Shown here one piece after another: positions 1 to 64,000 of a DNA stretch of 64,000 nt. The stretch lies in sequence record OQ845958.1, one strand, 5' to 3'. The notes beneath the pieces are model-generated. The model had not been told where the DNA came from and made no database searches. It saw nothing but the letters and a program-made list of their open reading frames with translations. The position numbers and the translations under genes were made by a program. How positions within the stretch are numbered: the stretch's first letter is position 1; each line of letters starts with the position of its first letter. Origin of the DNA: Escherichia phage pEC-M719-6WT.2.

Positions 1-116
1 TAACCCAGCTCTTCCTGGGAAGTCTCCGACCATGTGTTGTCGTATGGCGTTTGTTAACTCTAATCGTCTGGAAGGAAAAATTAGCACAAAAGTGATTTAT
101 ATCTAATGGGGAATTC

Positions 117-659
117 ATGAAAAAAGTAATCGCCACCTTACTATTGACAGTTAGTATGTCTGCCCATAGCGTAGAGCCTACTTTCAGTAATGAACAAATG
201 GAGAACCTCCAATATGCTTATGCGTTTGGAGAACAGTTCCAGAAAAATGGTAAGTACAAAGAAAATCCGCACCAACATAATGGTTTGGGATATATCATGG
301 CTGGTTTAACCTGGCAGGAAAGTTCTGCTGGGATTAATACTGGATTAAATAAAGATAAGCATCATGCATATGGTATATTCCAAAATTATCTTCCAACCGT
401 GCGCGAACGCGTGAAACAGGTTGGGTGGACAATGACAGATAAAGAAATAATCAAGATGATAAGCAAGAGAGAGAACAGTGCACGCTGGGCTTATATTGAG
501 CTTTCATATTGGTTGAATATTCATAAGGGGGATATAAGGAAAACACTATCATCATATAACGCAGGGTGGAATGTGAAAGCTGGTAATAAGTATGCTTCAC
601 AGGTCCTAGAAAAAGCTAACTACTTAAAATCACGAGGCCTATTAAAAACGGTGGATTAA
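117..659 (+). CDS. secreted lytic-transglycosylase-like protein
   Basis: 180 aa; N-terminal signal peptide (MKKVIATLLLTVSMSAHS); motifs TWQESSAG, YGIFQ and SSYNAG resemble family-1 lytic transglycosylase (SLT) signatures. Confidence 0.5.
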   Translation: MKKVIATLLLTVSMSAHSVEPTFSNEQMENLQYAYAFGEQFQKNGKYKENPHQHNGLGYIMAGLTWQESSAGINTGLNKDKHHAYGIFQNYLPTVRERVKQVGWTMTDKEIIKMISKRENSARWAYIELSYWLNIHKGDIRKTLSSYNAGWNVKAGNKYASQVLEKANYLKSRGLLKTVD

Positions 660-661
660 AA

Positions 662-1021
662 ATGGTAAGAGTTATCACTTTAGCCATAGGGTTAGTATTC
701 AGCATGGGAGGAATAGCTTCAGTACAGAGCGACGACAACAACAGCATCGTAGAATATGCAACGAGGACGGCTAAAGATTATTGCGCATCAAGCAATGTGG
801 ATTGTGTAATCCGGTTCAGTGCCAAGCTCACCGCGGCATATAAAGATGGTCAAAATGATGTTGAACATACGCTTTTGAAAAAGAATGTATTATCCAACAA
901 ATATGAAAAGAAATTATTTGAAATGGATTGCATTCTATCAAGTGCAAAATATAAGGCGGCCTGCACCAGTATGGTTGACAGGTTAGTGGATTCATATAAT
1001 AGAGGATTGAACTCTAAATGA
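662..1021 (+). CDS. hypothetical secreted protein
   Basis: 119 aa; hydrophobic N-terminal signal-like segment; start abuts stop of upstream gene. Confidence 0.4.
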   Translation: MVRVITLAIGLVFSMGGIASVQSDDNNSIVEYATRTAKDYCASSNVDCVIRFSAKLTAAYKDGQNDVEHTLLKKNVLSNKYEKKLFEMDCILSSAKYKAACTSMVDRLVDSYNRGLNSK

Positions 1022-1482
1022 TTACCCAGTATATTAAGGGCGATATCGTCGCCCTCTTTCTTAGCGGTAAAAACATTGCTCATGGCTGTAATTGCTTCCA
1101 TACAATGGGCTCTGGAGTAGCTGGACAATTGGCGAAGGCTTATCCAAGGATTTTAGAAATAGACAAAACCACTACTGAATATGGTTCTCGTGATAAATTA
1201 GGCGATATGTCTATTGTTTTCAAATATTCCCGTGGTCCGTCAACTTGCTTTAATCTTTACACCCAATATGAACCAGGACCAAATCTCGACTATCACGCTT
1301 TAGTAAATTGTATGGTAGAATTAAATCGAGTCCTGAGTGAAGGAACACTATTCCGACCAGTGGTTTATATCCCACGGATTGGATGTGGTATTGCAGGTGG
1401 AGATTGGGAAAAGGTCTCTATGTTAATTGATATTTTTACCCCTGACATTGATTTGATAGTGGTGGATTATGAGCCTGAATGA
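1018..1482 (+). CDS. macro domain protein (ADP-ribose binding/processing)
   Basis: 154 aa; GDIV...AHGCNC...MGSGVAGQ motifs typical of macro domains; ATGA overlap with upstream gene. Confidence 0.6.
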   Translation: MITQYIKGDIVALFLSGKNIAHGCNCFHTMGSGVAGQLAKAYPRILEIDKTTTEYGSRDKLGDMSIVFKYSRGPSTCFNLYTQYEPGPNLDYHALVNCMVELNRVLSEGTLFRPVVYIPRIGCGIAGGDWEKVSMLIDIFTPDIDLIVVDYEPE

Positions 1483-1645
1483 AGAACAAGAACGTATTGT
1501 TGAAAACTTAGATAAGCTTATTCATTTAGCTAAAAAGGTGGCAGCTTTACAACCCCACGGCAGTAAAGAAGATTATGACCAAGCTGCCGAGGCTCTCAAG
1601 GCCCAACGAAAAAGAATTTTGGCTATGGACGGAATTGAATTATGA
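1469..1645 (+). CDS. small hypothetical protein (58 aa)
   Basis: ATG-initiated ORF below the 60 aa track cutoff; stop overlaps start of next gene (ATGA); hand-translated. Confidence 0.2.
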   Translation: MSLNEEQERIVENLDKLIHLAKKVAALQPHGSKEDYDQAAEALKAQRKRILAMDGIEL

Positions 1646-1848
1646 GCCAAGCCCGAATTCTTAAAACGGCCAAATGTGAAAAATGTGAATGGCCAGTAAT
1701 CGCAGCTTTATGCAACGATGAAATGGAATGTGAATTTGATTACTGGTGGTACTGTTCCAATAAAGGGTGCATTAATCATAAGGGTGAAGGTTTTCATTCT
1801 GGTTATTGCGAACATCCTAAATTTGTGCGATATGGTGAACCGAAATGA
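1642..1848 (+). CDS. Cys-rich small protein (putative zinc binding)
   Basis: 68 aa with CxxC and multiple Cys/His; translationally coupled. Confidence 0.4.
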   Translation: MSQARILKTAKCEKCEWPVIAALCNDEMECEFDYWWYCSNKGCINHKGEGFHSGYCEHPKFVRYGEPK

Positions 1849-2030
1849 GTTTAAGTATTAGTCAGAAAAGTAGATTGTTTGAGCTTATCCATGAGCTTTT
1901 GGAAGAGCACGCAGAAGCAAACGCTTTTTACGATGAATATGGCCCGATAGACGCCGACCATCAGGAAGAATTTGCTAATCGATTTGATGCGAAAGAAAAC
2001 GAATTAATAGCTTATGTGAATACGCTTTAA
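1845..2030 (+). CDS. hypothetical protein
   Basis: 61 aa acidic ORF immediately upstream of tk; ATGA overlap. Confidence 0.4.
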   Translation: MSLSISQKSRLFELIHELLEEHAEANAFYDEYGPIDADHQEEFANRFDAKENELIAYVNTL

Positions 2031-2039
2031 GAAGGTGAT

Positions 2040-2612
2040 ATGGCGAGTTTAATTTATCATTACGCAGCAATGAATGCAGGCAAAACAGCTTCATTGCTGA
2101 CTGCAGCTTATTCCTATAAAGAGCGTGGAATGAGTGTGCTTTTGCTAAAACCTGTTATTGATAATCGGGACTCGGAATCTGAAATCAAATCACGTATTGG
2201 TATTAGCCAGGAAGCAAACCTGGTAACGGCCGACATGAACCTGTTTGAATTCTATAAATGGGCCGAGTCTCAAAAGGATATCCATTGTGTCCTGGTCGAT
2301 GAAGCTCAATTTTTGTTACCAGAGCAAATTGACCAGTTAGCTCAAGTGGTTGATAATTACAATATCCCCGTTATGTGTTACGGGTTAAGAACAGATTTTC
2401 GGGGTCAATTATTTCCCGGTTCAGCCAGACTTCTGGCTATTTCGGATAAACTGGTTGAATTAAAGGGCGTCTGTCATTGCGGCCGGAAAGCAACCATGAC
2501 CGCGAGAGTAATCGACGGTGCTGCTGTAAAGGACGGCGAGCAAGTGTTAGTCGGTGGGAATGAATCGTACGTATCTTTATGCAGAAAACATTGGCTCGAA
2601 TTAACAAGCTGA
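2040..2612 (+). CDS. tk: thymidine kinase
   Basis: 190 aa; P-loop NAGKTASLL, conserved VDEAQF and C-terminal Cys pairs typical of type II thymidine kinase; T4 tk-like. Confidence 0.9.
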   Translation: MASLIYHYAAMNAGKTASLLTAAYSYKERGMSVLLLKPVIDNRDSESEIKSRIGISQEANLVTADMNLFEFYKWAESQKDIHCVLVDEAQFLLPEQIDQLAQVVDNYNIPVMCYGLRTDFRGQLFPGSARLLAISDKLVELKGVCHCGRKATMTARVIDGAAVKDGEQVLVGGNESYVSLCRKHWLELTS

Positions 2613-2619
2613 GGTTCGC

Positions 2620-2895
2620 ATGGTATACAAGGTTTGGACGTATATCTCTATTTTTGTTATTGCTGGAATTGCATTTATTCCCACACAAACAGATAGCGAG
2701 AGATATGAAAGGGAAATTGAAATAGTAGCAAGCACGTACCATTCTGTTAATAAAGAATGCCCGAATAAAAATGGAATAAATTTACAAAAATCACATTATA
2801 TGCTGACTGTTACTAGTCCAGTGCAAAGAATATGGGTTGATAGACATTTTTCTGATTTATTTGCAATGTATTGTTTCAAATTTAAAAGATTATAA
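2620..2895 (+). CDS. hypothetical membrane-anchored protein (rI.-1 position)
   Basis: 91 aa; N-terminal hydrophobic helix; sits between tk and rI as in T4. Confidence 0.4.
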   Translation: MVYKVWTYISIFVIAGIAFIPTQTDSERYEREIEIVASTYHSVNKECPNKNGINLQKSHYMLTVTSPVQRIWVDRHFSDLFAMYCFKFKRL

Positions 2896-2898
2896 ATA
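2891..2898 (+). promoter_or_regulatory. T4-type late promoter (TATAAATA)
   Basis: exact TATAAATA octamer about 70 nt upstream of the rI-like gene. Confidence 0.4.
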
Positions 2899-2970
2899 CA
2901 GTTACTAACTAGTATTCCGCTATGTTAAGGCTGCAAAGCGTAATCATGACCAACAATAAGGAGTCCTTTT

Positions 2971-3264
2971 ATGGACCTTATTCGAGGACTTTCTCTAAGT
3001 CTATTACTAATGGGCTGTTTAGGCCCAAATATGTCCTCTGCTACAGATGGTAAATTTACCCAGTATGCAGATAGTGCGATGCAAATCTATTCGCAATTCA
3101 AAGAACCCAGCGTCGAGCAGTCCGAACAATTTTGGGCTTTTATTAAAACTGAATGGAACAATAAGAGTCAATGTGTAAATGAAATCACATGTCAAATTGA
3201 TGGCCGTGCGGCTGCAGTCGAATACGCTAAATTAATGAAGGTAAAATTGGAAGATGAAATTTGA
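2971..3264 (+). CDS. rI: lysis inhibition regulator RI-like periplasmic protein
   Basis: 97 aa (same as T4 RI); N-terminal signal-anchor segment; SVEQSEQFWAFIKT and C-terminal AKLMKVKLEDE match my recollection of T4 RI; next to tk as in T4; SD AAGGAG upstream. Confidence 0.7.
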   Translation: MDLIRGLSLSLLLMGCLGPNMSSATDGKFTQYADSAMQIYSQFKEPSVEQSEQFWAFIKTEWNNKSQCVNEITCQIDGRAAAVEYAKLMKVKLEDEI

Positions 3265-3637
3265 TGATTTCGTAACGGGTCGTGGGTCTGAGGTGGATTC
3301 ATATATTGGGTGGTTGTTAGTCTCTTTGGCTTATTTTAAATCCGCCCATCTTGAAACCAAAAGTTACGCCCGCCATAAAGCTTATGATTTCTACTTCACA
3401 GAAATCCAAGGTCCACTCGACCAGTTCAGTGAGCAATGGTTAGGTTACAGCGGGAAACAATACAAAGCTGCATTACCGTCCGCCTCGGACTTGCCGAAAG
3501 ATACAATTTTGTTTTTAGATGAAATGATTAAAAGCTCGGAAAGAGTCTATAAAGTTGTACCTAAGGCTATTCAATCGACTCTGGACGATATCGTTGGAGT
3601 TTTCTTTCAAACTAAGTATCTGTTAACACTAGAGTAA
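3254..3637 (+). CDS. hypothetical protein (rI.1 position)
   Basis: 127 aa; overlaps rI end; followed by intrinsic terminator. Confidence 0.45.
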   Translation: MKFDDFVTGRGSEVDSYIGWLLVSLAYFKSAHLETKSYARHKAYDFYFTEIQGPLDQFSEQWLGYSGKQYKAALPSASDLPKDTILFLDEMIKSSERVYKVVPKAIQSTLDDIVGVFFQTKYLLTLE

Positions 3638-3644
3638 TTCAAAA

Positions 3645-3673
3645 GGTCTGCCTTCGGGTGGACCTTTTTTTTT
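3645..3673 (+). terminator. rho-independent terminator
   Basis: GGTCTGCC-TTCG-GGTGGACC hairpin followed by a 9-T run. Confidence 0.65.
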
Positions 3674-3683
3674 CATTTAGGGG

Positions 3684-3713
3684 GTTTACATCCTCATAAA
3701 AAGGGTGTACTAT
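3684..3713 (+). promoter_or_regulatory. early promoter (GTTTACA -35, 17 nt, TACTAT -10) with conserved leader
   Basis: -35/-10 spacing of 17 nt; followed by conserved leader TATCCCATCAACTACTGAGGAG and ATG at 3742. Confidence 0.5.
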
Positions 3714-3741
3714 TATCCCATCAACTACTGAGGAGAATACA

Positions 3742-3945
3742 ATGAGAATTAAAAATATCAAGATTGATGCAGTTAATACTGGTGATGAGGTTGTTATCTA
3801 TCTTAATGATTATGCAATCTTTATGGACAGTGCCACTGATGAAGAAGTTGTTGAACTCTTACAGAAAGCTCCATTTGAACTGTGCGAAGAAGATGCTACT
3901 CATCTTTCATCAGCAATTTTCTCATTATCATATGTGGTGGAATAA
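3742..3945 (+). CDS. hypothetical protein
   Basis: 67 aa acidic ORF downstream of early promoter; SD GAGGAG. Confidence 0.45.
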   Translation: MRIKNIKIDAVNTGDEVVIYLNDYAIFMDSATDEEVVELLQKAPFELCEEDATHLSSAIFSLSYVVE

Positions 3946-4181
3946 TGAAACTTACAAATACCATGGTTTCATTGGAATATGAAACCAATAATCATATTCT
4001 TGAAATTAAGATATTTGATGACAGAAGCATATTTGCTGATTACCGCGGATATAGAATTCGCCTGGAAAAGGACGAGCTCAAAGAACCATGGCTCCTTAAA
4101 GATACCTTAAAGGGTTGTGGGTGTAAGCTGAAGACCACTCAAGCCCAAGAATTAATTTCTACCATCAACAAATACTGGTGA
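3945..4181 (+). CDS. hypothetical protein
   Basis: 78 aa; internal ATG of track ORF 3882-4181 chosen because of TAATG overlap with upstream stop. Confidence 0.4.
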   Translation: MKLTNTMVSLEYETNNHILEIKIFDDRSIFADYRGYRIRLEKDELKEPWLLKDTLKGCGCKLKTTQAQELISTINKYW

Positions 4182-4185
4182 TATT

Positions 4186-4368
4186 ATGTTAACTACTGAA
4201 CAGATTGAACAAATCCTTAAACTTGCTACTGCTATTGAACGCGATTCTTATGATATTGCAGTAGAACATTGTGAAGGCTATTCATATTCCGGAATAGAGC
4301 AGTGTAAACGAGATTTAGCGAATTCTAAAGCAGCATTGGTTGAGTATCTGAATGAGTTGAAAGAATAA
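4186..4368 (+). CDS. hypothetical protein
   Basis: 60 aa; translationally coupled. Confidence 0.4.
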   Translation: MLTTEQIEQILKLATAIERDSYDIAVEHCEGYSYSGIEQCKRDLANSKAALVEYLNELKE

Positions 4369-4625
4369 TGGCTGTTGGATTTGCAAAAGACGGAGCTGAA
4401 CAGCTAGAGATGGAAGCGGTTGTACAAGCCGCTATCACCCATGCGAGAGCACAAGTTGCAGTTGAAAGGGAGTCTGCTGAATTCTGTTTTGACTGCGACG
4501 AAAAAATTCCTGAAGCGCGGAGACAAGCGATTAGGGGTGTGATATATTGTGTTGGTTGTCAATCAATGCATGATGAAATTTTTAAACGTGAGCCACGAAA
4601 CTGTTGGCACAGGAGCATGAGATGA
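4368..4625 (+). CDS. DksA/TraR-family C4 zinc-finger protein
   Basis: 85 aa; CFDC-x17-CVGC four-Cys zinc finger at C-terminus preceded by helical region, as in TraR/DksA. Confidence 0.55.
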   Translation: MAVGFAKDGAEQLEMEAVVQAAITHARAQVAVERESAEFCFDCDEKIPEARRQAIRGVIYCVGCQSMHDEIFKREPRNCWHRSMR

Positions 4626-4716
4626 TTTACTATCTTGAACCTTGGGCTTGGTTAACAATGGCTATAGGGCCTGTTTTAATTGGTTTATTCTTTTCATGGT
4701 TAGCGAGGAAACTGTA

Positions 4717-4932
4717 ATGTTGTATGACCCAAGTGGTAATTTTGAAAATGGTGTGATTGTTCTGGAGCCTGAGCATCCAATTGGTGACGTATACCGCCCA
4801 GTTGAAGTGTGCGAATGTAATTTTGTTGCAGGTAATACTGGTGGGATTTCCATTGAGCAAGATGATGATGTTATTTACCTGGATGCAAGCCAAGTAGAAG
4901 CGCTTTATAGTATTTTAAAACATAACCGTTGA
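4717..4932 (+). CDS. hypothetical protein
   Basis: 71 aa; ATG preceded by GAGGAA; track ORF 4642 appears to begin at a non-ATG codon. Confidence 0.4.
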   Translation: MLYDPSGNFENGVIVLEPEHPIGDVYRPVEVCECNFVAGNTGGISIEQDDDVIYLDASQVEALYSILKHNR

Positions 4933-4942
4933 GGAACAGAAA

Positions 4943-5503
4943 ATGATTATTGAAACAACTGAATTGTTTGGCGAACTGACTGCTGAAGTGGTTAATAACG
5001 CAATCGAGCTTTGTCAAGAAGACGATAAAATCGTACTGACTATCCAAGATATTAAACCACTTTATAATTTAATGGTTTTGGATAGAGCTGACTATCTCAA
5101 TGGACGTAATAGTGCTCCTGTCGATATTAACGATGAGCTATACGCTTATATCTATAAAAATGAAAATGGGTTTAATCTGGAAAATGGTATAGAATGCCTG
5201 AGCATTAGCGATTCTGATAAATTCTTTGATTGTATTTTCAAACTCTTCCAGGAAGAATGTAAACCGGAAGTTGAATGGAAAGTTCCGGGACAAGATGCAC
5301 TGATTCGCTCTAGTGAAACGTTTGAAGGCGATGAAGAGGAACTAGATTATAATACTGAATTAACTGTGCATCAACATAACGGCCGTGACCTGTTATCTAT
5401 TGTCCAAAGACATGACGGCGAAAGTGAAGTGGTATTTACTAAGGACGAGCTAAAAGTTTTAGTCTCTTATCTGAACTCTGTTATCCCAACTATGAACTCT
5501 TAA
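4943..5503 (+). CDS. acidic hypothetical protein
   Basis: 186 aa, strongly acidic; SD upstream. Confidence 0.5.
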   Translation: MIIETTELFGELTAEVVNNAIELCQEDDKIVLTIQDIKPLYNLMVLDRADYLNGRNSAPVDINDELYAYIYKNENGFNLENGIECLSISDSDKFFDCIFKLFQEECKPEVEWKVPGQDALIRSSETFEGDEEELDYNTELTVHQHNGRDLLSIVQRHDGESEVVFTKDELKVLVSYLNSVIPTMNS

Positions 5504-5514
5504 GGAAAATTATT

Positions 5515-5967
5515 ATGATTATCAATACAAACTCATGGCACGCTCGTTTCCACGACCGTTTTTATGACCGTCATTCTCGTCCACACTCTTTGTGTGCTTA
5601 TTTCTGGAAAATGGTTTGGGCTTGTTTTGTTTGTGCCGTTTTTATCGGTAGTATGGTTTTTGGATTAACTGTCGCGGGTGCAGGTGTATTAGAGCATTTC
5701 TTTGTATTAAGCACCCCGGTCGGTTTAGGCTTAGGGTTTATTTTAGGACTAGCTACACTGGCTCTTATTCTGACGGTAGCATTTGGTCTAATGTATGGTC
5801 TAATGAATTTATGGGCCTGGTACGATTTACGTAAAGAAGAAAAAGAATGGGAACGCATTAAAGCTAAACGTGAAGGAAAGGAAATTAAAGAAAATGTTTT
5901 CATTCAATATATCAAAGCTCGTAAATCTAAGATGTGCCCAGTAATCCACTTCGAGGACAAAGAATGA
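5515..5967 (+). CDS. integral membrane protein
   Basis: 150 aa; two to three hydrophobic helices, basic C-terminal tail. Confidence 0.5.
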   Translation: MIINTNSWHARFHDRFYDRHSRPHSLCAYFWKMVWACFVCAVFIGSMVFGLTVAGAGVLEHFFVLSTPVGLGLGFILGLATLALILTVAFGLMYGLMNLWAWYDLRKEEKEWERIKAKREGKEIKENVFIQYIKARKSKMCPVIHFEDKE

Positions 5968-6974
5968 AAACTATTATGAAAGGCTACTTCGGTAGCCACC
6001 TTTATGGAACAAGCACCCCAGAATCTGATGTTGATTTTAAAGAAATCTTTGTTCCTCATCCGCGAGATATCCTGCTCGGAACCGCGATGAATCATACAAA
6101 CCTGAACACGAATAACACGGCTACCAAAAACACAAAAGACGATATCGATCATGAATTATTCAGTCTGAAATATTTCTTTAAACTGGCTGCCGAAGGCGAA
6201 ACCGTTGCCCTGGATATGATTCACACCCCGGCTGACCTGGTAGTCAAATCCGATTTACCAGATGTATGGAAGTTTATTCAAGACAACCGTTCGCGGTTCT
6301 ATACAACTAACATGAAAGCCTATTTGGGGTACGTCCGTAAGCAAGCTTCCAAATATGGTGTTAAAGGTTCTCGATTGGCTGCACTGCGTGGTGTACTGAC
6401 AATTGTTAACCAGATTCCTGAACAGTGTGTCGATTATCAAGAAGATGGTTCTATTAAACAACGTCGAACTAAAGTAGAAGATATTAAGCACCGGCTCCCT
6501 GAAAACGAGTTCTGTGAATGGGTATTTCATAACCATGAGAAAACAGGTCCTCAAACGTTCTATACTGTTCTTGGACGTAAGTACCAAACCACCCTGTCTT
6601 TAATCGAGCTCAAGCAATCTCTGAATAAACTTGATGCCGAATATGGTGAACGTGCTCGTAAGGCTGAAGCCAATGAAGGTATTGACTGGAAAGCATTGAG
6701 TCATGCTTACCGAGCTGGATATCAGCTGAAGGAAATCTATCAAACTGGTGACCTGGTTTATCCACTTAAAAATGCTTCTATTATTAAAGCAATAAAAGCT
6801 GGTGATATGCCTTTCAAAGTAGTTCAAGGCCTGTTGGAAAATACTGTTGATGAAGTTGAAGTCCTGGCCATCCAGGCTGCTAAGAATGGTATGCCTGCGA
6901 AGGTGGACATGAAGTTCTGGGACAAGTTTGTTGAGGAGGTATATCTTGACAACCACAATTCCTATTATCGATAA
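5964..6974 (+). CDS. Pol-beta-superfamily nucleotidyltransferase-like protein
   Basis: 337 aa from ATG at 5964; N-terminal GS-x10-DVD pattern (GSHLYGTSTPESDVDF) characteristic of minimal nucleotidyltransferase fold; ATGA overlap with upstream gene. Confidence 0.5.
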   Translation: MKTIMKGYFGSHLYGTSTPESDVDFKEIFVPHPRDILLGTAMNHTNLNTNNTATKNTKDDIDHELFSLKYFFKLAAEGETVALDMIHTPADLVVKSDLPDVWKFIQDNRSRFYTTNMKAYLGYVRKQASKYGVKGSRLAALRGVLTIVNQIPEQCVDYQEDGSIKQRRTKVEDIKHRLPENEFCEWVFHNHEKTGPQTFYTVLGRKYQTTLSLIELKQSLNKLDAEYGERARKAEANEGIDWKALSHAYRAGYQLKEIYQTGDLVYPLKNASIIKAIKAGDMPFKVVQGLLENTVDEVEVLAIQAAKNGMPAKVDMKFWDKFVEEVYLDNHNSYYR

Positions 6975-7170
6975 CCAGGAAATCAAGGTCTTCTTATCGT
7001 ATGGAAGACCTAATAAAGGTCGGCGCTGGTATCTCGAAGCAGTCTGTCGGGAAACTGGCAGACGAATCAACAATAAGTACATATGCAAACCAACTCCCAA
7101 ACAAACTCGCAGGTTTGTTAACTGGGCTATCAATACTATAAGATTCCATAATTTTTGGAGTGCAATCTAA
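6946..7170 (+). CDS. hypothetical basic protein (possible TTG start)
   Basis: track ORF 6928-7170; TTG at 6946 lies 6 nt after a GAGGAGG SD; ends just before bidirectional terminator. Confidence 0.25.
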   Translation: MTTTIPIIDNQEIKVFLSYGRPNKGRRWYLEAVCRETGRRINNKYICKPTPKQTRRFVNWAINTIRFHNFWSAI

Positions 7171-7190
7171 GGGCCATCTGGCCCTTTTTT
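7171..7190. terminator. terminator hairpin between convergent genes
   Basis: GGGCCATCTGGCCC hairpin plus T6; lies between stop of + gene (7170) and stop of - gene (7193). Confidence 0.55.
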
Positions 7191-7192
7191 GT

Positions 7193-7939
7193 TTATGAAG
7201 TCACTGTTTGTTCGGCTACTAACAATGCAGAGGTTATTGTAAAGTTGCCGCCATTTGGCATAACAGTTATCGCTGTACCATTGGTTGCCATTGCCCCATC
7301 TTTATCAATGCTAAAGAACGTTGTAAAAGACAAAATATCTGTAGCATTTTCCGGACGATTTTGTATATAAGTGTTTCCGTTGGTTCCAACGAAATTTAAT
7401 GTTATACTTCGAGCTTGCGAGCTTCCTGTAAAATTACCAATAAGGTTGAGTTTAAATAATAGGCTTCTGTCTTGGTTATATGGCCACAACTTATCATCAG
7501 TGGTTCTAAAAAACGGAGATAGAGTCCCTGCTGTCGGCGGAATCCCCTTTAAAACACTAATTATGTTTGACGTCACACCATTAGTTAATAGAACGTTTAT
7601 ACCACTCCAAAACACCTCGGATTTTTCCCTCTTTCCTGCTGTATCAGTTAAAAAATCATCAACAGTTCCTGTATTTCCCAAGTCAAGCCATATCTGATAA
7701 GAAGACTTTCCATCCCCGCCTGGGTCTCCTTTTGGTCCTGGTACACCCGGTTCTCCTTTGGGACCAGGCGGACCCGGTATCTGAGTTTCCGAGCTGGACA
7801 TAGTTTGGAAAAAACGCTCTTTGCTATCTGTAGGAGTATTCGGCAACACCATAGTAGAACCAAACAAATACCAATTATTAGCCAAGGCAGCCTGGACTTT
7901 TTCATTGAGTTCATCAACAGTTCTTCCGGATAAAATCAT
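7193..7939 (-). CDS. collagen-like repeat protein with tail-fibre-like motif
   Basis: 248 aa on minus strand; strong SD (AAGGAGA) 7 nt before ATG; eight Gly-X-Y triplets (GPPGPKGEPGVPGPKGDPGGDG) followed by KSSYQIWLDLGNTGT, resembling the SAYEIW..GF.GT motif of phage fibre proteins. Confidence 0.6.
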   Translation of the reverse strand: MILSGRTVDELNEKVQAALANNWYLFGSTMVLPNTPTDSKERFFQTMSSSETQIPGPPGPKGEPGVPGPKGDPGGDGKSSYQIWLDLGNTGTVDDFLTDTAGKREKSEVFWSGINVLLTNGVTSNIISVLKGIPPTAGTLSPFFRTTDDKLWPYNQDRSLLFKLNLIGNFTGSSQARSITLNFVGTNGNTYIQNRPENATDILSFTTFFSIDKDGAMATNGTAITVMPNGGNFTITSALLVAEQTVTS

Positions 7940-7985
7940 AAACTTTCTCCTTTATGGTTTTATTAAGTATTTTTATTTAGTATAT

Positions 7986-8015
7986 GTGTACAACCAGATG
8001 GTCATGATGCATAAT
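7986..8015 (+). promoter_or_regulatory. early promoter (GTGTACA, 17 nt, CATAAT)
   Basis: followed by conserved leader GATTCCATACTGAGTTACCAAAT...GGAGAATAAAATG. Confidence 0.5.
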
Positions 8016-8056
8016 GATTCCATACTGAGTTACCAAATAAACAAACGGAGAATAAA

Positions 8057-8263
8057 ATGTTAGAATTAATCAAAGCTGCTGGTGAAAAAGGTCTGATGGT
8101 TAACACTCGTGACCCTGAACAACGTCAAGCATTTGGTGAGTTAAAAGCCAAAGGTCTGGTTAAAGCATCCCTTGGTATTGGTAATGCTTTGCGTGTGACT
8201 TTGACCCCTGCAGGTAAAGCAATGTTCTTCCCTAAACCATTACCAAAACGTCGTCGCAAGTGA
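8057..8263 (+). CDS. hypothetical basic protein
   Basis: 68 aa; C-terminal KRRRK; own early promoter. Confidence 0.45.
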   Translation: MLELIKAAGEKGLMVNTRDPEQRQAFGELKAKGLVKASLGIGNALRVTLTPAGKAMFFPKPLPKRRRK

Positions 8264-8269
8264 GGAATT

Positions 8270-8572
8270 ATGAAAAAGTATGAACTTGACATGATTGAGG
8301 CATGTCTGAAATCTGCTGACCATTTTAAGTTGAAAATGCACAAGTTAAGAGGAATGGTCAAAACCCCAGAAGAGAAGAAGCGATATGCTCTGAAGGAGAA
8401 ATGTAAAGCTCTTATCATGATGGATAAGTTGCAAATAGTCGCCGCAGAAGCCCACAGGACACGTAAGGCTGAGGCCCTTGGTGTTTATATGGCAGAGCAG
8501 CTACATCGCGCCCAGCAAGCCGTTAAGAGCGTCTGGTTCAGTGGTGAAAATACTGAAAGAACTTTTAATTAA
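8270..8572 (+). CDS. hypothetical protein
   Basis: 100 aa; SD GAGGAA. Confidence 0.45.
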   Translation: MKKYELDMIEACLKSADHFKLKMHKLRGMVKTPEEKKRYALKEKCKALIMMDKLQIVAAEAHRTRKAEALGVYMAEQLHRAQQAVKSVWFSGENTERTFN

Positions 8573-8574
8573 AT

Positions 8575-8604
8575 GTGTACATGGTATGGGGATAGACGTA
8601 TAAT
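8575..8604 (+). promoter_or_regulatory. early promoter (GTGTACA, 17 nt, TATAAT)
   Basis: same cassette and leader as at 7986; precedes ATG 8641. Confidence 0.5.
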
Positions 8605-8640
8605 GTTCCCATACTGAGTTACCAAATACTGGAGAATAAA

Positions 8641-9165
8641 ATGGAAGCTAAATCAATCTTTAATCTGATTAATTACAATAATGGTAATTTTAAATCAGAA
8701 GCACAAAGCAAGTTCTTTAATGATGTTGCTTGTGCGGGTGAGATTACAGTATCAGGTGGTCAGACTTATAAAAATGCCTGGAACTGGATTGTGACTGTTG
8801 ATTCAGTTGGTATTGTTGATGTGTATAAAAACACCAACAAAAACCGCTCTTTGTTCTGGTCAAGAGAGACTAATGCAGAATATCAGGCGGCAAGAGCGAA
8901 GAAAAATATGCCTACTGAATCTGATGTACAAAACATCAAATCAGATATCCAATATTATGATGGTCTGATTGCTGAACAACAAGCGGTGCTTGATAAGTTC
9001 AATGAAATCAAAGCATGTAAAGAGATTCCTGAATTCATGAGGGAATCAGTTAATGAACAATACAATCTCACTTCAGAGCGTATTGAAACCTATACCAAAC
9101 AAAGAGCAGAGCGCCAGGTACTCCTTCAGAAGTTTGAAGAGCGTTTAAAGACGGTTCTCGCATAA
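8641..9165 (+). CDS. hypothetical protein with C-terminal coiled coil
   Basis: 174 aa; heptad-rich C-terminus. Confidence 0.5.
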   Translation: MEAKSIFNLINYNNGNFKSEAQSKFFNDVACAGEITVSGGQTYKNAWNWIVTVDSVGIVDVYKNTNKNRSLFWSRETNAEYQAARAKKNMPTESDVQNIKSDIQYYDGLIAEQQAVLDKFNEIKACKEIPEFMRESVNEQYNLTSERIETYTKQRAERQVLLQKFEERLKTVLA

Positions 9166-9191
9166 ACGCTTTATACCAAGGATGGTATAAT
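9164..9191 (+). promoter_or_regulatory. possible MotA-dependent middle promoter
   Basis: AAACGCTTTA (close to MotA box TGCTTtA), 12 nt, then extended -10 TGgTATAAT. Confidence 0.35.
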
Positions 9192-9228
9192 GGTTCTGAC
9201 CTTTGATTAATCTATTGAGGAAATTATT

Positions 9229-10074
9229 ATGTCACAAGCAATTAATGAAATTCGTTCTGAAGTTAAAAAAGTTGTTAAATTTGGTCGTATACCAAGCACC
9301 AAAGATGTGGTTTTAAATGTTCTATATATGATGTGGAATAAGTTCAATGTTTGTACTAATTCCGCTGAATTCACTAAAATCTTTGAAAAGACCACTGGTC
9401 TTCTTACATTAGAAGACCGAGTCATGAAATCTCTTCATCGTTCAGGTATGTTGTCTCGTGCTAATGCCAAAATTTTACTTAAAAATTATAATAAAGGTTA
9501 TGACCTTTATGGTCGTGCGATTAACACCATGACGTTTGATGAAGTGGTTAAAGACCTTTGGAAAAACCAGCGCCGTTTATTGGCATTAGGCGCTCGTTTA
9601 GCAAGCGGTCAAGATAAACAAATGACCTTTAAAACCAATAATTCTTTAGATTATAAACTATTTAATGTTATTAAAGGTCAAAAAGAAGGTGAATACAGTA
9701 TTTCTTCTTTTAGTGGATGTCAATATGATAATTGGAAATTCCATCTTCGTTTGGCATTGTCTGTACTGGAATGTCACGGTATTCTTACCTTTTATGATGT
9801 TAAAACTGGAGGCGTCCAGCGTATTAAATTATGCCAAATTAAAGACCAATTTGAAGTCAGCCCTTCAGAACAAGCTCCTAAAATGGAACCTGTTCCAGTG
9901 CGAAGCAATGAAAAATATTCAGAGCAAATTGAGCTTTTCACTAAACAGATTGAAGAGCTTAACATCACCATCCAGCAGCAAGATGATGAAATTTTCCGTC
10001 TGTCAGGACTGAATAACGCGGCGAAAGCCGAACGTCAGAAACTGATGAACGTTATTGAATTGCTTAAGGATTAA
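9229..10074 (+). CDS. hypothetical protein with C-terminal coiled coil
   Basis: 281 aa; heptad-rich C-terminal 70 aa. Confidence 0.5.
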   Translation: MSQAINEIRSEVKKVVKFGRIPSTKDVVLNVLYMMWNKFNVCTNSAEFTKIFEKTTGLLTLEDRVMKSLHRSGMLSRANAKILLKNYNKGYDLYGRAINTMTFDEVVKDLWKNQRRLLALGARLASGQDKQMTFKTNNSLDYKLFNVIKGQKEGEYSISSFSGCQYDNWKFHLRLALSVLECHGILTFYDVKTGGVQRIKLCQIKDQFEVSPSEQAPKMEPVPVRSNEKYSEQIELFTKQIEELNITIQQQDDEIFRLSGLNNAAKAERQKLMNVIELLKD

Positions 10075-10075
10075 T

Positions 10076-10291
10076 ATGACTATTTTGATTATCAGCATTA
10101 TTTTTGGTTATCTTGTGATAGGTTTTATTACTACCCTGTTGCTCCACAAGTTTGATAGTCCCTACGAAAGTGGGGACGAGTATGATGCGGTGTTCACAAC
10201 ATTTTGCTGGCCTATATTCTGGGTAGTCGCTGTTATAATGTGTGTGGCCTGGCCTTTTGCTAAACTCTATAAAAAATTATTTGGATTATGA
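10076..10291 (+). CDS. small membrane protein
   Basis: 71 aa; two hydrophobic helices; ATG 1 nt after upstream stop. Confidence 0.4.
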   Translation: MTILIISIIFGYLVIGFITTLLLHKFDSPYESGDEYDAVFTTFCWPIFWVVAVIMCVAWPFAKLYKKLFGL

Positions 10292-10292
10292 T

Positions 10293-11174
10293 ATGAACAT
10301 TAAAACACGTAAAGAATATTCTCGATTTGAACAGCGTGAAGGTCGTGCAACCCGTCTTATCGCGATGAATTCTCTGGTTAACTTTGGTAAAATCAAATCA
10401 GGTTCTGCCACCCAGGGGTATGGACAACGTATTGTAAGAATTAACTCTCTGAATGATTACTGCCGCCGCCCTGCGTTTTTGTTTGGTGCCACAGTTCGTA
10501 AGAGCATTAAGGAAATCCTGGCTGCAGGGCTTCGTATTCGCAAGGCTCCGGTTAACATCAAGAACTATAATTTTAACTCCAGTAACTTGATTATCAATAT
10601 CAAGAATGATGGTATACAGATTAAGTTCAAACCAACCACCAAGGGCGACGTTGCTCTTTGTGATACCTTTAAAGAGGTTATGGGTATCGCACTGTTTTAT
10701 ATGCGCCATGCTGTTGAAGCATACACGTTTGAAGAAGATACAAATTATATCCACCAAACGGAAAAATTCCTTAAAACTATAGTCATTGATATTAAATTAA
10801 CTAAAGAATATCTTTTGTCTTATGCACCTTATCAAGAGAAAAAGGAACCAGAAATGGCAGAACATATCCCTACTGCGACATATAACCCAGCAGTTACAGG
10901 TCAGTTTAAATCTTACGACCAGGCTAAAATTTCACCACTGGAAGTTAAAAATATGTATCAATGGAAAATCCAGCCAAACAGCTCTCTTGAAATCTTTAAC
11001 CCACCAATGAAGCCTATTGAGAGCTATCATGCTGATGCTATCCAGGAATCAGTCAACCGCTTAAACGGTCTGATTGAAGATGAGAAAAAGGGTATCCAGG
11101 ATGTTCTGAATCGCATCAAGAACATGGAAAAACAACGCAATAAATTGCAGGCGGCGATTTTAGCATTAAAATAA
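10293..11174 (+). CDS. hypothetical protein with C-terminal coiled coil
   Basis: 293 aa from ATG 10293 (track ORF 10242 begins at non-ATG codon). Confidence 0.45.
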   Translation: MNIKTRKEYSRFEQREGRATRLIAMNSLVNFGKIKSGSATQGYGQRIVRINSLNDYCRRPAFLFGATVRKSIKEILAAGLRIRKAPVNIKNYNFNSSNLIINIKNDGIQIKFKPTTKGDVALCDTFKEVMGIALFYMRHAVEAYTFEEDTNYIHQTEKFLKTIVIDIKLTKEYLLSYAPYQEKKEPEMAEHIPTATYNPAVTGQFKSYDQAKISPLEVKNMYQWKIQPNSSLEIFNPPMKPIESYHADAIQESVNRLNGLIEDEKKGIQDVLNRIKNMEKQRNKLQAAILALK

Positions 11175-11175
11175 T

Positions 11176-11205
11176 GTTTACTTCCAAGGATGGAGGGGGT
11201 ATAAT
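11176..11205 (+). promoter_or_regulatory. sigma70-like promoter (GTTTAC, 18 nt, TATAAT)
   Basis: upstream of ATG 11233 with SD GAGGAG. Confidence 0.4.
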
Positions 11206-11232
11206 GAATTCCTACTTTATGAGGAGAACACT

Positions 11233-12222
11233 ATGACACGTAATGAATATATCCAGGCCTTTAACACCACTATCGATGCAAAAGTAAAACCATTAATAGG
11301 TGAATCGGCTATCCTTTTAATTATCAATTACTGGTTAAATCAGATTGACTCGACGATTGTTGCATCCGGTCGCTTCAAGAAAGACATTGCGACTATTGCG
11401 AGTCGTGCCGGTAAAGATGATATCAAGAAAACTTTTAAAGGTTCCCGAGTCCTGGCATACCTAGTTAATAAAGACCTTCTTAATAAGTTTGGTGTTGAAT
11501 CCAGACGTGGTAAAGGTACAATTGGATATCATTGGTTTGGTGATGTTGAAAAATACTACCTTGATAAACAAGGCTATACTGTTTCTGAATTCGCAAATTG
11601 TTGGGCTCGTGAATTCAGAGATAACAAAATGTCTATCATAAAATCAGCGACAAAATTGATGGGCAGCGATTATCGCACTATCTCCCATTTGGCTGAGCAC
11701 ATGATAAATGTTAAAGAGTCTGGTGAAAACCAGGTAATTATTACAGTTAAGTATGAATTCTTTACGCCGGTGGCTACTCCAGAAAATGTCAAAAAGTATC
11801 TTGATGCCGCGAGCACGCTTACTTCACAGCTGCAGTGTGCCCTTAATTATATGCGCACTGTTGAAAAAATTAAAGTAGACCCTATCACCAGTACTCATGG
11901 TTGGAAAGGTTGGAAAATTGTGGTGACATTACGCGAAGTTAAATGTGCAAAGCAACCAACTGTTGCAGAAATTTATAAAAAGAAAAGTGAGGAAATTATG
12001 AATGCTCCGCAAGAAACCACCCTTGAAGACCTGATTGATAATCTGAATAATGAGCCAGTGGAACAAAAAGCGCCTGAAATTGTTGCTCTGGAAATGGCGT
12101 ATAATAAAGCTCTTGCTGTTAATAAAAAGGCAACTGAAGACTATACCAAAGCCAAGCGACTTTGGGAAGAATCAACTAATCGTCTGGATAAACTGGAACA
12201 GGCTCTGGAGCTGCTGAAATGA
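11233..12222 (+). CDS. hypothetical protein with C-terminal coiled coil
   Basis: 329 aa. Confidence 0.5.
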   Translation: MTRNEYIQAFNTTIDAKVKPLIGESAILLIINYWLNQIDSTIVASGRFKKDIATIASRAGKDDIKKTFKGSRVLAYLVNKDLLNKFGVESRRGKGTIGYHWFGDVEKYYLDKQGYTVSEFANCWAREFRDNKMSIIKSATKLMGSDYRTISHLAEHMINVKESGENQVIITVKYEFFTPVATPENVKKYLDAASTLTSQLQCALNYMRTVEKIKVDPITSTHGWKGWKIVVTLREVKCAKQPTVAEIYKKKSEEIMNAPQETTLEDLIDNLNNEPVEQKAPEIVALEMAYNKALAVNKKATEDYTKAKRLWEESTNRLDKLEQALELLK

Positions 12223-12557
12223 AACAACGTTTAGCTGAAGATATTGCAGAAACTGCATTTCCAGAATGGACCCCCGCAGCGGGGGTTAATAAAGGTCTTT
12301 TAAAATTTATTGAAAACGCTGAGGGTGTTGACCTTGTTCAGTTAGGAAAGATTCATGGCTGTGATGATTATAGTCAGGTTCCTGATTGGGATATGGTAAT
12401 GGCTATGGTTCGTCGGCGTGAACGTGCTTCTAAACGTGTTCCAAACTGTCCAGAATGCGGAACTGAACAGGTCCAGTTAGTCCATTGGCAGACTAGTAAT
12501 CTTCGTTATAAATGCAGACATTGCAAACACAAATTTGAGCGAGAAGAAAATGAATAA
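12219..12557 (+). CDS. zinc-ribbon protein
   Basis: 112 aa; CPEC-x16-CRHC at C-terminus. Confidence 0.45.
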   Translation: MKQRLAEDIAETAFPEWTPAAGVNKGLLKFIENAEGVDLVQLGKIHGCDDYSQVPDWDMVMAMVRRRERASKRVPNCPECGTEQVQLVHWQTSNLRYKCRHCKHKFEREENE

Positions 12558-12861
12558 TTTAAACCCATTTAAAAGTCAAAATATCATTGAGACTGATGAG
12601 ATGAAAGGCTTGTTTAAAGAACTTCAGGAATTAACGACCCGAATATGTCTCCAATACGTTGAAGATTGCGGTACAACAGTTAGTATAGATTCCATCCATC
12701 GTAATATTCAATCTTCAATTGATTATGCCATTACTGTTTTTAAAATCCGGGCTAATTCGGCTTTAATAAACCAACCAAATACAAATTTACCGTTAGAAGA
12801 GTGTATTGCAATAGCGGCCTATACAGCTTATAATGAGATTGTAGATAATGACAAAGCGTAA
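12550..12861 (+). CDS. hypothetical protein
   Basis: 103 aa from ATG 12550 (track ORF starts at TTG 12535). Confidence 0.4.
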
Positions 12862-13090
12862 AGAATATCTTGAGACTGCTGATAAGGCGGTCCGTGAATT
12901 AACTCTGGCCTATTATAAAGAACACGGTAAACTTCCGGATAGTTATTCAGTATTGAAATCTGCTTTAACTCGTTCATATAATAATATGCGTTCAGAAGTT
13001 TATGGTATTATGGTCAAACATAAAGAACAAACCGGTCAATACCCCGATTATACTGAGACCTTCAAACAAGTATTAGGAATTAAGGAATAA
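12848..13090 (+). CDS. hypothetical protein
   Basis: 80 aa. Confidence 0.4.
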
Positions 13091-13091
13091 T

Positions 13092-13355
13092 ATGTTTAAA
13101 GTATATGGTTATGATTCATCTATTCATCGCTGTGTATTCTGCGATAATGCAAAACGTTTTTTGGATGTTAAAAAACAACCTTACGAGTTCATCAACGTTA
13201 TGCCAGAAAAAGGTGTGTTTGATGATGAGAAGATTGCCCAACTCCTGGCTGCACTTGGTCGCGAATCTCAAATTGGTTTGACCATGCCGCAAGTATTTGC
13301 TCCTGACGGAAGTCATATTGGCGGATTCACTGAACTGCGAGAATATTTTAAATGA
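13092..13355 (+). CDS. nrdC: glutaredoxin (NrdC-type thioredoxin)
   Basis: 87 aa (same as T4 NrdC); CVFC active site near N-terminus; glutaredoxin fold. Confidence 0.85.
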   Translation: MFKVYGYDSSIHRCVFCDNAKRFLDVKKQPYEFINVMPEKGVFDDEKIAQLLAALGRESQIGLTMPQVFAPDGSHIGGFTELREYFK

Positions 13356-13519
13356 TTGAATTATTGTTGGGTATTTTGTATCTTATCATCGGTATTGGTT
13401 ATGCTAAGACCCTAGCTAAAATAGATGATTTCGGTGCGGGTGACTTTTGTTGGTGGCTGACGTCTATGATTTGTTGGCCTTTATTTCTGGTTGGTGCTTC
13501 ATTCTGGAACTTTAAATGA
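13352..13519 (+). CDS. small membrane protein (55 aa)
   Basis: hand-translated; two hydrophobic segments; ATGA overlaps at both ends. Confidence 0.3.
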   Translation: MIELLLGILYLIIGIGYAKTLAKIDDFGAGDFCWWLTSMICWPLFLVGASFWNFK

Positions 13520-13692
13520 CCGAATTTGATATGGCCTATAAAACCTGCGCAAGAGAGTTTGATACTCCTGCGCCTAGTAAAGAAACCGTATTGGCAAATC
13601 TCCCGGATTGGTTAAAAGAAGAAGCCAACGAATGGGGTTGGACTGATACTTGTGTACGCGACCAGTTATTTGAATTTATGGTGGAATTATGA
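13516..13692 (+). CDS. small hypothetical protein (58 aa)
   Basis: hand-translated; start-stop overlaps with neighbours. Confidence 0.3.
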   Translation: MTEFDMAYKTCAREFDTPAPSKETVLANLPDWLKEEANEWGWTDTCVRDQLFEFMVEL

Positions 13693-13997
13693 GTGAATTA
13701 GACGGACAAACAATTTATCTGGGCGATGGCAACGAAGACGACCTGGAATATAAACTATACGAATACATGGTCGCCCTGGCAAAGGAAGAAGGTATTGACT
13801 TTGCTGTGGCTAACCCGTATGGTGAGAACACTGTTGTAATTGGTGGCACTGCTTATGAAGTCCAATGGCAATACGTTGGGCTTGAATCTATAGAATATGA
13901 AGAAGATAAGCATGGCGATTGGCATCCGGTGGGTCCCTGGTACTGGGACGACGGTGAGCCTGATTTTGAAGTATCAAGCTATTGGAGTGACCAATGA
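13689..13997 (+). CDS. highly acidic W/Y-rich protein
   Basis: 102 aa; about 25 percent D/E, almost no basic residues. Confidence 0.5.
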   Translation: MSELDGQTIYLGDGNEDDLEYKLYEYMVALAKEEGIDFAVANPYGENTVVIGGTAYEVQWQYVGLESIEYEEDKHGDWHPVGPWYWDDGEPDFEVSSYWSDQ

Positions 13998-14314
13998 CTA
14001 TTGAAAATGAATTAGATGTTGATGCTGTTTTAAGCGAAATCATTGAAGACCATGATGCGTTTACTGAATCATACGAGTTTGAATTTTCGGACTACCTGGT
14101 TCCGGTTGAATTAGGCGAATGGACACAATCTGGCAAATACCAATATCGCCAGGCAATTTATTTCAGCAAAAAACATAATGTACATGTGGCTGTAAACGAA
14201 ACTCGTACCGGCTCTTATCATACCGACTGGGACCATATGGTCCCGACTGTTGAACTGGTCAAGCTCCAAGAACGTGTCGTAACCCAAACTATCAGAGAAT
14301 GGATTACGCTATAA
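13994..14314 (+). CDS. acidic hypothetical protein
   Basis: 106 aa; acidic N-terminal half. Confidence 0.5.
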   Translation: MTIENELDVDAVLSEIIEDHDAFTESYEFEFSDYLVPVELGEWTQSGKYQYRQAIYFSKKHNVHVAVNETRTGSYHTDWDHMVPTVELVKLQERVVTQTIREWITL

Positions 14315-14431
14315 AACCATGGTACACCGCTCGATGGGAAACCGTCGAGCCAGAGGAACCTGTTTACAACGATTCCGAAATAGATTATAATGAACCTTCA
14401 AACAATGATTTAATCGATATGGAGTTTGGAT

Positions 14432-14605
14432 ATGAGTACCAAAATTGAAATTGGCCGTCATAAAGGCCGCCTGATTGAAAAATCACTTTATGAACTGTCG
14501 GATTCCCGTAAGTTACCCGATGAAGAATCTGCTTTAATTTTTGCCGCGGCGGATTATATCCATTGGCTTGAAGCTCAACTTCGCTTTGCTGATAAGGCCT
14601 TTTAA
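14432..14605 (+). CDS. small hypothetical protein (57 aa)
   Basis: hand-translated; stop overlaps next ATG (TAATG). Confidence 0.25.
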   Translation: MSTKIEIGRHKGRLIEKSLYELSDSRKLPDEESALIFAAADYIHWLEAQLRFADKAF

Positions 14606-14877
14606 TGTTTTTAGAAATTGTTAATATTCATGCGGCTGCTCAATCAGGTTTTATGAAAGAGCTTCAAGACGCAGGATTTAAAAATGGTGATGTTATCCAT
14701 GCGTTAAGACAACGTTTTGACCCTGACGTTGAATGTAATGTTTGGGACGTTGTTGAAACGGATGAATACCTTTTTGATACCATAGAAATTGAAGGGTCAT
14801 GGACCTGTATCACTGAGTATATGATAATTGATAATGGTAACGTTGAATGCCATTATCCTTGTTTTAGGATTGTTTAA
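14605..14877 (+). CDS. hypothetical protein
   Basis: 90 aa. Confidence 0.45.
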   Translation: MFLEIVNIHAAAQSGFMKELQDAGFKNGDVIHALRQRFDPDVECNVWDVVETDEYLFDTIEIEGSWTCITEYMIIDNGNVECHYPCFRIV

Positions 14878-15053
14878 TGAAAACTGCATTAGTCTATACC
14901 GAAAAGTTAAACGGTGACAAGGTCTGGAAACTTCTTATCAAAGGAAGCCCTACTGACCAGTTTATGGCCACCTGTGTGGGATTGTATACTCGTCCTACTA
15001 AAAAGATGATTCGTCAATTTAAACGGTTACACCGCGCGTTTTATAAGATTTAA
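14877..15053 (+). CDS. small basic protein (58 aa)
   Basis: hand-translated; TAATG overlap with upstream gene. Confidence 0.3.
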   Translation: MKTALVYTEKLNGDKVWKLLIKGSPTDQFMATCVGLYTRPTKKMIRQFKRLHRAFYKI

Positions 15054-15083
15054 TAAATACCCTTATCTAATAATGGTAAGGGT
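15051..15083 (+). promoter_or_regulatory. gene 49 control region: late-promoter-like TAATAAATA plus SD-sequestering hairpin
   Basis: ATAAATA at 15053-15059; perfect 7-bp stem ACCCTTA/TAAGGGT (15059-15065 and 15077-15083) whose 3-prime arm contains the SD AAGGG, 6 nt before ATG 15089. Confidence 0.5.
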
Positions 15084-15088
15084 TTATT

Positions 15089-15562
15089 ATGTTGTTGACT
15101 GGCAAATTATACAAAGAAGAAAAACAAAAACTTTATGATGCACAAGCTGGTAAGTGTCCAATTTGCCACCGTGATTTGGACTCCGATGTTCAGGCCAACC
15201 ATCTTGACCATGACCACGAATTGAACGGGCCAAAAGCCGGTAAGGTTCGCGGGTTACTATGCAATCTGTGCAATGGGACAGAAGGACAAATGAAGCATAA
15301 GTTCAGCCGTTCGGGTCTGAAAAGTCGCGATGTTGACTACCTGGAATGGTTAGAGAGTTTGCTTGTCTATCTGAAATCTGATTATACCGAAAACAATATT
15401 CACCCCAATTTTGTAACAGACAAAGCCAAAGAGTTCGGTCGTCTGGGGAAAGAAGAAATGATTCGGGAAATGCTTTTGAATGGTATGACTTATAATGAAT
15501 CTGACACCAAAACACAATTAATGGCTTCATTTAAGAAGCAGCTTAGAAAGAGTTTAAAATGA
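15089..15562 (+). CDS. 49: recombination endonuclease VII
   Basis: 157 aa (same as T4 gp49); CPIC...HLDHDH...CNLC zinc-binding and catalytic motifs. Confidence 0.9.
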   Translation: MLLTGKLYKEEKQKLYDAQAGKCPICHRDLDSDVQANHLDHDHELNGPKAGKVRGLLCNLCNGTEGQMKHKFSRSGLKSRDVDYLEWLESLLVYLKSDYTENNIHPNFVTDKAKEFGRLGKEEMIREMLLNGMTYNESDTKTQLMASFKKQLRKSLK

Positions 15563-17376
15563 CAATTGAAAACGAAATTGAAGGATTGATTCATAAAACT
15601 AATAAAGACCTTTTAAACGAGAATGCTAATAAAGATTCTCGTGTTTTTCCAACTCAACGGGACCTTATGGCTGGTATTGTATCTAAACACATTGCCAAAA
15701 ATATGGTTGCGCCTTTTATTATGAAAGCACATGAAAGTGGAATTATTCATTTCCATGATATTGATTATTCCCCTGCTCTTCCATTTACTAATTGCTGTTT
15801 AGTAGATTTAAAAGGAATGCTTGAGAACGGATTTAAGCTTGGTAATGCACAGATTGAAACTCCTAAATCAATCGGTGTTGCTACTGCAATTATGGCACAA
15901 ATTACTGCACAGGTTGCTTCTCACCAATATGGCGGAACGACTTTTGCTAATGTAGACAAAGTATTTTCTCCTTATGTTAAACGTACATACGCAAAACATA
16001 TTGAAGATGCAGAAAAATGGCAAATCACTGATGCATTGAATTATGCCCAATCTAAAACAGAAAAAGACGTATACGATGCATTCCAAGCTTATGAATATGA
16101 AGTAAATACTCTCTTTAGTTCAAACGGACAAACGCCTTTTGTAACCATTACATTTGGTACGGGAACTGACTGGACTGAACGAATGATTCAGAAAGCAATT
16201 CTGAAAAATCGTATCAAAGGTCTTGGTCGCGATGGGATAACTCCTATTTTCCCTAAACTTGTTATGTTCGTTGAAGAAGGTGTTAATCTTTATAAAGACG
16301 ACCCGAACTATGATATTAAGCAGCTTGCTCTAGAGTGTGCAAGCAAAAGGATGTATCCTGATATTATTTCAGCTAAGAATAATAAAGCTATCACTGGTTC
16401 ATCTATTCCTGTTTCTCCAATGGGTTGCCGTAGTTTCTTGGGCGTATGGAAAGATTCGACTGGTAATGAAATTCTTGATGGACGTAATAATCTTGGTGTT
16501 GTAACACTGAATCTTCCTCGCATTGCGTTAGATTCTTATATTGGAACACAGTTCAATGAACAGAAATTTATCGAATTGTTCAATGAGCGAATGGATTTGT
16601 GTTTTGAAGCTTTGATGTGTAGAATTAATTCCTTAAAAGGAGTTAAAGCGACTGTTGCTCCTATTCTTTACCAAGAAGGTGCATTCGGGGTTCGTCTTAA
16701 ACCTGATGATGATATAATTGAGTTATTTAAAAACGGTAGAAGTTCAGTGTCTTTGGGATACATTGGTATTCACGAATTGAATATTCTTGCCGGTCGTGAT
16801 ATTGGGCAAGAAATTTTAACTAAAATGAATGCTCGTCTTAAGCAGTGGACTGAAAGAACCGGTTTTGCTTTTAGTTTGTATTCTACACCTGCTGAAAACC
16901 TTTGTTATCGCTTCTGTAAACTTGATACTGAAAAATATGGAAGTGTAAAGGATGTTACTGATAAAGGCTGGTACACTAATAGTTTCCATGTTTCAGTAGA
17001 AGAAAATATCACCCCGTTTGAAAAGATTTCCCGCGAAGCTCCATATCATTTCATTGCGACAGGTGGTCACATTTCTTATGTTGAACTTCCTGATATGAAA
17101 AATAACTTAAAAGGTCTTGAGGCTGTATGGGATTATGCTGCGCAACATTTAGATTATTTTGGTGTTAACATGCCAGTAGATAAATGTTTTACGTGTGGAA
17201 GTACCCATGAAATGACTCCTACTGAAAACGGATTTGTTTGTTCTATTTGTGGAGAAACTGACCCTAAAAAGATGAACACAATAAGAAGAACTTGTGGTTA
17301 TTTGGGAAATCCGAACGAACGCGGATTTAATCTCGGCAAAAATAAAGAAATCATGCATAGGGTTAAACACCAATGA
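15559..17376 (+). CDS. nrdD: anaerobic ribonucleoside-triphosphate reductase
   Basis: 605 aa; C-terminal glycyl-radical motif RRTCGYLG and Cys cluster; uninterrupted ORF. Confidence 0.92.
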   Translation: MTIENEIEGLIHKTNKDLLNENANKDSRVFPTQRDLMAGIVSKHIAKNMVAPFIMKAHESGIIHFHDIDYSPALPFTNCCLVDLKGMLENGFKLGNAQIETPKSIGVATAIMAQITAQVASHQYGGTTFANVDKVFSPYVKRTYAKHIEDAEKWQITDALNYAQSKTEKDVYDAFQAYEYEVNTLFSSNGQTPFVTITFGTGTDWTERMIQKAILKNRIKGLGRDGITPIFPKLVMFVEEGVNLYKDDPNYDIKQLALECASKRMYPDIISAKNNKAITGSSIPVSPMGCRSFLGVWKDSTGNEILDGRNNLGVVTLNLPRIALDSYIGTQFNEQKFIELFNERMDLCFEALMCRINSLKGVKATVAPILYQEGAFGVRLKPDDDIIELFKNGRSSVSLGYIGIHELNILAGRDIGQEILTKMNARLKQWTERTGFAFSLYSTPAENLCYRFCKLDTEKYGSVKDVTDKGWYTNSFHVSVEENITPFEKISREAPYHFIATGGHISYVELPDMKNNLKGLEAVWDYAAQHLDYFGVNMPVDKCFTCGSTHEMTPTENGFVCSICGETDPKKMNTIRRTCGYLGNPNERGFNLGKNKEIMHRVKHQ

Positions 17377-17843
17377 ATTATGATAGAATTTATCCTTGTG
17401 ATTTTATTAATGGCCCTGGATGCAGGGTCGTTCTTTTCGTCACAGGTTGTTTGCATAAATGCGAAGGGTGTTATAATAAATCAACATGGAATGCTAGAAA
17501 TGGTGTTCCATTCACTGGTGAAACACTAGAACAATTAATTGAATGTTTGGATAATGATTATATAGAAGGATTAACTATAACTGGAGGAGACCCTCTCTAT
17601 CCTGATAACCGAGATGTTATTCAATCTGTGGTTCAAACTGTTAAAAATCTTTATCCAAATAAAAGCATTTGGATGTGGACAGGATATAAGTTTGAAGATA
17701 TTAAACAACTAGAAATGCTTAAATATGTTGATGTTATTATTGATGGGAAGTATGAGAAAAATCTTCCGACCAAAAAACTGTGGCGAGGGTCAGATAATCA
17801 GCGACTTTGGTCAAATACCGATGGGGTGTGGAAACATGATTAA
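17373..17843 (+). CDS. nrdG: anaerobic RNR activating enzyme (radical SAM)
   Basis: 156 aa; CLHKCEGC radical-SAM cluster motif; overlaps nrdD stop. Confidence 0.9.
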   Translation: MNYDRIYPCDFINGPGCRVVLFVTGCLHKCEGCYNKSTWNARNGVPFTGETLEQLIECLDNDYIEGLTITGGDPLYPDNRDVIQSVVQTVKNLYPNKSIWMWTGYKFEDIKQLEMLKYVDVIIDGKYEKNLPTKKLWRGSDNQRLWSNTDGVWKHD

Positions 17844-17957
17844 ATTTAATTATATTATGGATACTATAAATGATATGATTTTTCATTTTGGTCCAGAATT
17901 TTATTCGCAGTATAGTTTAGTGCTTATCAATGCTTGGTTAATCAATTAAGGGTAAAT

Positions 17958-18173
17958 ATGAATAAATTTCGTAATGCTGTTTCTGATATCCTGGCCAATA
18001 TTACATTTGTCCTGTTTATTGTGTGCCTTTTAATCCTGGTTATCCCATTTGGATTGCTGTTTGTGATGATTGGTGCCCTGAGTACTGAAAAGGGCCTCGA
18101 AGGGTCTGAGTTCGACAAACGAATCCAGGCTGTGCATAGTGTTATTGCTAAAATGATGAAGGTGAAAGAATGA
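17958..18173 (+). CDS. small membrane protein
   Basis: 71 aa from ATG 17958; one long hydrophobic helix. Confidence 0.4.
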   Translation: MNKFRNAVSDILANITFVLFIVCLLILVIPFGLLFVMIGALSTEKGLEGSEFDKRIQAVHSVIAKMMKVKE

Positions 18174-18469
18174 AACGTTTTGAAGAATATGTAGCTACTA
18201 ATTGGACCGCGTGGGACAAGTTCGGTGATGAATGGTACTTCCACGACTGTGACCTGGACCCGAAATTCTTTGCTGATAAAGAAGAAGACCTTAAAGATAT
18301 CTATGCTCTATCTGAGATTCATGGAATCAAACCGACGGTTTATTTCTCTTTCGATGACACAGGTTTCCTTATTCAGATTTATGTCCCGTATGCAACCGCC
18401 AGCGATGAAGAAGTTATTAAAACCTGGAACTACCAAGGAGTGATTTCCTGTGGGCCAAAACTCGACTAA
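18170..18469 (+). CDS. acidic hypothetical protein
   Basis: 99 aa. Confidence 0.45.
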   Translation: MKRFEEYVATNWTAWDKFGDEWYFHDCDLDPKFFADKEEDLKDIYALSEIHGIKPTVYFSFDDTGFLIQIYVPYATASDEEVIKTWNYQGVISCGPKLD

Positions 18470-18767
18470 GATTGAAATCTATGGTATCCCCGAAGAAGTC
18501 GGTCGATGCCCTGGTTGTATGCACGTCAGGGGCCTTCTGGGCTCCTTAAACCTTCCTTATACATTCTATTCAGTCCTTAACAAACAAGGCTCTGAAATCG
18601 CTTATGACAGGCCTTTAATCGTGTCTTTGGCTAAGCGTGGTGGATATCCTACTCTTAACATTCGTTACCCGGTGATTTTTGTCAATGATGAAAAAATGAC
18701 CAATATTCCTGCCTTTAAAACAAAACTGATATCCCTGGGGTACGACCAGGACTTAATTGAAGATTAA
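18450..18767 (+). CDS. nrdH: glutaredoxin-like protein (NrdH-like)
   Basis: 105 aa; apparent GTG start 8 nt after AAGGAG; CPGC redox motif near N-terminus. Confidence 0.55.
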   Translation: MGQNSTKIEIYGIPEEVGRCPGCMHVRGLLGSLNLPYTFYSVLNKQGSEIAYDRPLIVSLAKRGGYPTLNIRYPVIFVNDEKMTNIPAFKTKLISLGYDQDLIED

Positions 18768-18770
18768 AAA

Positions 18771-18804
18771 AGGGGTGTACAAGCCCCTTTGAACGGTGTA
18801 TCAT
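18771..18804 (+). promoter_or_regulatory. terminator-like hairpin with early promoter -35 in its loop
   Basis: AGGGG-TGTACAAG-CCCCT hairpin then TTT; GTGTACA (-35), 17 nt, TATCAT (-10), then conserved leader TATCCCATCAACTACTGA. Confidence 0.5.
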
Positions 18805-18835
18805 TATCCCATCAACTACTGATGAGGAAAACAAA

Positions 18836-19012
18836 ATGGTTATTGAAGATAAAGAAATTAAAGTCAACCAGTATTATTCAATCAACGGCAAAGCTGTTTT
18901 AGTAACTGAAATATCTAGCCTGGATGTGTGGTATACCATAATTGACCTTGGTATTAAAATGATTTGTGACCGTGGAGTGTTTTGTTCGATAGCTAAGGAA
19001 ATTAAATTATGA
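18836..19012 (+). CDS. small hypothetical protein (58 aa)
   Basis: hand-translated; follows conserved leader; ATGA overlap with next gene. Confidence 0.3.
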   Translation: MVIEDKEIKVNQYYSINGKAVLVTEISSLDVWYTIIDLGIKMICDRGVFCSIAKEIKL

Positions 19013-19263
19013 GCCTGAAATTACACTCAATGAAAAATATCATTACCCTTAATCTGGATGATGAGCGCCTAATTTTTCTCACCGTCACTGATAAGAATAT
19101 TGAAATTGCAAATGGTCCTAAGACTTATTGCTGCCCAGTGAAGAATTGGAAGCATGTAACCTTTTTGACCCTGTGCGACCGTCTGAAAGACCTTAAGTTG
19201 GATTTGGATGTCAAAGATATCCAGTACATTAAAAATCTTATTGGATACAAACTGTTGAGGTAA
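19009..19263 (+). CDS. hypothetical protein
   Basis: 84 aa. Confidence 0.45.
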   Translation: MSLKLHSMKNIITLNLDDERLIFLTVTDKNIEIANGPKTYCCPVKNWKHVTFLTLCDRLKDLKLDLDVKDIQYIKNLIGYKLLR

Positions 19264-19265
19264 CT

Positions 19266-19559
19266 ATGGGTAAAACTATCCGTCGTAAAGAATTGTCTTC
19301 TAAAGATTTTAATTGCATAGCTAGACGTAAAGCACCTGACGGTGTATCAGAAGAAACTTTGAATAAAAATATCTTCCGTTCGGACAAATGGAAACGTTTT
19401 TGTGGTGTTGATTCTGAAGTCAAGAATGAGATGAATCGTCAACTGCGCAAAGAAGTTCGTCAGTTGAAAAAAGATGTATACGTTGAGGATGATTTGGATT
19501 ATAATACTTCTCACCGTGTTGCAAAACGTAAATCAAACGAATGCTATCGTTACAGCTGA
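19266..19559 (+). CDS. hypothetical basic protein
   Basis: 97 aa, K/R-rich. Confidence 0.45.
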   Translation: MGKTIRRKELSSKDFNCIARRKAPDGVSEETLNKNIFRSDKWKRFCGVDSEVKNEMNRQLRKEVRQLKKDVYVEDDLDYNTSHRVAKRKSNECYRYS

Positions 19560-19566
19560 GGAAAAT

Positions 19567-19698
19567 ATGAATATCAAACGTATGCTTTTTAAACAAGGGT
19601 TATACACTTTAAATTCTGCTCCAAAAGGCGATACAACCAAGTGGTCAGTAAATGACTGGATTGAATTTATTGATGAAAACGGTAACTGGAAAATTTAA
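19567..19698 (+). CDS. small hypothetical protein (43 aa)
   Basis: internal ATG of track ORF 19474-19698, placed after stop of upstream gene with SD GAGGA. Confidence 0.3.
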   Translation: MNIKRMLFKQGLYTLNSAPKGDTTKWSVNDWIEFIDENGNWKI

Positions 19699-19896
19699 AT
19701 GAACCCTGAATCTAAATTATCACAACGAATTGCTGAAGCCCGTCGCCAGTTCTTTGAAAATATGATAGCTCAAGGCATTGATGACGAAGTTTTTCTGAAC
19801 TGGTTTTGGAATCACAAATATTCAAGTTGCTCAGGAGCAATATTGATATCAGCCGCAATGATGTATGAAGGCTGGAAAGCGGCTAAAGCGCAATAA
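19699..19896 (+). CDS. hypothetical protein
   Basis: 65 aa; TAAATG junction. Confidence 0.4.
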   Translation: MNPESKLSQRIAEARRQFFENMIAQGIDDEVFLNWFWNHKYSSCSGAILISAAMMYEGWKAAKAQ

Positions 19897-19904
19897 AAAT
19901 CAAC

Positions 19905-19926
19905 GGGGTCATGGTATAATGACCCC
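19905..19926 (+). promoter_or_regulatory. promoter -10 embedded in palindrome GGGGTCA...TGACCCC
   Basis: GGGGTCA tgg TATAAT GACCCC; same palindrome type as at 48758-48779 and 59968-59989. Confidence 0.4.
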
Positions 19927-19968
19927 AGGATAATAAAATTTTAATTTAATGAGACTGAGGAATATATC

Positions 19969-20295
19969 ATGACTGCATCTATCACTAACATCATCGCTAA
20001 TTTCGCATTTGCTAAAGTTAACACTCTGATGAAATCTGGTTTTGTTACCCCTGAGATTCTGGACCAGTGGGAAGGCGATGTACAGAAACTGATTATTGCA
20101 GAAGGTCAGACAATGGGTAAAGCGCGTATTCGTGAAAGCCTTGTCCAGTATATCCTGAATGAATTTGATGTAGCAGCGTTTGGTCTGCCGCTTCTGCGCG
20201 AAAACAAAGAAGTTTCTGATAAAGCTATCAAGCGTATGAAGTCCCAGCGCAAGAAAGGTTTTGTTGACCTGAAAATTGTTAAGGGTGCAAAATGA
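19969..20295 (+). CDS. hypothetical protein
   Basis: 108 aa. Confidence 0.45.
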   Translation: MTASITNIIANFAFAKVNTLMKSGFVTPEILDQWEGDVQKLIIAEGQTMGKARIRESLVQYILNEFDVAAFGLPLLRENKEVSDKAIKRMKSQRKKGFVDLKIVKGAK

Positions 20296-20555
20296 TGTGC
20301 CCTGCTATTGAATTACCTGAAGGTGTTGCGGTAATAGTATCTTACAAACATACGTATGCTAATGGAATTCGCCGAGCTCATAAAATTAGTCACGGTTACT
20401 ATTTACAAAGGACTTTAAATTATTTCATTTCAATGGGATATGAATTCAGAATCTATCCTATGTGTACTAAAACCAAGTACACTAAAATCGATGCTTGGGA
20501 AGCTTGGGCGGAAGGCATGACATTAGACGAATTCCTGGACTACTTAAATGATTAA
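20292..20555 (+). CDS. hypothetical protein
   Basis: 87 aa. Confidence 0.4.
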   Translation: MMCPAIELPEGVAVIVSYKHTYANGIRRAHKISHGYYLQRTLNYFISMGYEFRIYPMCTKTKYTKIDAWEAWAEGMTLDEFLDYLND

Positions 20556-20814
20556 AATAAAACTCTCTAATTACGATAAAAACCTGGAAATGATTACTAT
20601 GAAAGAAGAACTCCTGAATGATGTACGTCTGGCGGGTTATGCAGTTCAATTTAATGATGTTGGTGTTCTCCAGATTGAAGGTGACCACTTTATTATTGAA
20701 TATGAATTCCATCAGTATTGGTTGTATGCCAAAGATGAAGTAGGTGGGATTGATTATGTTGACCAGTTTGATAAGCTTGACGATGTTTTAGAAGCTGCTC
20801 AGATGGTGTACTGA
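20548..20814 (+). CDS. acidic hypothetical protein
   Basis: 88 aa. Confidence 0.4.
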   Translation: MIKIKLSNYDKNLEMITMKEELLNDVRLAGYAVQFNDVGVLQIEGDHFIIEYEFHQYWLYAKDEVGGIDYVDQFDKLDDVLEAAQMVY

Positions 20815-21080
20815 TGCACATCAATCATACAATGATATCCGTCCAGGACCTGGGAACGTTTTGGGTGGATGAATTTATGAAAATAACATTCTTCCCGCAC
20901 GCAGAAGGGTATGGCTCTTGGGAGTCCCATATTAGTATGCTGAATGAAGGGCAATACCGCAACAAACATGACCGCCTGATGGAATTCATTAGCGATGCCG
21001 AGGTTATCCCTTATATTGACATTCATGAATTTAAGGCAATTATGGAGAAGGTCTTTCAGGCTTACTGTTTACTTCGCTAA
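20814..21080 (+). CDS. hypothetical protein
   Basis: 88 aa. Confidence 0.4.
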   Translation: MHINHTMISVQDLGTFWVDEFMKITFFPHAEGYGSWESHISMLNEGQYRNKHDRLMEFISDAEVIPYIDIHEFKAIMEKVFQAYCLLR

Positions 21081-21105
21081 TGCTTTGTATTAAGGATGAT
21101 ATAAT
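21079..21105 (+). promoter_or_regulatory. possible MotA-box middle promoter upstream of gene 55
   Basis: AATGCTTTG (MotA-box-like), 12 nt, TGaTATAAT extended -10. Confidence 0.35.
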
Positions 21106-21128
21106 ATTCATATACTAAGCGAGGCGAT

Positions 21129-21686
21129 ATGAACGAAATTAAATTAACCAAGAATAACTATGTAAATAATAAAGAGCTTCTGAAAGCTATTTCGGAGTGG
21201 AAACAGAAGCTGAATGCGAACACCGACCCGAATAAAATTATTCGCCAGAACGATGTTATTGGTCTGGCAATTATGCTTATAGCCGAAGGTCTTAGCAAAC
21301 GTTTCAACTTCTCCGGATATACCCAATCCTGGAAGCAAGAAATGATTGCAGACGGAATTGAGGCCGCAATAAAAGGTCTTCATAACTTCGACGAAACAAA
21401 ATACGATAATCCACATGCTTACATAACAATGGCTTGCTTCAATGCTTTCGTTCAGCGTATCAAAAAAGAACGTAAAGAAATGGCAAAGAAATATAGCTAC
21501 TTCGTTCATAACGTGTATGATTCACGTGACGACGATATGGTGGCTCTGGCTGATGAAACATTTATCCAGGACATCTATGACAAAATGACACAGTACGAAT
21601 CCTCTTTAGTTAAAGCGCCAGGGTCTGATAAGAGCGCCAAAGATAAAGAAGGTGATTTGGATTTTTTATATGGAACATCAATTTGA
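21129..21686 (+). CDS. 55: late-transcription sigma factor gp55
   Basis: 185 aa (same as T4 gp55); long stretches matching remembered T4 gp55 ([35 protein letters not shown]). Confidence 0.92.
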
Positions 21687-21903
21687 TATTACCGATTTTT
21701 TAGATAAAATCGAGGAAGACTTTACTGCGCTCCCATATTTCATTAAACTTTATCTGCGAGACATAAAAGGTCTTCCAATTGATATCGACCCTTTAAACGT
21801 CCGGAATCTGGAATTTACTTCGCCGGATAATAACGTTGATTACCGTTATCATGTGGATAATGCTAATCTATATTTTACAATTGAGTTAACTCCCAAGGAT
21901 TAA
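21670..21903 (+). CDS. hypothetical protein
   Basis: 77 aa from ATG 21670; overlaps 55 stop. Confidence 0.35.
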
Positions 21904-21904
21904 T

Positions 21905-22216
21905 ATGCAAGCTCCAGATATTTCTCAACTGACCGATAAGCAGATTGAAGAAGCACAGGAACGTCTCGAAGAAGCGAACGCGCTCGAAGCACAGAGTCAA
22001 GCGGCAAAGATTCTGAAAAAGAATGCTCGTGAAATTGCACGACTGAATAAGCATGCTCAAGGGGCAGTGCTGGAAAACAATTTTGAAGCATACAAATATG
22101 CTTTAGTTAAACTGCGTGGAATTTACCGCCAACCAGTTACGGAAGACCTGATTAAGTTGATGTGGGAAACTACTCGCAAACAAATTTGGGAAATCGTAAA
22201 TGGCATTAGTAAATAA
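21905..22216 (+). CDS. hypothetical coiled-coil protein
   Basis: 103 aa. Confidence 0.45.
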   Translation: MQAPDISQLTDKQIEEAQERLEEANALEAQSQAAKILKKNAREIARLNKHAQGAVLENNFEAYKYALVKLRGIYRQPVTEDLIKLMWETTRKQIWEIVNGISK

Positions 22217-22400
22217 ACCTTTTAAACGGCTTCTTGTTGGAGCCGCTTTCAGACTTCGCTCATATGGTAATATCTGTATCAAGCAGACTGAAACCGAATA
22301 TAAAATGGTTGGGCAGTATTCCGATGAAATTTTTCGGATTGAGCCTGTAGCCAAGGTTTGGGTGGATTCACATCAACTTAAGAAGTGGTGGCAACGATGA
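22200..22400 (+). CDS. hypothetical protein
   Basis: 66 aa. Confidence 0.35.
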   Translation: MALVNKPFKRLLVGAAFRLRSYGNICIKQTETEYKMVGQYSDEIFRIEPVAKVWVDSHQLKKWWQR

Positions 22401-22555
22401 TAACATGGACTGCTGGTTAATGAATGACGAATACGAAAAAGTTTAAGAGGTGTATTATGACTATTGATGATGTAGATATTCTTACTTCCGACGAATTAAA
22501 ACGATTGGGTAATATATTTCAAGACGAACATCCTGATTTTTAAGAGGTCATATGA

Positions 22556-22729
22556 ATGACGAATTCGACGGATTTTGATAAGATTAAATCTGATAAAAAT
22601 GAGATGATACTTCAATTTGAAGCCGCTCGTATTAAAGCAGAAAATGAAGGTACTATTAAATATAAGCCTATCAAGTTCAGGTCTTCTCATGAACCTCTGT
22701 ATGGTGTATTAATTGGAAAGGAAGCCTAG
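22556..22729 (+). CDS. small hypothetical protein (57 aa)
   Basis: hand-translated from ATG 22556; SD AAGAGG upstream; followed by terminator. Confidence 0.3.
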   Translation: MTNSTDFDKIKSDKNEMILQFEAARIKAENEGTIKYKPIKFRSSHEPLYGVLIGKEA

Positions 22730-22743
22730 TGCTTCCTTTTTTG
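22717..22743 (+). terminator. rho-independent terminator
   Basis: AAGGAAGC-CTAGT-GCTTCCTT hairpin followed by T-run. Confidence 0.55.
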
Positions 22744-22786
22744 CTTTATATTCGGGATGATAAAATGAACCAACTGAGGAGAGTAT

Positions 22787-22930
22787 ATGGTATTATTTTT
22801 AGGATATGTCGTGTTATTCATGGCATTCTACACATTCACACGAGCTTGTTGGATAGGATTCTTTTCTACTCCCGACGGGTTCATTTCAATAATTTTATTT
22901 TGCACTGCGATAACGGCGCTTGGCTTATGA
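22787..22930 (+). CDS. small hydrophobic protein (47 aa)
   Basis: hand-translated; SD GAGGAG; stop overlaps gene 47 ATG (ATGA). Confidence 0.3.
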   Translation: MVLFLGYVVLFMAFYTFTRACWIGFFSTPDGFISIILFCTAITALGL

Positions 22931-23946
22931 AAATTTTAAATTTAGGCGATTGGCACTTGGGTGTCAAAGCTGACGACCCATGGGCTCAAAACATTCAACG
23001 TGATGGTATTTTACAGGCGATTGCATATTCCAAAGCGAATGGAATTAAAGTCTGGATTCAATATGGTGATATTTTTGACGTCCGTAAGGCCGTAACGCAT
23101 AAGACAATGGAATTCAGCCGCGAGATTATGGAACTCCTTCGTGAAGCAGGAATTACTATGCACACGATAGTCGGGAACCATGACATGAATCTGAAGAATA
23201 AGATTCATCCTAATGCTATCACTGAACTCCTGAATAAGTATGACCATGTTAAAATCTACGACAAGCCAACGACTGTTGATTTTGACGGTTGTCAGATTGA
23301 TATGATTCCATGGATGTGTGACGAGAACGCGACTGACATTCATCAACACATCAAAACTTCTGGTGCCGAATATTGCATCGGTCACTGGGAATTAACCGGG
23401 TTTTATTTCTATAAAGGATTGAAATCCCATGGGCTTGAGCCCGATTTCCTTAAGAAGTACAAGCAAGTTTGGTCTGGGCACTTCCATACCATTTCGGAAG
23501 CTGCGAACGTTAAGTACATAGGGACACCATGGACATTAACAGCAGGTGATGAGAATGACCCGCGCGGATTCTGGGAATTTGATACAGAAACCGAAGAGAT
23601 GAAATTTATTCCGAATGAAACCACCTGGCATCGGAAGATTTTTTATCCAAACGAAACTATTAACTACGACGACTTCAAAGACTTATCAGTCCGTGTTATT
23701 GTAGAAAAAGTCGATAAAGACCTGACCAAGTTCGAATCTGAATTAGAAAAGCGTGTACATGAATTGCGTGTTGTCAATAAGGTTGATAACAGTGTTGATA
23801 CGACTGACTCCGAAGAAGAGTTAGACATAAAACGCTTAACTGATATGATGGCAGAATATATTGATGCATTACCTGACACCAATGAGAAAGAATCAAAAGC
23901 TCTTAAAGCATTGGCCAACAAATTATATCTTGAGGTGCAACCGTGA
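22927..23946 (+). CDS. 47: recombination endonuclease subunit gp47 (Mre11-like)
   Basis: 339 aa from internal ATG of track ORF 22729-23946 (same length as T4 gp47); phosphoesterase motifs LGDWHLG and GNHD. Confidence 0.9.
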   Translation: MKILNLGDWHLGVKADDPWAQNIQRDGILQAIAYSKANGIKVWIQYGDIFDVRKAVTHKTMEFSREIMELLREAGITMHTIVGNHDMNLKNKIHPNAITELLNKYDHVKIYDKPTTVDFDGCQIDMIPWMCDENATDIHQHIKTSGAEYCIGHWELTGFYFYKGLKSHGLEPDFLKKYKQVWSGHFHTISEAANVKYIGTPWTLTAGDENDPRGFWEFDTETEEMKFIPNETTWHRKIFYPNETINYDDFKDLSVRVIVEKVDKDLTKFESELEKRVHELRVVNKVDNSVDTTDSEEELDIKRLTDMMAEYIDALPDTNEKESKALKALANKLYLEVQP

Positions 23947-24206
23947 AACTTTATGATTTTAATGAAGCGGGTCTTGAACATATCCGCGAATGTGATGTGG
24001 TCGACGACGATAATCAACCGAATACTATTAAGTATTGGTTTGAAGCTATCACTGACCGGGAAACCGGTCAACTTATCAAAGTCTATGTAGTCACCGATTG
24101 GGCCGTGGAATTTAGCTTTAATGTAATGGTAGATGATACTCCAGAAACATTAATTCATATGGCTGAATCATGCATCAAGGATGCTTATAATGATGAAAAT
24201 GTATAA
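23943..24206 (+). CDS. hypothetical protein
   Basis: 87 aa; GTG start overlapping gene 47 stop, SD GAGGTG. Confidence 0.4.
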   Translation: MKLYDFNEAGLEHIRECDVVDDDNQPNTIKYWFEAITDRETGQLIKVYVVTDWAVEFSFNVMVDDTPETLIHMAESCIKDAYNDENV

Positions 24207-24405
24207 ACATGATTTTCATATTGGCGATGGCTGGTTCGGTAATGTAGAATGGGACGTGGATGGTTCTTGGTATACCGGAACTATGTATGTCACTTCTGAA
24301 TATTCTGAAGGTGTTTCATGGGCCATGGAACTTGACGACGTGTTTGCTTCTTCCGAAGAAATGCTAGAATATGCTGAACAAACAATTCGTGAGAACAATA
24401 CATGA
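24190..24405 (+). CDS. acidic hypothetical protein
   Basis: 71 aa from ATG 24190 (alternative ATG at 24181). Confidence 0.4.
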   Translation: MMKMYKHDFHIGDGWFGNVEWDVDGSWYTGTMYVTSEYSEGVSWAMELDDVFASSEEMLEYAEQTIRENNT

Positions 24406-26084
24406 AAACGTTTAAGCTAAAGAAAGTCATCTACAAAAATATTATGTCGGTTGGTGCTCAACCGATTACTGTTGAACTGGATAAAGTCCAAAAAACTCTG
24501 GTCACCGGCAAGAATGGTGCGGGTAAATCTACGTTCCTTGAAGCGGTTACCTTTGCTATGTTCGGTAAGCCTTTCCGTGATGTAAAGAAAGGCCAGTTGA
24601 TTAACTCGAGCAACAAAAAAGATATGCTCGTTGAATTGTGGATGGAATATGATGGAAAAGAATACTATATCAAACGCGGGCAAAAACCCAATGTTTTTGA
24701 AATCTCTTGTGGCGGTAAACGTCTTGATGAATCTGCCAGCAGTAAAGACTTCCAAGCGGAATTTGAACAGCTTATCGGAATGTCATACGCCAGTTTCAAA
24801 CAAATTGTCGTACTCGGCACAGCTGGATATACCCCTTTTATGGGCCTATCCACTCCTGCCAGAAGAAAGCTTGTCGAAGACCTTTTAGAGGTTTCTGTAC
24901 TGGCCGATATGGATAAGCTGAACAAATCTCTTATCCGCGAAGTCAATAGCCAAATCCAGGTAATGGATGTGCAGCATGATGGTATCGTTCAACAGATTAA
25001 AATCTATCAGGACAACGAAGACCGTCAAAGAAAATTGTCAGGTGATAATCTGTTGCGACTGCAAACGATGTATGATGAACTTGCTACAGAAGCACGTGGA
25101 ATCAAGGCAACTATCGAAGAAGCAACAACAAGACTGACCGAGATAATTTTGGGAGAAGACCCCGAGCACGAACTCACAAAGTTAAAGCAGGAATCATTCC
25201 TGATTAAATCGAAGATTGACGATTACCGAAAGGTTGTTGGTCTGTACGAGAAGGGCGGTTGTTGTCAGACTTGTGCCAGTCAGTTACATCCAGGAGACCC
25301 TATTGTCGCCAGGATTGAGTCAAAGATTGAAGAATGTAATGCATCAGCTGATAAGCATAAAGCTCGCCAGAATGCTGTTCAAGAGCAATTTGATGCGTAT
25401 ACCAAGGCAAGACAAAACCAGCGTACAATAGCTCAAGACATTCAAACTAAGAAACAAACCTTAGTCCAGACTGTCGAAAAAGCTAAAAAGGTTAAAGCAT
25501 TAATTGAGCAGGCCAAGTCAGAATTCATTGACCACGCAGCAGACATTAAAATGCTTCAAGACCAGCTTGATAAAATAGTCAAACAGAAATCTGACCTTGT
25601 GATGGAAAAATATCAACGTGGTATCCTAACGGATATGTTGAAAGATTCTGGTATCAAGGGCGCGATTATTAAGAAATATATTCCCATCTTTAATAAGCAG
25701 ATAAACGCTTATCTTAAAGTTATGGAAGCTGATTATAGCTTTACGTTAGATGAAGAGTTCAACGAAACGATTAAATCTCGTGGGCGTGAAGACTTTAGCT
25801 ATGCATCATTTAGCCAGGGTGAAAAAGCTCGTATAGATATTGCATTGCTGTTTACATGGCGCGATATTGCGGCAAAAGTATCTGGTGTTAATATTAACAC
25901 ATTGATTCTGGATGAAGTTTTTGACTCGGCCACAGATGTAGAGGGTGTTAAAGCAATTGCTACCATCCTGAACAAATTGGAAGACACCAACATCTTTATC
26001 ATCAGTCACCGAGACCATGACCCGGAAGCATACGGACAACATCTCCAGATGAAAAAAGTTGGTCGATTCACTGTTATGGAATAA
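24402..26084 (+). CDS. 46: recombination endonuclease subunit gp46 (Rad50-like ATPase)
   Basis: 560 aa (same as T4 gp46); Walker A GKNGAGKST, long coiled-coil middle with CxxC hook, signature and D-loop motifs. Confidence 0.92.
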   Translation: MKTFKLKKVIYKNIMSVGAQPITVELDKVQKTLVTGKNGAGKSTFLEAVTFAMFGKPFRDVKKGQLINSSNKKDMLVELWMEYDGKEYYIKRGQKPNVFEISCGGKRLDESASSKDFQAEFEQLIGMSYASFKQIVVLGTAGYTPFMGLSTPARRKLVEDLLEVSVLADMDKLNKSLIREVNSQIQVMDVQHDGIVQQIKIYQDNEDRQRKLSGDNLLRLQTMYDELATEARGIKATIEEATTRLTEIILGEDPEHELTKLKQESFLIKSKIDDYRKVVGLYEKGGCCQTCASQLHPGDPIVARIESKIEECNASADKHKARQNAVQEQFDAYTKARQNQRTIAQDIQTKKQTLVQTVEKAKKVKALIEQAKSEFIDHAADIKMLQDQLDKIVKQKSDLVMEKYQRGILTDMLKDSGIKGAIIKKYIPIFNKQINAYLKVMEADYSFTLDEEFNETIKSRGREDFSYASFSQGEKARIDIALLFTWRDIAAKVSGVNINTLILDEVFDSATDVEGVKAIATILNKLEDTNIFIISHRDHDPEAYGQHLQMKKVGRFTVME

Positions 26085-26109
26085 TGTTTTAAAACAAGGA
26101 TGTTATAAT
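26085..26109 (+). promoter_or_regulatory. possible promoter (extended -10 TGtTATAAT)
   Basis: AAGGATGTTATAAT box shared with promoters at 9181 and 21092. Confidence 0.3.
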
Positions 26110-26119
26110 AGAGGCTATT

Positions 26120-26311
26120 ATGGCTGACTTCTTAACCGGGCAGCATTTATTGGCTGTCCCTGAAATTAAACGGTATGTGTTAGTTAATACCTTTTCGAAA
26201 GATGAACACCTTGTCACTGAACGTGACTTGCAAAACGCTTTCGGTGAAGAATATGTTAAAATAATCGCGAACAGACACAATGCCTGGTTCGCATATGAAT
26301 ACTTTGATTAA
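26120..26311 (+). CDS. hypothetical protein
   Basis: 63 aa. Confidence 0.4.
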   Translation: MADFLTGQHLLAVPEIKRYVLVNTFSKDEHLVTERDLQNAFGEEYVKIIANRHNAWFAYEYFD

Positions 26312-26335
26312 TTGATAATGAATAGAGAGAATATT

Positions 26336-26743
26336 ATGAACAACGTAACTGCTAAAGATATCCAAGTTAAAACCATCCGCACCGACGCTAACCCGCATAA
26401 CCAAAACCGTGTTCGTAAATCCTGGGTTCTGGCCTGTGATGAAGCATCTGCTACCCGTCTGCAGTCTCTGCCGCAAGAAATTAAATTTATGCTGTATGGT
26501 GTGATTGATACTGATGTATCTGATAAGTGGATTGAACTGATGCGTAATCACTATAACGATTCACTGGCTGCTGGTGCTAAACTGGTTATCGACCGTGACG
26601 GTTCCGAACGTCTTGAAGATGATTATTGCGTTAACTCTGATGACCATCTGGTGCAAGCTGGTTCTATTATTGCTGCACAACTTCCAGAGTATATTGAATC
26701 TCTTCCGGAAGCTATCCGCAAACAAATGGCAGTTGTTGCTTAA
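26336..26743 (+). CDS. rpbA: RNA polymerase binding protein RpbA-like
   Basis: 135 aa; position between 46 and 45 as T4 rpbA; alternative start ATG 26318. Confidence 0.6.
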   Translation: MNNVTAKDIQVKTIRTDANPHNQNRVRKSWVLACDEASATRLQSLPQEIKFMLYGVIDTDVSDKWIELMRNHYNDSLAAGAKLVIDRDGSERLEDDYCVNSDDHLVQAGSIIAAQLPEYIESLPEAIRKQMAVVA

Positions 26744-26770
26744 TTTTTGATTTGAATAAAAGGTAATTAA

Positions 26771-27466
26771 ATGAAATTCTCTAAAGACACTATCGCAGTT
26801 CTGAAAAACTTCACTTCCATTTACTCTGGCATTATGCTTAAGCCAGGTAATACCATCCTGACTCGTTCCGTAACTGGAGCGTCATATGGCGAAGCCGAAA
26901 TCAATGATACAATTGACTTTGAAGCTGCAATTTATGACCTAAACGGCTTCTTAAGTATCCTGGGCCTGGTAACTGACCAAGCTGAAGTATCTCTGGCTGA
27001 AGATGCATCAAACATCATTATCAAAGACCAACGTTCAACGATTCACTGGCCTGCTGCAGACCCGAGCACTATCGTGTTCCCTGCTAAGAAGATTCCTTTC
27101 CCGGTAGCTAAGGTTATTTTCGACCTGAAAGGTAGTGACCTGCAACAGCTTCTGCGTGTGGCTGGTGGTTTGTCTCTGGATACTTTTGCAATCACCAACA
27201 AAGACGGTAAGATTGTTATCCATGGTTATAATCAGCTCGAAGATAAAGAGTTAGCGCGTCCATTGTATTCCCTGGTGTGTGGCGATTACGAAGGTGATGC
27301 AGCGTTTAAATTTATCATTAACAAACTGAACATGAAAATGATTCCGGCTGATTATCGTGTTATGCTTTGGGCAAAAGATGATAAATTTGCTACGAAGTTT
27401 GAAGGCACACAAGCAAGCTATGTGATTGCAATGGAACAAGGCTCTAGCCACGAATTCCAAGATTAA
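26771..27466 (+). CDS. 45: sliding clamp gp45
   Basis: 231 aa; N-terminus MKFSKDTIAVLKNFTSIYSGIMLK close to remembered T4 gp45. Confidence 0.92.
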   Translation: MKFSKDTIAVLKNFTSIYSGIMLKPGNTILTRSVTGASYGEAEINDTIDFEAAIYDLNGFLSILGLVTDQAEVSLAEDASNIIIKDQRSTIHWPAADPSTIVFPAKKIPFPVAKVIFDLKGSDLQQLLRVAGGLSLDTFAITNKDGKIVIHGYNQLEDKELARPLYSLVCGDYEGDAAFKFIINKLNMKMIPADYRVMLWAKDDKFATKFEGTQASYVIAMEQGSSHEFQD

Positions 27467-27470
27467 TAAA

Positions 27471-27486
27471 TGGGGCTTCGGCCCCA
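27471..27486 (+). other. RNA hairpin (UUCG tetraloop) without T-tract
   Basis: TGGGGC-TTCG-GCCCCA immediately after gene 45 stop. Confidence 0.4.
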
Positions 27487-27522
27487 TGGAGTACAAAGTA
27501 GAAACTAATATGAGGAAAATAT

Positions 27523-37067: not shown

Positions 37068-37307
37068 ATGAATATCACATTAATGAAACCTACCCCTAGT
37101 TCTTTTTGGAATAAATCTTTTGGTAAGCATAATATGTTTATCCAACGCACCGTAAGCAGCTGGGAACTAGTTCTTTCAGTCGGCCACAATGATTATGAAC
37201 AAGAATACGTAGAGTTCTTCGAATTTCCTGTGAAACCTACCAAGCGTCAGATTCGTCAGACAAAACGCAAATTCCGCAAAATTTATCTGGAAGATGCATT
37301 AAAATAG
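37068..37307 (+). CDS. hypothetical basic protein
   Basis: 79 aa. Confidence 0.4.
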   Translation: MNITLMKPTPSSFWNKSFGKHNMFIQRTVSSWELVLSVGHNDYEQEYVEFFEFPVKPTKRQIRQTKRKFRKIYLEDALK

Positions 37308-37336
37308 TGTACAACAAAGGGATAATGCTGTATATT
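37307..37336 (+). promoter_or_regulatory. early promoter (GTGTACA, 17 nt, TATATT)
   Basis: followed by conserved leader ATCCCTATCAACTACTGAGGAG. Confidence 0.5.
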
Positions 37337-37364
37337 ATCCCTATCAACTACTGAGGAGATTGAA

Positions 37365-37658
37365 ATGAAAAAGTTATTAATCGCGGCAATTCTTACCGTA
37401 GCATCATGTGGTACAGCTCCAGTTACTGCTGGACTTGATAAAGACCTTTGTGAGTGGTCTATGACTGCTGACCAGACTGATGTTGAACATCAGATTTATG
37501 CTGATATTATGAACATAACTAAACGTGACCGCCCTGATATGGTTAAAGAAGTATCTGACAAATTGACTTCTGGTGACGTTATGCAGTATAACTATGTTCT
37601 GTATTGCGATGCTTCATTTGACAATAGCAAAATTGTTCAATGGGTTACAGGTGAATAA
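37365..37658 (+). CDS. sp: Spackle (periplasmic superinfection exclusion protein)
   Basis: 97 aa (same as T4 Sp); signal peptide; DKDLCEWSMTADQT and QYNYVLYCD match remembered T4 Sp; located between 41 and 61. Confidence 0.75.
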   Translation: MKKLLIAAILTVASCGTAPVTAGLDKDLCEWSMTADQTDVEHQIYADIMNITKRDRPDMVKEVSDKLTSGDVMQYNYVLYCDASFDNSKIVQWVTGE

Positions 37659-37659
37659 A

Positions 37660-38097
37660 ATGATTAACAGAAATTTAGTTATCAAAAAACTTCGCTGTAA
37701 AAATCCAAATGCACAGGCATACCGGGTGTTTTGGAGCGACGAAATTCAATACCTGGGTTATTTTCTTGTTGATAGTGATGATAGAATTACGTTTGCTCAT
37801 AAGCTTCTTAACAAAGAATTAAACCATTGGCAAGAACTTATTGCAGTCAAGTCTAAATTATTTTCGCGCAATACAATGCACCAATTGGTTTATTTTTTCG
37901 CTGATGGTATTCCTGACAAGGTTGAGTTTGATGGGTTTGAATTTAAAGACATCAATCCTAACAATGAATTGAATGACAGTATTGTTAATATGGGTATTCC
38001 TGGTAAGTACATCAAAAACAGTCTTTTGAAAATTCTGGAAACCCCTGTATATTCAGTTGACGACCAAATTTTTAATGCCTTTATGAAGCGAGATTAA
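37660..38097 (+). CDS. hypothetical protein, paralog A (C-terminal DDQIFNAFMKRD)
   Basis: 145 aa from ATG 37660; C-terminal 11 aa nearly identical to next gene. Confidence 0.45.
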   Translation: MINRNLVIKKLRCKNPNAQAYRVFWSDEIQYLGYFLVDSDDRITFAHKLLNKELNHWQELIAVKSKLFSRNTMHQLVYFFADGIPDKVEFDGFEFKDINPNNELNDSIVNMGIPGKYIKNSLLKILETPVYSVDDQIFNAFMKRD

Positions 38098-38098
38098 T

Positions 38099-38467
38099 AT
38101 GTATATTCAAAGCGATTTGTCTTATCTGAATTTTGAATTAGTTAAAAATAATGATGGTAATGCTCATTATGAATTCCGCGAGCCTCGTTATAATCAGGCG
38201 ATTGGTTATATTATTGTTAAAGATGGCGTTATCATAAAGGCTCGCTCATTTATGGTAATGAATGGGCCTTATGAAGATACTCGTGGCTATCCATTTGATA
38301 AAAAGAATGTACGCGATTGTGCAGCGTGGATAACCGGAAATCCTGAAATTGGGGTCATGCTATCTACTGAAGCAAATGACATTCTGGATGCTGGCTGGGT
38401 TAAATCTCAAGAACCGCCTACTGATATTGATGACCAGATTTTTAATGCTTTCATGAAGCGAGGTTAA
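38099..38467 (+). CDS. hypothetical protein, paralog B (C-terminal DDQIFNAFMKRG)
   Basis: 122 aa. Confidence 0.45.
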   Translation: MYIQSDLSYLNFELVKNNDGNAHYEFREPRYNQAIGYIIVKDGVIIKARSFMVMNGPYEDTRGYPFDKKNVRDCAAWITGNPEIGVMLSTEANDILDAGWVKSQEPPTDIDDQIFNAFMKRG

Positions 38468-38468
38468 T

Positions 38469-38660
38469 ATGACTGCAATGTGTACGGGCTCTAAGATTTC
38501 GGTCTTCCAGATTTTTGAAGAATATGAAATCGTGTCGCAAGACCAAGAAGCAATCCATGTTATCGCTGATGATGGTGTTACCTGGATTATTCCGTTGTAT
38601 CATGAAGACACCTATGAAGTGACTGATGCAAATGGCGATAAAGCTATCTTCGTTGTATAA
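38469..38660 (+). CDS. hypothetical protein
   Basis: 63 aa. Confidence 0.4.
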   Translation: MTAMCTGSKISVFQIFEEYEIVSQDQEAIHVIADDGVTWIIPLYHEDTYEVTDANGDKAIFVV

Positions 38661-38663
38661 ATA
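38656..38663 (+). promoter_or_regulatory. T4-type late promoter (TATAAATA)
   Basis: exact octamer overlapping stop of upstream gene, 18 nt before SD/ATG of 38681. Confidence 0.5.
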
Positions 38664-38680
38664 GCGGAAAGGGGGGTGTT

Positions 38681-38848
38681 ATGAAAACATTCAAAGATTT
38701 TATCAATGAAGATATGGTTGCCGGTGATGCAGGTGGAAACCCAACTAATATCGCAACAGGTACCACTTCCGGGGCAGTTGTCAATAAAGGTCCTGAACAA
38801 ATCCCATCAAAAAAGCGTAAGAATAAAGACGATAAACCTACAGTATAA
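38681..38848 (+). CDS. small late protein with capsid-targeting-sequence-like N-terminus (candidate internal/injected peptide)
   Basis: 55 aa, hand-translated; N-terminus MKTFKDFINE resembles T4 internal-protein CTS MKTYQEFIAE with I-x-E prohead-protease site; late promoter; basic C-terminus. Confidence 0.45.
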   Translation: MKTFKDFINEDMVAGDAGGNPTNIATGTTSGAVVNKGPEQIPSKKRKNKDDKPTV

Positions 38849-38880
38849 TGGTCCTCCGGGACCATTGAAATGAGGAAACT

Positions 38881-39909
38881 ATGTCATATATTGATAGAGA
38901 ATTTGCAGTCAAAGCTTTATCGTATCAACCACGTTACAGAGAAGTCACCGGGAGCACATTTAAGGCAAACTGTCGTTGTAAGGTTTGTGGTGACTCCCAG
39001 AAAGATTCGCACAAGGCTCGATTCTGGGCGTATACCAATCCATCTGATGGTGCGGTTTACGTGAAATGTTTTAACTGTGACTACTCCACGCATATAAGCA
39101 AATACATAAAAGAGTTTGAGCCGGATTTGCACCGGGAATATATGGTTGAGAAGTACAAGGAAAACGCCTTCGGTCGACAACGTAATGAAGTTGCAGAAGC
39201 TCCGAAAGAACCAGAAAAAACTCCGGTTATTGAAGAGCTTGCTTTTTGTGAAAGAATTGATACTTTACCAGAAGAGCATCCGATAGTTAAGTATGTAAAA
39301 AGTCGGTGTATTCCGAGCAATGTTTGGAACCGGTTATGGTTTACAAACAAATGGCCTGCATTAGTTAACTCCGTTAATCCTGGGACGTATAAGAATGAAA
39401 CGAATGAACCACGCTTGGTTATTCCTATCTTCAACGGCAAAAAAGAAATCGAATCTTTCCAAGGACGAGCTCTTCGCAAAGATGCACCACAAAAATATAT
39501 CACAATCAAAGCTCACCCAGAAGCTTCCAAAGTCTATGGCGTAGACAAGATTGATGAGCGCAAGCGCGTGTGGGTAATGGAAGGTCCGATTGATAGTTTG
39601 TTTATCCCTAACAGCATTGCGATAACTGGTGGAACATTAGCATTGGAAGCCGTTCCTTATGCTGAAACCCGAGTATGGGTAATGGACAACGAGCCAAGAC
39701 ATCCGGATACGATTAAACGTATGAAGAAGCTCGTTGAAGCGGGTGAAGCCGTTATGTTCTGGGACAATGCACCATGGCATACGAAAGACATAAATGAGAT
39801 GGTTAAATCGGAGGGCGCAACCCCTGAACAAATCGAATCATATATGGCCGATAACATTGCTCAAGGGTTGATGGCGAGAATGCGACTTTCGAAGTACGCA
39901 AAAGTTTAG
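38881..39909 (+). CDS. 61: DNA primase gp61
   Basis: 342 aa (same as T4 gp61); N-terminal zinc ribbon CRCKVCG...CFNCDY; toprim-like core. Confidence 0.9.
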   Translation: MSYIDREFAVKALSYQPRYREVTGSTFKANCRCKVCGDSQKDSHKARFWAYTNPSDGAVYVKCFNCDYSTHISKYIKEFEPDLHREYMVEKYKENAFGRQRNEVAEAPKEPEKTPVIEELAFCERIDTLPEEHPIVKYVKSRCIPSNVWNRLWFTNKWPALVNSVNPGTYKNETNEPRLVIPIFNGKKEIESFQGRALRKDAPQKYITIKAHPEASKVYGVDKIDERKRVWVMEGPIDSLFIPNSIAITGGTLALEAVPYAETRVWVMDNEPRHPDTIKRMKKLVEAGEAVMFWDNAPWHTKDINEMVKSEGATPEQIESYMADNIAQGLMARMRLSKYAKV

Positions 39910-40027
39910 GAAGGAATTCCGGTAAGTTCCGCAGAAAAACATCAAGAGCTAAAAAGCCCATGATGTTTCTTGTCTTTCTTACTGGTTAATTTCCAAATCC
40001 GATGGAATAATATTCACATTATTCCAT

Positions 40028-40225
40028 CTATATAAGGCCGATTAATGCCAGTAAAATATCTACAACTGATTCGAGTGCAATGACTGGTAATATAACACCA
40101 TGTGTCAATGCAACAGGGGCAACAACGAAGTTCCATAGTAGAACTAAACAGAGTATCGAAAGGACCAGAATCGTTCGCTTACGACTGCCTTTGATGGCTT
40201 GAATTAGACTAGATAGTTTGAGCAT
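40028..40225 (-). CDS. small two-helix membrane protein (minus strand)
   Basis: 65 aa from ATG preceded by strong SD GGAAGGAGGA; two hydrophobic helices; ATAAATA late-promoter-like element about 20 nt upstream on minus strand. Confidence 0.45.
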   Translation of the reverse strand: MLKLSSLIQAIKGSRKRTILVLSILCLVLLWNFVVAPVALTHGVILPVIALESVVDILLALIGLI

Positions 40226-40310
40226 ATATCCTCCTTCCGTGTATTTATGCTTCAAACCAATATGATATAATTAACATACAAAATAACATGAATTGATAAG
40301 GAAAAATATA

Positions 40311-40829
40311 ATGGCTCATTTTAATGAATGTTCACAACTGATTGCCGGTGTTGATAAAGCTGCTCTGGCTTATGACAATGCAATTACAAAAGGTACTGAC
40401 CCGCTGCAGATTATGCTTGATATGCAGAAATCATTGCAAGTTCGTCTGGCTACTGAAAAACCAGAATATAACTCACATCCAGATGAATTGGCTACTGCAG
40501 GTGATGTTGTTGCATGGCTTCGTAACCAGAAAGATTATATCGACGACGAATTCCGTGAACTTCTGACTTCTCTCGGTGGTATGTCTAATGGCGAGAAAGC
40601 TGCATCTAGTGTATGGAAACCATGGAAAGTCCAACATGCTGAATTCCGTAATCGTCGTATTGATGAGTTGTCTCCCGAAGACCAGCTCGAAATTAAATTT
40701 GAGATGATTGATATCCTGCACTTTGTTCTGAACATGTTCCATGGCCTTGGACTGACTGCAGAAGAAATCTTTAAATTGTATTACCTGAAAAACGCTGAGA
40801 ACTTTGCTCGTCAGGACCGGGGTTATTAA
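40311..40829 (+). CDS. 56: dCTP pyrophosphatase gp56-like (MazG-type)
   Basis: 172 aa from ATG 40311; N-terminus MAHFNEC and C-terminal EEIFKLYYLKNAENFARQDRGY match remembered T4 gp56. Confidence 0.8.
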   Translation: MAHFNECSQLIAGVDKAALAYDNAITKGTDPLQIMLDMQKSLQVRLATEKPEYNSHPDELATAGDVVAWLRNQKDYIDDEFRELLTSLGGMSNGEKAASSVWKPWKVQHAEFRNRRIDELSPEDQLEIKFEMIDILHFVLNMFHGLGLTAEEIFKLYYLKNAENFARQDRGY

Positions 40830-40831
40830 GT

Positions 40832-40839
40832 TATAAATA
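40832..40839 (+). promoter_or_regulatory. T4-type late promoter (TATAAATA) for soc
   Basis: exact octamer about 30 nt upstream of soc ATG. Confidence 0.55.
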
Positions 40840-40870
40840 CACCCGTAATTAAACAACAAAGGAGTTAATT

Positions 40871-41104
40871 ATGGGTGGTTTCGTTAATATCAAAACCTTT
40901 ACGCATCCAGCTGGTGAAGGTAAAGAAGTTAAAGGTGTTGAAGTATCTGTTCCGTTTGAAATCTATTCAAATGAGCATCGTATTGCGAATGCACACTATC
41001 AGACTTTTCCTTCCGAAAAGGCCGCTTATGTCACCGTAGCGTCTAGTGCAGCTGATTGGCGAACTAAGAACGCGGCGATGTTTACGCCTACCCCAGTAGT
41101 TTAA
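40871..41104 (+). CDS. soc: small outer capsid protein Soc
   Basis: 77 aa; YVNIKTF and AHYQTFPSEKAAY match remembered T4 Soc; late promoter; next to 56. Confidence 0.85.
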   Translation: MGGFVNIKTFTHPAGEGKEVKGVEVSVPFEIYSNEHRIANAHYQTFPSEKAAYVTVASSAADWRTKNAAMFTPTPVV

Positions 41105-41109
41105 TTATA

Positions 41110-41133
41110 GGGAACCTTCGGGTTCCCTTTTTG
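41110..41133 (+). terminator. rho-independent terminator
   Basis: GGGAACC-TTCG-GGTTCCC hairpin plus T5. Confidence 0.65.
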
Positions 41134-41180
41134 CTTTTAATAGAAGCGGTATAATTATTTCAATTACAGAGGAGAATACT

Positions 41181-41378
41181 ATGTTAAACCGTTGGATTAA
41201 ACCAAACAAAGCTTTAGATGAAATTATTGCTCATGATGTCCATTTTAAGTATGGCCTGGGTGTGTTTGATGAAGTCATCGTACATTCATTCATGATGCAT
41301 GACGATGACTCTTTAGAATTCAATATTGAAATCCGTTATGATGATGGTCAAGTTGAATTTAAACGAGGTTTCCTATGA
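41181..41378 (+). CDS. hypothetical protein
   Basis: 65 aa; SD GAGGAG. Confidence 0.4.
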   Translation: MLNRWIKPNKALDEIIAHDVHFKYGLGVFDEVIVHSFMMHDDDSLEFNIEIRYDDGQVEFKRGFL

Positions 41379-41728
41379 TTAGTTGGCTCAAGAATTTGTT
41401 CAAGACCAAACCAAACGAGGGTGTGGTTCCGGTTAGCCTGCCGGATGTTAAGCTAAGAGAATATGTTTACATGGGTGACGGCATGATGGAAGAAGTGGTC
41501 AAATCGAAATCAAAAGACCTATATTCTACAATGTCAGAAGAAGACTTACAAAAACGTTTAACTCGACTGCAAGAACAAAGAGCTCAAGCTCAAGCCCAAG
41601 CGCAAAGTAGTATCGATACTACTTCGATTGTGGTCACCGCCGCCGCAGTTAGTTCGTGGACCGGTGATTCGTCTTATTCCTCCTATGATTCGGGAAGCTG
41701 TGATTCGTCTTCCAGCTCGTGTGATTAA
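41375..41728 (+). CDS. hypothetical protein with Ser/Tyr-rich C-terminal tail
   Basis: 117 aa; QAQAQAQ linker then SSYSSYDSGSCDSSSSSCD. Confidence 0.45.
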   Translation: MISWLKNLFKTKPNEGVVPVSLPDVKLREYVYMGDGMMEEVVKSKSKDLYSTMSEEDLQKRLTRLQEQRAQAQAQAQSSIDTTSIVVTAAAVSSWTGDSSYSSYDSGSCDSSSSSCD

Positions 41729-41923
41729 ATGAGAATTACAAGTTGGCTTAAAGATTGGTTGGTTACTCCAGGGATTGATGATTCCTGGGTAGCCAGGGCC
41801 GAGGAAGAAATGCAACGTGAAGCCGAAGAATGGGCCGTTAACGGGCTTAAAGCCATGCAGGAAAAGAAGACTGAACGAGCAGCGCTTAAACTGATGCGTG
41901 ATATCTACGGAGATAAATCATGA
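41729..41923 (+). CDS. hypothetical protein
   Basis: 64 aa. Confidence 0.4.
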
Positions 41924-42069
41924 CACAAGAAGATGCTGAACGCCGAGCAAAAGAAGCACTGGATTTGCTTTTGAAAATTGGCAGTAAAATGATGGAAGAA
42001 AACGAAAAGTACATCAAGGAAAATAAAGTTCCTGATGGTCCATTAGTCGGTAAGAGGAAATCATTATGA
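41920..42069 (+). CDS. small hypothetical protein (49 aa)
   Basis: hand-translated; ATGA overlaps both sides. Confidence 0.25.
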
Positions 42070-42548
42070 AAGTATATGAATTAGAATTCTATGTCCGTGA
42101 TTCCGCTGGACAGACACGTCCTTACGATGCAACAGCCTGTCTTATCTTGCCATATAATGGCATGGATTCAGTTACTGAGTTGGAAACAAAATTAATGAAC
42201 CTGACGATGCCAGAAAACGTTATGCTGAAGGTATTTCATAGAAAAAACGTTGATGTTGCCGAAGGGTGTCCGTTTACTGTTTCTGAAGCTCTGCACATCA
42301 AAGGCTATCGCCACCCGGACCTTTATGGCGAAGATACCATTTTCTATAAAGATAGAGATAAAATGGCCACTGAACGACTTAAAGGTCGCACATATCTGAT
42401 TTCTGCACCTGAAGACCTTGCTGAAGTTGAACGTCAGATTTGGAAGCACTTTGATATTGGCCTACGCTTTACTTTAACAGAAGAAGCTATGCACGATACT
42501 AAAGTCCGAGCTCGTATGTATGGTTACGGCCCTATCGGTGGTTACTAA
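42066..42548 (+). CDS. hypothetical protein
   Basis: 160 aa. Confidence 0.5.
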
Positions 42549-42727
42549 TGGATTTATTTGAACTTTTTGAAGAGCCTAAAGCTCCTACGGAAGCCCGTGT
42601 GGACCTAGTTGACGAACTTGATGCGATTATACAGAAGCACGGTTTTAGCCTCCCAATGGAAGTTCTACGCGACCTGGCCTCATATTACGACGACCCACCT
42701 CCATGGGCACCATGGGTGAAACAATGA
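42548..42727 (+). CDS. small acidic protein (59 aa)
   Basis: hand-translated; TAATG and ATGA overlaps. Confidence 0.3.
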   Translation: MDLFELFEEPKAPTEARVDLVDELDAIIQKHGFSLPMEVLRDLASYYDDPPPWAPWVKQ

Positions 42728-42972
42728 ACTGGTTAACAAATATTCCCACATCGGCGCTGGATATCGACCGTAAACATGCTCATAAGGAAATCGAGCAACA
42801 AAAAATTAATCGTTTACAAAGGCTTAAGACTGAATCCGAGACAATTAAAGTCGAAACCCCGATAAAATCGAAAAGTTCTTACTCATCATATCAATCTCCA
42901 TCATATCAATCTCCGATTGGTATGGCCGTAGACATTGCAGTCTTTGGCGTTCCACTTGGAGTGTTTAAGTAG
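42724..42972 (+). CDS. hypothetical protein with SSYSSYQSPSYQSP segment and C-terminal hydrophobic helix
   Basis: 82 aa from ATG 42724. Confidence 0.4.
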   Translation: MNWLTNIPTSALDIDRKHAHKEIEQQKINRLQRLKTESETIKVETPIKSKSSYSSYQSPSYQSPIGMAVDIAVFGVPLGVFK

Positions 42973-43028
42973 TTTACTTACTCCCCTCCTAATGACATAA
43001 TGGTCTTTCTTACAACAGAGAGACCATT

Positions 43029-43589
43029 ATGAACATCATCAAATCTGATACCGAACCCAACCAGTTAAAATTTAGTGAAATGGAGATAGCTTCATTATTT
43101 GAATGCCGTACATCAAAGGTTGATAAGACCTTGCATTCAAATGTCAACTCAATCATCAAGTCAAGGTTGTCTATACCCGATACAGTCTTGTGGCGCGGGG
43201 TAACCCAGCAAGAGATTGATTTATTAGATGAAGCAAAAGAATCAATGCAACCTTTTGAATTTGGACGGGTAACCTCCTTTACAGAAGACTATGGTATTGC
43301 CAGGGATTTTGCTGCAATGGAATATGTGACAAGGACTATCGTCAGATTGAATCAGACCAAAGCTTTTTGTTACCATGATGCGATGCGCAAAATCGCACTT
43401 GATGTTCCACTTGAATTCTTCAATACAGCTTCTGGTTCCGCCCAGGCAGCTACATTAAGGCGTGAAGAATACATGGACATGATTGATTCTGAGCTTGAAT
43501 GGTTTGTTCCAGTTGACCAGAAATTCGTGGTAGTTGATGCTGGATTTATTGATGATTATTATGTTCTTGACTGTGTACAAGAGCAATAA
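43029..43589 (+). CDS. ADP-ribosyltransferase (ModA/ModB family)
   Basis: 186 aa; R-S-E triad elements: LWRG, TSFT, ELEW; located between soc and dda as T4 modA/modB. Confidence 0.65.
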   Translation: MNIIKSDTEPNQLKFSEMEIASLFECRTSKVDKTLHSNVNSIIKSRLSIPDTVLWRGVTQQEIDLLDEAKESMQPFEFGRVTSFTEDYGIARDFAAMEYVTRTIVRLNQTKAFCYHDAMRKIALDVPLEFFNTASGSAQAATLRREEYMDMIDSELEWFVPVDQKFVVVDAGFIDDYYVLDCVQEQ

Positions 43590-43602
43590 GACACGTTAAG
43601 AT
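43573..43602 (+). promoter_or_regulatory. early promoter inside 3-prime end of upstream gene (GTGTACA, 17 nt, TAAGAT)
   Basis: followed by conserved leader GTTCCTATCAACTACTGATGAGG; supports ATG 43634 as true start. Confidence 0.45.
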
Positions 43603-43633
43603 GTTCCTATCAACTACTGATGAGGATAATAAA

Positions 43634-44248
43634 ATGCTGTACACTGATGACGTTTTGAATGGAATTATTAACACTGCCGCTTCTAGTGAGTCTTTTCGTA
43701 ACCAATGTCAAGCGGAGATTGATGCTCTTTATACAGATAATGAGCAATCAGTACTCTGGCAGTGTATGGAAAATAAACCTGACCTGATTCAAGAAGACTT
43801 GTCCAGGATTATCCGCAACAATCTGAATACTGCACCGCCGGCAGCATTGTTCCGTGGTATATCAAAGAAAACCATGGAATACCTGGAAGATTTAAGATAT
43901 GTTGGTGCAACAATTGAATTCAATCGTGTAATGAGTTTTTCCAGGGACTGGCAGGTTGCAAGAAATTTCGCATCATACAGTTTCTATGGAACAAGGAACA
44001 TTTTCTGTATAAACAATGCACCATATGCGTATAACTATCAGGAAGCAATCTTCAAAATGATTTGTGGTGCTCCTCCTGAAGAGTTCAATGGTGCATATCC
44101 AGAAGCAACCAGGAAGTCAAACTTGCACCTGGTTAATGATGAAGATGAGTTTATGTTTCCCGCTGGGACTACGCTCCGCGTAGACTTGATTGAAACACAC
44201 CCATTGAATAACCTGTATACTGTTTGGCATTTAACTGTTTTGAACTAA
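43634..44248 (+). CDS. ADP-ribosyltransferase (ModA/ModB family)
   Basis: 204 aa; LFRG, MSFS, EDEF motifs; paralogous to upstream gene. Confidence 0.65.
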   Translation: MLYTDDVLNGIINTAASSESFRNQCQAEIDALYTDNEQSVLWQCMENKPDLIQEDLSRIIRNNLNTAPPAALFRGISKKTMEYLEDLRYVGATIEFNRVMSFSRDWQVARNFASYSFYGTRNIFCINNAPYAYNYQEAIFKMICGAPPEEFNGAYPEATRKSNLHLVNDEDEFMFPAGTTLRVDLIETHPLNNLYTVWHLTVLN

Positions 44249-44307
44249 CCAAAGACCTTAGAACCATTATACACAATAAAAATAAAAGCGTTAAAGGTGA
44301 AAAAGTA

Positions 44308-44336
44308 GTGTACATAAAAGATGAATAGTATATAAT
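44308..44336 (+). promoter_or_regulatory. early promoter (GTGTACA, 16 nt, TATAAT)
   Basis: AAAAGTAGTGTACA upstream box shared with promoters at 47666, 58201 and 62381. Confidence 0.45.
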
Positions 44337-44381
44337 GATTCCGTACTGAGTTATTCACGTCCGTAAGATGAGAAAAATATC

Positions 44382-45125
44382 ATGAATATGTCAAAAGAAG
44401 AGTTTGAATTAAAAGTTTACAAACGTCGCGAGCATACCAAAACGTCTGCAAAACGTCGTAACAAGGATTTCAATCTGTCTAGTAAGTATATTGCCAATCT
44501 TTTGAAACAAGAATTCTGTGCGTATTCTGGTGAACGTTTTGATGAAAATTCAACTCAAGATAAAGTTTCCTTTGAACGCTTTAACAATGATATAGGTTAT
44601 ATTGAAGGCAATGTTATCCCTGTCAAAACTAAGTACAACGGTTTACGTGCTGATTTATCTCTTGATGAACTTAAACGTGCACAGACTCGTTTGGCGGTGC
44701 GTATTAATGGCGGTTCTAAGATGCCCAATAGTTTTAAAGTAACTCCCGCTGACTATTATAAAATTCGCAAAATTGTTAAAAATATTAAAGATACCGAACG
44801 TGGAATCAAGAAGCGTCAAAAACATTTAAAAGAGCTTTATAAAAGTGGCGCTAAAGATACCACCCCTTCTGTGATTGCAGTCAAGGCTCGTATCCATGGA
44901 CAAATGGCTTCCATCGGAACTAGTCAACGTGGGCTGAAAATGGTTATGGGTGGTCCTGACTGGCGTCTGAAAATGAAATCATCTGACGCTGAAACGCGTT
45001 ACGATATGTATGATAAAATTATTCAAGGTCTGGAGCGTTTAGATAAGTTGTCATTCATTGACCGCCTTAAACTGAAACGTGGTCTGCCTTTGAACGCGTC
45101 AATTTTTAAACTGATTAGAGGTTAA
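44382..45125 (+). CDS. Srd-position protein (assignment by synteny and size only)
   Basis: 247 aa; lies between mod genes and dda like T4 srd (about 250 aa); basic N-terminus; contains an HNH-reminiscent stretch. Confidence 0.35.
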   Translation: MNMSKEEFELKVYKRREHTKTSAKRRNKDFNLSSKYIANLLKQEFCAYSGERFDENSTQDKVSFERFNNDIGYIEGNVIPVKTKYNGLRADLSLDELKRAQTRLAVRINGGSKMPNSFKVTPADYYKIRKIVKNIKDTERGIKKRQKHLKELYKSGAKDTTPSVIAVKARIHGQMASIGTSQRGLKMVMGGPDWRLKMKSSDAETRYDMYDKIIQGLERLDKLSFIDRLKLKRGLPLNASIFKLIRG

Positions 45126-45129
45126 TGTG

Positions 45130-45426
45130 ATGTACTACGCATATGTGCTGGTCCACAAAGATAAAGATGGTTTTGAACACCCATTGGAGTATGATGGAAA
45201 GGTTACCTTATACACCACAAAAGTGGGCGCAGAATATGAACTTGCCAACTATTCATATACTACAAGCCGCTATTTACGCATGGGACGTATTGAAACAGTA
45301 TGCACACCTAGAAAATGGTGGTTTGATAAGTGGGAAACAAAAACTGTTTTTCCTACTGAAGAACACGCACGAGAATTGAAATTAATTTTAGATACTTTAT
45401 ATGTTAAGCGAGTAAAATTGGCATGA
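45130..45426 (+). CDS. hypothetical protein (dda.1 position)
   Basis: 98 aa from ATG 45130. Confidence 0.4.
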   Translation: MYYAYVLVHKDKDGFEHPLEYDGKVTLYTTKVGAEYELANYSYTTSRYLRMGRIETVCTPRKWWFDKWETKTVFPTEEHARELKLILDTLYVKRVKLA

Positions 45427-46751
45427 TTAAATTTGAAGACTTGAACACAGGACAAAAAGAAGCTTTTGATTATATTACTGAAGCTATTCAGCGACGTTCA
45501 GGGGAATGTATCACTCTGAATGGTCCAGCTGGCACAGGTAAGACCACTCTGACAAAATTTGTCATTGACCACTTAGTGCGTAATGGAGTTATGGGAATTG
45601 TGCTTGCTGCACCAACTCACCAGGCGAAAAAAGTTTTATCTAAATTGTCTGGTCAAACAGCGAATACAATCCATAGTATCTTGAAGATTAACCCAACGAC
45701 ATATGAAGACCAAAACGTTTTTGAACAGCGCGAAATGCCTGACATGTCAAAATGCAATGTTCTGGTTTGTGATGAAGCAAGTATGTATGACGGGTCTCTG
45801 TTTAAGATTATTCTTAACTCTGTTCCTGAATGGTGCACTATTCTTGGAATTGGTGATATGCACCAGCTGCAGCCGGTTGACCCAGGAAGCACACAGCAAA
45901 AGATAAGCCCGTTCTTTACGCATCCTAAGTTCAAACAGATTCATCTGACTGAGGTCATGCGAAGCAATGCTCCTATCATTGAAGTGGCGACAGAAATTCG
46001 CAATGGCGGCTGGTTTCGCGACTGTATGTATGAAGGCCATGGTGTGCAAGGTTTCACCTCACAAACCGCTTTAAAGGATTTCATGGTAAACTATTTCAGT
46101 ATTGTAAAAGATGCTGATATGTTGATGGAAAACAGGATGTATGCATACACGAATAAATCAGTTGAAAAACTGAACAATATTATTCGTCGCAAGCTCTATG
46201 AAACGGATAAAGCATTTTTACCGTATGAAGTCCTGGTTATGCAAGAGCCGCACATGAAAGAGTTGGAATTTGAAGGTAAGAAATTCAGCGAAACCATTTT
46301 TAATAATGGTCAGTTGGTTCGCATCAAGGATTGCAAATACACTTCCACCATTCTCCGTTGTAAAGGCGAATCGCACCAGTTAGTGATTAATTACTGGGAC
46401 CTGGAAGTTGAGTCAATTGATGAAGATGAAGAATATCAGGTTGACCGCATCAAAGTTTTACCAGAAGACCAGCAACCAAAATTCCAGGCATATCTGGCGA
46501 AAGTTGCTGACACATACAAACAGATGAAAGCCGCTGGTAAACGTCCAGAGTGGAAAGACTTCTGGAAAGCGCGCAGGACCTTCTTGAAAGTCCGTGCTCT
46601 TCCGGTCAGTACAATCCACAAGGCCCAAGGCGTTTCAGTGGACAAAGCATTCATCTATACTCCATGCATCCATATGGCCGAAGCTTCATTAGCGAGCCAG
46701 TTGGCTTATGTAGGAATCACACGAGCGAGGTACGACGCATATTATGTATAA
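45423..46751 (+). CDS. dda: DNA helicase Dda (SF1B)
   Basis: 442 aa; Walker A GPAGTGKTT; C-terminal motifs of SF1B helicases. Confidence 0.9.
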   Translation: MIKFEDLNTGQKEAFDYITEAIQRRSGECITLNGPAGTGKTTLTKFVIDHLVRNGVMGIVLAAPTHQAKKVLSKLSGQTANTIHSILKINPTTYEDQNVFEQREMPDMSKCNVLVCDEASMYDGSLFKIILNSVPEWCTILGIGDMHQLQPVDPGSTQQKISPFFTHPKFKQIHLTEVMRSNAPIIEVATEIRNGGWFRDCMYEGHGVQGFTSQTALKDFMVNYFSIVKDADMLMENRMYAYTNKSVEKLNNIIRRKLYETDKAFLPYEVLVMQEPHMKELEFEGKKFSETIFNNGQLVRIKDCKYTSTILRCKGESHQLVINYWDLEVESIDEDEEYQVDRIKVLPEDQQPKFQAYLAKVADTYKQMKAAGKRPEWKDFWKARRTFLKVRALPVSTIHKAQGVSVDKAFIYTPCIHMAEASLASQLAYVGITRARYDAYYV

Positions 46752-46983
46752 AGTACATAAAGAAGATTTAGATAATCTTATCTATGGTATTCAGGACGCG
46801 GTTGAATTTTTCGAAGATAATCCGACTATCGTCGTGCAGGGTAATTACGTTTTGCTGGAACTGAATCTTATTCGGAAACGTATGGCCGCGATTGAATATT
46901 TTAACAATGAAGAGCCAGGGATTTTTATCTCCGACTATGTTGCTGGTGAAATTCAAAAATTAAAAGAGATGTGCGATGATTGA
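46744..46983 (+). CDS. hypothetical protein
   Basis: 79 aa. Confidence 0.4.
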   Translation: MYKVHKEDLDNLIYGIQDAVEFFEDNPTIVVQGNYVLLELNLIRKRMAAIEYFNNEEPGIFISDYVAGEIQKLKEMCDD

Positions 46984-47659
46984 TGCTATTATTGACTTTG
47001 AAACTCTGGGAAACGGCTCGAAGGGAGCCGTTATTGACCTGGCTCTGATTACATTCGAATCTGACCCTGCTATTGTGGAATCATTCGAAACCCTGGTTAA
47101 TCGCGGCAAACGTATCAAGTTTAGCCTTGAATACCAAAAAGGTAAGCGTCTGTTCGATACAACAACCATGGGTTGGTGGAAAAAGCAATCAGCAGAAGCC
47201 CGTGTTAACTTGGCTCCTTCTGCGCAAGATGTTGATACTCTGACCGGTATCCAACAGGCAATTGATTATCTGAATGGTAATGGAATTAACAAATACGAAA
47301 GCCTTATGTGGTGTCGTGGAATGTCTTTTGACTTCCCGTTGTTTGTTGACCTTATCCGTGACCTACAGCGCAATGAGGGTATTCCCGAGCGTGAATTGAA
47401 TACCTATGGCCTGGAGCCAGTTGTATTCTGGAACCAGCGAGATATCAGGACAGCAATCGAAGCCCTATCACTCGTCCGTAAGATGTGTGAAACTCCATTA
47501 CCAAAGGGGACTTTAGATGGATTTGTGGCGCATGATTCGGTGCATGACTGCGCGAAAGATATTTTGATGCTTAAGTATGCCCAGCGCTATGCTCTTGGTT
47601 TGGATGAAGTTCCTTCCGAAGAAGATGCAGACCCGTTATCTTTACCGAAAAAACGATAA
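46976..47659 (+). CDS. dexA: exonuclease A (DEDDh 3-prime to 5-prime exonuclease)
   Basis: 227 aa (same as T4 DexA); DFETLG Exo I motif and HDSVHDCAKD Exo III motif. Confidence 0.85.
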   Translation: MIDAIIDFETLGNGSKGAVIDLALITFESDPAIVESFETLVNRGKRIKFSLEYQKGKRLFDTTTMGWWKKQSAEARVNLAPSAQDVDTLTGIQQAIDYLNGNGINKYESLMWCRGMSFDFPLFVDLIRDLQRNEGIPERELNTYGLEPVVFWNQRDIRTAIEALSLVRKMCETPLPKGTLDGFVAHDSVHDCAKDILMLKYAQRYALGLDEVPSEEDADPLSLPKKR

Positions 47660-47665
47660 AAAGTA

Positions 47666-47695
47666 GTGTACAAGGCCAATGGAAAGAGACATAAT
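47666..47695 (+). promoter_or_regulatory. early promoter (GTGTACA, 17 nt, CATAAT)
   Basis: followed by conserved leader CATCTCATCAACTACTGATGAGG. Confidence 0.5.
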
Positions 47696-47726
47696 CATCT
47701 CATCAACTACTGATGAGGATAACAAA

Positions 47727-47984
47727 ATGATTACTTCTTTTGAAATTGGCCAACAATATGAAATGTCTGCTCTTCAAGCTGCTGAAGCAGGTCTGACTGA
47801 AGCGTTTGAATGTGCATTTACAAATATTCGTGGTAAAATCTTTACTGTCAATAAAATTGCGGTATATGATAAAGAAACAGACATGAACAAAGGCATCTAC
47901 TTGAACGTGTCAAACGCAAAAGGCCGTCGTGAAATTATGGTTGTACAACCTAACCAACTGGCGATGTTCAATAAGGTTACATAA
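47727..47984 (+). CDS. hypothetical protein
   Basis: 85 aa from ATG 47727. Confidence 0.4.
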   Translation: MITSFEIGQQYEMSALQAAEAGLTEAFECAFTNIRGKIFTVNKIAVYDKETDMNKGIYLNVSNAKGRREIMVVQPNQLAMFNKVT

Positions 47985-48736
47985 TGAAACCAGAATTTAT
48001 TGACTTTGATGTTGTAAGCATGTATGTTCGCCCAATTAAACCATTAAAACTTGAGAAACAAAATATGACTATTGAAATTAACAAAACTTATCAACTGATT
48101 GAACCTATTATTCAAAACGCAGCTATGGTTTCTGGGTATAATACTCTGACTGATGCTTTAGGCGAAGGTGAATTTATTGTTGAAACTTTTGTAAAAAGTA
48201 ACTGGTTTGATAAAGCATATATTTTGCATGCACGTCGCCTTGATACAAATGAAGTAGAAAAAATTATGGTTTATGAAGCTGAGATTGAACTCTTCAAAGA
48301 AGTTGAAGAAACTCCTATCAAAGTTGACAAAACCTATCAACTTGTTGGATATGGTGATTTTGATAATACTAATGCATTGAATGCCGGTTGGCGCGTACTG
48401 AAAGGTATTTTTGGATTTGCTCCATTTACCGTTAAAACAGTTAAGTACCACAATCACCAAAGCATCTTTGAATTTACTGCGGTCAATGAATCAGGTGACA
48501 ATCTTGAAGCCATCCTTTATCCGCGTGAATCTGTACTGCTGGAAGAAGTTAGCGAACTGGGTGACCCTATTGACTTGTTATGCAAACCAGTTCAAATCAA
48601 ACGCCCATTTAACAGTTCCATTTGTGGTTGGGTAACAGACCAGTGGATTGAAGATGGTGTTGAACTCCTGAACGTTGTCCATGCTGGTGAATTTACTGTT
48701 GTACCACGTTCTATGGTTGTTGAAATTTTTAATTAA
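47984..48736 (+). CDS. hypothetical protein with internal repeat and conserved C-terminal domain
   Basis: 250 aa; C-terminal 40 aa homologous to the next gene. Confidence 0.5.
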   Translation: MKPEFIDFDVVSMYVRPIKPLKLEKQNMTIEINKTYQLIEPIIQNAAMVSGYNTLTDALGEGEFIVETFVKSNWFDKAYILHARRLDTNEVEKIMVYEAEIELFKEVEETPIKVDKTYQLVGYGDFDNTNALNAGWRVLKGIFGFAPFTVKTVKYHNHQSIFEFTAVNESGDNLEAILYPRESVLLEEVSELGDPIDLLCKPVQIKRPFNSSICGWVTDQWIEDGVELLNVVHAGEFTVVPRSMVVEIFN

Positions 48737-48743
48737 ATTTAAA

Positions 48744-48779
48744 GTGTACAAACTCTTGGGGTCAGAGTATAATGACCCC
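48744..48779 (+). promoter_or_regulatory. early promoter with -10 inside palindrome (44-bp exact copy of 59953-59996)
   Basis: GTGTACA, 17 nt, TATAAT; GGGGTCA/TGACCCC arms flank the -10. Confidence 0.5.
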
Positions 48780-48815
48780 ACTGGAGAATAAACTTATTAA
48801 CCAAGAGAGAAAATT

Positions 48816-49370
48816 ATGAAAGTTGAAGCTGGTGATATTGTACGTGTTTCTAAAGAATCTCGTTCTAAAGCTGCTGGTCGTTTTGTTGAGGTTGCGGGTC
48901 TTCGCACTAATTTAGTAGGTGGAATTAAAGAAGTTAAAGTGCGTATCATTCCTAAAAATGGTCAGACTGAAACTCAATTGGCTTATGTGCATCCTAAATT
49001 CCTGGAATCAACCGAATTTACTGGATATATCGCTCCTGTGTCTGAGGAAGTTGAATCCCATGATGGATATGTGTGCGAAAGCAATGATATCCGTGGTGTA
49101 ATTGCTCAAGACGTTGAAACCATTGACCAGTCTCATGTTGGGGTTGATTTTAAATGGAAATTGGGCAAAGGTGTCTTTTTTGTTTCACCTAAACCGTTTG
49201 AATACAATTGCATGTACGGTCCGACTTATGAAACCACTAGCATGTCTGGTTACATCACAGACCAGTGGGTTGAAGAAGGTGTCAAACTGTATAATATCGT
49301 ATTCCTTGGAACCTTTAAGGTTGTTCCTGAGAGCTTTATCGTTGAGTATGCCGATATTCATTTTGCCTAA
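48816..49370 (+). CDS. hypothetical protein, paralog of 47984-48736 C-terminal domain
   Basis: 184 aa; ...SGYITDQWVEEGVKLYNIVFLGTFKVVPESFIVE. Confidence 0.5.
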   Translation: MKVEAGDIVRVSKESRSKAAGRFVEVAGLRTNLVGGIKEVKVRIIPKNGQTETQLAYVHPKFLESTEFTGYIAPVSEEVESHDGYVCESNDIRGVIAQDVETIDQSHVGVDFKWKLGKGVFFVSPKPFEYNCMYGPTYETTSMSGYITDQWVEEGVKLYNIVFLGTFKVVPESFIVEYADIHFA

Positions 49371-49418
49371 ATTATAAAAATGATAGGGTAATTTTGCCCT
49401 ATCAATGAGGAGAATATT

Positions 49419-49643
49419 ATGTTTAATGAAGATTGTGTGACCACTTCCCTGACTGCTGAAGAGTTTTGGGACACTGCCGAAAGTGATAAAGTGATTGTGA
49501 AGAAAAACATCAATGAATTTCTTTGCACCACTGATATCATTTATGTGTATGCAGACAAAGACGCAGAACTACCTAGCTATGCGCTGTTCCGCGAAGAATC
49601 AGAAGATGGTACAGATTTTTGGAAGGAGATTTATAATGTCTAA
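49419..49643 (+). CDS. acidic hypothetical protein
   Basis: 74 aa. Confidence 0.4.
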   Translation: MFNEDCVTTSLTAEEFWDTAESDKVIVKKNINEFLCTTDIIYVYADKDAELPSYALFREESEDGTDFWKEIYNV

Positions 49644-50007
49644 ATTTGAAACTGATAAGTGGTATTATTTTAAAGATAATGTTGCTGAAAGCAGATTCCG
49701 TTTGTTATGCACAGATAATGATAATATAGCCAATGCTATAATCAATGGCGAGGGATTTAGACCAGTCAGAATTGAAGATGGTGATGTGTATAAAATGGAA
49801 TTATCAACTGGTGAATTTGTGAGCCTATTCATAAAGGAAGACGAATTCCGTTTCTTTGAAGAAGAAAAAGATGACGATACTGAAGATGAATGCGAAGACG
49901 CAGCTCCATCTGAGCCAAGCGAATTCCCTTTGACTAAAATCACCATCTCTAATAACTCCGAAGCCTGGACCGTTTACCAGATGTTGAAAGCACACTTTAA
50001 GGAATAA
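49636..50007 (+). CDS. acidic hypothetical protein
   Basis: 123 aa from ATG 49636 (SD GGAGAT); D/E-rich C-terminal half. Confidence 0.4.
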   Translation: MSKFETDKWYYFKDNVAESRFRLLCTDNDNIANAIINGEGFRPVRIEDGDVYKMELSTGEFVSLFIKEDEFRFFEEEKDDDTEDECEDAAPSEPSEFPLTKITISNNSEAWTVYQMLKAHFKE

Positions 50008-50008
50008 C

Positions 50009-50185
50009 ATGCCACTTTATGATTACAAATGTCAATCCAATGACTGCGCGAAAGAATACGAAAAAATCAAGAAAATCTCTGAAAGAGATAATGATGTTTG
50101 TCCTGATTGCCATCGGCTGGCTGTTCGGTTAGTCTCGGCCCCTAAACATGTTAATGGCGGTTTTTACGACCTGCTGACTAAGTGA
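50009..50185 (+). CDS. FmdB-type zinc-ribbon protein (58 aa)
   Basis: hand-translated MPLYDYKCQSNDCAKEYE...CPDCHRL: N-terminal YxCxxC plus second CxxC as in FmdB-family regulators; below the track size cutoff. Confidence 0.45.
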   Translation: MPLYDYKCQSNDCAKEYEKIKKISERDNDVCPDCHRLAVRLVSAPKHVNGGFYDLLTK

Positions 50186-50191
50186 GAAATT

Positions 50192-50452
50192 ATGAAATAC
50201 ATTAATCGTTCTATTGCAGCGCTGGTGCTGGCGGTTTCATTAGCTGGTTGTACTGATGCAGATAACGCCATTCGTGTATTAGATGCAAACGGCTATGAGC
50301 AAATCCAAATCACCGGATATAATTGGTTCTCTTGTGGTAAAGATGATTTCCAACACACAGGCTTTACGGCCGTGGGTCCAACTGGTAAGAAAGTTGAAGG
50401 AACTGTTTGTTCTGGTTTGTTGTTCAAGAATTCAACCATCCGATTTGAATGA
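50192..50452 (+). CDS. lipoprotein
   Basis: 86 aa; signal peptide with lipobox LAGC. Confidence 0.5.
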   Translation: MKYINRSIAALVLAVSLAGCTDADNAIRVLDANGYEQIQITGYNWFSCGKDDFQHTGFTAVGPTGKKVEGTVCSGLLFKNSTIRFE

Positions 50453-50459
50453 GGATATT

Positions 50460-50861
50460 ATGTTTAAAATTGGAAAGAGTTATTGCATTAAAGATTTAGA
50501 TGGCTTCCTTAAACATGTCGGTATGCCCGGTTGCATTTTGAACCAGCAAGGAACCTCTATCATTGATTTGATTACTACCAAAGAGTTTTCAGTCACCAAG
50601 ATGGAAGCAAATGTTGTGACGGAATTTAGTACTATCGATGGAACTGGATTTTCTTTCCATAGTCGTAATGGAACCGGTCTTATTTTTGGTGATGAATTTA
50701 AATATTTTGAAGAAACCCCAAAGGAATGTGATTCTGAAATAACCGAACAGGAATCAAAAGAGGATATTGTTGTTACCGGTGGCGATGTTATTATTACGGT
50801 TAAAACTGAAGCCGGGCGCCTACAAGCTATTAAAATGTTAGAGCAGCTTCGATTCAAATAA
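50460..50861 (+). CDS. hypothetical protein
   Basis: 133 aa from ATG 50460 (SD GAGGA). Confidence 0.45.
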   Translation: MFKIGKSYCIKDLDGFLKHVGMPGCILNQQGTSIIDLITTKEFSVTKMEANVVTEFSTIDGTGFSFHSRNGTGLIFGDEFKYFEETPKECDSEITEQESKEDIVVTGGDVIITVKTEAGRLQAIKMLEQLRFK

Positions 50862-50881
50862 AAGGCCTTCGGGCCTTTTTG
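50861..50881 (+). terminator. rho-independent terminator
   Basis: GGCC-TTCG-GGCC hairpin plus T5. Confidence 0.6.
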
Positions 50882-50926
50882 CTTTAAAATATGTGACTTA
50901 TAATACCTCCATACACAAGAGGAAAG

Positions 50927-52759
50927 ATGATGATTAATAATGAAATTAAAGTACTCTCGGACGTCGAGCATATCAAAAAACGTTCCGGGATGTATATTGG
51001 TTCCAGTTCAAATGAAGCGCATGAGCGATTCTTGTTTGGTGAATATAAGTCCGTAAGCTATGTTCCTGGTATTGTAAAACTGATTGATGAAATTATCGAT
51101 AACTCTGTTGATGAAGCAATTCGCACCAGTTTTAAATTTGCCAATAAAATTGATGTCCAAATTAAAGATAATCAGATTTCGGTTTCCGATAATGGCCGTG
51201 GTATTCCACAAGCAATGGTTACAGACCAAAACGGTGAACAAATCCCTGGCCCGGTTGCAGCATGGACTATTCCAAAAGCAGGTGGTAACTTCGGTGATGA
51301 TGCTGAACGTAAAACTGGTGGGATGAATGGCGTCGGGTCTTCTCTGACCAATATTTTCTCTGTATTGTTCACCGGGATTACTGCCGACGGCACAAATGAA
51401 ATCACCGTTAACTGCTCCAATGGTATGGAAAACAAAGGTTGGTCTACCAAGAAATCTAAGGGTAAAGGTACAACTGTTATTTTTGTTCCGGACTTCAGTC
51501 ACTTTGAAGAAAATAGCCTGTCCCAGATTTATCTGGATATTACATTGGACCGTCTGCAGACTCTTGCGGTTGTTTATCCGGATATTCAGTTTACCTTTAA
51601 TGGTAAAAAGGTTGATGGCAATTTCAAGAAGTTCGCCAAGCAATTCGGAACCGAAGTTGTTATCCAGGAAACTGATACAGTATCGATGGCCTTTACGACT
51701 AGCCCGGATGGTTTCCGCCAGTTGACTTATGTCAACAACATTCATACAAAGAATGGTGGGCACCACGTTGAATGTGTTATGGATGATATCTGTGAACATC
51801 TTCAGCCAGCCATTAAACGCAAATATAAAGGCATTGAGGTGACAAAGGCACGAGTTAAAGAATGCCTCACCATGCTTATGTTCATTCGCGATATGAGCAA
51901 CATGCGATTTGATTCCCAGACTAAGGAGCGATTGACTTCTCCGGCTGGTGAAATTCGAAATCACATTAAGATTGATGCCAAGAAAATCGCACAAGCTATT
52001 CTGAAAAATGAACCACTGATTATGCCGATTGTTGAAGCTGCATTAGCCCGTAAATTGGCTGCAGAGAAAGCAGCAGAGACCAAGGCGAATAAGAAAGCTT
52101 CAAAGGCCAAGGTGCAAAAGCATATCAAGGCCAACGAATGGGGCAATGATAAGCTGGAAACGACTCTATTCCTGACCGAAGGTGATTCTGCAACCGGTCC
52201 ATTTATCAAGGTCCGCGACCGTGAATTACAAGGTGCTTATCCGTTACGTGGTAAGTTCAAAAACACATGGGGTCTGAAAGCTGTTGACGTTATGAAGAAC
52301 GCCGAAGCCTTTGATGTGTGTGCGATTACTGGTTTAACGATTGGACAACCGGCCGAGAATATGAATTACCGAAACATTGCTATCATGACAGATGCGGATG
52401 TGGATGGTGTCGGTAGTATCTATCCATCGTTATTGGCGTTTTTCAGTAACTGGCCAGAGCTGTTCCATGAAGGACGAATTCGCTTTGTGAAAACTCCTGT
52501 TATTATTGCGCAGCTCAAAGATAAACAAGAATGGTTCTATTCTCTTCCTGACTATGAAGAAGCTAAGGATAAACTTCCGAAGCACACCATCCGATATATC
52601 AAGGGGCTTGGTTCTCTGGAAGATGCCGAGTACAAACGCGTATTGCTCGAACCAGTATTCGAAGTTGTTCAATTGCCCGACAACTGGAAAGAACTGTTCG
52701 AAATGCTCTTCGGTAAAGATTCCCAGCAGCGTAAAGATTGGATGAATGCGACACTATAA
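50927..52759 (+). CDS. 39: DNA topoisomerase II large (ATPase) subunit, fused gp39+gp60 form
   Basis: 610 aa; GyrB-like ATPase N-domain and toprim region; length about T4 gp39 (about 519) plus gp60 (about 160). Confidence 0.88.
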   Translation: MMINNEIKVLSDVEHIKKRSGMYIGSSSNEAHERFLFGEYKSVSYVPGIVKLIDEIIDNSVDEAIRTSFKFANKIDVQIKDNQISVSDNGRGIPQAMVTDQNGEQIPGPVAAWTIPKAGGNFGDDAERKTGGMNGVGSSLTNIFSVLFTGITADGTNEITVNCSNGMENKGWSTKKSKGKGTTVIFVPDFSHFEENSLSQIYLDITLDRLQTLAVVYPDIQFTFNGKKVDGNFKKFAKQFGTEVVIQETDTVSMAFTTSPDGFRQLTYVNNIHTKNGGHHVECVMDDICEHLQPAIKRKYKGIEVTKARVKECLTMLMFIRDMSNMRFDSQTKERLTSPAGEIRNHIKIDAKKIAQAILKNEPLIMPIVEAALARKLAAEKAAETKANKKASKAKVQKHIKANEWGNDKLETTLFLTEGDSATGPFIKVRDRELQGAYPLRGKFKNTWGLKAVDVMKNAEAFDVCAITGLTIGQPAENMNYRNIAIMTDADVDGVGSIYPSLLAFFSNWPELFHEGRIRFVKTPVIIAQLKDKQEWFYSLPDYEEAKDKLPKHTIRYIKGLGSLEDAEYKRVLLEPVFEVVQLPDNWKELFEMLFGKDSQQRKDWMNATL

Positions 52760-52762
52760 ATA
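52755..52762 (+). promoter_or_regulatory. T4-type late promoter (TATAAATA)
   Basis: exact octamer overlapping gene 39 stop; followed by hairpin CGGGAGAATATTCTCCCG and SD AGGAGA. Confidence 0.45.
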
Positions 52763-52801
52763 GATACGGGAGAATATTCTCCCGTCTTATAGGAGAAGTC
52801 C

Positions 52802-52954
52802 ATGAAAAAGTGGTGGGTTACGTTGTCAAATGGCGAATACGGTTATCTGTGGGCCGATACTAAACCTCTGTTTGCATCCTTTGTCACCATTATGTGCGAG
52901 ACTTGGGATGGCGAATACTATACCGCATATGGGCAAGTCTATAAAGTTGAGTAG
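52802..52954 (+). CDS. small W/Y-rich protein (50 aa)
   Basis: hand-translated; late promoter and SD upstream, terminator downstream. Confidence 0.35.
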   Translation: MKKWWVTLSNGEYGYLWADTKPLFASFVTIMCETWDGEYYTAYGQVYKVE

Positions 52955-52956
52955 CC

Positions 52957-52982
52957 AAAAGGACCTTCGGGTCCTTTTTTAT
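52957..52982 (+). terminator. rho-independent terminator
   Basis: GGACC-TTCG-GGTCC hairpin plus T6. Confidence 0.6.
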
Positions 52983-52983
52983 T

Positions 52984-53013
52984 ATGTACAAGCCACAAAA
53001 ATTGCGTTAAGAT
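52984..53013 (+). promoter_or_regulatory. early promoter (ATGTACA, 17 nt, TAAGAT)
   Basis: upstream of ATG 53031. Confidence 0.4.
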
Positions 53014-53030
53014 ATCCTTGAGGTGAACAT

Positions 53031-53315
53031 ATGATTATGTCTGACGGAAGTTTAGTTAATCTGCAGAATGTTGCACGTTGTATTATGGAAGCAGGTCTGA
53101 GGAAGGTACAGGAGCTCCCAGATAGCGACAGGAAGCGAAGTTACTTGTTGGCTGTAAGAGCATCAGCCATGAGCATTAAGGCTGGCCAGAAGGTTCCTGA
53201 GGAGCGAATTGAAGCACTCCTTGCATTGATATACCATGGCCAAGAACATAAAGCTACCATGCGTAGTATGAGAAAAATATTGCAGGAGATTGGAAATGAC
53301 AAACTTCAAAGTTAA
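53031..53315 (+). CDS. hypothetical protein
   Basis: 94 aa. Confidence 0.45.
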   Translation: MIMSDGSLVNLQNVARCIMEAGLRKVQELPDSDRKRSYLLAVRASAMSIKAGQKVPEERIEALLALIYHGQEHKATMRSMRKILQEIGNDKLQS

Positions 53316-53499
53316 TATGGAACTGTTTGATAAAGCTGTCCATAAAGAATACCGTGTTATCCAACGATTTTTTGATATAAGAGAAGCTGAAGAGTTTAAA
53401 GAACGCTTCAAAGAAATCCGTATTAAAATAGCTTCAGACACCGCAACAAAGGATGAACTTCTTGAAGTTGCAGAATTAATCAAACGTAACATAAAGTGA
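53296..53499 (+). CDS. hypothetical protein
   Basis: 67 aa from ATG 53296. Confidence 0.4.
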   Translation: MTNFKVNMELFDKAVHKEYRVIQRFFDIREAEEFKERFKEIRIKIASDTATKDELLEVAELIKRNIK

Positions 53500-53506
53500 G
53501 AAAAAC

Positions 53507-55741
53507 ATGATTTTAGAAACTGAAAAGGAAACAATCCTTGGTAATGGTGCCAAGGCATCAGCATTCACAATCCAGGCATCTCCAAAGGTGTTTAAGATTC
53601 TGACCAGCGACCTTTACACAAATAAGGTGCGTGCAGTTGTTCGTGAGCTGATTACCAATATGATTGATGCTCATATGCTCAATGGTTGTCAGGATAAATT
53701 CATTGTTCAAGCTCCTGGTGAACTGGACCCACGCTTTGTGTGTCGTGACTTTGGTCCAGGTATGAGTGATTTCCAGATTCGTGGTGATGAAAATACCCCA
53801 GGTCTGTATAACAGTTTCTTTGCATCATCCAAGGCTGAATCCAATGATTTTATTGGTGGCTTTGGTCTGGGTTCTAAATCTCCGTTCAGTTATACAGAGA
53901 CGTTTAGCCTGATTTCGTATCATGATGGTCAAGTTAATGGTTATGTCGCTTATATGGATGGTGATGGTCCACAGATTAAGCCAACCTTTAGCGAACCAAT
54001 GAAACCTGGCGACCGCACAGGGATTGAAGTTGTTGTCCCGGTTGATAGTAATGATTTTGGTAAGTTCCGCCACGAGATTGCATATATCATGCGTCCATTT
54101 GCTGGACTGGCTGAAGTACAAGGCGTAGGCGAAATTAATTATTTCCCGGAATTTGATGATTATTATGCTCCAGAGCGTATTAATTATAGCAGCCCAGAAC
54201 GTTATGGTCTTTATGCAATTTACGGTGGAATTGTTTATCCAATTGCCGACGGTTATACAAAGAAAACCTGGATGACTGCCAAAAATGATGTTGTCTTTAT
54301 TAAGTTCCCGATGGGTTCGTTGGATATTGCACCTTCTCGCGAAGCATTATCACTGGACAAACGTACGGTCGCAAATATCGTTGAACGTATCGAATCCCTT
54401 GATAAGAAAGTCATGGAAGATGATTGTAAGAAATGGCAGGAATCAGAATGTATCCGCCACACGTATCGCGAATTACAGAGTCTGAGTTATGAAGCTCGTA
54501 ATTTTCTGAAAGCTCGTAATGCTGAAACGAAATTTACGAAATCGCAATTGACCTTTAACCAGATGTATGAAATGTTCGAGCTGGACAAAGACCTTATTAA
54601 TGCCGGGGTTGTCTATGATATCTATAGCACTACCCGTCTGAAACGTCTGCGTAACTCAAGCTCGAACACGAATACTGCAAGCCTGACGAGCATGTTTGGT
54701 ATTCAGAATAATACCTTGAACATTGTTATTGACGATGCTAAAGGGCGAATTGCGATGATTCGGGGCATCAGTTCAATGCTGTATGACACCAGCGCGAAAG
54801 CCAAAAAGCTCAAAGCATCTGGTAAAGTCCCGACTGTACAAGGTAGTAGTCTATTGTTCGTTGACCCAACCAGCGAAATTCAAACACGTCTGATGGTTCA
54901 ACTTCAAGAACGATTTAAAGGCGATACAGTTAATATCTATCGTACGTCTGAACTGACCGCCCTTGTAAAAGACTGGATTCCGGTTGCTGACCCGAAAGCG
55001 CGCGTTAAGTCAAAGACTCCATCATTGATTCGTTGGACTAAAACCAATGGCAAATGGCAGTCTGTTGAAGAATTTACATGTGCAGCTGATGCAGAGGAAA
55101 TCGATGGTTATGCTGTATTCATTAACCGCAGTAGCATTTCCCCGTTGAATCAGGATTATGGCGTCACGAACTTCGGGACCCAGACATTGTGTAAACTGGC
55201 AAACCTGTTGGAAATCAATGAATTCTGTGTTATTCGTCCACAGCTTCAGAAAAAGATTACCAAGCTGGCGCAGTGTGATTGTCTGATTGAAGCTGCAGTC
55301 AATCGTTATGTGGAATTGATTGATGCGGTTGATGCGGACCAGTACATTGCCGCTTCAAGCCGTTCGCGTTATTATATTCCTATCCTGTCTGAATATGCAG
55401 AACTGAATTTTATGTTCAAGTATTTTTATGCAAAAGATGTTCAGAAAGATGTGAATACTGACTATGCCGAATTAATGCAGTTCAATAAGTTCTTTGCTTA
55501 TAACGCATATAACAGTGGAACAGTTGATAAGACCATGCAGGAAACTCTGGTCCTTTGTAATAAGATTTATGACGACCTGACCAAAAACGCTTCGGTAACA
55601 AGCGATAAAATGGTTTTTGAATTTGAAAAGAATCACCCGATTGTTTCACACTTTTTATATAACCGTAACGCCATGTCAACTGAACAAGTACAGAACGTTG
55701 CTCAAATCATGAAGGCCGTGGAAGCGGCCAATAAGGAATAA
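53507..55741 (+). CDS. rIIA: rIIA protein (membrane-associated, GHKL ATPase-like)
   Basis: 744 aa; N-terminal HATPase-like motifs (ITNMIDAH, GGFGLGSKS); followed by rIIB. Confidence 0.88.
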   Translation: MILETEKETILGNGAKASAFTIQASPKVFKILTSDLYTNKVRAVVRELITNMIDAHMLNGCQDKFIVQAPGELDPRFVCRDFGPGMSDFQIRGDENTPGLYNSFFASSKAESNDFIGGFGLGSKSPFSYTETFSLISYHDGQVNGYVAYMDGDGPQIKPTFSEPMKPGDRTGIEVVVPVDSNDFGKFRHEIAYIMRPFAGLAEVQGVGEINYFPEFDDYYAPERINYSSPERYGLYAIYGGIVYPIADGYTKKTWMTAKNDVVFIKFPMGSLDIAPSREALSLDKRTVANIVERIESLDKKVMEDDCKKWQESECIRHTYRELQSLSYEARNFLKARNAETKFTKSQLTFNQMYEMFELDKDLINAGVVYDIYSTTRLKRLRNSSSNTNTASLTSMFGIQNNTLNIVIDDAKGRIAMIRGISSMLYDTSAKAKKLKASGKVPTVQGSSLLFVDPTSEIQTRLMVQLQERFKGDTVNIYRTSELTALVKDWIPVADPKARVKSKTPSLIRWTKTNGKWQSVEEFTCAADAEEIDGYAVFINRSSISPLNQDYGVTNFGTQTLCKLANLLEINEFCVIRPQLQKKITKLAQCDCLIEAAVNRYVELIDAVDADQYIAASSRSRYYIPILSEYAELNFMFKYFYAKDVQKDVNTDYAELMQFNKFFAYNAYNSGTVDKTMQETLVLCNKIYDDLTKNASVTSDKMVFEFEKNHPIVSHFLYNRNAMSTEQVQNVAQIMKAVEAANKE

Positions 55742-55742
55742 T

Positions 55743-56714
55743 ATGTTTAATATCAAATGTATGTCTAAAGCCGAACAAGCTGATGTGGTCCAGATGTATT
55801 CAACGGGCAATTATACCCAGCCTGAATTGGCAGAATATTTTGCTGTGTCCGTTGACACCATTCGCCGCGTTTTGAAAAATGATAAAGAATCAAAATTAGC
55901 TAAAACCATTTCTGCATCACTGAAAGCAGCTGTTGGTGTGGCGATTAATGCTCCGGTGACAGTAACGGTTGAAGTCCCGGTTGCTGATACAATCGGCGGT
56001 AGCCGCCCGGAAATCGTATGGAACGCATCAAGCAAATTCGTTTCCATCACCGAAGGTCGCACGGTCTGGAACGCAACAAAAGACCATAAACACTTTAATG
56101 ATATTATTCAGGCACTCAAAGAATCTCGTTTTGACGATGCTATCGAGTTTATCTCAATCAAAGCTGCGGTGCAAAAATATGTGAAAGGTGATGTGCGTAT
56201 TGAAGGTGGTAGTCTGTTCTATCAGGGAATTGAACTGCGCTCTGGTTTGGTTACTCGTATCATTGATTCAATGCAAAATGGTGAAGATTTTGAATTCTAT
56301 CTGCCGTTCCTTGAGAATCTCCTTGAGAACCCGAGTGAAAAAGCAGTACAGCGTTTGTTTGACTTCCTGGTTGCTAACGATATCGAAATCACCGAAGATG
56401 GTCATTTCATCGCCTGGAAAATGGTTCGTTCAACCTACAAAGATTGTCACTCAAACACATTCGACAACAGCCCTGGCCAATATGTTAAAATGCCACGCTC
56501 TCGTGTGAATGACAATGACGAACAAACCTGTTCAACTGGGCTGCACGTTTGTTCTAAAGGTTATATCGGAAGTGGCTTTGGTCATGGTGATGGGCGCATC
56601 GTATCCTGTAAAGTTCACCCGCGCGATGTTGTAAGTATCCCGGTGGATTATAATGATTCAAAAATGAGGGTTTGTGGTTACCTGGTTCTTGATGATGTAA
56701 CTGAACAATTCTAA
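55743..56714 (+). CDS. rIIB: rIIB protein
   Basis: 323 aa (T4 rIIB 312 aa); immediately downstream of rIIA. Confidence 0.85.
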   Translation: MFNIKCMSKAEQADVVQMYSTGNYTQPELAEYFAVSVDTIRRVLKNDKESKLAKTISASLKAAVGVAINAPVTVTVEVPVADTIGGSRPEIVWNASSKFVSITEGRTVWNATKDHKHFNDIIQALKESRFDDAIEFISIKAAVQKYVKGDVRIEGGSLFYQGIELRSGLVTRIIDSMQNGEDFEFYLPFLENLLENPSEKAVQRLFDFLVANDIEITEDGHFIAWKMVRSTYKDCHSNTFDNSPGQYVKMPRSRVNDNDEQTCSTGLHVCSKGYIGSGFGHGDGRIVSCKVHPRDVVSIPVDYNDSKMRVCGYLVLDDVTEQF

Positions 56715-56721
56715 ATTAATC

Positions 56722-56735
56722 GGGGCTTCGGCCCC
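56722..56735 (+). other. RNA hairpin (UUCG tetraloop) without T-tract
   Basis: GGGGC-TTCG-GCCCC right after rIIB stop. Confidence 0.4.
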
Positions 56736-56747
56736 TAATGAGGCTTT

Positions 56748-56945
56748 ATGTTAGGTTTCCAAGCACGTGTAGTTGAAGAATATGACCAGCTGGTTTTGAA
56801 AATCAATGCTCTTGAAGAGTTTATTAAGGGTGGTGTTTTTGAAACTCTTGATATCCGTCAACAAGGTCTTTTGATTGCCCAACTGGATGCGATGGGCGCA
56901 TATGCTCATGTACTGGCAATCCGTATCTCTTATTTTGGTGAATAA
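56748..56945 (+). CDS. hypothetical protein
   Basis: 65 aa. Confidence 0.4.
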   Translation: MLGFQARVVEEYDQLVLKINALEEFIKGGVFETLDIRQQGLLIAQLDAMGAYAHVLAIRISYFGE

Positions 56946-56948
56946 ATT

Positions 56949-57269
56949 ATGATTAACTATATGAACGTTGGCGATGAATCTATTAACGAAATCCGGTTGC
57001 ATGGTAATCATGTTGCGGATATTGTTTATTGTGTGGATTGTCATTATGCTTCTACAAAGTCAACTGGGCGGTTATATGCGAGGGACATCATTCTTGCAAC
57101 GAAAGAAGAACTTCGTAGTCTGGACCATTCTACACTAGCCGAAAGTGCCAGAATTTATTATGGCGTCGTTCATGTGGACAAAGTTTATATTGGCAGCGAT
57201 TATCAAGAGCAAGCTGAGCAAAATTCTTTAGATATTGTCGAAAAATCCGATATGTATTTTAAAGGATGA
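56949..57269 (+). CDS. hypothetical protein
   Basis: 106 aa. Confidence 0.45.
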   Translation: MINYMNVGDESINEIRLHGNHVADIVYCVDCHYASTKSTGRLYARDIILATKEELRSLDHSTLAESARIYYGVVHVDKVYIGSDYQEQAEQNSLDIVEKSDMYFKG

Positions 57270-57273
57270 CATT

Positions 57274-57867
57274 ATGATTCAGAAGAGTAAAACATGGGAG
57301 CATCTGAAAAAGATGCCCTCCTTTCTTTATACAAAAGAAGACTTAACCCCCGAATCCCTGCAAAAGATTGTAGACACTGCCAGGTATTCATTGCGTAAAG
57401 ACCCTGGTCAGGACCGTGAGCAAGTCATGCAAAGATGTATGGTGGCTACAATGGCTGAACAAGCTATTGCTAAATGGACCTCCGGTTTTTTATGTGGTGG
57501 CGATGAAGATTACGATAATCCTTATTCCTTTGCATTTGATGTAGTTTCGAAGGAAGGGGTAAGAATCGAAGTCAAGACCCATCAGTCTGGTTCCAAATGG
57601 ATATCCGTGCACACTGGCAGCCATGGCGATTACCCACACGGTTACGGAGTTAATCTTGGCCCTTTTATGCAGCACAAGCTTGCTGACCTTATGATTATGT
57701 TTAATGTAAAAGAGACTATCAAAGGTTATAGATTTAAACCAAAATTCCTTGCTGGGCCGGGTGCTTTCGTTCCTGAGTCTGGTCTTGTGCAGAAGTCACA
57801 AGGGGATGGCTGGTACCTCCGTTCTTGTTCAGAAGAAAAATTTCCCTATCACCGGTTTACAAGCTGA
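57274..57867 (+). CDS. hypothetical protein with possible PD-(D/E)xK nuclease motif
   Basis: 197 aa from ATG 57274; FAFDVVSKEGVRIEVK fits D...E-x-K pattern. Confidence 0.35.
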   Translation: MIQKSKTWEHLKKMPSFLYTKEDLTPESLQKIVDTARYSLRKDPGQDREQVMQRCMVATMAEQAIAKWTSGFLCGGDEDYDNPYSFAFDVVSKEGVRIEVKTHQSGSKWISVHTGSHGDYPHGYGVNLGPFMQHKLADLMIMFNVKETIKGYRFKPKFLAGPGAFVPESGLVQKSQGDGWYLRSCSEEKFPYHRFTS

Positions 57868-57914
57868 ACCAACCATGTAATAATGTCCTCACACCAACAA
57901 ATGAGGACATTATC

Positions 57915-58190
57915 ATGGAACACGTTACTACTAATAACATCAAACAAATTCTTATTCAAGCACTCAAAAACAACAACATCAATTTTCCAACCCATGAAAT
58001 TTTTGATGTAGTATTCAACGAAGTCCAGGGACAAGTTGCCTATTATGACGTTATCATTTATCTTTCAGAATTTGAAGTCTACCACCTGACTGAAATCGCT
58101 TTCTATCTCTATCGTGGAACAGCAGATTTTACTGGGGTCGTGAATGCAGTTGGTGCATATAAAGAAGTTAAAGAACAAATGCACAATTAA
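57915..58190 (+). CDS. hypothetical protein
   Basis: 91 aa from ATG 57915 (SD GAGGA). Confidence 0.4.
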   Translation: MEHVTTNNIKQILIQALKNNNINFPTHEIFDVVFNEVQGQVAYYDVIIYLSEFEVYHLTEIAFYLYRGTADFTGVVNAVGAYKEVKEQMHN

Positions 58191-58200
58191 TCAAAAAGTA

Positions 58201-58230
58201 GTGTACATCAGTATGGAGTCTATGTATAAT
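58201..58230 (+). promoter_or_regulatory. early promoter (GTGTACA, 17 nt, TATAAT) flanked by inverted repeat
   Basis: CAGTATGGA (58209-58217) and TCCATACTG (58234-58242) flank the -10. Confidence 0.5.
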
Positions 58231-58266
58231 GATTCCATACTGAGTTACCAAATACTGGAGAATAAA

Positions 58267-58422
58267 ATGAAACCTGCTCAATATGCAATGACTTTATACC
58301 TTGAAGTTAATGGCGATATTACTGAATTTTTTAAATTAATGCAACAGCGTGGAAAAAGTTTTGCAGTTACTGAGCGTCAATTTTACGCATGTCGCAAAAA
58401 TACATACAATCGTTATGCATGA
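58267..58422 (+). CDS. small hypothetical protein (51 aa)
   Basis: internal ATG of track ORF 58144-58422 following conserved leader. Confidence 0.35.
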   Translation: MKPAQYAMTLYLEVNGDITEFFKLMQQRGKSFAVTERQFYACRKNTYNRYA

Positions 58423-58432
58423 GGAAAATAAA

Positions 58433-58699
58433 ATGGATATTAAATTATACTACGCCAAACACAAAGTTACAGGTATGGTTGTTGCTGCTATGTATGATGC
58501 ATCAGGTGATGGTGATGATGTTACCACAGAATTGTCTCTTTCTGATTGTAAATTTCTTCGTCCATTGATTGCATCAAAGGAAGATTTAAAAAAGCTTATT
58601 GATGGAAAACTGGATAATGTTGATGGCATAGATATTCTTTATGACCTTCGCACTGCATTGTACAGAGGATTGATTGAAATCAAAGAGGTGATATTTTGA
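58433..58699 (+). CDS. hypothetical protein
   Basis: 88 aa from ATG 58433. Confidence 0.4.
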   Translation: MDIKLYYAKHKVTGMVVAAMYDASGDGDDVTTELSLSDCKFLRPLIASKEDLKKLIDGKLDNVDGIDILYDLRTALYRGLIEIKEVIF

Positions 58700-58789
58700 G
58701 CAGCAAAACCTGGTGCCTTATCTGGATGCTGTGTATCCCAGTAATTTGCGTTTGTTTTAGTTTATTATTAATGAAACTTGCATAAAAGA

Positions 58790-58818
58790 GTGTACATCTC
58801 CAGTGGTTGTAGTATAAT
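58790..58818 (+). promoter_or_regulatory. early promoter (GTGTACA, 16 nt, TATAAT)
   Basis: followed by leader GAACCTATCAACTACTGGAG. Confidence 0.45.
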
Positions 58819-58844
58819 GAACCTATCAACTACTGGAGATGATT

Positions 58845-58961
58845 ATGAAAAAGTTACTTAAAGCCATTTGGAACATGTTTGTACTGTTTGTTGTCCTGAG
58901 CATTTTCCCAATTGTTTTTATGATTGACCATGTGCGTGTTTACTTTAACTATTTCTTTTGA
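58845..58961 (+). CDS. small membrane peptide (38 aa)
   Basis: hand-translated; one TM helix. Confidence 0.25.
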   Translation: MKKLLKAIWNMFVLFVVLSIFPIVFMIDHVRVYFNYFF

Positions 58962-58971
58962 GGATAATATT

Positions 58972-59178
58972 ATGAATTACAATTCACAATTTCAGAAATC
59001 CAATCGTCGCTTTGACTTTATGTTCAAGTTTATTGTGGCGATGATTATCCTGATTTTCATTGGTGCCATTGCAATGATTGGTTTCCAGCTCTGGATTGCT
59101 GCTGAAGTGTTCACACAAATCCAGGATAATGGTTTGAAGTCTGTTGTTGATGTAATTTGGAATGGAGCTAAGCAATGA
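58972..59178 (+). CDS. small membrane protein
   Basis: 68 aa from ATG 58972 (SD GAGGA); long hydrophobic helix. Confidence 0.4.
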   Translation: MNYNSQFQKSNRRFDFMFKFIVAMIILIFIGAIAMIGFQLWIAAEVFTQIQDNGLKSVVDVIWNGAKQ

Positions 59179-59420
59179 AACTTTTTAAAGACATTGCAGT
59201 TGGTGAAAAATTTGTCCTTGGTAATGGTCAACAACTGATTCGCATTTCGCCTTTAATGGATAACAGCGAGCGCCCTGTGCGCACTGAAAACTGTTTGGAT
59301 TATCCTTTTTATCAGAAGCGTTTTGCAATTGAAAATAATACTGAGTGCTTCACGGTTGATGAACTGATGGAATCATCAGAAGAAGTTGACTTGTGGGATG
59401 GCGCGGTAGACCCTGAATAA
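59175..59420 (+). CDS. hypothetical protein
   Basis: 81 aa; ATGA overlap. Confidence 0.4.
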   Translation: MKLFKDIAVGEKFVLGNGQQLIRISPLMDNSERPVRTENCLDYPFYQKRFAIENNTECFTVDELMESSEEVDLWDGAVDPE

Positions 59421-59435
59421 ACTGAGGAAAATATT

Positions 59436-59582
59436 ATGGACAATAGAATTTATAAAGTAAAGCTTCATGGTAAAGTGATTAAAACTCTTAGTTTTAATGC
59501 GTATATTAGCGCAAATTGTGCGCGGGATATCCTCATTGAGGAAGGTTACAGCAAGTACATTCAGATTGAAGAAGTTCTTTAA
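59436..59582 (+). CDS. small hypothetical protein (48 aa)
   Basis: hand-translated; SD GAGGAA. Confidence 0.25.
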   Translation: MDNRIYKVKLHGKVIKTLSFNAYISANCARDILIEEGYSKYIQIEEVL

Positions 59583-59609
59583 AAAGGTTTACTTACTGGG
59601 GAAAATATT

Positions 59610-59954
59610 ATGTCTAAAGTATTTTTTGGTAATGCTAAAGTTATGTTCTTTAAACAGATTAGCCTTCAGGAGGCGTCGGAGGCATTCAATCAAAGTATGA
59701 TTCCTGACGTACATCCAAAAGTTATGACGAGTGCTGATTTCGTTTTCGTCCAAGACCCGGAAACAGGCTTTTATCGGTTCATTAAATTTCGTATGAGTAT
59801 GGAGCCAGGTTATCATAGTGCTTACTACGTGAGTTATGAAAATGTTATCAAAGAATTGCGTAATACCTATAAGCGCGCTTTGACCCCGCTGAATAAGGTG
59901 TATAATGCTTCCTTTTATACGAGCGGATTTATTTTAGAACAGCTTCAAAAATAG
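59610..59954 (+). CDS. hypothetical protein
   Basis: 114 aa. Confidence 0.45.
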   Translation: MSKVFFGNAKVMFFKQISLQEASEAFNQSMIPDVHPKVMTSADFVFVQDPETGFYRFIKFRMSMEPGYHSAYYVSYENVIKELRNTYKRALTPLNKVYNASFYTSGFILEQLQK

Positions 59955-59989
59955 TGTACAAACTCTTGGGGTCAGAGTATAATGACCCC
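59954..59989 (+). promoter_or_regulatory. early promoter with -10 inside palindrome (44-bp exact copy of 48743-48786)
   Basis: GTGTACA, 17 nt, TATAAT flanked by GGGGTCA/TGACCCC. Confidence 0.5.
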
Positions 59990-60027
59990 ACTGGAGCAAA
60001 AAACTTTAACTTACTGAGGAAATTAAT

Positions 60028-60477
60028 ATGACTACTTACATGACCCGTCGTGACGTACTGAATGCTGGTGCTACCACTGTTGCTTATATCCATAATGGTA
60101 ATTATGTTGCCGGTCGCCCAACTAAAGAAGCTATCACTCAACCAGGTTTTTATTTCGTGGTTAAAGGTGAAGGTGAATCGCGTATTGTTGCCGCACGTTT
60201 TTATGTTGGTAACCAACGTTCACAACAAGGGTTTGACACTGTATTAAGTCACATCCGCAAACAGCGTTCTCAACTGTCTCGCACAATGGCGAACAATGGG
60301 GTTATCTATGAAGTCCTGTTTGTCCCAGTTTCTAAAATGAAACCTCTGACAACTGGTTATGGTAAAGGTCAAATTGCAATGGCGTTCACTCGCTCGCATA
60401 GTTCTGATTGCCAGACCCTTTCAGAAATGAATCGCATGCTTGCTGATAACTTTAAATTCATTCTGCAGAGCTATTAA
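60028..60477 (+). CDS. hypothetical protein
   Basis: 149 aa. Confidence 0.5.
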
Positions 60478-60566
60478 TATGAGTAATTTCCATAATGAAC
60501 ACGTGATGCAATGGCATCGTCATAATCTGAAATTAACTGGCGTCTTTGGACGCCCTTGAGGAAAAT

Positions 60567-60719
60567 ATGAAATTTGTTCATGGCGTAGCTTTTTTCTGTT
60601 GGTCATTTTTATTTGTTGGAACATTAATAACTGGAGAAACTTCAGTATTTCTGCAGTCAACAGCTCAAGGTGTATTAGCGACTTTAACACTATTTAAATT
60701 ATTGGATAAAAATGATTAA
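60567..60719 (+). CDS. small membrane protein (50 aa)
   Basis: hand-translated; hydrophobic. Confidence 0.25.
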   Translation: MKFVHGVAFFCWSFLFVGTLITGETSVFLQSTAQGVLATLTLFKLLDKND

Positions 60720-60852
60720 GAAAATCTTGGGCTACTCGTTAGCCCTTGCTACTTTGTTGGTGGCGCTGTATTACGGAGTTGTGTTTGCATTAGTGCAGGT
60801 TGTGCTTTTTATTTCTGATGCTATAATGGCAGTACATTCGTTAATTTGGTAA
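60712..60852 (+). CDS. small membrane protein (46 aa)
   Basis: hand-translated; hydrophobic. Confidence 0.25.
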   Translation: MIKKILGYSLALATLLVALYYGVVFALVQVVLFISDAIMAVHSLIW

Positions 60853-60860
60853 GGTGATAT

Positions 60861-62240
60861 ATGTCTGACGTTTTAAGTATGATGTCCAAACAGTTCAGTG
60901 ATTCCATGGGGACCCTTAACCCACGCAGTCTAAAAGACATTATTGATGTGGAAGCATTGTCATATGCTATCTACACTGTGGAAGGTCGTGCCATCCCAAA
61001 CATGATTGATGGTTTTAAACCAGTTCACAGATTTGTTATGGCGAGAGCATTAGACCTGGCACGTGGTGATAAGAATAAATTCCATAAGGTTGCATCCATT
61101 GCAGGTGGCGTAGCTGATTATGGTTATCACCATGGTGAAGCATCAGCTGAAGAAGCAACTTCTGGGTTGGTCGCAACATATAAAAATGAATATCCCATGT
61201 TTGATGGGCAAGGTAACTTTGGTTCCAGAATGGTGCCAGAAGCATCATCGGCTCGTTATGTATTCGCAAGGGTTTCAAAGAACTTTTACAACTTGTTTAA
61301 GGATACAGAATATGCTCCGGTCCATCCTGATGAAGAACATAAGCCTCCTGCTTTTTATCTTCCTGTTATTCCTACTGTATTACTTAACGCCACTTCTGGG
61401 ATTGCTGTTGGCTTTGCTACTGATATCCTTCCTCATTCGTTCCAGGACGTCAAGGAAGCTGTTAAAGCTATCGTGGAAGGTCGTGAGCCGGTTGCTCCGA
61501 AAGTAAAATATCCAGAATTCCGTGGTAAAGTTGTTGAGCTGGAAGAGCCTGGTAAGTATGAGCTTCACGGCACATACAAAATGACCTCAAGGACTCAAAT
61601 GGAAATTACTGAAATCCCGGTCCAATGGAACCTGGAAAAATATACAAGTAAAATCCTGGACCCACTGGAAGAGAAAGGTTTTATCACCTGGAAAGATAAC
61701 TGCGGCGAGCATGGTTTTGGGTTTAAGATTAAATTCCGCAAAGAATACAAGTTGGATGGCACTGAAGAAGAGAATCATGAGAAAATCATGAAAGACTTTG
61801 GTCTGATTGAGAAACTCTCCCAGAACTTAACTGTGCTTAATCACAAAGGCAAATTAGCTGAATACACCAACACGCTTGACCTGATTCGCGATTTCGTTGA
61901 TGTCCGTAAGACTTATGTTCAAGTGCGAATTGACAGTAAGATTAAAGAAACTGAAGCGGCATTTAAACTGGCCCGGGCAAAAGTCTTCTTTATTAAAGAA
62001 GTGATTGATGGTAAGGTTGTTATCCAGGGGAAACCTCGTAAGAAGTTGATTGAGGAGCTCCAGGCGAGTGAAATATATGGCGATTATGCAGAGAAGTTAG
62101 TGGCGATGAACATCTACCATATGACCTCTGATGAAGCTAAGAAGCTTGCGGACGAAGCTAAGGCTAAGAAAGCTGAGCATGAGTACTGGAAGACAACTGA
62201 CGTTAAAACTGAGTACCTTAATGATTTGGAGGCTCTATGA
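60861..62240 (+). CDS. 52: DNA topoisomerase II medium subunit gp52 (GyrA-like cleavage subunit)
   Basis: 459 aa (T4 gp52 442 aa); N-terminal region aligns with remembered T4 gp52 / GyrA breakage-reunion domain. Confidence 0.88.
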   Translation: MSDVLSMMSKQFSDSMGTLNPRSLKDIIDVEALSYAIYTVEGRAIPNMIDGFKPVHRFVMARALDLARGDKNKFHKVASIAGGVADYGYHHGEASAEEATSGLVATYKNEYPMFDGQGNFGSRMVPEASSARYVFARVSKNFYNLFKDTEYAPVHPDEEHKPPAFYLPVIPTVLLNATSGIAVGFATDILPHSFQDVKEAVKAIVEGREPVAPKVKYPEFRGKVVELEEPGKYELHGTYKMTSRTQMEITEIPVQWNLEKYTSKILDPLEEKGFITWKDNCGEHGFGFKIKFRKEYKLDGTEEENHEKIMKDFGLIEKLSQNLTVLNHKGKLAEYTNTLDLIRDFVDVRKTYVQVRIDSKIKETEAAFKLARAKVFFIKEVIDGKVVIQGKPRKKLIEELQASEIYGDYAEKLVAMNIYHMTSDEAKKLADEAKAKKAEHEYWKTTDVKTEYLNDLEAL

Positions 62241-62335
62241 GTTTTGGAGTTGAGTTTGCATTGCTTTGTATTTTCGCGGCAATCGCAGGTGTGATTGTTG
62301 GTATGTTTATTGGTAATAAGATAGATAAAGACTAG
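62237..62335 (+). CDS. small membrane peptide (32 aa)
   Basis: hand-translated; ATGA overlap with gene 52 stop. Confidence 0.2.
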   Translation: MSFGVEFALLCIFAAIAGVIVGMFIGNKIDKD

Positions 62336-62357
62336 GACCCTTCGGGGTCCTTTTTTA
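62335..62357 (+). terminator. rho-independent terminator
   Basis: GGACCC-TTCG-GGGTCC hairpin plus T6. Confidence 0.65.
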
Positions 62358-62380
62358 TTTTAAAATATTTTAAAAAAGTA

Positions 62381-62410
62381 GTGTACATGACCCTTGACCT
62401 GATGCATAAT
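62381..62410 (+). promoter_or_regulatory. early promoter (GTGTACA, 17 nt, CATAAT)
   Basis: AAAAGTAGTGTACA box and GATTCCATACTGAGTTAC leader. Confidence 0.5.
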
Positions 62411-62459
62411 GATTCCATACTGAGTTACAAACTGAATCACAAAAACTTTGGAGAATAAA

Positions 62460-62675
62460 ATGTTTACTGCACAACAGAATGAAGGTCAAGAATACATTAA
62501 CGCTAAATTCAAATCTAATAAAGAAGCTTGCTATTATTACTTTGACATGTTCAAACTGGCGAATTCTAAAGAAGAACGTAAACAAGCGATTGATGTTATT
62601 GTTTCTACTTCCCATATGAAACGTACTGTGGTACAATCATATGCATCAAATTACATGAAATCTATTAAGGGATAA
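62460..62675 (+). CDS. hypothetical protein
   Basis: 71 aa from ATG 62460 (SD GGAGAA). Confidence 0.4.
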   Translation: MFTAQQNEGQEYINAKFKSNKEACYYYFDMFKLANSKEERKQAIDVIVSTSHMKRTVVQSYASNYMKSIKG

Positions 62676-62677
62676 TT

Positions 62678-64000: not shown

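What the first reader, a model, noticed from the sequence alone, without database searches (positions are those of the whole stretch)
47984..49370. Paralogous early proteins sharing a C-terminal domain, one with an internal duplication
47984-48736 and 48816-49370 share a conserved 40 aa C-terminal block (S-x-x-G-[WY]-[VI]-TDQW-[IV]-E-[DE]-GV-x-L-x-N-[VI]-V...F-x-VVP-x-S-x-[VI]-VE). The first also contains an internal repeat (INKTYQLIEP / KVDKTYQLVGYG). The second copy is driven by one of the palindromic promoters. This looks like a diversifying family in the dexA-39 hyperplastic region.
Basis: seen in the sequence. Interest (0 to 1): 0.35.

Follow-up and report, generated by a model that had tools for sequence, protein, structure and literature searches.

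The report
MotB and MotB.1 paralogs, already described
The two neighbouring early genes of this T4-like phage are the known paralogs MotB.1 and MotB, which share a conserved C-terminal domain already reported in the literature; the first gene carries two old copies of a small beta-barrel instead of one, so the finding is real but ordinary.

Summary
ORF 47984-48736 (250 aa) and ORF 48816-49370 (184 aa) share a C-terminal block (20/38 identical, BLASTP E 3e-12). Pfam's MotB model (PF17613) hits both above its cut-off.

- **Identity.** The second ORF is MotB (47% identical to T4 MotB over its full length). The first belongs to the MotB.1 family (PHROG 2333, E 1e-78).
- **Already known.** The shared C-terminal domain (CTD) was published in 2021 (PMC7827196), whose Table S4 lists this protein's Gaprivervirus orthologs. 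The MotB.1 N-terminal LSm/SH3-like barrel was published in 2025 (PMC12152347). GenBank annotates both genes as MotB-like.
- **Internal repeat.** It is real and covers two whole ~82-aa barrels (hhalign E 5e-12). It is ancient: each barrel is closer to the single barrel of other phages' MotB.1 than to its neighbour.
- **Shared domain.** It is the most conserved part, not a diversifying one. What varies is domain order.
- **"Palindromic promoter".** This is a known PeSL cassette.
- **Function.** MotB.1's function is unknown. I infer that the CTD is a common docking or oligomerisation module carrying exchangeable barrels.

In passing: the T4 reference motB.1 (119 aa) is truncated by one extra G that resequenced T4 genomes lack.

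The parts
47667..47695 (+). Early-promoter-like site (GTGTACA-17-CATAAT) upstream of the 85-aa ORF and ORF A; probable promoter of that two-gene unit
   Evidence: Consensus scan, 9 of 12 matches; sequence read. A consensus match only; function is inferred.
47727..47984 (+). 85-aa ORF of unknown function (PHROG 17795). Its stop overlaps the ORF A start (TAATG). Possibly a free-standing barrel of the same kind.
   Evidence: PHROG 17795 E 3.4e-58, profile positions 1-84 on residues 17-100 of the longer 101-aa ORF. Annotated as 258 nt in phage vB_YenM_P8. It is the best non-self hit of the a/b barrel profile in the window, but weak (E 0.15; hhalign P 0.004).
47984..48736 (+). ORF A: MotB.1-family protein, 250 aa, acidic (net charge -14, pI 4.8)
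   Evidence: PHROG 2333 E 1.3e-78. T4 MotB.1 aligns to residues 112-222, E 1e-17. 190 homologs found, all carrying PF17613. A 100% identical protein is in the database (P0001).
47993..48064 (+). N-terminal 'leader' motif (EFIDFDVVSMYVRPIKPL...), residues 4-27. Predicted disordered. A movable short motif in the family.
   Evidence: Conserved in alignment A1. pLDDT below 50. The same motif lies between barrel and C-terminal domain in L019, L020, L022 and P0253, and between the KOW barrel and the C-terminal domain in P0247, P0249, P0250, P0255, P0256 and P0258.
48065..48310 (+). Barrel a (residues 28-109): LSm/SH3-like beta-barrel, counterpart of the single barrel of the 180-aa MotB.1 proteins
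   Evidence: Alignment A1; AlphaFold2 pLDDT 80-91; hhalign against barrel b E 4.8e-12.
48311..48559 (+). Barrel b (residues 110-192): second LSm/SH3-like barrel, counterpart of the barrel of T4 MotB.1
   Evidence: BLASTP to T4 MotB.1 and to P0109, 50% identity. Foldseek hit to the T4 MotB.1 model P39415: E 5.4e-9, TM 0.69 on the target.
48560..48733 (+). MotB-type C-terminal domain of ORF A (residues 193-250).
   Evidence: Predicted as three strands plus a helix, pLDDT 50-64.
48743..48786 (+). PeSL cassette: early promoter (-35 at 48745-48750, -10 at 48768-48773), stem-loop TGGGGTCA/gagtataa/TGACCCCA (48757-48780), and a GGAG at 48783-48786
   Evidence: The same 44 nt recur at 59953-59996. The stem covaries between phage lineages.
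48816..49370 (+). MotB, 184 aa: basic KOW-like barrel (residues 1-64, pI 10), acidic disordered linker (65-108), C-terminal domain (109-184)
   Evidence: Pfam PF17613 E 5.5e-49 and PHROG 1671 E 1.8e-67. 47% identical to T4 MotB over its full length, E 7e-54. AlphaFold2 model. Charges.
49233..49346 (+). Shared block within MotB (residues 140-177)
   Evidence: It lies in predicted strands 137-153, 156-163, 166-171 and 175-178, pLDDT 83-92.

Best explanation
**Identity (shown).** The window comes from a T4-like phage of the Gaprivervirus type, 99% identical here to Yersinia phage vB_YenM_P8. The two ORFs are its MotB.1-family gene (47984-48736) and its motB gene (48816-49370). They are old paralogs that share one C-terminal beta-domain.

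**Architecture (shown).**
- MotB is a basic KOW-type barrel, then an acidic disordered linker, then the C-terminal domain.
- ORF A is a short leader motif, then two tandem homologous LSm/SH3-like barrels (a and b), then the same C-terminal domain without a hairpin of about 19 residues.
- Other T4-like phages permute the same pieces: leader-a-CTD, b-CTD (T4), b-leader-CTD (RB69 group), X-leader-a-CTD and KOW-leader-CTD (Klebsiella phages). The C-terminal domain is the constant module and the N-terminal barrels are exchangeable.
- motB has its own early promoter buried in a stem-loop, a PeSL. PeSLs are repeated regulatory cassettes already proposed to drive gene shuffling in these hyperplastic regions.

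**Mechanism (inferred).** MotB is an abundant early protein that binds DNA tightly and non-specifically and alters H-NS repression (published for T4). I infer three things:
- Its basic KOW barrel supplies most of the DNA affinity.
- The acidic, near-invariant C-terminal domain is a docking or oligomerisation module for a common partner. Its D-x-W-x-E stripe and two glycine turns are invariant in both families.
- ORF A, acidic in every part, is brought to that same partner but carries two LSm-like heads that bind something other than bulk DNA, either RNA or protein.

Family membership and architecture carry about 0.9 confidence. The functional part carries about 0.3.
For: - **Identity.** Pfam and PHROG hits. 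Full-length match to T4 MotB and match of T4 MotB.1 to ORF A residues 112-222. Gene order dda-dexA-(85 aa)-motB.1-motB-cef-goF-39.2-39.1-39, as in T4. GenBank annotations of near-identical phages.
- **Literature.** The shared C-terminal domain is published, and this protein's Gaprivervirus orthologs are listed (PMC7827196). The MotB.1 N-terminal LSm-like barrel is published (PMC12152347).
- **Old paralogy.** The block is 60% identical at the nucleotide level, with only 17 of 38 third codon positions identical.
- **Two barrels.**
- **Conserved C-terminal domain.**
- **Permuted architectures.**
- **Small, phage-restricted family.** 36 representative clusters at E <= 1e-3 among 1.84 billion proteins. 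Both distant members that I traced mapped to T4-like phages of enterobacteria.
- **Charges.** MotB N-terminal barrel pI 10, C-terminal domain pI 4.9. ORF A parts pI 4.5-5.5, apart from the 27-residue leader, which is near neutral.
- **Folds.** Both models best match tandem Tudor / KOW-type double barrels in the PDB, weakly. ORF A matches the T4 MotB.1 model.
- **PeSL.**
Against: - No experiment bears on ORF A. A published T4 motB.1 deletion showed no change in burst size or latent period, and heterologous MotB.1 had no effect on an RNA reporter (PMC12152347). That construct appears to be the truncated 119-aa reference form.
- The 2021 paper predicts the MotB C-terminal domain to be a cold-shock-type OB fold that could itself bind DNA. 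My charge argument is indirect.
- The C-terminal domain of ORF A is modelled with low confidence (pLDDT 50-64), and no PDB match reaches E 1e-3.
- Oligomerisation could not be tested here.
Confidence: 0.85

Rival explanations
1. The shared C-terminal domain is itself the nucleic-acid-binding module: an OB or cold-shock-like barrel, as HHpred suggested for T4 MotB. On this view ORF A is a DNA- or RNA-binding protein through its C-terminal domain, with the LSm-like barrels adding RNA affinity.
For: The published HHpred assignment of the MotB C-terminal domain to SCOPe b.40.4.5, with eIF5A C-terminal domains as closest hits (PMC7827196). The MotB C-terminal domain is modelled as a five-stranded beta structure with good confidence. 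LSm-like folds often bind RNA (PMC12152347).
Against: The C-terminal domain is acidic in both window proteins (pI 4.5 and 4.9), and its invariant residues include D, E and W but no basic residue. The MotB.1 form lacks about 19 residues of the MotB domain. Foldseek gives Tudor / KOW-type double barrels rather than OB folds, and only weakly. Heterologous T4 MotB.1 had no RNA-reporter effect, although it was tested in truncated form.
Confidence: 0.3
2. The internal repeat of ORF A arose by a recent tandem duplication inside this gene, making it a lineage-specific expansion.
For: The two repeats are adjacent and begin with nearly the same motif, I-N-K-T-Y-Q-L and V-D-K-T-Y-Q-L.
Against: Barrels a and b are only about 28% identical. 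Barrel a is 60-66% identical to the single barrel of the 180-aa proteins of Tequatrovirus and Dhakavirus phages. Barrel b is 50% identical to the single barrel of P0109 and 37% to T4 MotB.1. Both types therefore pre-date the split of these genera. The two-barrel gene is either ancestral with differential loss, or a later fusion of two old lineages.
Confidence: 0.03
3. The block is similar because of recent gene conversion or recombination between the two adjacent genes, not because of old paralogy under selection.
For: The genes are adjacent, the region is recombination-prone, and a repeated PeSL cassette lies between them.
Against: Nucleotide identity in the block is 60%. Third codon positions match at 17 of 38, and only 10 of the 20 identical residues use the same codon. 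The MotB and MotB.1 versions of the block differ consistently across many phages: VKLYN.VF against VELLNVVH.
Confidence: 0.03
4. The similarity is a chance or compositional match.
For: None beyond the short length of the block (38 residues).
Against: BLASTP E 3e-12. Pfam hit above the curated cut-off. Reciprocal PHROG hits at E 1.3e-15 and 7.6e-11. The profile search recovers both families and almost nothing else.
Confidence: 0.01

Closest known systems
T4 MotB (Pfam PF17613; PHROG 1671), a DNA-binding early protein that alters H-NS repression (PMC6070864, PMC7827196)
   Same: ORF 48816-49370 is its ortholog. It is 47% identical over the full length, has the same KOW-like N-terminus with the SRSKAAG motif and the same C-terminal domain, occupies the same position upstream of cef, and has the same hairpin-embedded early promoter.
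   Different: It carries a 22-residue insertion in the linker (EEVESHDGYVCESNDIRG...), present in some relatives and absent from T4. No biochemistry exists for this ortholog.
T4 MotB.1 family (PHROG 2333; 'Category 2/4' MotB homologs of PMC7827196; LSm-like fold family of PMC12152347)
   Same: ORF A has the same C-terminal domain (DPxDLL...CGWVTDQWIEDGVELLNVVH), the same position immediately upstream of motB, and an LSm/SH3-like barrel matching the T4 MotB.1 model.
   Different: ORF A has two barrels in tandem (a and b) plus an N-terminal leader. T4 has one (b), and most Tequatrovirus and Dhakavirus phages have leader plus a. I found no statement of the tandem arrangement in the two papers: a search of the 2025 paper for 'tandem' returned only the reporter assay and 'duplicat' returned nothing.
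GoF / Frd.2 N-terminal LSm-like barrels of T4 (PMC12152347)
   Same: Same predicted kind of small five-stranded barrel. The goF homolog (about 49636-50007) and a further goF-like ORF (50463-50861) lie in the same region. PHROG 622 and 3710 weakly hit ORF A residues 28-115.
   Different: Sequence support here is weak: hhalign P 7e-4 at probability 26%, and an in-window HMM E of 0.45. These proteins lack the MotB C-terminal domain.
PeSL (promoter-early stem-loop) cassettes of T4-type phages (Arbiol 2010, PMC2839356; Comeau 2014, PMC4122927)
   Same: A sigma-70-type early promoter combined with a G-run / C-run stem-loop, repeated in the genome and located in a hyperplastic region.
   Different: Here the loop and the 3' arm contain the -10 hexamer. 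I did not test whether this copy borders an indel. The stem covaries between lineages and tolerates G-T pairs, which suggests it acts in RNA.

Membership tests
MotB (Pfam PF17613) | Match to the family profile above the curated cut-off | tested here: met
   ORF 48816-49370 scores 166.6 bits and ORF A 35.2 bits (C-terminal part only); the cut-off is 25.
MotB (Pfam PF17613) | N-terminal KOW-like barrel with the SRSKAAG motif, followed by the C-terminal domain, alignable with T4 MotB over its full length | tested here: met
   Met for ORF 48816-49370: 47% identity over residues 1-184, and predicted strands 8-58. Not met for ORF A, which therefore shares a domain with MotB but is not a MotB ortholog.
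MotB (Pfam PF17613) | Tight non-specific DNA binding and co-purification with H-NS / StpA | not testable with these tools
   Published for T4 MotB only (PMC6070864, PMC7827196).
MotB.1 (PHROG 2333) | Full-length profile match and the short form of the MotB C-terminal domain (DPxDLL...GWVTDQWIEDGVELLNVVH) | tested here: met
   PHROG 2333 E 1.3e-78 over residues 2-250. The invariant C-terminal columns are in alignment A1.
MotB.1 (PHROG 2333) | Gene immediately upstream of motB in the dexA-39 region | tested here: met
Tevenvirinae LSm-like fold proteins (GoF / MotB.1 / Frd.2; PMC12152347) | N-terminal bent five-stranded antiparallel beta-sheet | tested here: met
   The AlphaFold2 model has five strands in each of residues 35-107 and 117-189, pLDDT 73-91. 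Foldseek to the T4 MotB.1 model gives E 5.4e-9. This is a prediction, not a solved structure.
Tevenvirinae LSm-like fold proteins (GoF / MotB.1 / Frd.2; PMC12152347) | Detectable relationship to the GoF / Frd.2 barrels | tested here: inconclusive
   PHROG 622 E 0.009 and PHROG 3710 E 0.002 on ORF A residues 28-115. hhalign P 7e-4, probability 26%.
PeSL | Early sigma-70-type promoter physically combined with a stem-loop | tested here: met
   TGTACA-17-TATAAT; an 8-bp stem flanks the -10 hexamer.
PeSL | Repeated copies in hyperplastic regions of the same genome | tested here: met
   Three hairpin promoters on the + strand of the window (near 19915, 48768 and 59978); two share 44 identical nt. 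Base-composition shuffles give 0.65 on average.
PeSL | Borders insertions or deletions between closely related phages | not tested
   The one indel I saw against phage vB_YenM_P8 (50460-50861) is flanked by a short direct repeat at the gene ends, not by a PeSL.

The most novel reading that the evidence does not exclude
The conserved C-terminal domain is a homo- or hetero-oligomerisation or common-target docking module. MotB.1 variants, with their swapped acidic barrels, would then assemble with MotB or compete with it at the same host target, for example H-NS/StpA-DNA complexes. The domain-level permutations of leader, barrel and C-terminal domain seen across T4-like phages would be adaptive retargeting of one host-takeover machine.
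Probability: 0.12. Interest if true: 0.5.

Novelty: already known. Interest (0 to 1): 0.18.

Why it matters
As a discovery it matters little. The MotB / MotB.1 relationship, the LSm-like barrel and the PeSL promoter are all published, and pipelines already annotate both genes as MotB-like.

Two by-products may be useful to T4 specialists:
1. MotB.1 proteins are built from permuted modules around a nearly invariant C-terminal domain, and the phage in this window carries both barrel types in one protein. That makes the C-terminal domain the obvious piece to test for a partner.
2. The 119-aa MotB.1 of the T4 reference genome lacks half of that domain because of one extra G that is absent from resequenced T4 genomes. 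Negative results obtained with the 13.8-kDa form may therefore not speak for the real 143-aa protein.

Tried and rejected
- **Leader motif in the MotB linker.** I suspected that the leader motif ([IV]D.D[VIL]..[MT]Y) is also present in the MotB linker (DGYVCESNDIRG). A leader HMM scored the window MotB below many of 2000 shuffles. Rejected.
- **PDB sequence search.** Both proteins gave nothing at E <= 1, so no solved structure of MotB or MotB.1 is available.
- **Foldseek against the PDB.** No match reached E <= 1e-3. The best hits were tandem Tudor, SAWADEE and KOW6-7 double barrels with low TM scores. This indicates 'two small barrels' and nothing more.
- **Barrels a/b against neighbouring proteins.** hhalign against the GoF N-terminus, the goF-like ORF 50463-50861, the 85-aa ORF, the N-terminal extension of the 250-aa Dhakavirus-type proteins and the MotB KOW barrel gave only weak or no signal.
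- **Recent gene conversion and recent tandem duplication.** Both rejected on divergence.
- **T4 motB.1 frameshift as programmed or recurrent.** Rejected as the simplest reading. Only the two reference records carry the extra G; 13 other T4, RB55 and RB59 records do not.
Full report
**What the window is.** The region 45.4-52.8 kb carries, on the + strand:
- dda
- a dexA.2-like ORF
- dexA (46976-47659)
- an 85-aa ORF (47727-47984)
- ORF A (47984-48736)
- ORF B (48816-49370)
- cef
- goF
- 39.2
- a 39.1-like lipoprotein
- a goF-like ORF (50463-50861)
- gene 39 (from 50927)

This is the T4 order dda...dexA-motB.2/motB.1-motB-cef-goF-39.2-39.1-39, read in the direction of transcription. The DNA of 47600-49450 is 99.1% identical to Yersinia phage vB_YenM_P8 and 93-97% identical to SP18- and VR26-type coliphages (Gaprivervirus).

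**Checking the observation.** It is confirmed.
- ORF A residues 210-247 and ORF B residues 140-177 align without gaps: 20/38 identical, E 3e-12.
- Pfam's motB model (PF17613) hits ORF B at 166.6 bits and the C-terminus of ORF A at 35.2 bits, both above the 25-bit cut-off. The PHROG families of each protein cross-hit the other.
- A profile of the domain finds exactly these two copies in the six-frame translation of the window.
- MAFFT on 25 C-terminal domains shows the homology is longer than the block. A strand L-C-K-x-V-x-[FI] upstream also aligns, and MotB has about 19 extra residues between it and the block.
- Nucleotide identity in the block is 60%, with 17 of 38 third positions identical. 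This is old paralogy kept by selection, not recent conversion.

**What the two proteins are.**
- ORF B is MotB. It is 47% identical to T4 MotB over its whole length.
- ORF A is a MotB.1-family protein. PHROG 2333 matches at E 1.3e-78, and T4 MotB.1 aligns to its residues 112-222.
- All 190 sequence relatives of ORF A carry PF17613. GenBank records of close phages already call it 'MotB-like transcriptional regulator' or 'MotB domain-containing protein'.
- The shared C-terminal domain of MotB and MotB.1 was described by Patterson-West et al. 2021 (PMC7827196). Their Table S4 lists the SP18, VR7, VR20, VR25 and VR26 orthologs of ORF A.

**The internal repeat.** It is real and much larger than the two ten-residue motifs.
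- Residues 28-109 (a) and 110-192 (b) align end to end. The Smith-Waterman score is 59, against 24.8 +/- 4.6 in 5000 shuffles.
- Barrel b finds the single barrel of 180-aa Tequatrovirus proteins by plain BLASTP: 35% identity over 89 residues, E about 1e-6.
- hhalign of the two domain alignments gives 97.6% probability and E 4.8e-12.
- The AlphaFold2 model (mean pLDDT 70; 73-91 in the barrels) gives both halves the same order of secondary-structure elements.
- Foldseek matches the model to the BFVD model of T4 MotB.1 (P39415, E 5.4e-9, TM 0.69 on the target).
- The duplication is ancient. Barrel a is 60-66% identical to the single barrel of the common 180-aa form. Barrel b is 50% identical to the barrel of P0109 and 37% to that of T4. 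Barrels a and b are about 28% identical to each other.

**Architectures in the family.** Reading the homologs and 17 related loci gives these arrangements:
- leader-a-CTD (about 180 aa; most Tequatrovirus and Dhakavirus phages)
- leader-a-b-CTD (250 aa; this window and the Gapriverviruses)
- X-leader-a-CTD (about 250 aa)
- b-CTD (T4)
- b-leader-CTD (RB69-like phages, which also have two motB copies)
- KOW-leader-CTD (relatives in Klebsiella and Enterobacter phages)

The leader is a roughly 20-residue motif ([IV]D.D[VIL]..[MT]Y...) that AlphaFold leaves disordered.

Across the MotB.1 family the C-terminal domain is the best conserved part. Mean pairwise identity is 0.82 for the domain and 0.87 for the block, against 0.70 for barrel a and 0.64 for the leader. 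Most invariant columns lie in it. So 'diversifying' describes the domain order, not the shared domain.

The family is small. A profile of the C-terminal domain found 36 representative clusters at E <= 1e-3 among 1.84 billion proteins. Both distant members that I traced mapped to T4-like phages of enterobacteria.

**Structure and likely mechanism.**
- The MotB model has a barrel at residues 1-64, a disordered linker at 67-108, and a five-stranded C-terminal domain with pLDDT 77-92. The shared block forms its last strands.
- Both models best match tandem Tudor / KOW double barrels in the PDB, but no match reaches E 1e-3. There is no solved structure by sequence.
- The MotB N-terminal barrel is basic (pI 10.0). 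Its C-terminal domain is acidic (pI 4.9). ORF A is acidic overall (net -14) and in both barrels and its C-terminal domain, with only the short leader near neutral.
- The residues invariant in both families are D, W and E on alternate positions of one predicted strand, two glycines at the turns, and L, N and V on the next strand.
- From this I infer, without proof, that MotB's published non-specific DNA binding rests mainly on the KOW barrel. I also infer that the common C-terminal domain docks both proteins to a common partner or makes them oligomerise, with the barrels as exchangeable heads.
- The published alternative is that the C-terminal domain is an OB fold that binds nucleic acid. It remains a serious rival.

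**The promoter.**
- TGTACA-17-TATAAT lies at 48745-48773, inside the inverted repeat TGGGGTCA/gagtataa/TGACCCCA (48757-48780).
- The same 44 nt recur at 59953-59996, and a third hairpin promoter lies near 19915. Base-composition shuffles give 0.65 such sites on average.
- The stem covaries between lineages. T4 has GGGACCA/TGGTCCC, JS98-type phages have GAGAGCCAT/ATGGCTCTC, and several variants keep pairing only through G-T.
- This is the PeSL element of Arbiol et al. 2010 and Comeau et al. 2014.

**Verdict.** The tandem a+b architecture and the module permutations are modest additions.

Noticed in passing
L001 (T4 NC_000866.4) about record position 7305; compared with L003, L004 and L005: The T4 reference genome (AF158101.6 / NC_000866.4) has one extra G in motB.1 (ATTGGAAGATGG against ATT-GAAGATGG). 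This truncates the protein to 119 aa (...GWVTDQWIGRWR*) in the middle of the shared domain. Three resequenced T4 genomes (MT984581, HM137666, OZ209023) encode a 143-aa protein with the complete domain, and ten further T4, RB55 and RB59 records also match over 520 rather than 521 bases. PMC12152347 used synthesised motB.1 and reports a 13.8-kDa monomer, which fits the truncated form.
   Followed up: yes
window 59953-59996 and 48743-48786: Two 44-nt identical copies of the hairpin-promoter (PeSL) cassette lie 11 kb apart. The second precedes a 149-aa ORF at 60028-60477. They are potential substrates for recombination or deletion between them.
   Followed up: partly
window 50460-50861, against L002 5850-5860: The goF-like ORF (132 aa, PHROG 622) is absent from the otherwise 99%-identical phage vB_YenM_P8. 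The indel is bounded by a short imperfect direct repeat at the ends of the flanking genes (cgatttgaatga / cgattcaaataa).
   Followed up: partly
window 50862-50910: A GC-rich hairpin with a T run (AAGGCCTTCGGGCCTTTTT) is followed by TTGCTTTA-N12-TATAAT. From memory of the T4 consensus, this looks like a MotA-dependent middle promoter for gene 39.
   Followed up: no
window 48783-48786, and the same place in T4 and JS98-type loci: A conserved TGGAG[AT]ATAAA follows the PeSL stem directly, about 30 nt upstream of the motB start and separate from its Shine-Dalgarno sequence. GGAG is the RegB endoribonuclease target in T4 early mRNAs (from memory), so this may be a processing site.
   Followed up: no
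L020, L021, L022 (RB69-like loci): These phages carry three genes in a row with the shared C-terminal domain: MotB.1 (b-leader-CTD), MotB, and a second 139-aa MotB. ORF calling extends the first MotB upstream through its promoter region (MFYIQGWMEYNEF...).
   Followed up: partly
window 47679-47984: The 101-aa ORF listed mechanically most likely starts at the ATG at 47727 (85 aa). The promoter-like site at 47667-47695 overlaps its first codons, and the PHROG profile begins at residue 17.
   Followed up: partly

Follow-up and report, generated by a model that had tools for sequence, protein, structure and literature searches.

A duplicated 44-bp early promoter cassette with a stem-loop over the -10 hexamer in a T4-like Escherichia phage

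The exact 44-bp repeat (AGTGTACAAACTCTTGGGGTCAGAGTATAATGACCCCACTGGAG) that lies upstream of motB and ndd in the window, by which is meant the whole 64,000-nucleotide stretch of Escherichia phage pEC-M719-6WT.2 (OQ845958.1) analysed here, is probably a PeSL cassette of a T4-like phage, the hairpin of which acts in RNA that reads through from upstream, and the copies of which exchange sequence by recombination. The repeat is real and non-random, and it belongs, in a form specific to its clade, to a class of phage regulatory cassettes that is already known. The palindrome around its -10 hexamer is best read, on the evidence of sequence comparison, as an RNA hairpin in read-through transcripts, and its role would then be exerted at the RNA level. 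The initial annotation had instead proposed that the palindrome is an operator for a dimeric repressor which controls a co-regulated subset of early promoters; this is not supported, because at orthologous sites the arms have been swapped freely with compensation, and the comparative data favour the alternative which that annotation had itself named as a refutation, namely that the palindrome amounts to no more than an RNA hairpin in transcripts that read through.

PeSLs (promoter-early stem-loops; Arbiol et al. 2010, PMC2839356; Comeau et al. 2014, PMC4122927) are composite cassettes made up of a stop codon in an A/T-rich region, a sigma-70-like early promoter, a stem-loop, and a Shine-Dalgarno sequence with its ATG. 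In the PeSLs of phages RB49 and phi1, both promoter activity and terminator or attenuator activity have been measured with lacZ fusions, and recombination between copies generates mini-circles (PMC2839356). Degraded half-PeSLs and middle-promoter versions (PmSLs) have also been described (PMC4122927), and PeSL-like sequences have been noted in JS98. No description of PeSLs in the VR7/SP18 clade was found in the literature.

Phage context and anatomy of the repeat

T4-like phages of the VR7/VR20/VR25/VR26/SP18/vB_YenM_P8 group match the window at 90-99% identity, and the genes of the window run in the order tk, nrdD, 55, 47, 46, 45, 44, 62, regA, 43, uvsX, 41, 61, modA/B, srd, dda, dexA, motB, cef, goF, 39, rIIA, rIIB, denB, ndd, ac, 52, motA. 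From this order it is clear that the + strand is the early-gene direction. In the record of the closest relative, vB_YenM_P8 (PP693301.1), many product names are evidently wrong: a run of unrelated ORFs is labelled "thioredoxin", for instance, and small ORFs close to ndd are labelled "naphthalene 1,2-dioxygenase" and "clamp loader small subunit". The product names of that record were not used as evidence.

A search of the window locates two exact copies of the 44-mer, both on the + strand and about 11 kb apart, and no additional copies at up to 3 mismatches; none occurred in 100 dinucleotide-preserving shuffles. The parts of the two copies are as follows.

48743-48786, + strand: PeSL copy 1, between a MotB-like gene (47984-48736) and motB (ATG 48816); -35 TGTACA 48745-48750, 5' arm TGGGGTCA 48757-48764, -10 TATAAT 48768-48773, 3' arm TGACCCCA 48773-48780, and GGAG 48783-48786, which runs on as GGAGAATAAAC.
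59953-59996, + strand: PeSL copy 2, the identical 44 bp, with the ndd ATG at 60028; -35 59955-59960, 5' arm 59967-59974, -10 59978-59983, 3' arm 59983-59990, GGAG 59993-59996.

The claim that an exact duplicate stands 5' of two unrelated genes is borne out: the gene at about 48816-49367 encodes MotB (Pfam 5.5e-49) and that at 60028-60474 encodes Ndd (Pfam 9.6e-69), and the sequences flanking the two copies are unrelated to each other. Copy 1 itself sits between tandem paralogues (47984-48736 and 48816-49370) with related C-termini, which have in common a 48-nt stretch (48619-48666 / 49241-49288) of 79% identity; for the 250-aa protein encoded upstream, the match to the Pfam motB model is limited to the C-terminal part of the model.

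The pattern GGGGTCA-N8-TGACCCC occurs three times in the window (at 19905, 48758 and 59968), compared to a shuffle mean of 0.07 and to 0 of 100 shuffles with three occurrences; with a 9-nt loop the pattern has no match in the window, the actual loop being 8 nt long. This search confirms that the -10 TATAAT is flanked by GGGGTCA and TGACCCC in both copies of the 44-mer, and the 7-bp arms described in the initial annotation are thus present, but their length has to be corrected to 8 bp (TGGGGTCA/TGACCCCA). The 5' arm lies inside the promoter spacer, the loop is GAGTATAA, and the 3' arm starts at the last T of the -10 hexamer and fills the discriminator. As RNA, the 44-mer hairpin has a folding energy of -18.3 kcal/mol (z = -3.2), and in the fold the CUCU at 48753-56 is able to pair with the GGAG at 48783-86, which lengthens the stem.

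That the 44-mer is a promoter, as had been supposed, is supported by its consensus match, which consists of TGTACA-17-TATAAT at 48745-48773 and 59955-59983 with a score of 10/12 in a scan for T4-type early promoters, by the A/T-rich sequence upstream, and by its location on the early-gene strand, 43-50 nt 5' of a start codon. Counted from the -10, the start codon follows 43-45 nt downstream. Beyond the sigma-70-type early promoter, which is intergenic and on the early-gene strand at both sites, the other parts of a PeSL can be recognised. Both copies have an A/T-rich stretch and an upstream stop codon 5' of the -35, copy 1 being preceded by ...GAAATTTTTAATTAAATTTAA with a stop codon at 48734-36, and copy 2 by the TAG (59952-59954) of the upstream ORF, which lies inside AAAAATAG and overlaps the first bases of the repeat. 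A stable stem-loop in or beside the promoter is indicated by the fold, by the excess of hairpins in promoters and by covariation (see below). At the 3' end there is a Shine-Dalgarno sequence and a start codon (AGAGAG and then ATG 48816 for motB, GAGGA and then ATG 60028 for ndd), and the cassette is repeated as a family of similar cassettes, since the direct-repeat families D1-D4, D6 and D7 of the window are promoter cassettes.

Judged from the usual distance to the -10, the predicted start of transcription is about A48780 and A59990, where the 3' arm ends. RNA made from the cassette's own promoter would consequently lack the hairpin, which could be contained only in RNA that reads through from upstream, and with this placement of +1 the geometry rules out a hairpin in the cassette's own 5' UTR. 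Two other identities for the hairpin were considered and rejected. A canonical intrinsic terminator does not fit the 44-mer, because the hairpin is followed by ACTGGAG rather than by a U tract and because a terminator scan of the window did not call it, and a known RNA family does not fit because Rfam gives 0 matches at the gathering score anywhere in the window.

Other cassettes in the window

A promoter scan combined with a repeat search identifies about 19 early-promoter cassettes on the + strand of the window, in three families that differ in their transcribed leader. These families form the largest direct repeats in the window, and the 44-mer pair together with the element at 19905 makes up family D6. 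In most of the cassettes a stem-loop covers the -10 or the -35 or sits in the spacer. The four elements to which the initial annotation had drawn attention exist, but they are part of this larger set, in which 11 of the 17 promoters tested have a strong hairpin. The excess is evident at two thresholds: 11/17 promoters fold at or below -10 kcal/mol in 55 nt, as against 28% of random 55-mers from the window (Mann-Whitney p = 0.002), and 6/17 at or below -15 kcal/mol, as against 4.8%. In the 17 promoters that were folded, the stem-loop lies around the -10 at 8599, 19915, 37331, 48768, 58225, 58813 and 59978 (and, more weakly, at 8010), around the -35 of promoters 18799 and 36514, and within the spacer at 32253, and the arms vary from promoter to promoter.

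19905-19926, + strand: third copy of the hairpin, GGGGTCA-TGGTATAA-TGACCCC; -10 19915-19920, TG 19912-13, no -35.
58193-58269, + strand: second-family PeSL with leader GATTCCATACTGAGTTACCAA; -35 58202-58207, -10 58225-58230, ATG 58267.
58208-58217 and 58234-58243, + strand: arms TCAGTATGGA and TCCATACTGA of the 58225 cassette; -21.8 kcal/mol, z -3.95.
8567-8643, + strand: second-family PeSL; stem-loop at about 8582-8616 around the -10 at 8599-8604.
37318-37342, + strand: stem-loop AGGGATAAT/ATTATCCCT around the -10 (37331) of an early promoter of the third leader family.
18769-18790, + strand: stem-loop AAAGGGGT/GCCCCTTT around the -35 of the promoter with its -10 at 18799.
36484-36504, + strand: terminator-like stem-loop AAAGGGGCT/AGCCCCTTT with a T run, around the -35 of the promoter with its -10 at 36514.
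32236-32253, + strand: stem-loop ACGGCAA/TTGCCGT in the -35/-10 spacer, -10 at 32253.
59575-59612, + strand: degraded cassette, a GGTTTAC remnant fused directly to a Shine-Dalgarno sequence and ATG.

The element at 19905-19926 had been described as a third promoter with the same arms, and the arms are indeed the same, but it has no recognisable -35 and carries an extended -10 (TGgTATAAT) in its place. It lies upstream of the DUF7570 gene (ATG 19969) and folds at -15.7 kcal/mol (z -4.4); at the orthologous site JS98 has a full cassette of the same family. Likewise, a different inverted repeat does bracket the -10 of the promoter at 58201-58242, with arms of 10 bp and not the 9 bp that had been reported. 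At the position of the 59575-59612 remnant, VR26 has a complete PeSL with the arms GGGAGCA/TGTTCCC.

The third cassette family, with the leader (C/T)ATCAACTACTGATGAGGA, comprises the stretches 3676-3751, 18767-18842, 32221-32296, 36482-36557, 37324-37358, 43565-43640, 47658-47733 and 58806-58840, and its CAUCA-ACUAC-UGAUG could form a small 5'-UTR hairpin adjoining the Shine-Dalgarno sequence. The window also holds classical UUCG-tetraloop terminators with T runs at 52957-52978 and 62334-62351, of which the second reads on both strands and stands about 30 nt 5' of the promoter cassette at 62382-62410; a stem-loop upstream of the promoter is the arrangement described for the PeSLs of T4/PST.

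Comparative evidence at orthologous sites

Orthologous intergenic regions were taken from IMG/VR for three sites, those of ndd, motB and the DUF7570 gene; regions for the motB site were located by tblastn, because in a search by locus the matches of the MotB protein merge with those to the upstream MotB-like paralogue. The check that had been proposed, a search for the same element in related genomes, finds it: the 44-mer itself is restricted to a single clade, in which 32 records carry it at 1-3 places each, and other clades keep its pairing and geometry at orthologous sites with entirely different arms. The sole record with three places is PQ671644.1 (Escherichia phage DCP80, 140,978 bp), which is about 30 kb shorter than its relatives and may represent either a variant with a deletion or rearrangement or an assembly that is not complete.

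Upstream of ndd, VR20, VR25 and VR26 carry the same 44-mer, while JS98-like phages have CGAGAATCA-TGTTATAA-TGGTTCTCG, in which the geometry is the same, the arms are unrelated and one pair is U·G; in T4-type phages, T4 included, the hairpin is GGCCG(C/U)-loop-GCGGCC and a promoter is absent. In two T4-type relatives (L011 and L012), the loop of the hairpin about 70 nt upstream of ndd, GGCCGC-GTATTCAT-GCGGCC, is exactly reverse-complemented in one with respect to the other (ATGAATAC), which indicates an inversion within the hairpin. At the motB site, VR25 and VR26 have GGGGCCA/TGGTCCC, so that a T-A pair is now C-G and a new G·U pair has been added, and JS98-like phages have GAGAGCCA/TGGCTCTC, with G·U variants. 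At the DUF7570 site, other clades have TGAGGAC/GTCCTCA around TATAAT, and further clades have MotA-box-like middle promoters in which the -10 is enclosed by a hairpin of other sequence, again with G·U variants. In the more distant T4-like phages the MotA-box-like TTTGCTATA is 12 nt from the hairpin-enclosed -10, about 40-75 nt upstream of the start codon, and this arrangement resembles the published PmSL.

The cassette family AACTCTTGGGnnCAGAGTATAATGnnCCC is found at no fewer than five different sites across the relatives (at least 5) in five compensated arm versions. A single genome, that of VR26, contains three of them: GGGGTCA/TGACCCC at ndd, GGGGCCA/TGGTCCC at motB, and GGGAGCA/TGTTCCC one gene upstream of ndd. 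A fourth (GGGAGCA/TGCTCCC) is found in VR25 and a fifth (GGGACCA/TGGTCCC) in JS98.

Covariation was evaluated in an alignment of 14 distinct sequences from the three orthologous sites and several clades, anchored on the -10. In the 8-pair helix, 94.4% of the cells are paired, compared to 79.5 +/- 2.2 in shuffles (0 of 500 as high) and to 32-46% in slid controls in which the 3' partner was moved by 1-3 columns. Compensatory double changes, in which both sides have changed, are present in 5 of the 8 pairs (22 cells). The non-Watson-Crick pairs inside the stem are 6 G·U on the + strand (7 with the outermost pair), with 0 A·C and 0 others, and orthologues of the middle-promoter type contribute 6 additional G·U cells and 0 other mismatches. 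The compensatory changes and the strand specificity of the G·U pairs argue, as comparative evidence, that the stem has been selected as a sense-strand RNA helix. A hairpin of sense-strand single-stranded DNA may also be compatible with the G·U bias, G·T being the least destabilising mismatch in single-stranded DNA.

Recombination and gene shuffling

The suggestion that the identical copies could act as recombination points, a role already published for PeSLs, receives moderate support. It is favoured by concerted evolution and by the spread of the cassette: identity between copies within a genome is 100% in this clade and 75% in JS98-like phages, compared to 41-47% for orthologues between clades, and copies within a genome that are more alike than orthologues are the pattern predicted by concerted evolution. 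It is not favoured by the positions of the indel and replacement breakpoints that distinguish the window from P8. For these 15 events there is no enrichment near cassettes (median distance 2076 nt, compared to 1135 for random positions, with 1/15 within 100 nt), and an association of the cassettes with indel breakpoints is not seen in this comparison, so that the case for a recombination role is carried by concerted evolution and local examples. The recombination itself would be an event read back from the sequences.

Such local examples are that close relatives do not have the same gene immediately after the 58225 cassette, and that the degraded cassette at 59575-59612 stands where VR26 has a complete one. 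The 51-codon ORF found there in the window (58267-58422) is absent in VR20 and VR25, in which the join is at a GGAG...ATG microhomology, and VR26 has another insert, about 200 bp long, in its place. A 48-codon ORF (59436-59582; window 59423-59582) is found in VR20 on the other side of the 58959-59438 block, and the junctions between which it has moved are about 15 nt long and are ribosome-binding-site look-alikes (GAGGAAAATATTATG), not promoter cassettes.

Discussion

The proposed mechanism is that of a compact intergenic module of about 80 nt, in which an upstream stop codon in an A/T-rich UP region would be followed by a sigma-70 early promoter, a G+C-rich stem-loop, a leader with GGAG, a Shine-Dalgarno sequence and the start codon. 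The hairpin would be superimposed on the promoter because in an intergenic space of this size nothing but the spacer and the discriminator can vary freely, and these free positions are the only ones that the arms are proposed to occupy. Forming solely in RNA that reads through from upstream promoters, the hairpin would most likely attenuate or terminate transcription or protect the upstream message at its 3' end; given the lack of a U tract, termination here would have to be of a non-canonical kind, and a role in 3'-end protection or in pausing is equally possible. Insulation of this kind would leave the expression of motB and ndd to be set by their own strong promoter. Copies in direct orientation would exchange sequence by homologous recombination or gene conversion, which would explain the identity of two copies that are 11 kb apart.

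It is extremely unlikely that the palindrome is instead an operator, at which a phage or host protein would bind the duplex over the -10 and shut off the early promoters of motB, ndd and the DUF7570 gene. The dyad symmetry centred on the -10 is the classic layout for such a site, the same arms are present at three sites of the window, and the mechanism of T4 early shut-off is understood only in part, but an operator should retain its half-sites within one genome, and VR26 has three versions of the arms, while JS98-like phages keep the geometry at orthologous sites with arms that are unrelated. Deviations from a DNA dyad should also be unbiased, whereas inside the stem the 6 imperfect pairs are without exception G·U on the + strand, which break the symmetry of the DNA but preserve an RNA helix. 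In the other promoters of the window the arms are unrelated and lie over the -10 or the -35 or inside the spacer, and the hairpin is present in T4 without a promoter and elsewhere with MotA-type middle promoters. A dyad-symmetric protein site can also covary if the protein changes its specificity; the strand asymmetry of the G·U pairs, the diversity of arms within one genome and the fact that the hairpin outlives the promoter make the case against this.

A structure at the level of DNA, whether a cruciform or a fold of single-stranded DNA during replication or recombination, which would aid melting of the -10 or create a recombination hot spot (as a target of endonuclease VII, for instance), is unlikely, although published PeSL stem-loops stall sequencing polymerases on single-stranded DNA and crossovers have been mapped in or beside the loop. 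The inverted loop of the ndd hairpin in L012 relative to L011 is what strand switching within a hairpin predicts, and the copies evolve in concert. A cruciform, on the other hand, requires both strands to fold, and each G·U of the sense strand is an A·C mismatch on the other; stems of 7-8 bp with 8-nt loops are poor cruciform formers, and indel breakpoints are not enriched at cassettes between the window and P8. Concerted evolution, along with the exactness of the copies and the limitation of the 44-mer to one clade, also agrees with a hairpin that does nothing by itself, in which case the palindrome and the identical copies would simply be the product of a recent duplication or gene conversion of the promoter cassette. 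This is very unlikely, because recent copying cannot yield compensatory double substitutions at 5 of 8 pairs, and it explains neither the pairing kept at orthologous sites whose arms have no sequence in common nor the general excess of hairpins in the promoters of the window.

A more specific proposal within an RNA-level role, that the hairpin and the terminal GGAG of the 44-mer form one RNA-processing module tied to the endoribonuclease RegB, is suggested by sequence matches but must be considered improbable. The published consensus for strong RegB cleavage is GGAGRAYARAA, to which the window has five perfect matches (GGAGAATAAAA), compared to 0.44 expected, all of them on the + strand.

8047-8057, 8631-8641, 36536-36546, 58257-58267 and 62450-62460, + strand: RegB-consensus sites, each the Shine-Dalgarno sequence of an early cassette (58257-58267 being that of the 58225 cassette).

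The GGAGAATAAAC of copy 1 (48783-48793) matches the consensus at 10/11 positions and lies about 30 nt 5' of the real motB Shine-Dalgarno sequence, and T4 has the same order of hairpin and then GGAG upstream of ndd (hairpin-UU-GGAG). The regB gene was not found among the window ORFs scanned; synteny with T4 places it just 5' of the window, and the RegB homologue of P8 (Pfam 2.9e-72) is about 0.8 kb before the point that matches the window start. Under this proposal the hairpin would cap the upstream message in read-through RNA, with the outer CUCU·GGAG pairs masking the GGAG, whereas in RNA from the cassette's own promoter the GGAG would be exposed at +4 to +7, and RegB could remove the 5' triphosphate end and thereby trigger a timed decay of the messages from motB and ndd. 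Such decay, if it occurs, would strike the messages for two early proteins that are toxic to the host.

The reading preferred here, that of a PeSL with a read-through hairpin, places the 44-mer alongside several described systems. The PeSLs of RB49 and phi1 (PMC2839356) have the same cassette build, with a stem-loop (GN-loop-CN) that is often between the -35 and -10 or over the -10, and they resemble those of this clade in the G-T pairs of their stems and in their many repeats in early regions. They differ in the -35, which is TTGACA in RB49/phi1 and TGTACA or GTTTAC in this VR7/VR20/SP18/P8-like clade, in the leaders, which here form three clade-specific families, and in genomic setting, since the exact 44-bp pair here is 11 kb apart and flanks core early genes and not a single ORFan. 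Promoter and terminator activity and the formation of mini-circles are measured properties of the RB49/phi1 elements; the cassettes of this clade are described from sequence. The PeSLs of T4/PST and the PeSLs and PmSLs of the vibriophages nt-1 and KVP40 (PMC4122927) embody the same idea of a composite promoter and terminator; half-PeSLs (PMC4122927) are comparable to 59575-59612, and PmSLs resemble the MotA-box hairpins at the DUF7570 site of other T4-like phages. In T4/PST the stem-loop is just upstream of the promoter, whereas here it is mostly around the -10, and the arm consensus also differs.

Intrinsic terminators likewise have a G+C-rich hairpin right after a gene, and the 18769-18790 and 36484-36504 cassettes have the T run as well and qualify as such terminators, but the hairpin of the 44-mer is followed by ACUGGAG and no U tract. 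Palindromic operators that overlap the -10, such as those of LexA or phage repressors, have the same dyad symmetry centred on the hexamer; they differ in that here the half-sites are unconserved, the asymmetries are G·U and strand-specific, and the position relative to the promoter is variable.

No new regulatory principle is revealed by these results. What is new is a further phage clade with three families of cassettes, together with covariation evidence for a sense-strand RNA stem, which the original PeSL papers assumed without a covariation test. For annotation, the consequence is that a palindrome of this kind over the -10 box of a T4-like phage promoter is not to be labelled an operator. 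PeSLs are believed to make accessory genes of T4-like phages exchangeable, as units that bring their own promoter and insulator, and to keep the expression of toxic early genes, ndd and motB among them, within tight limits.
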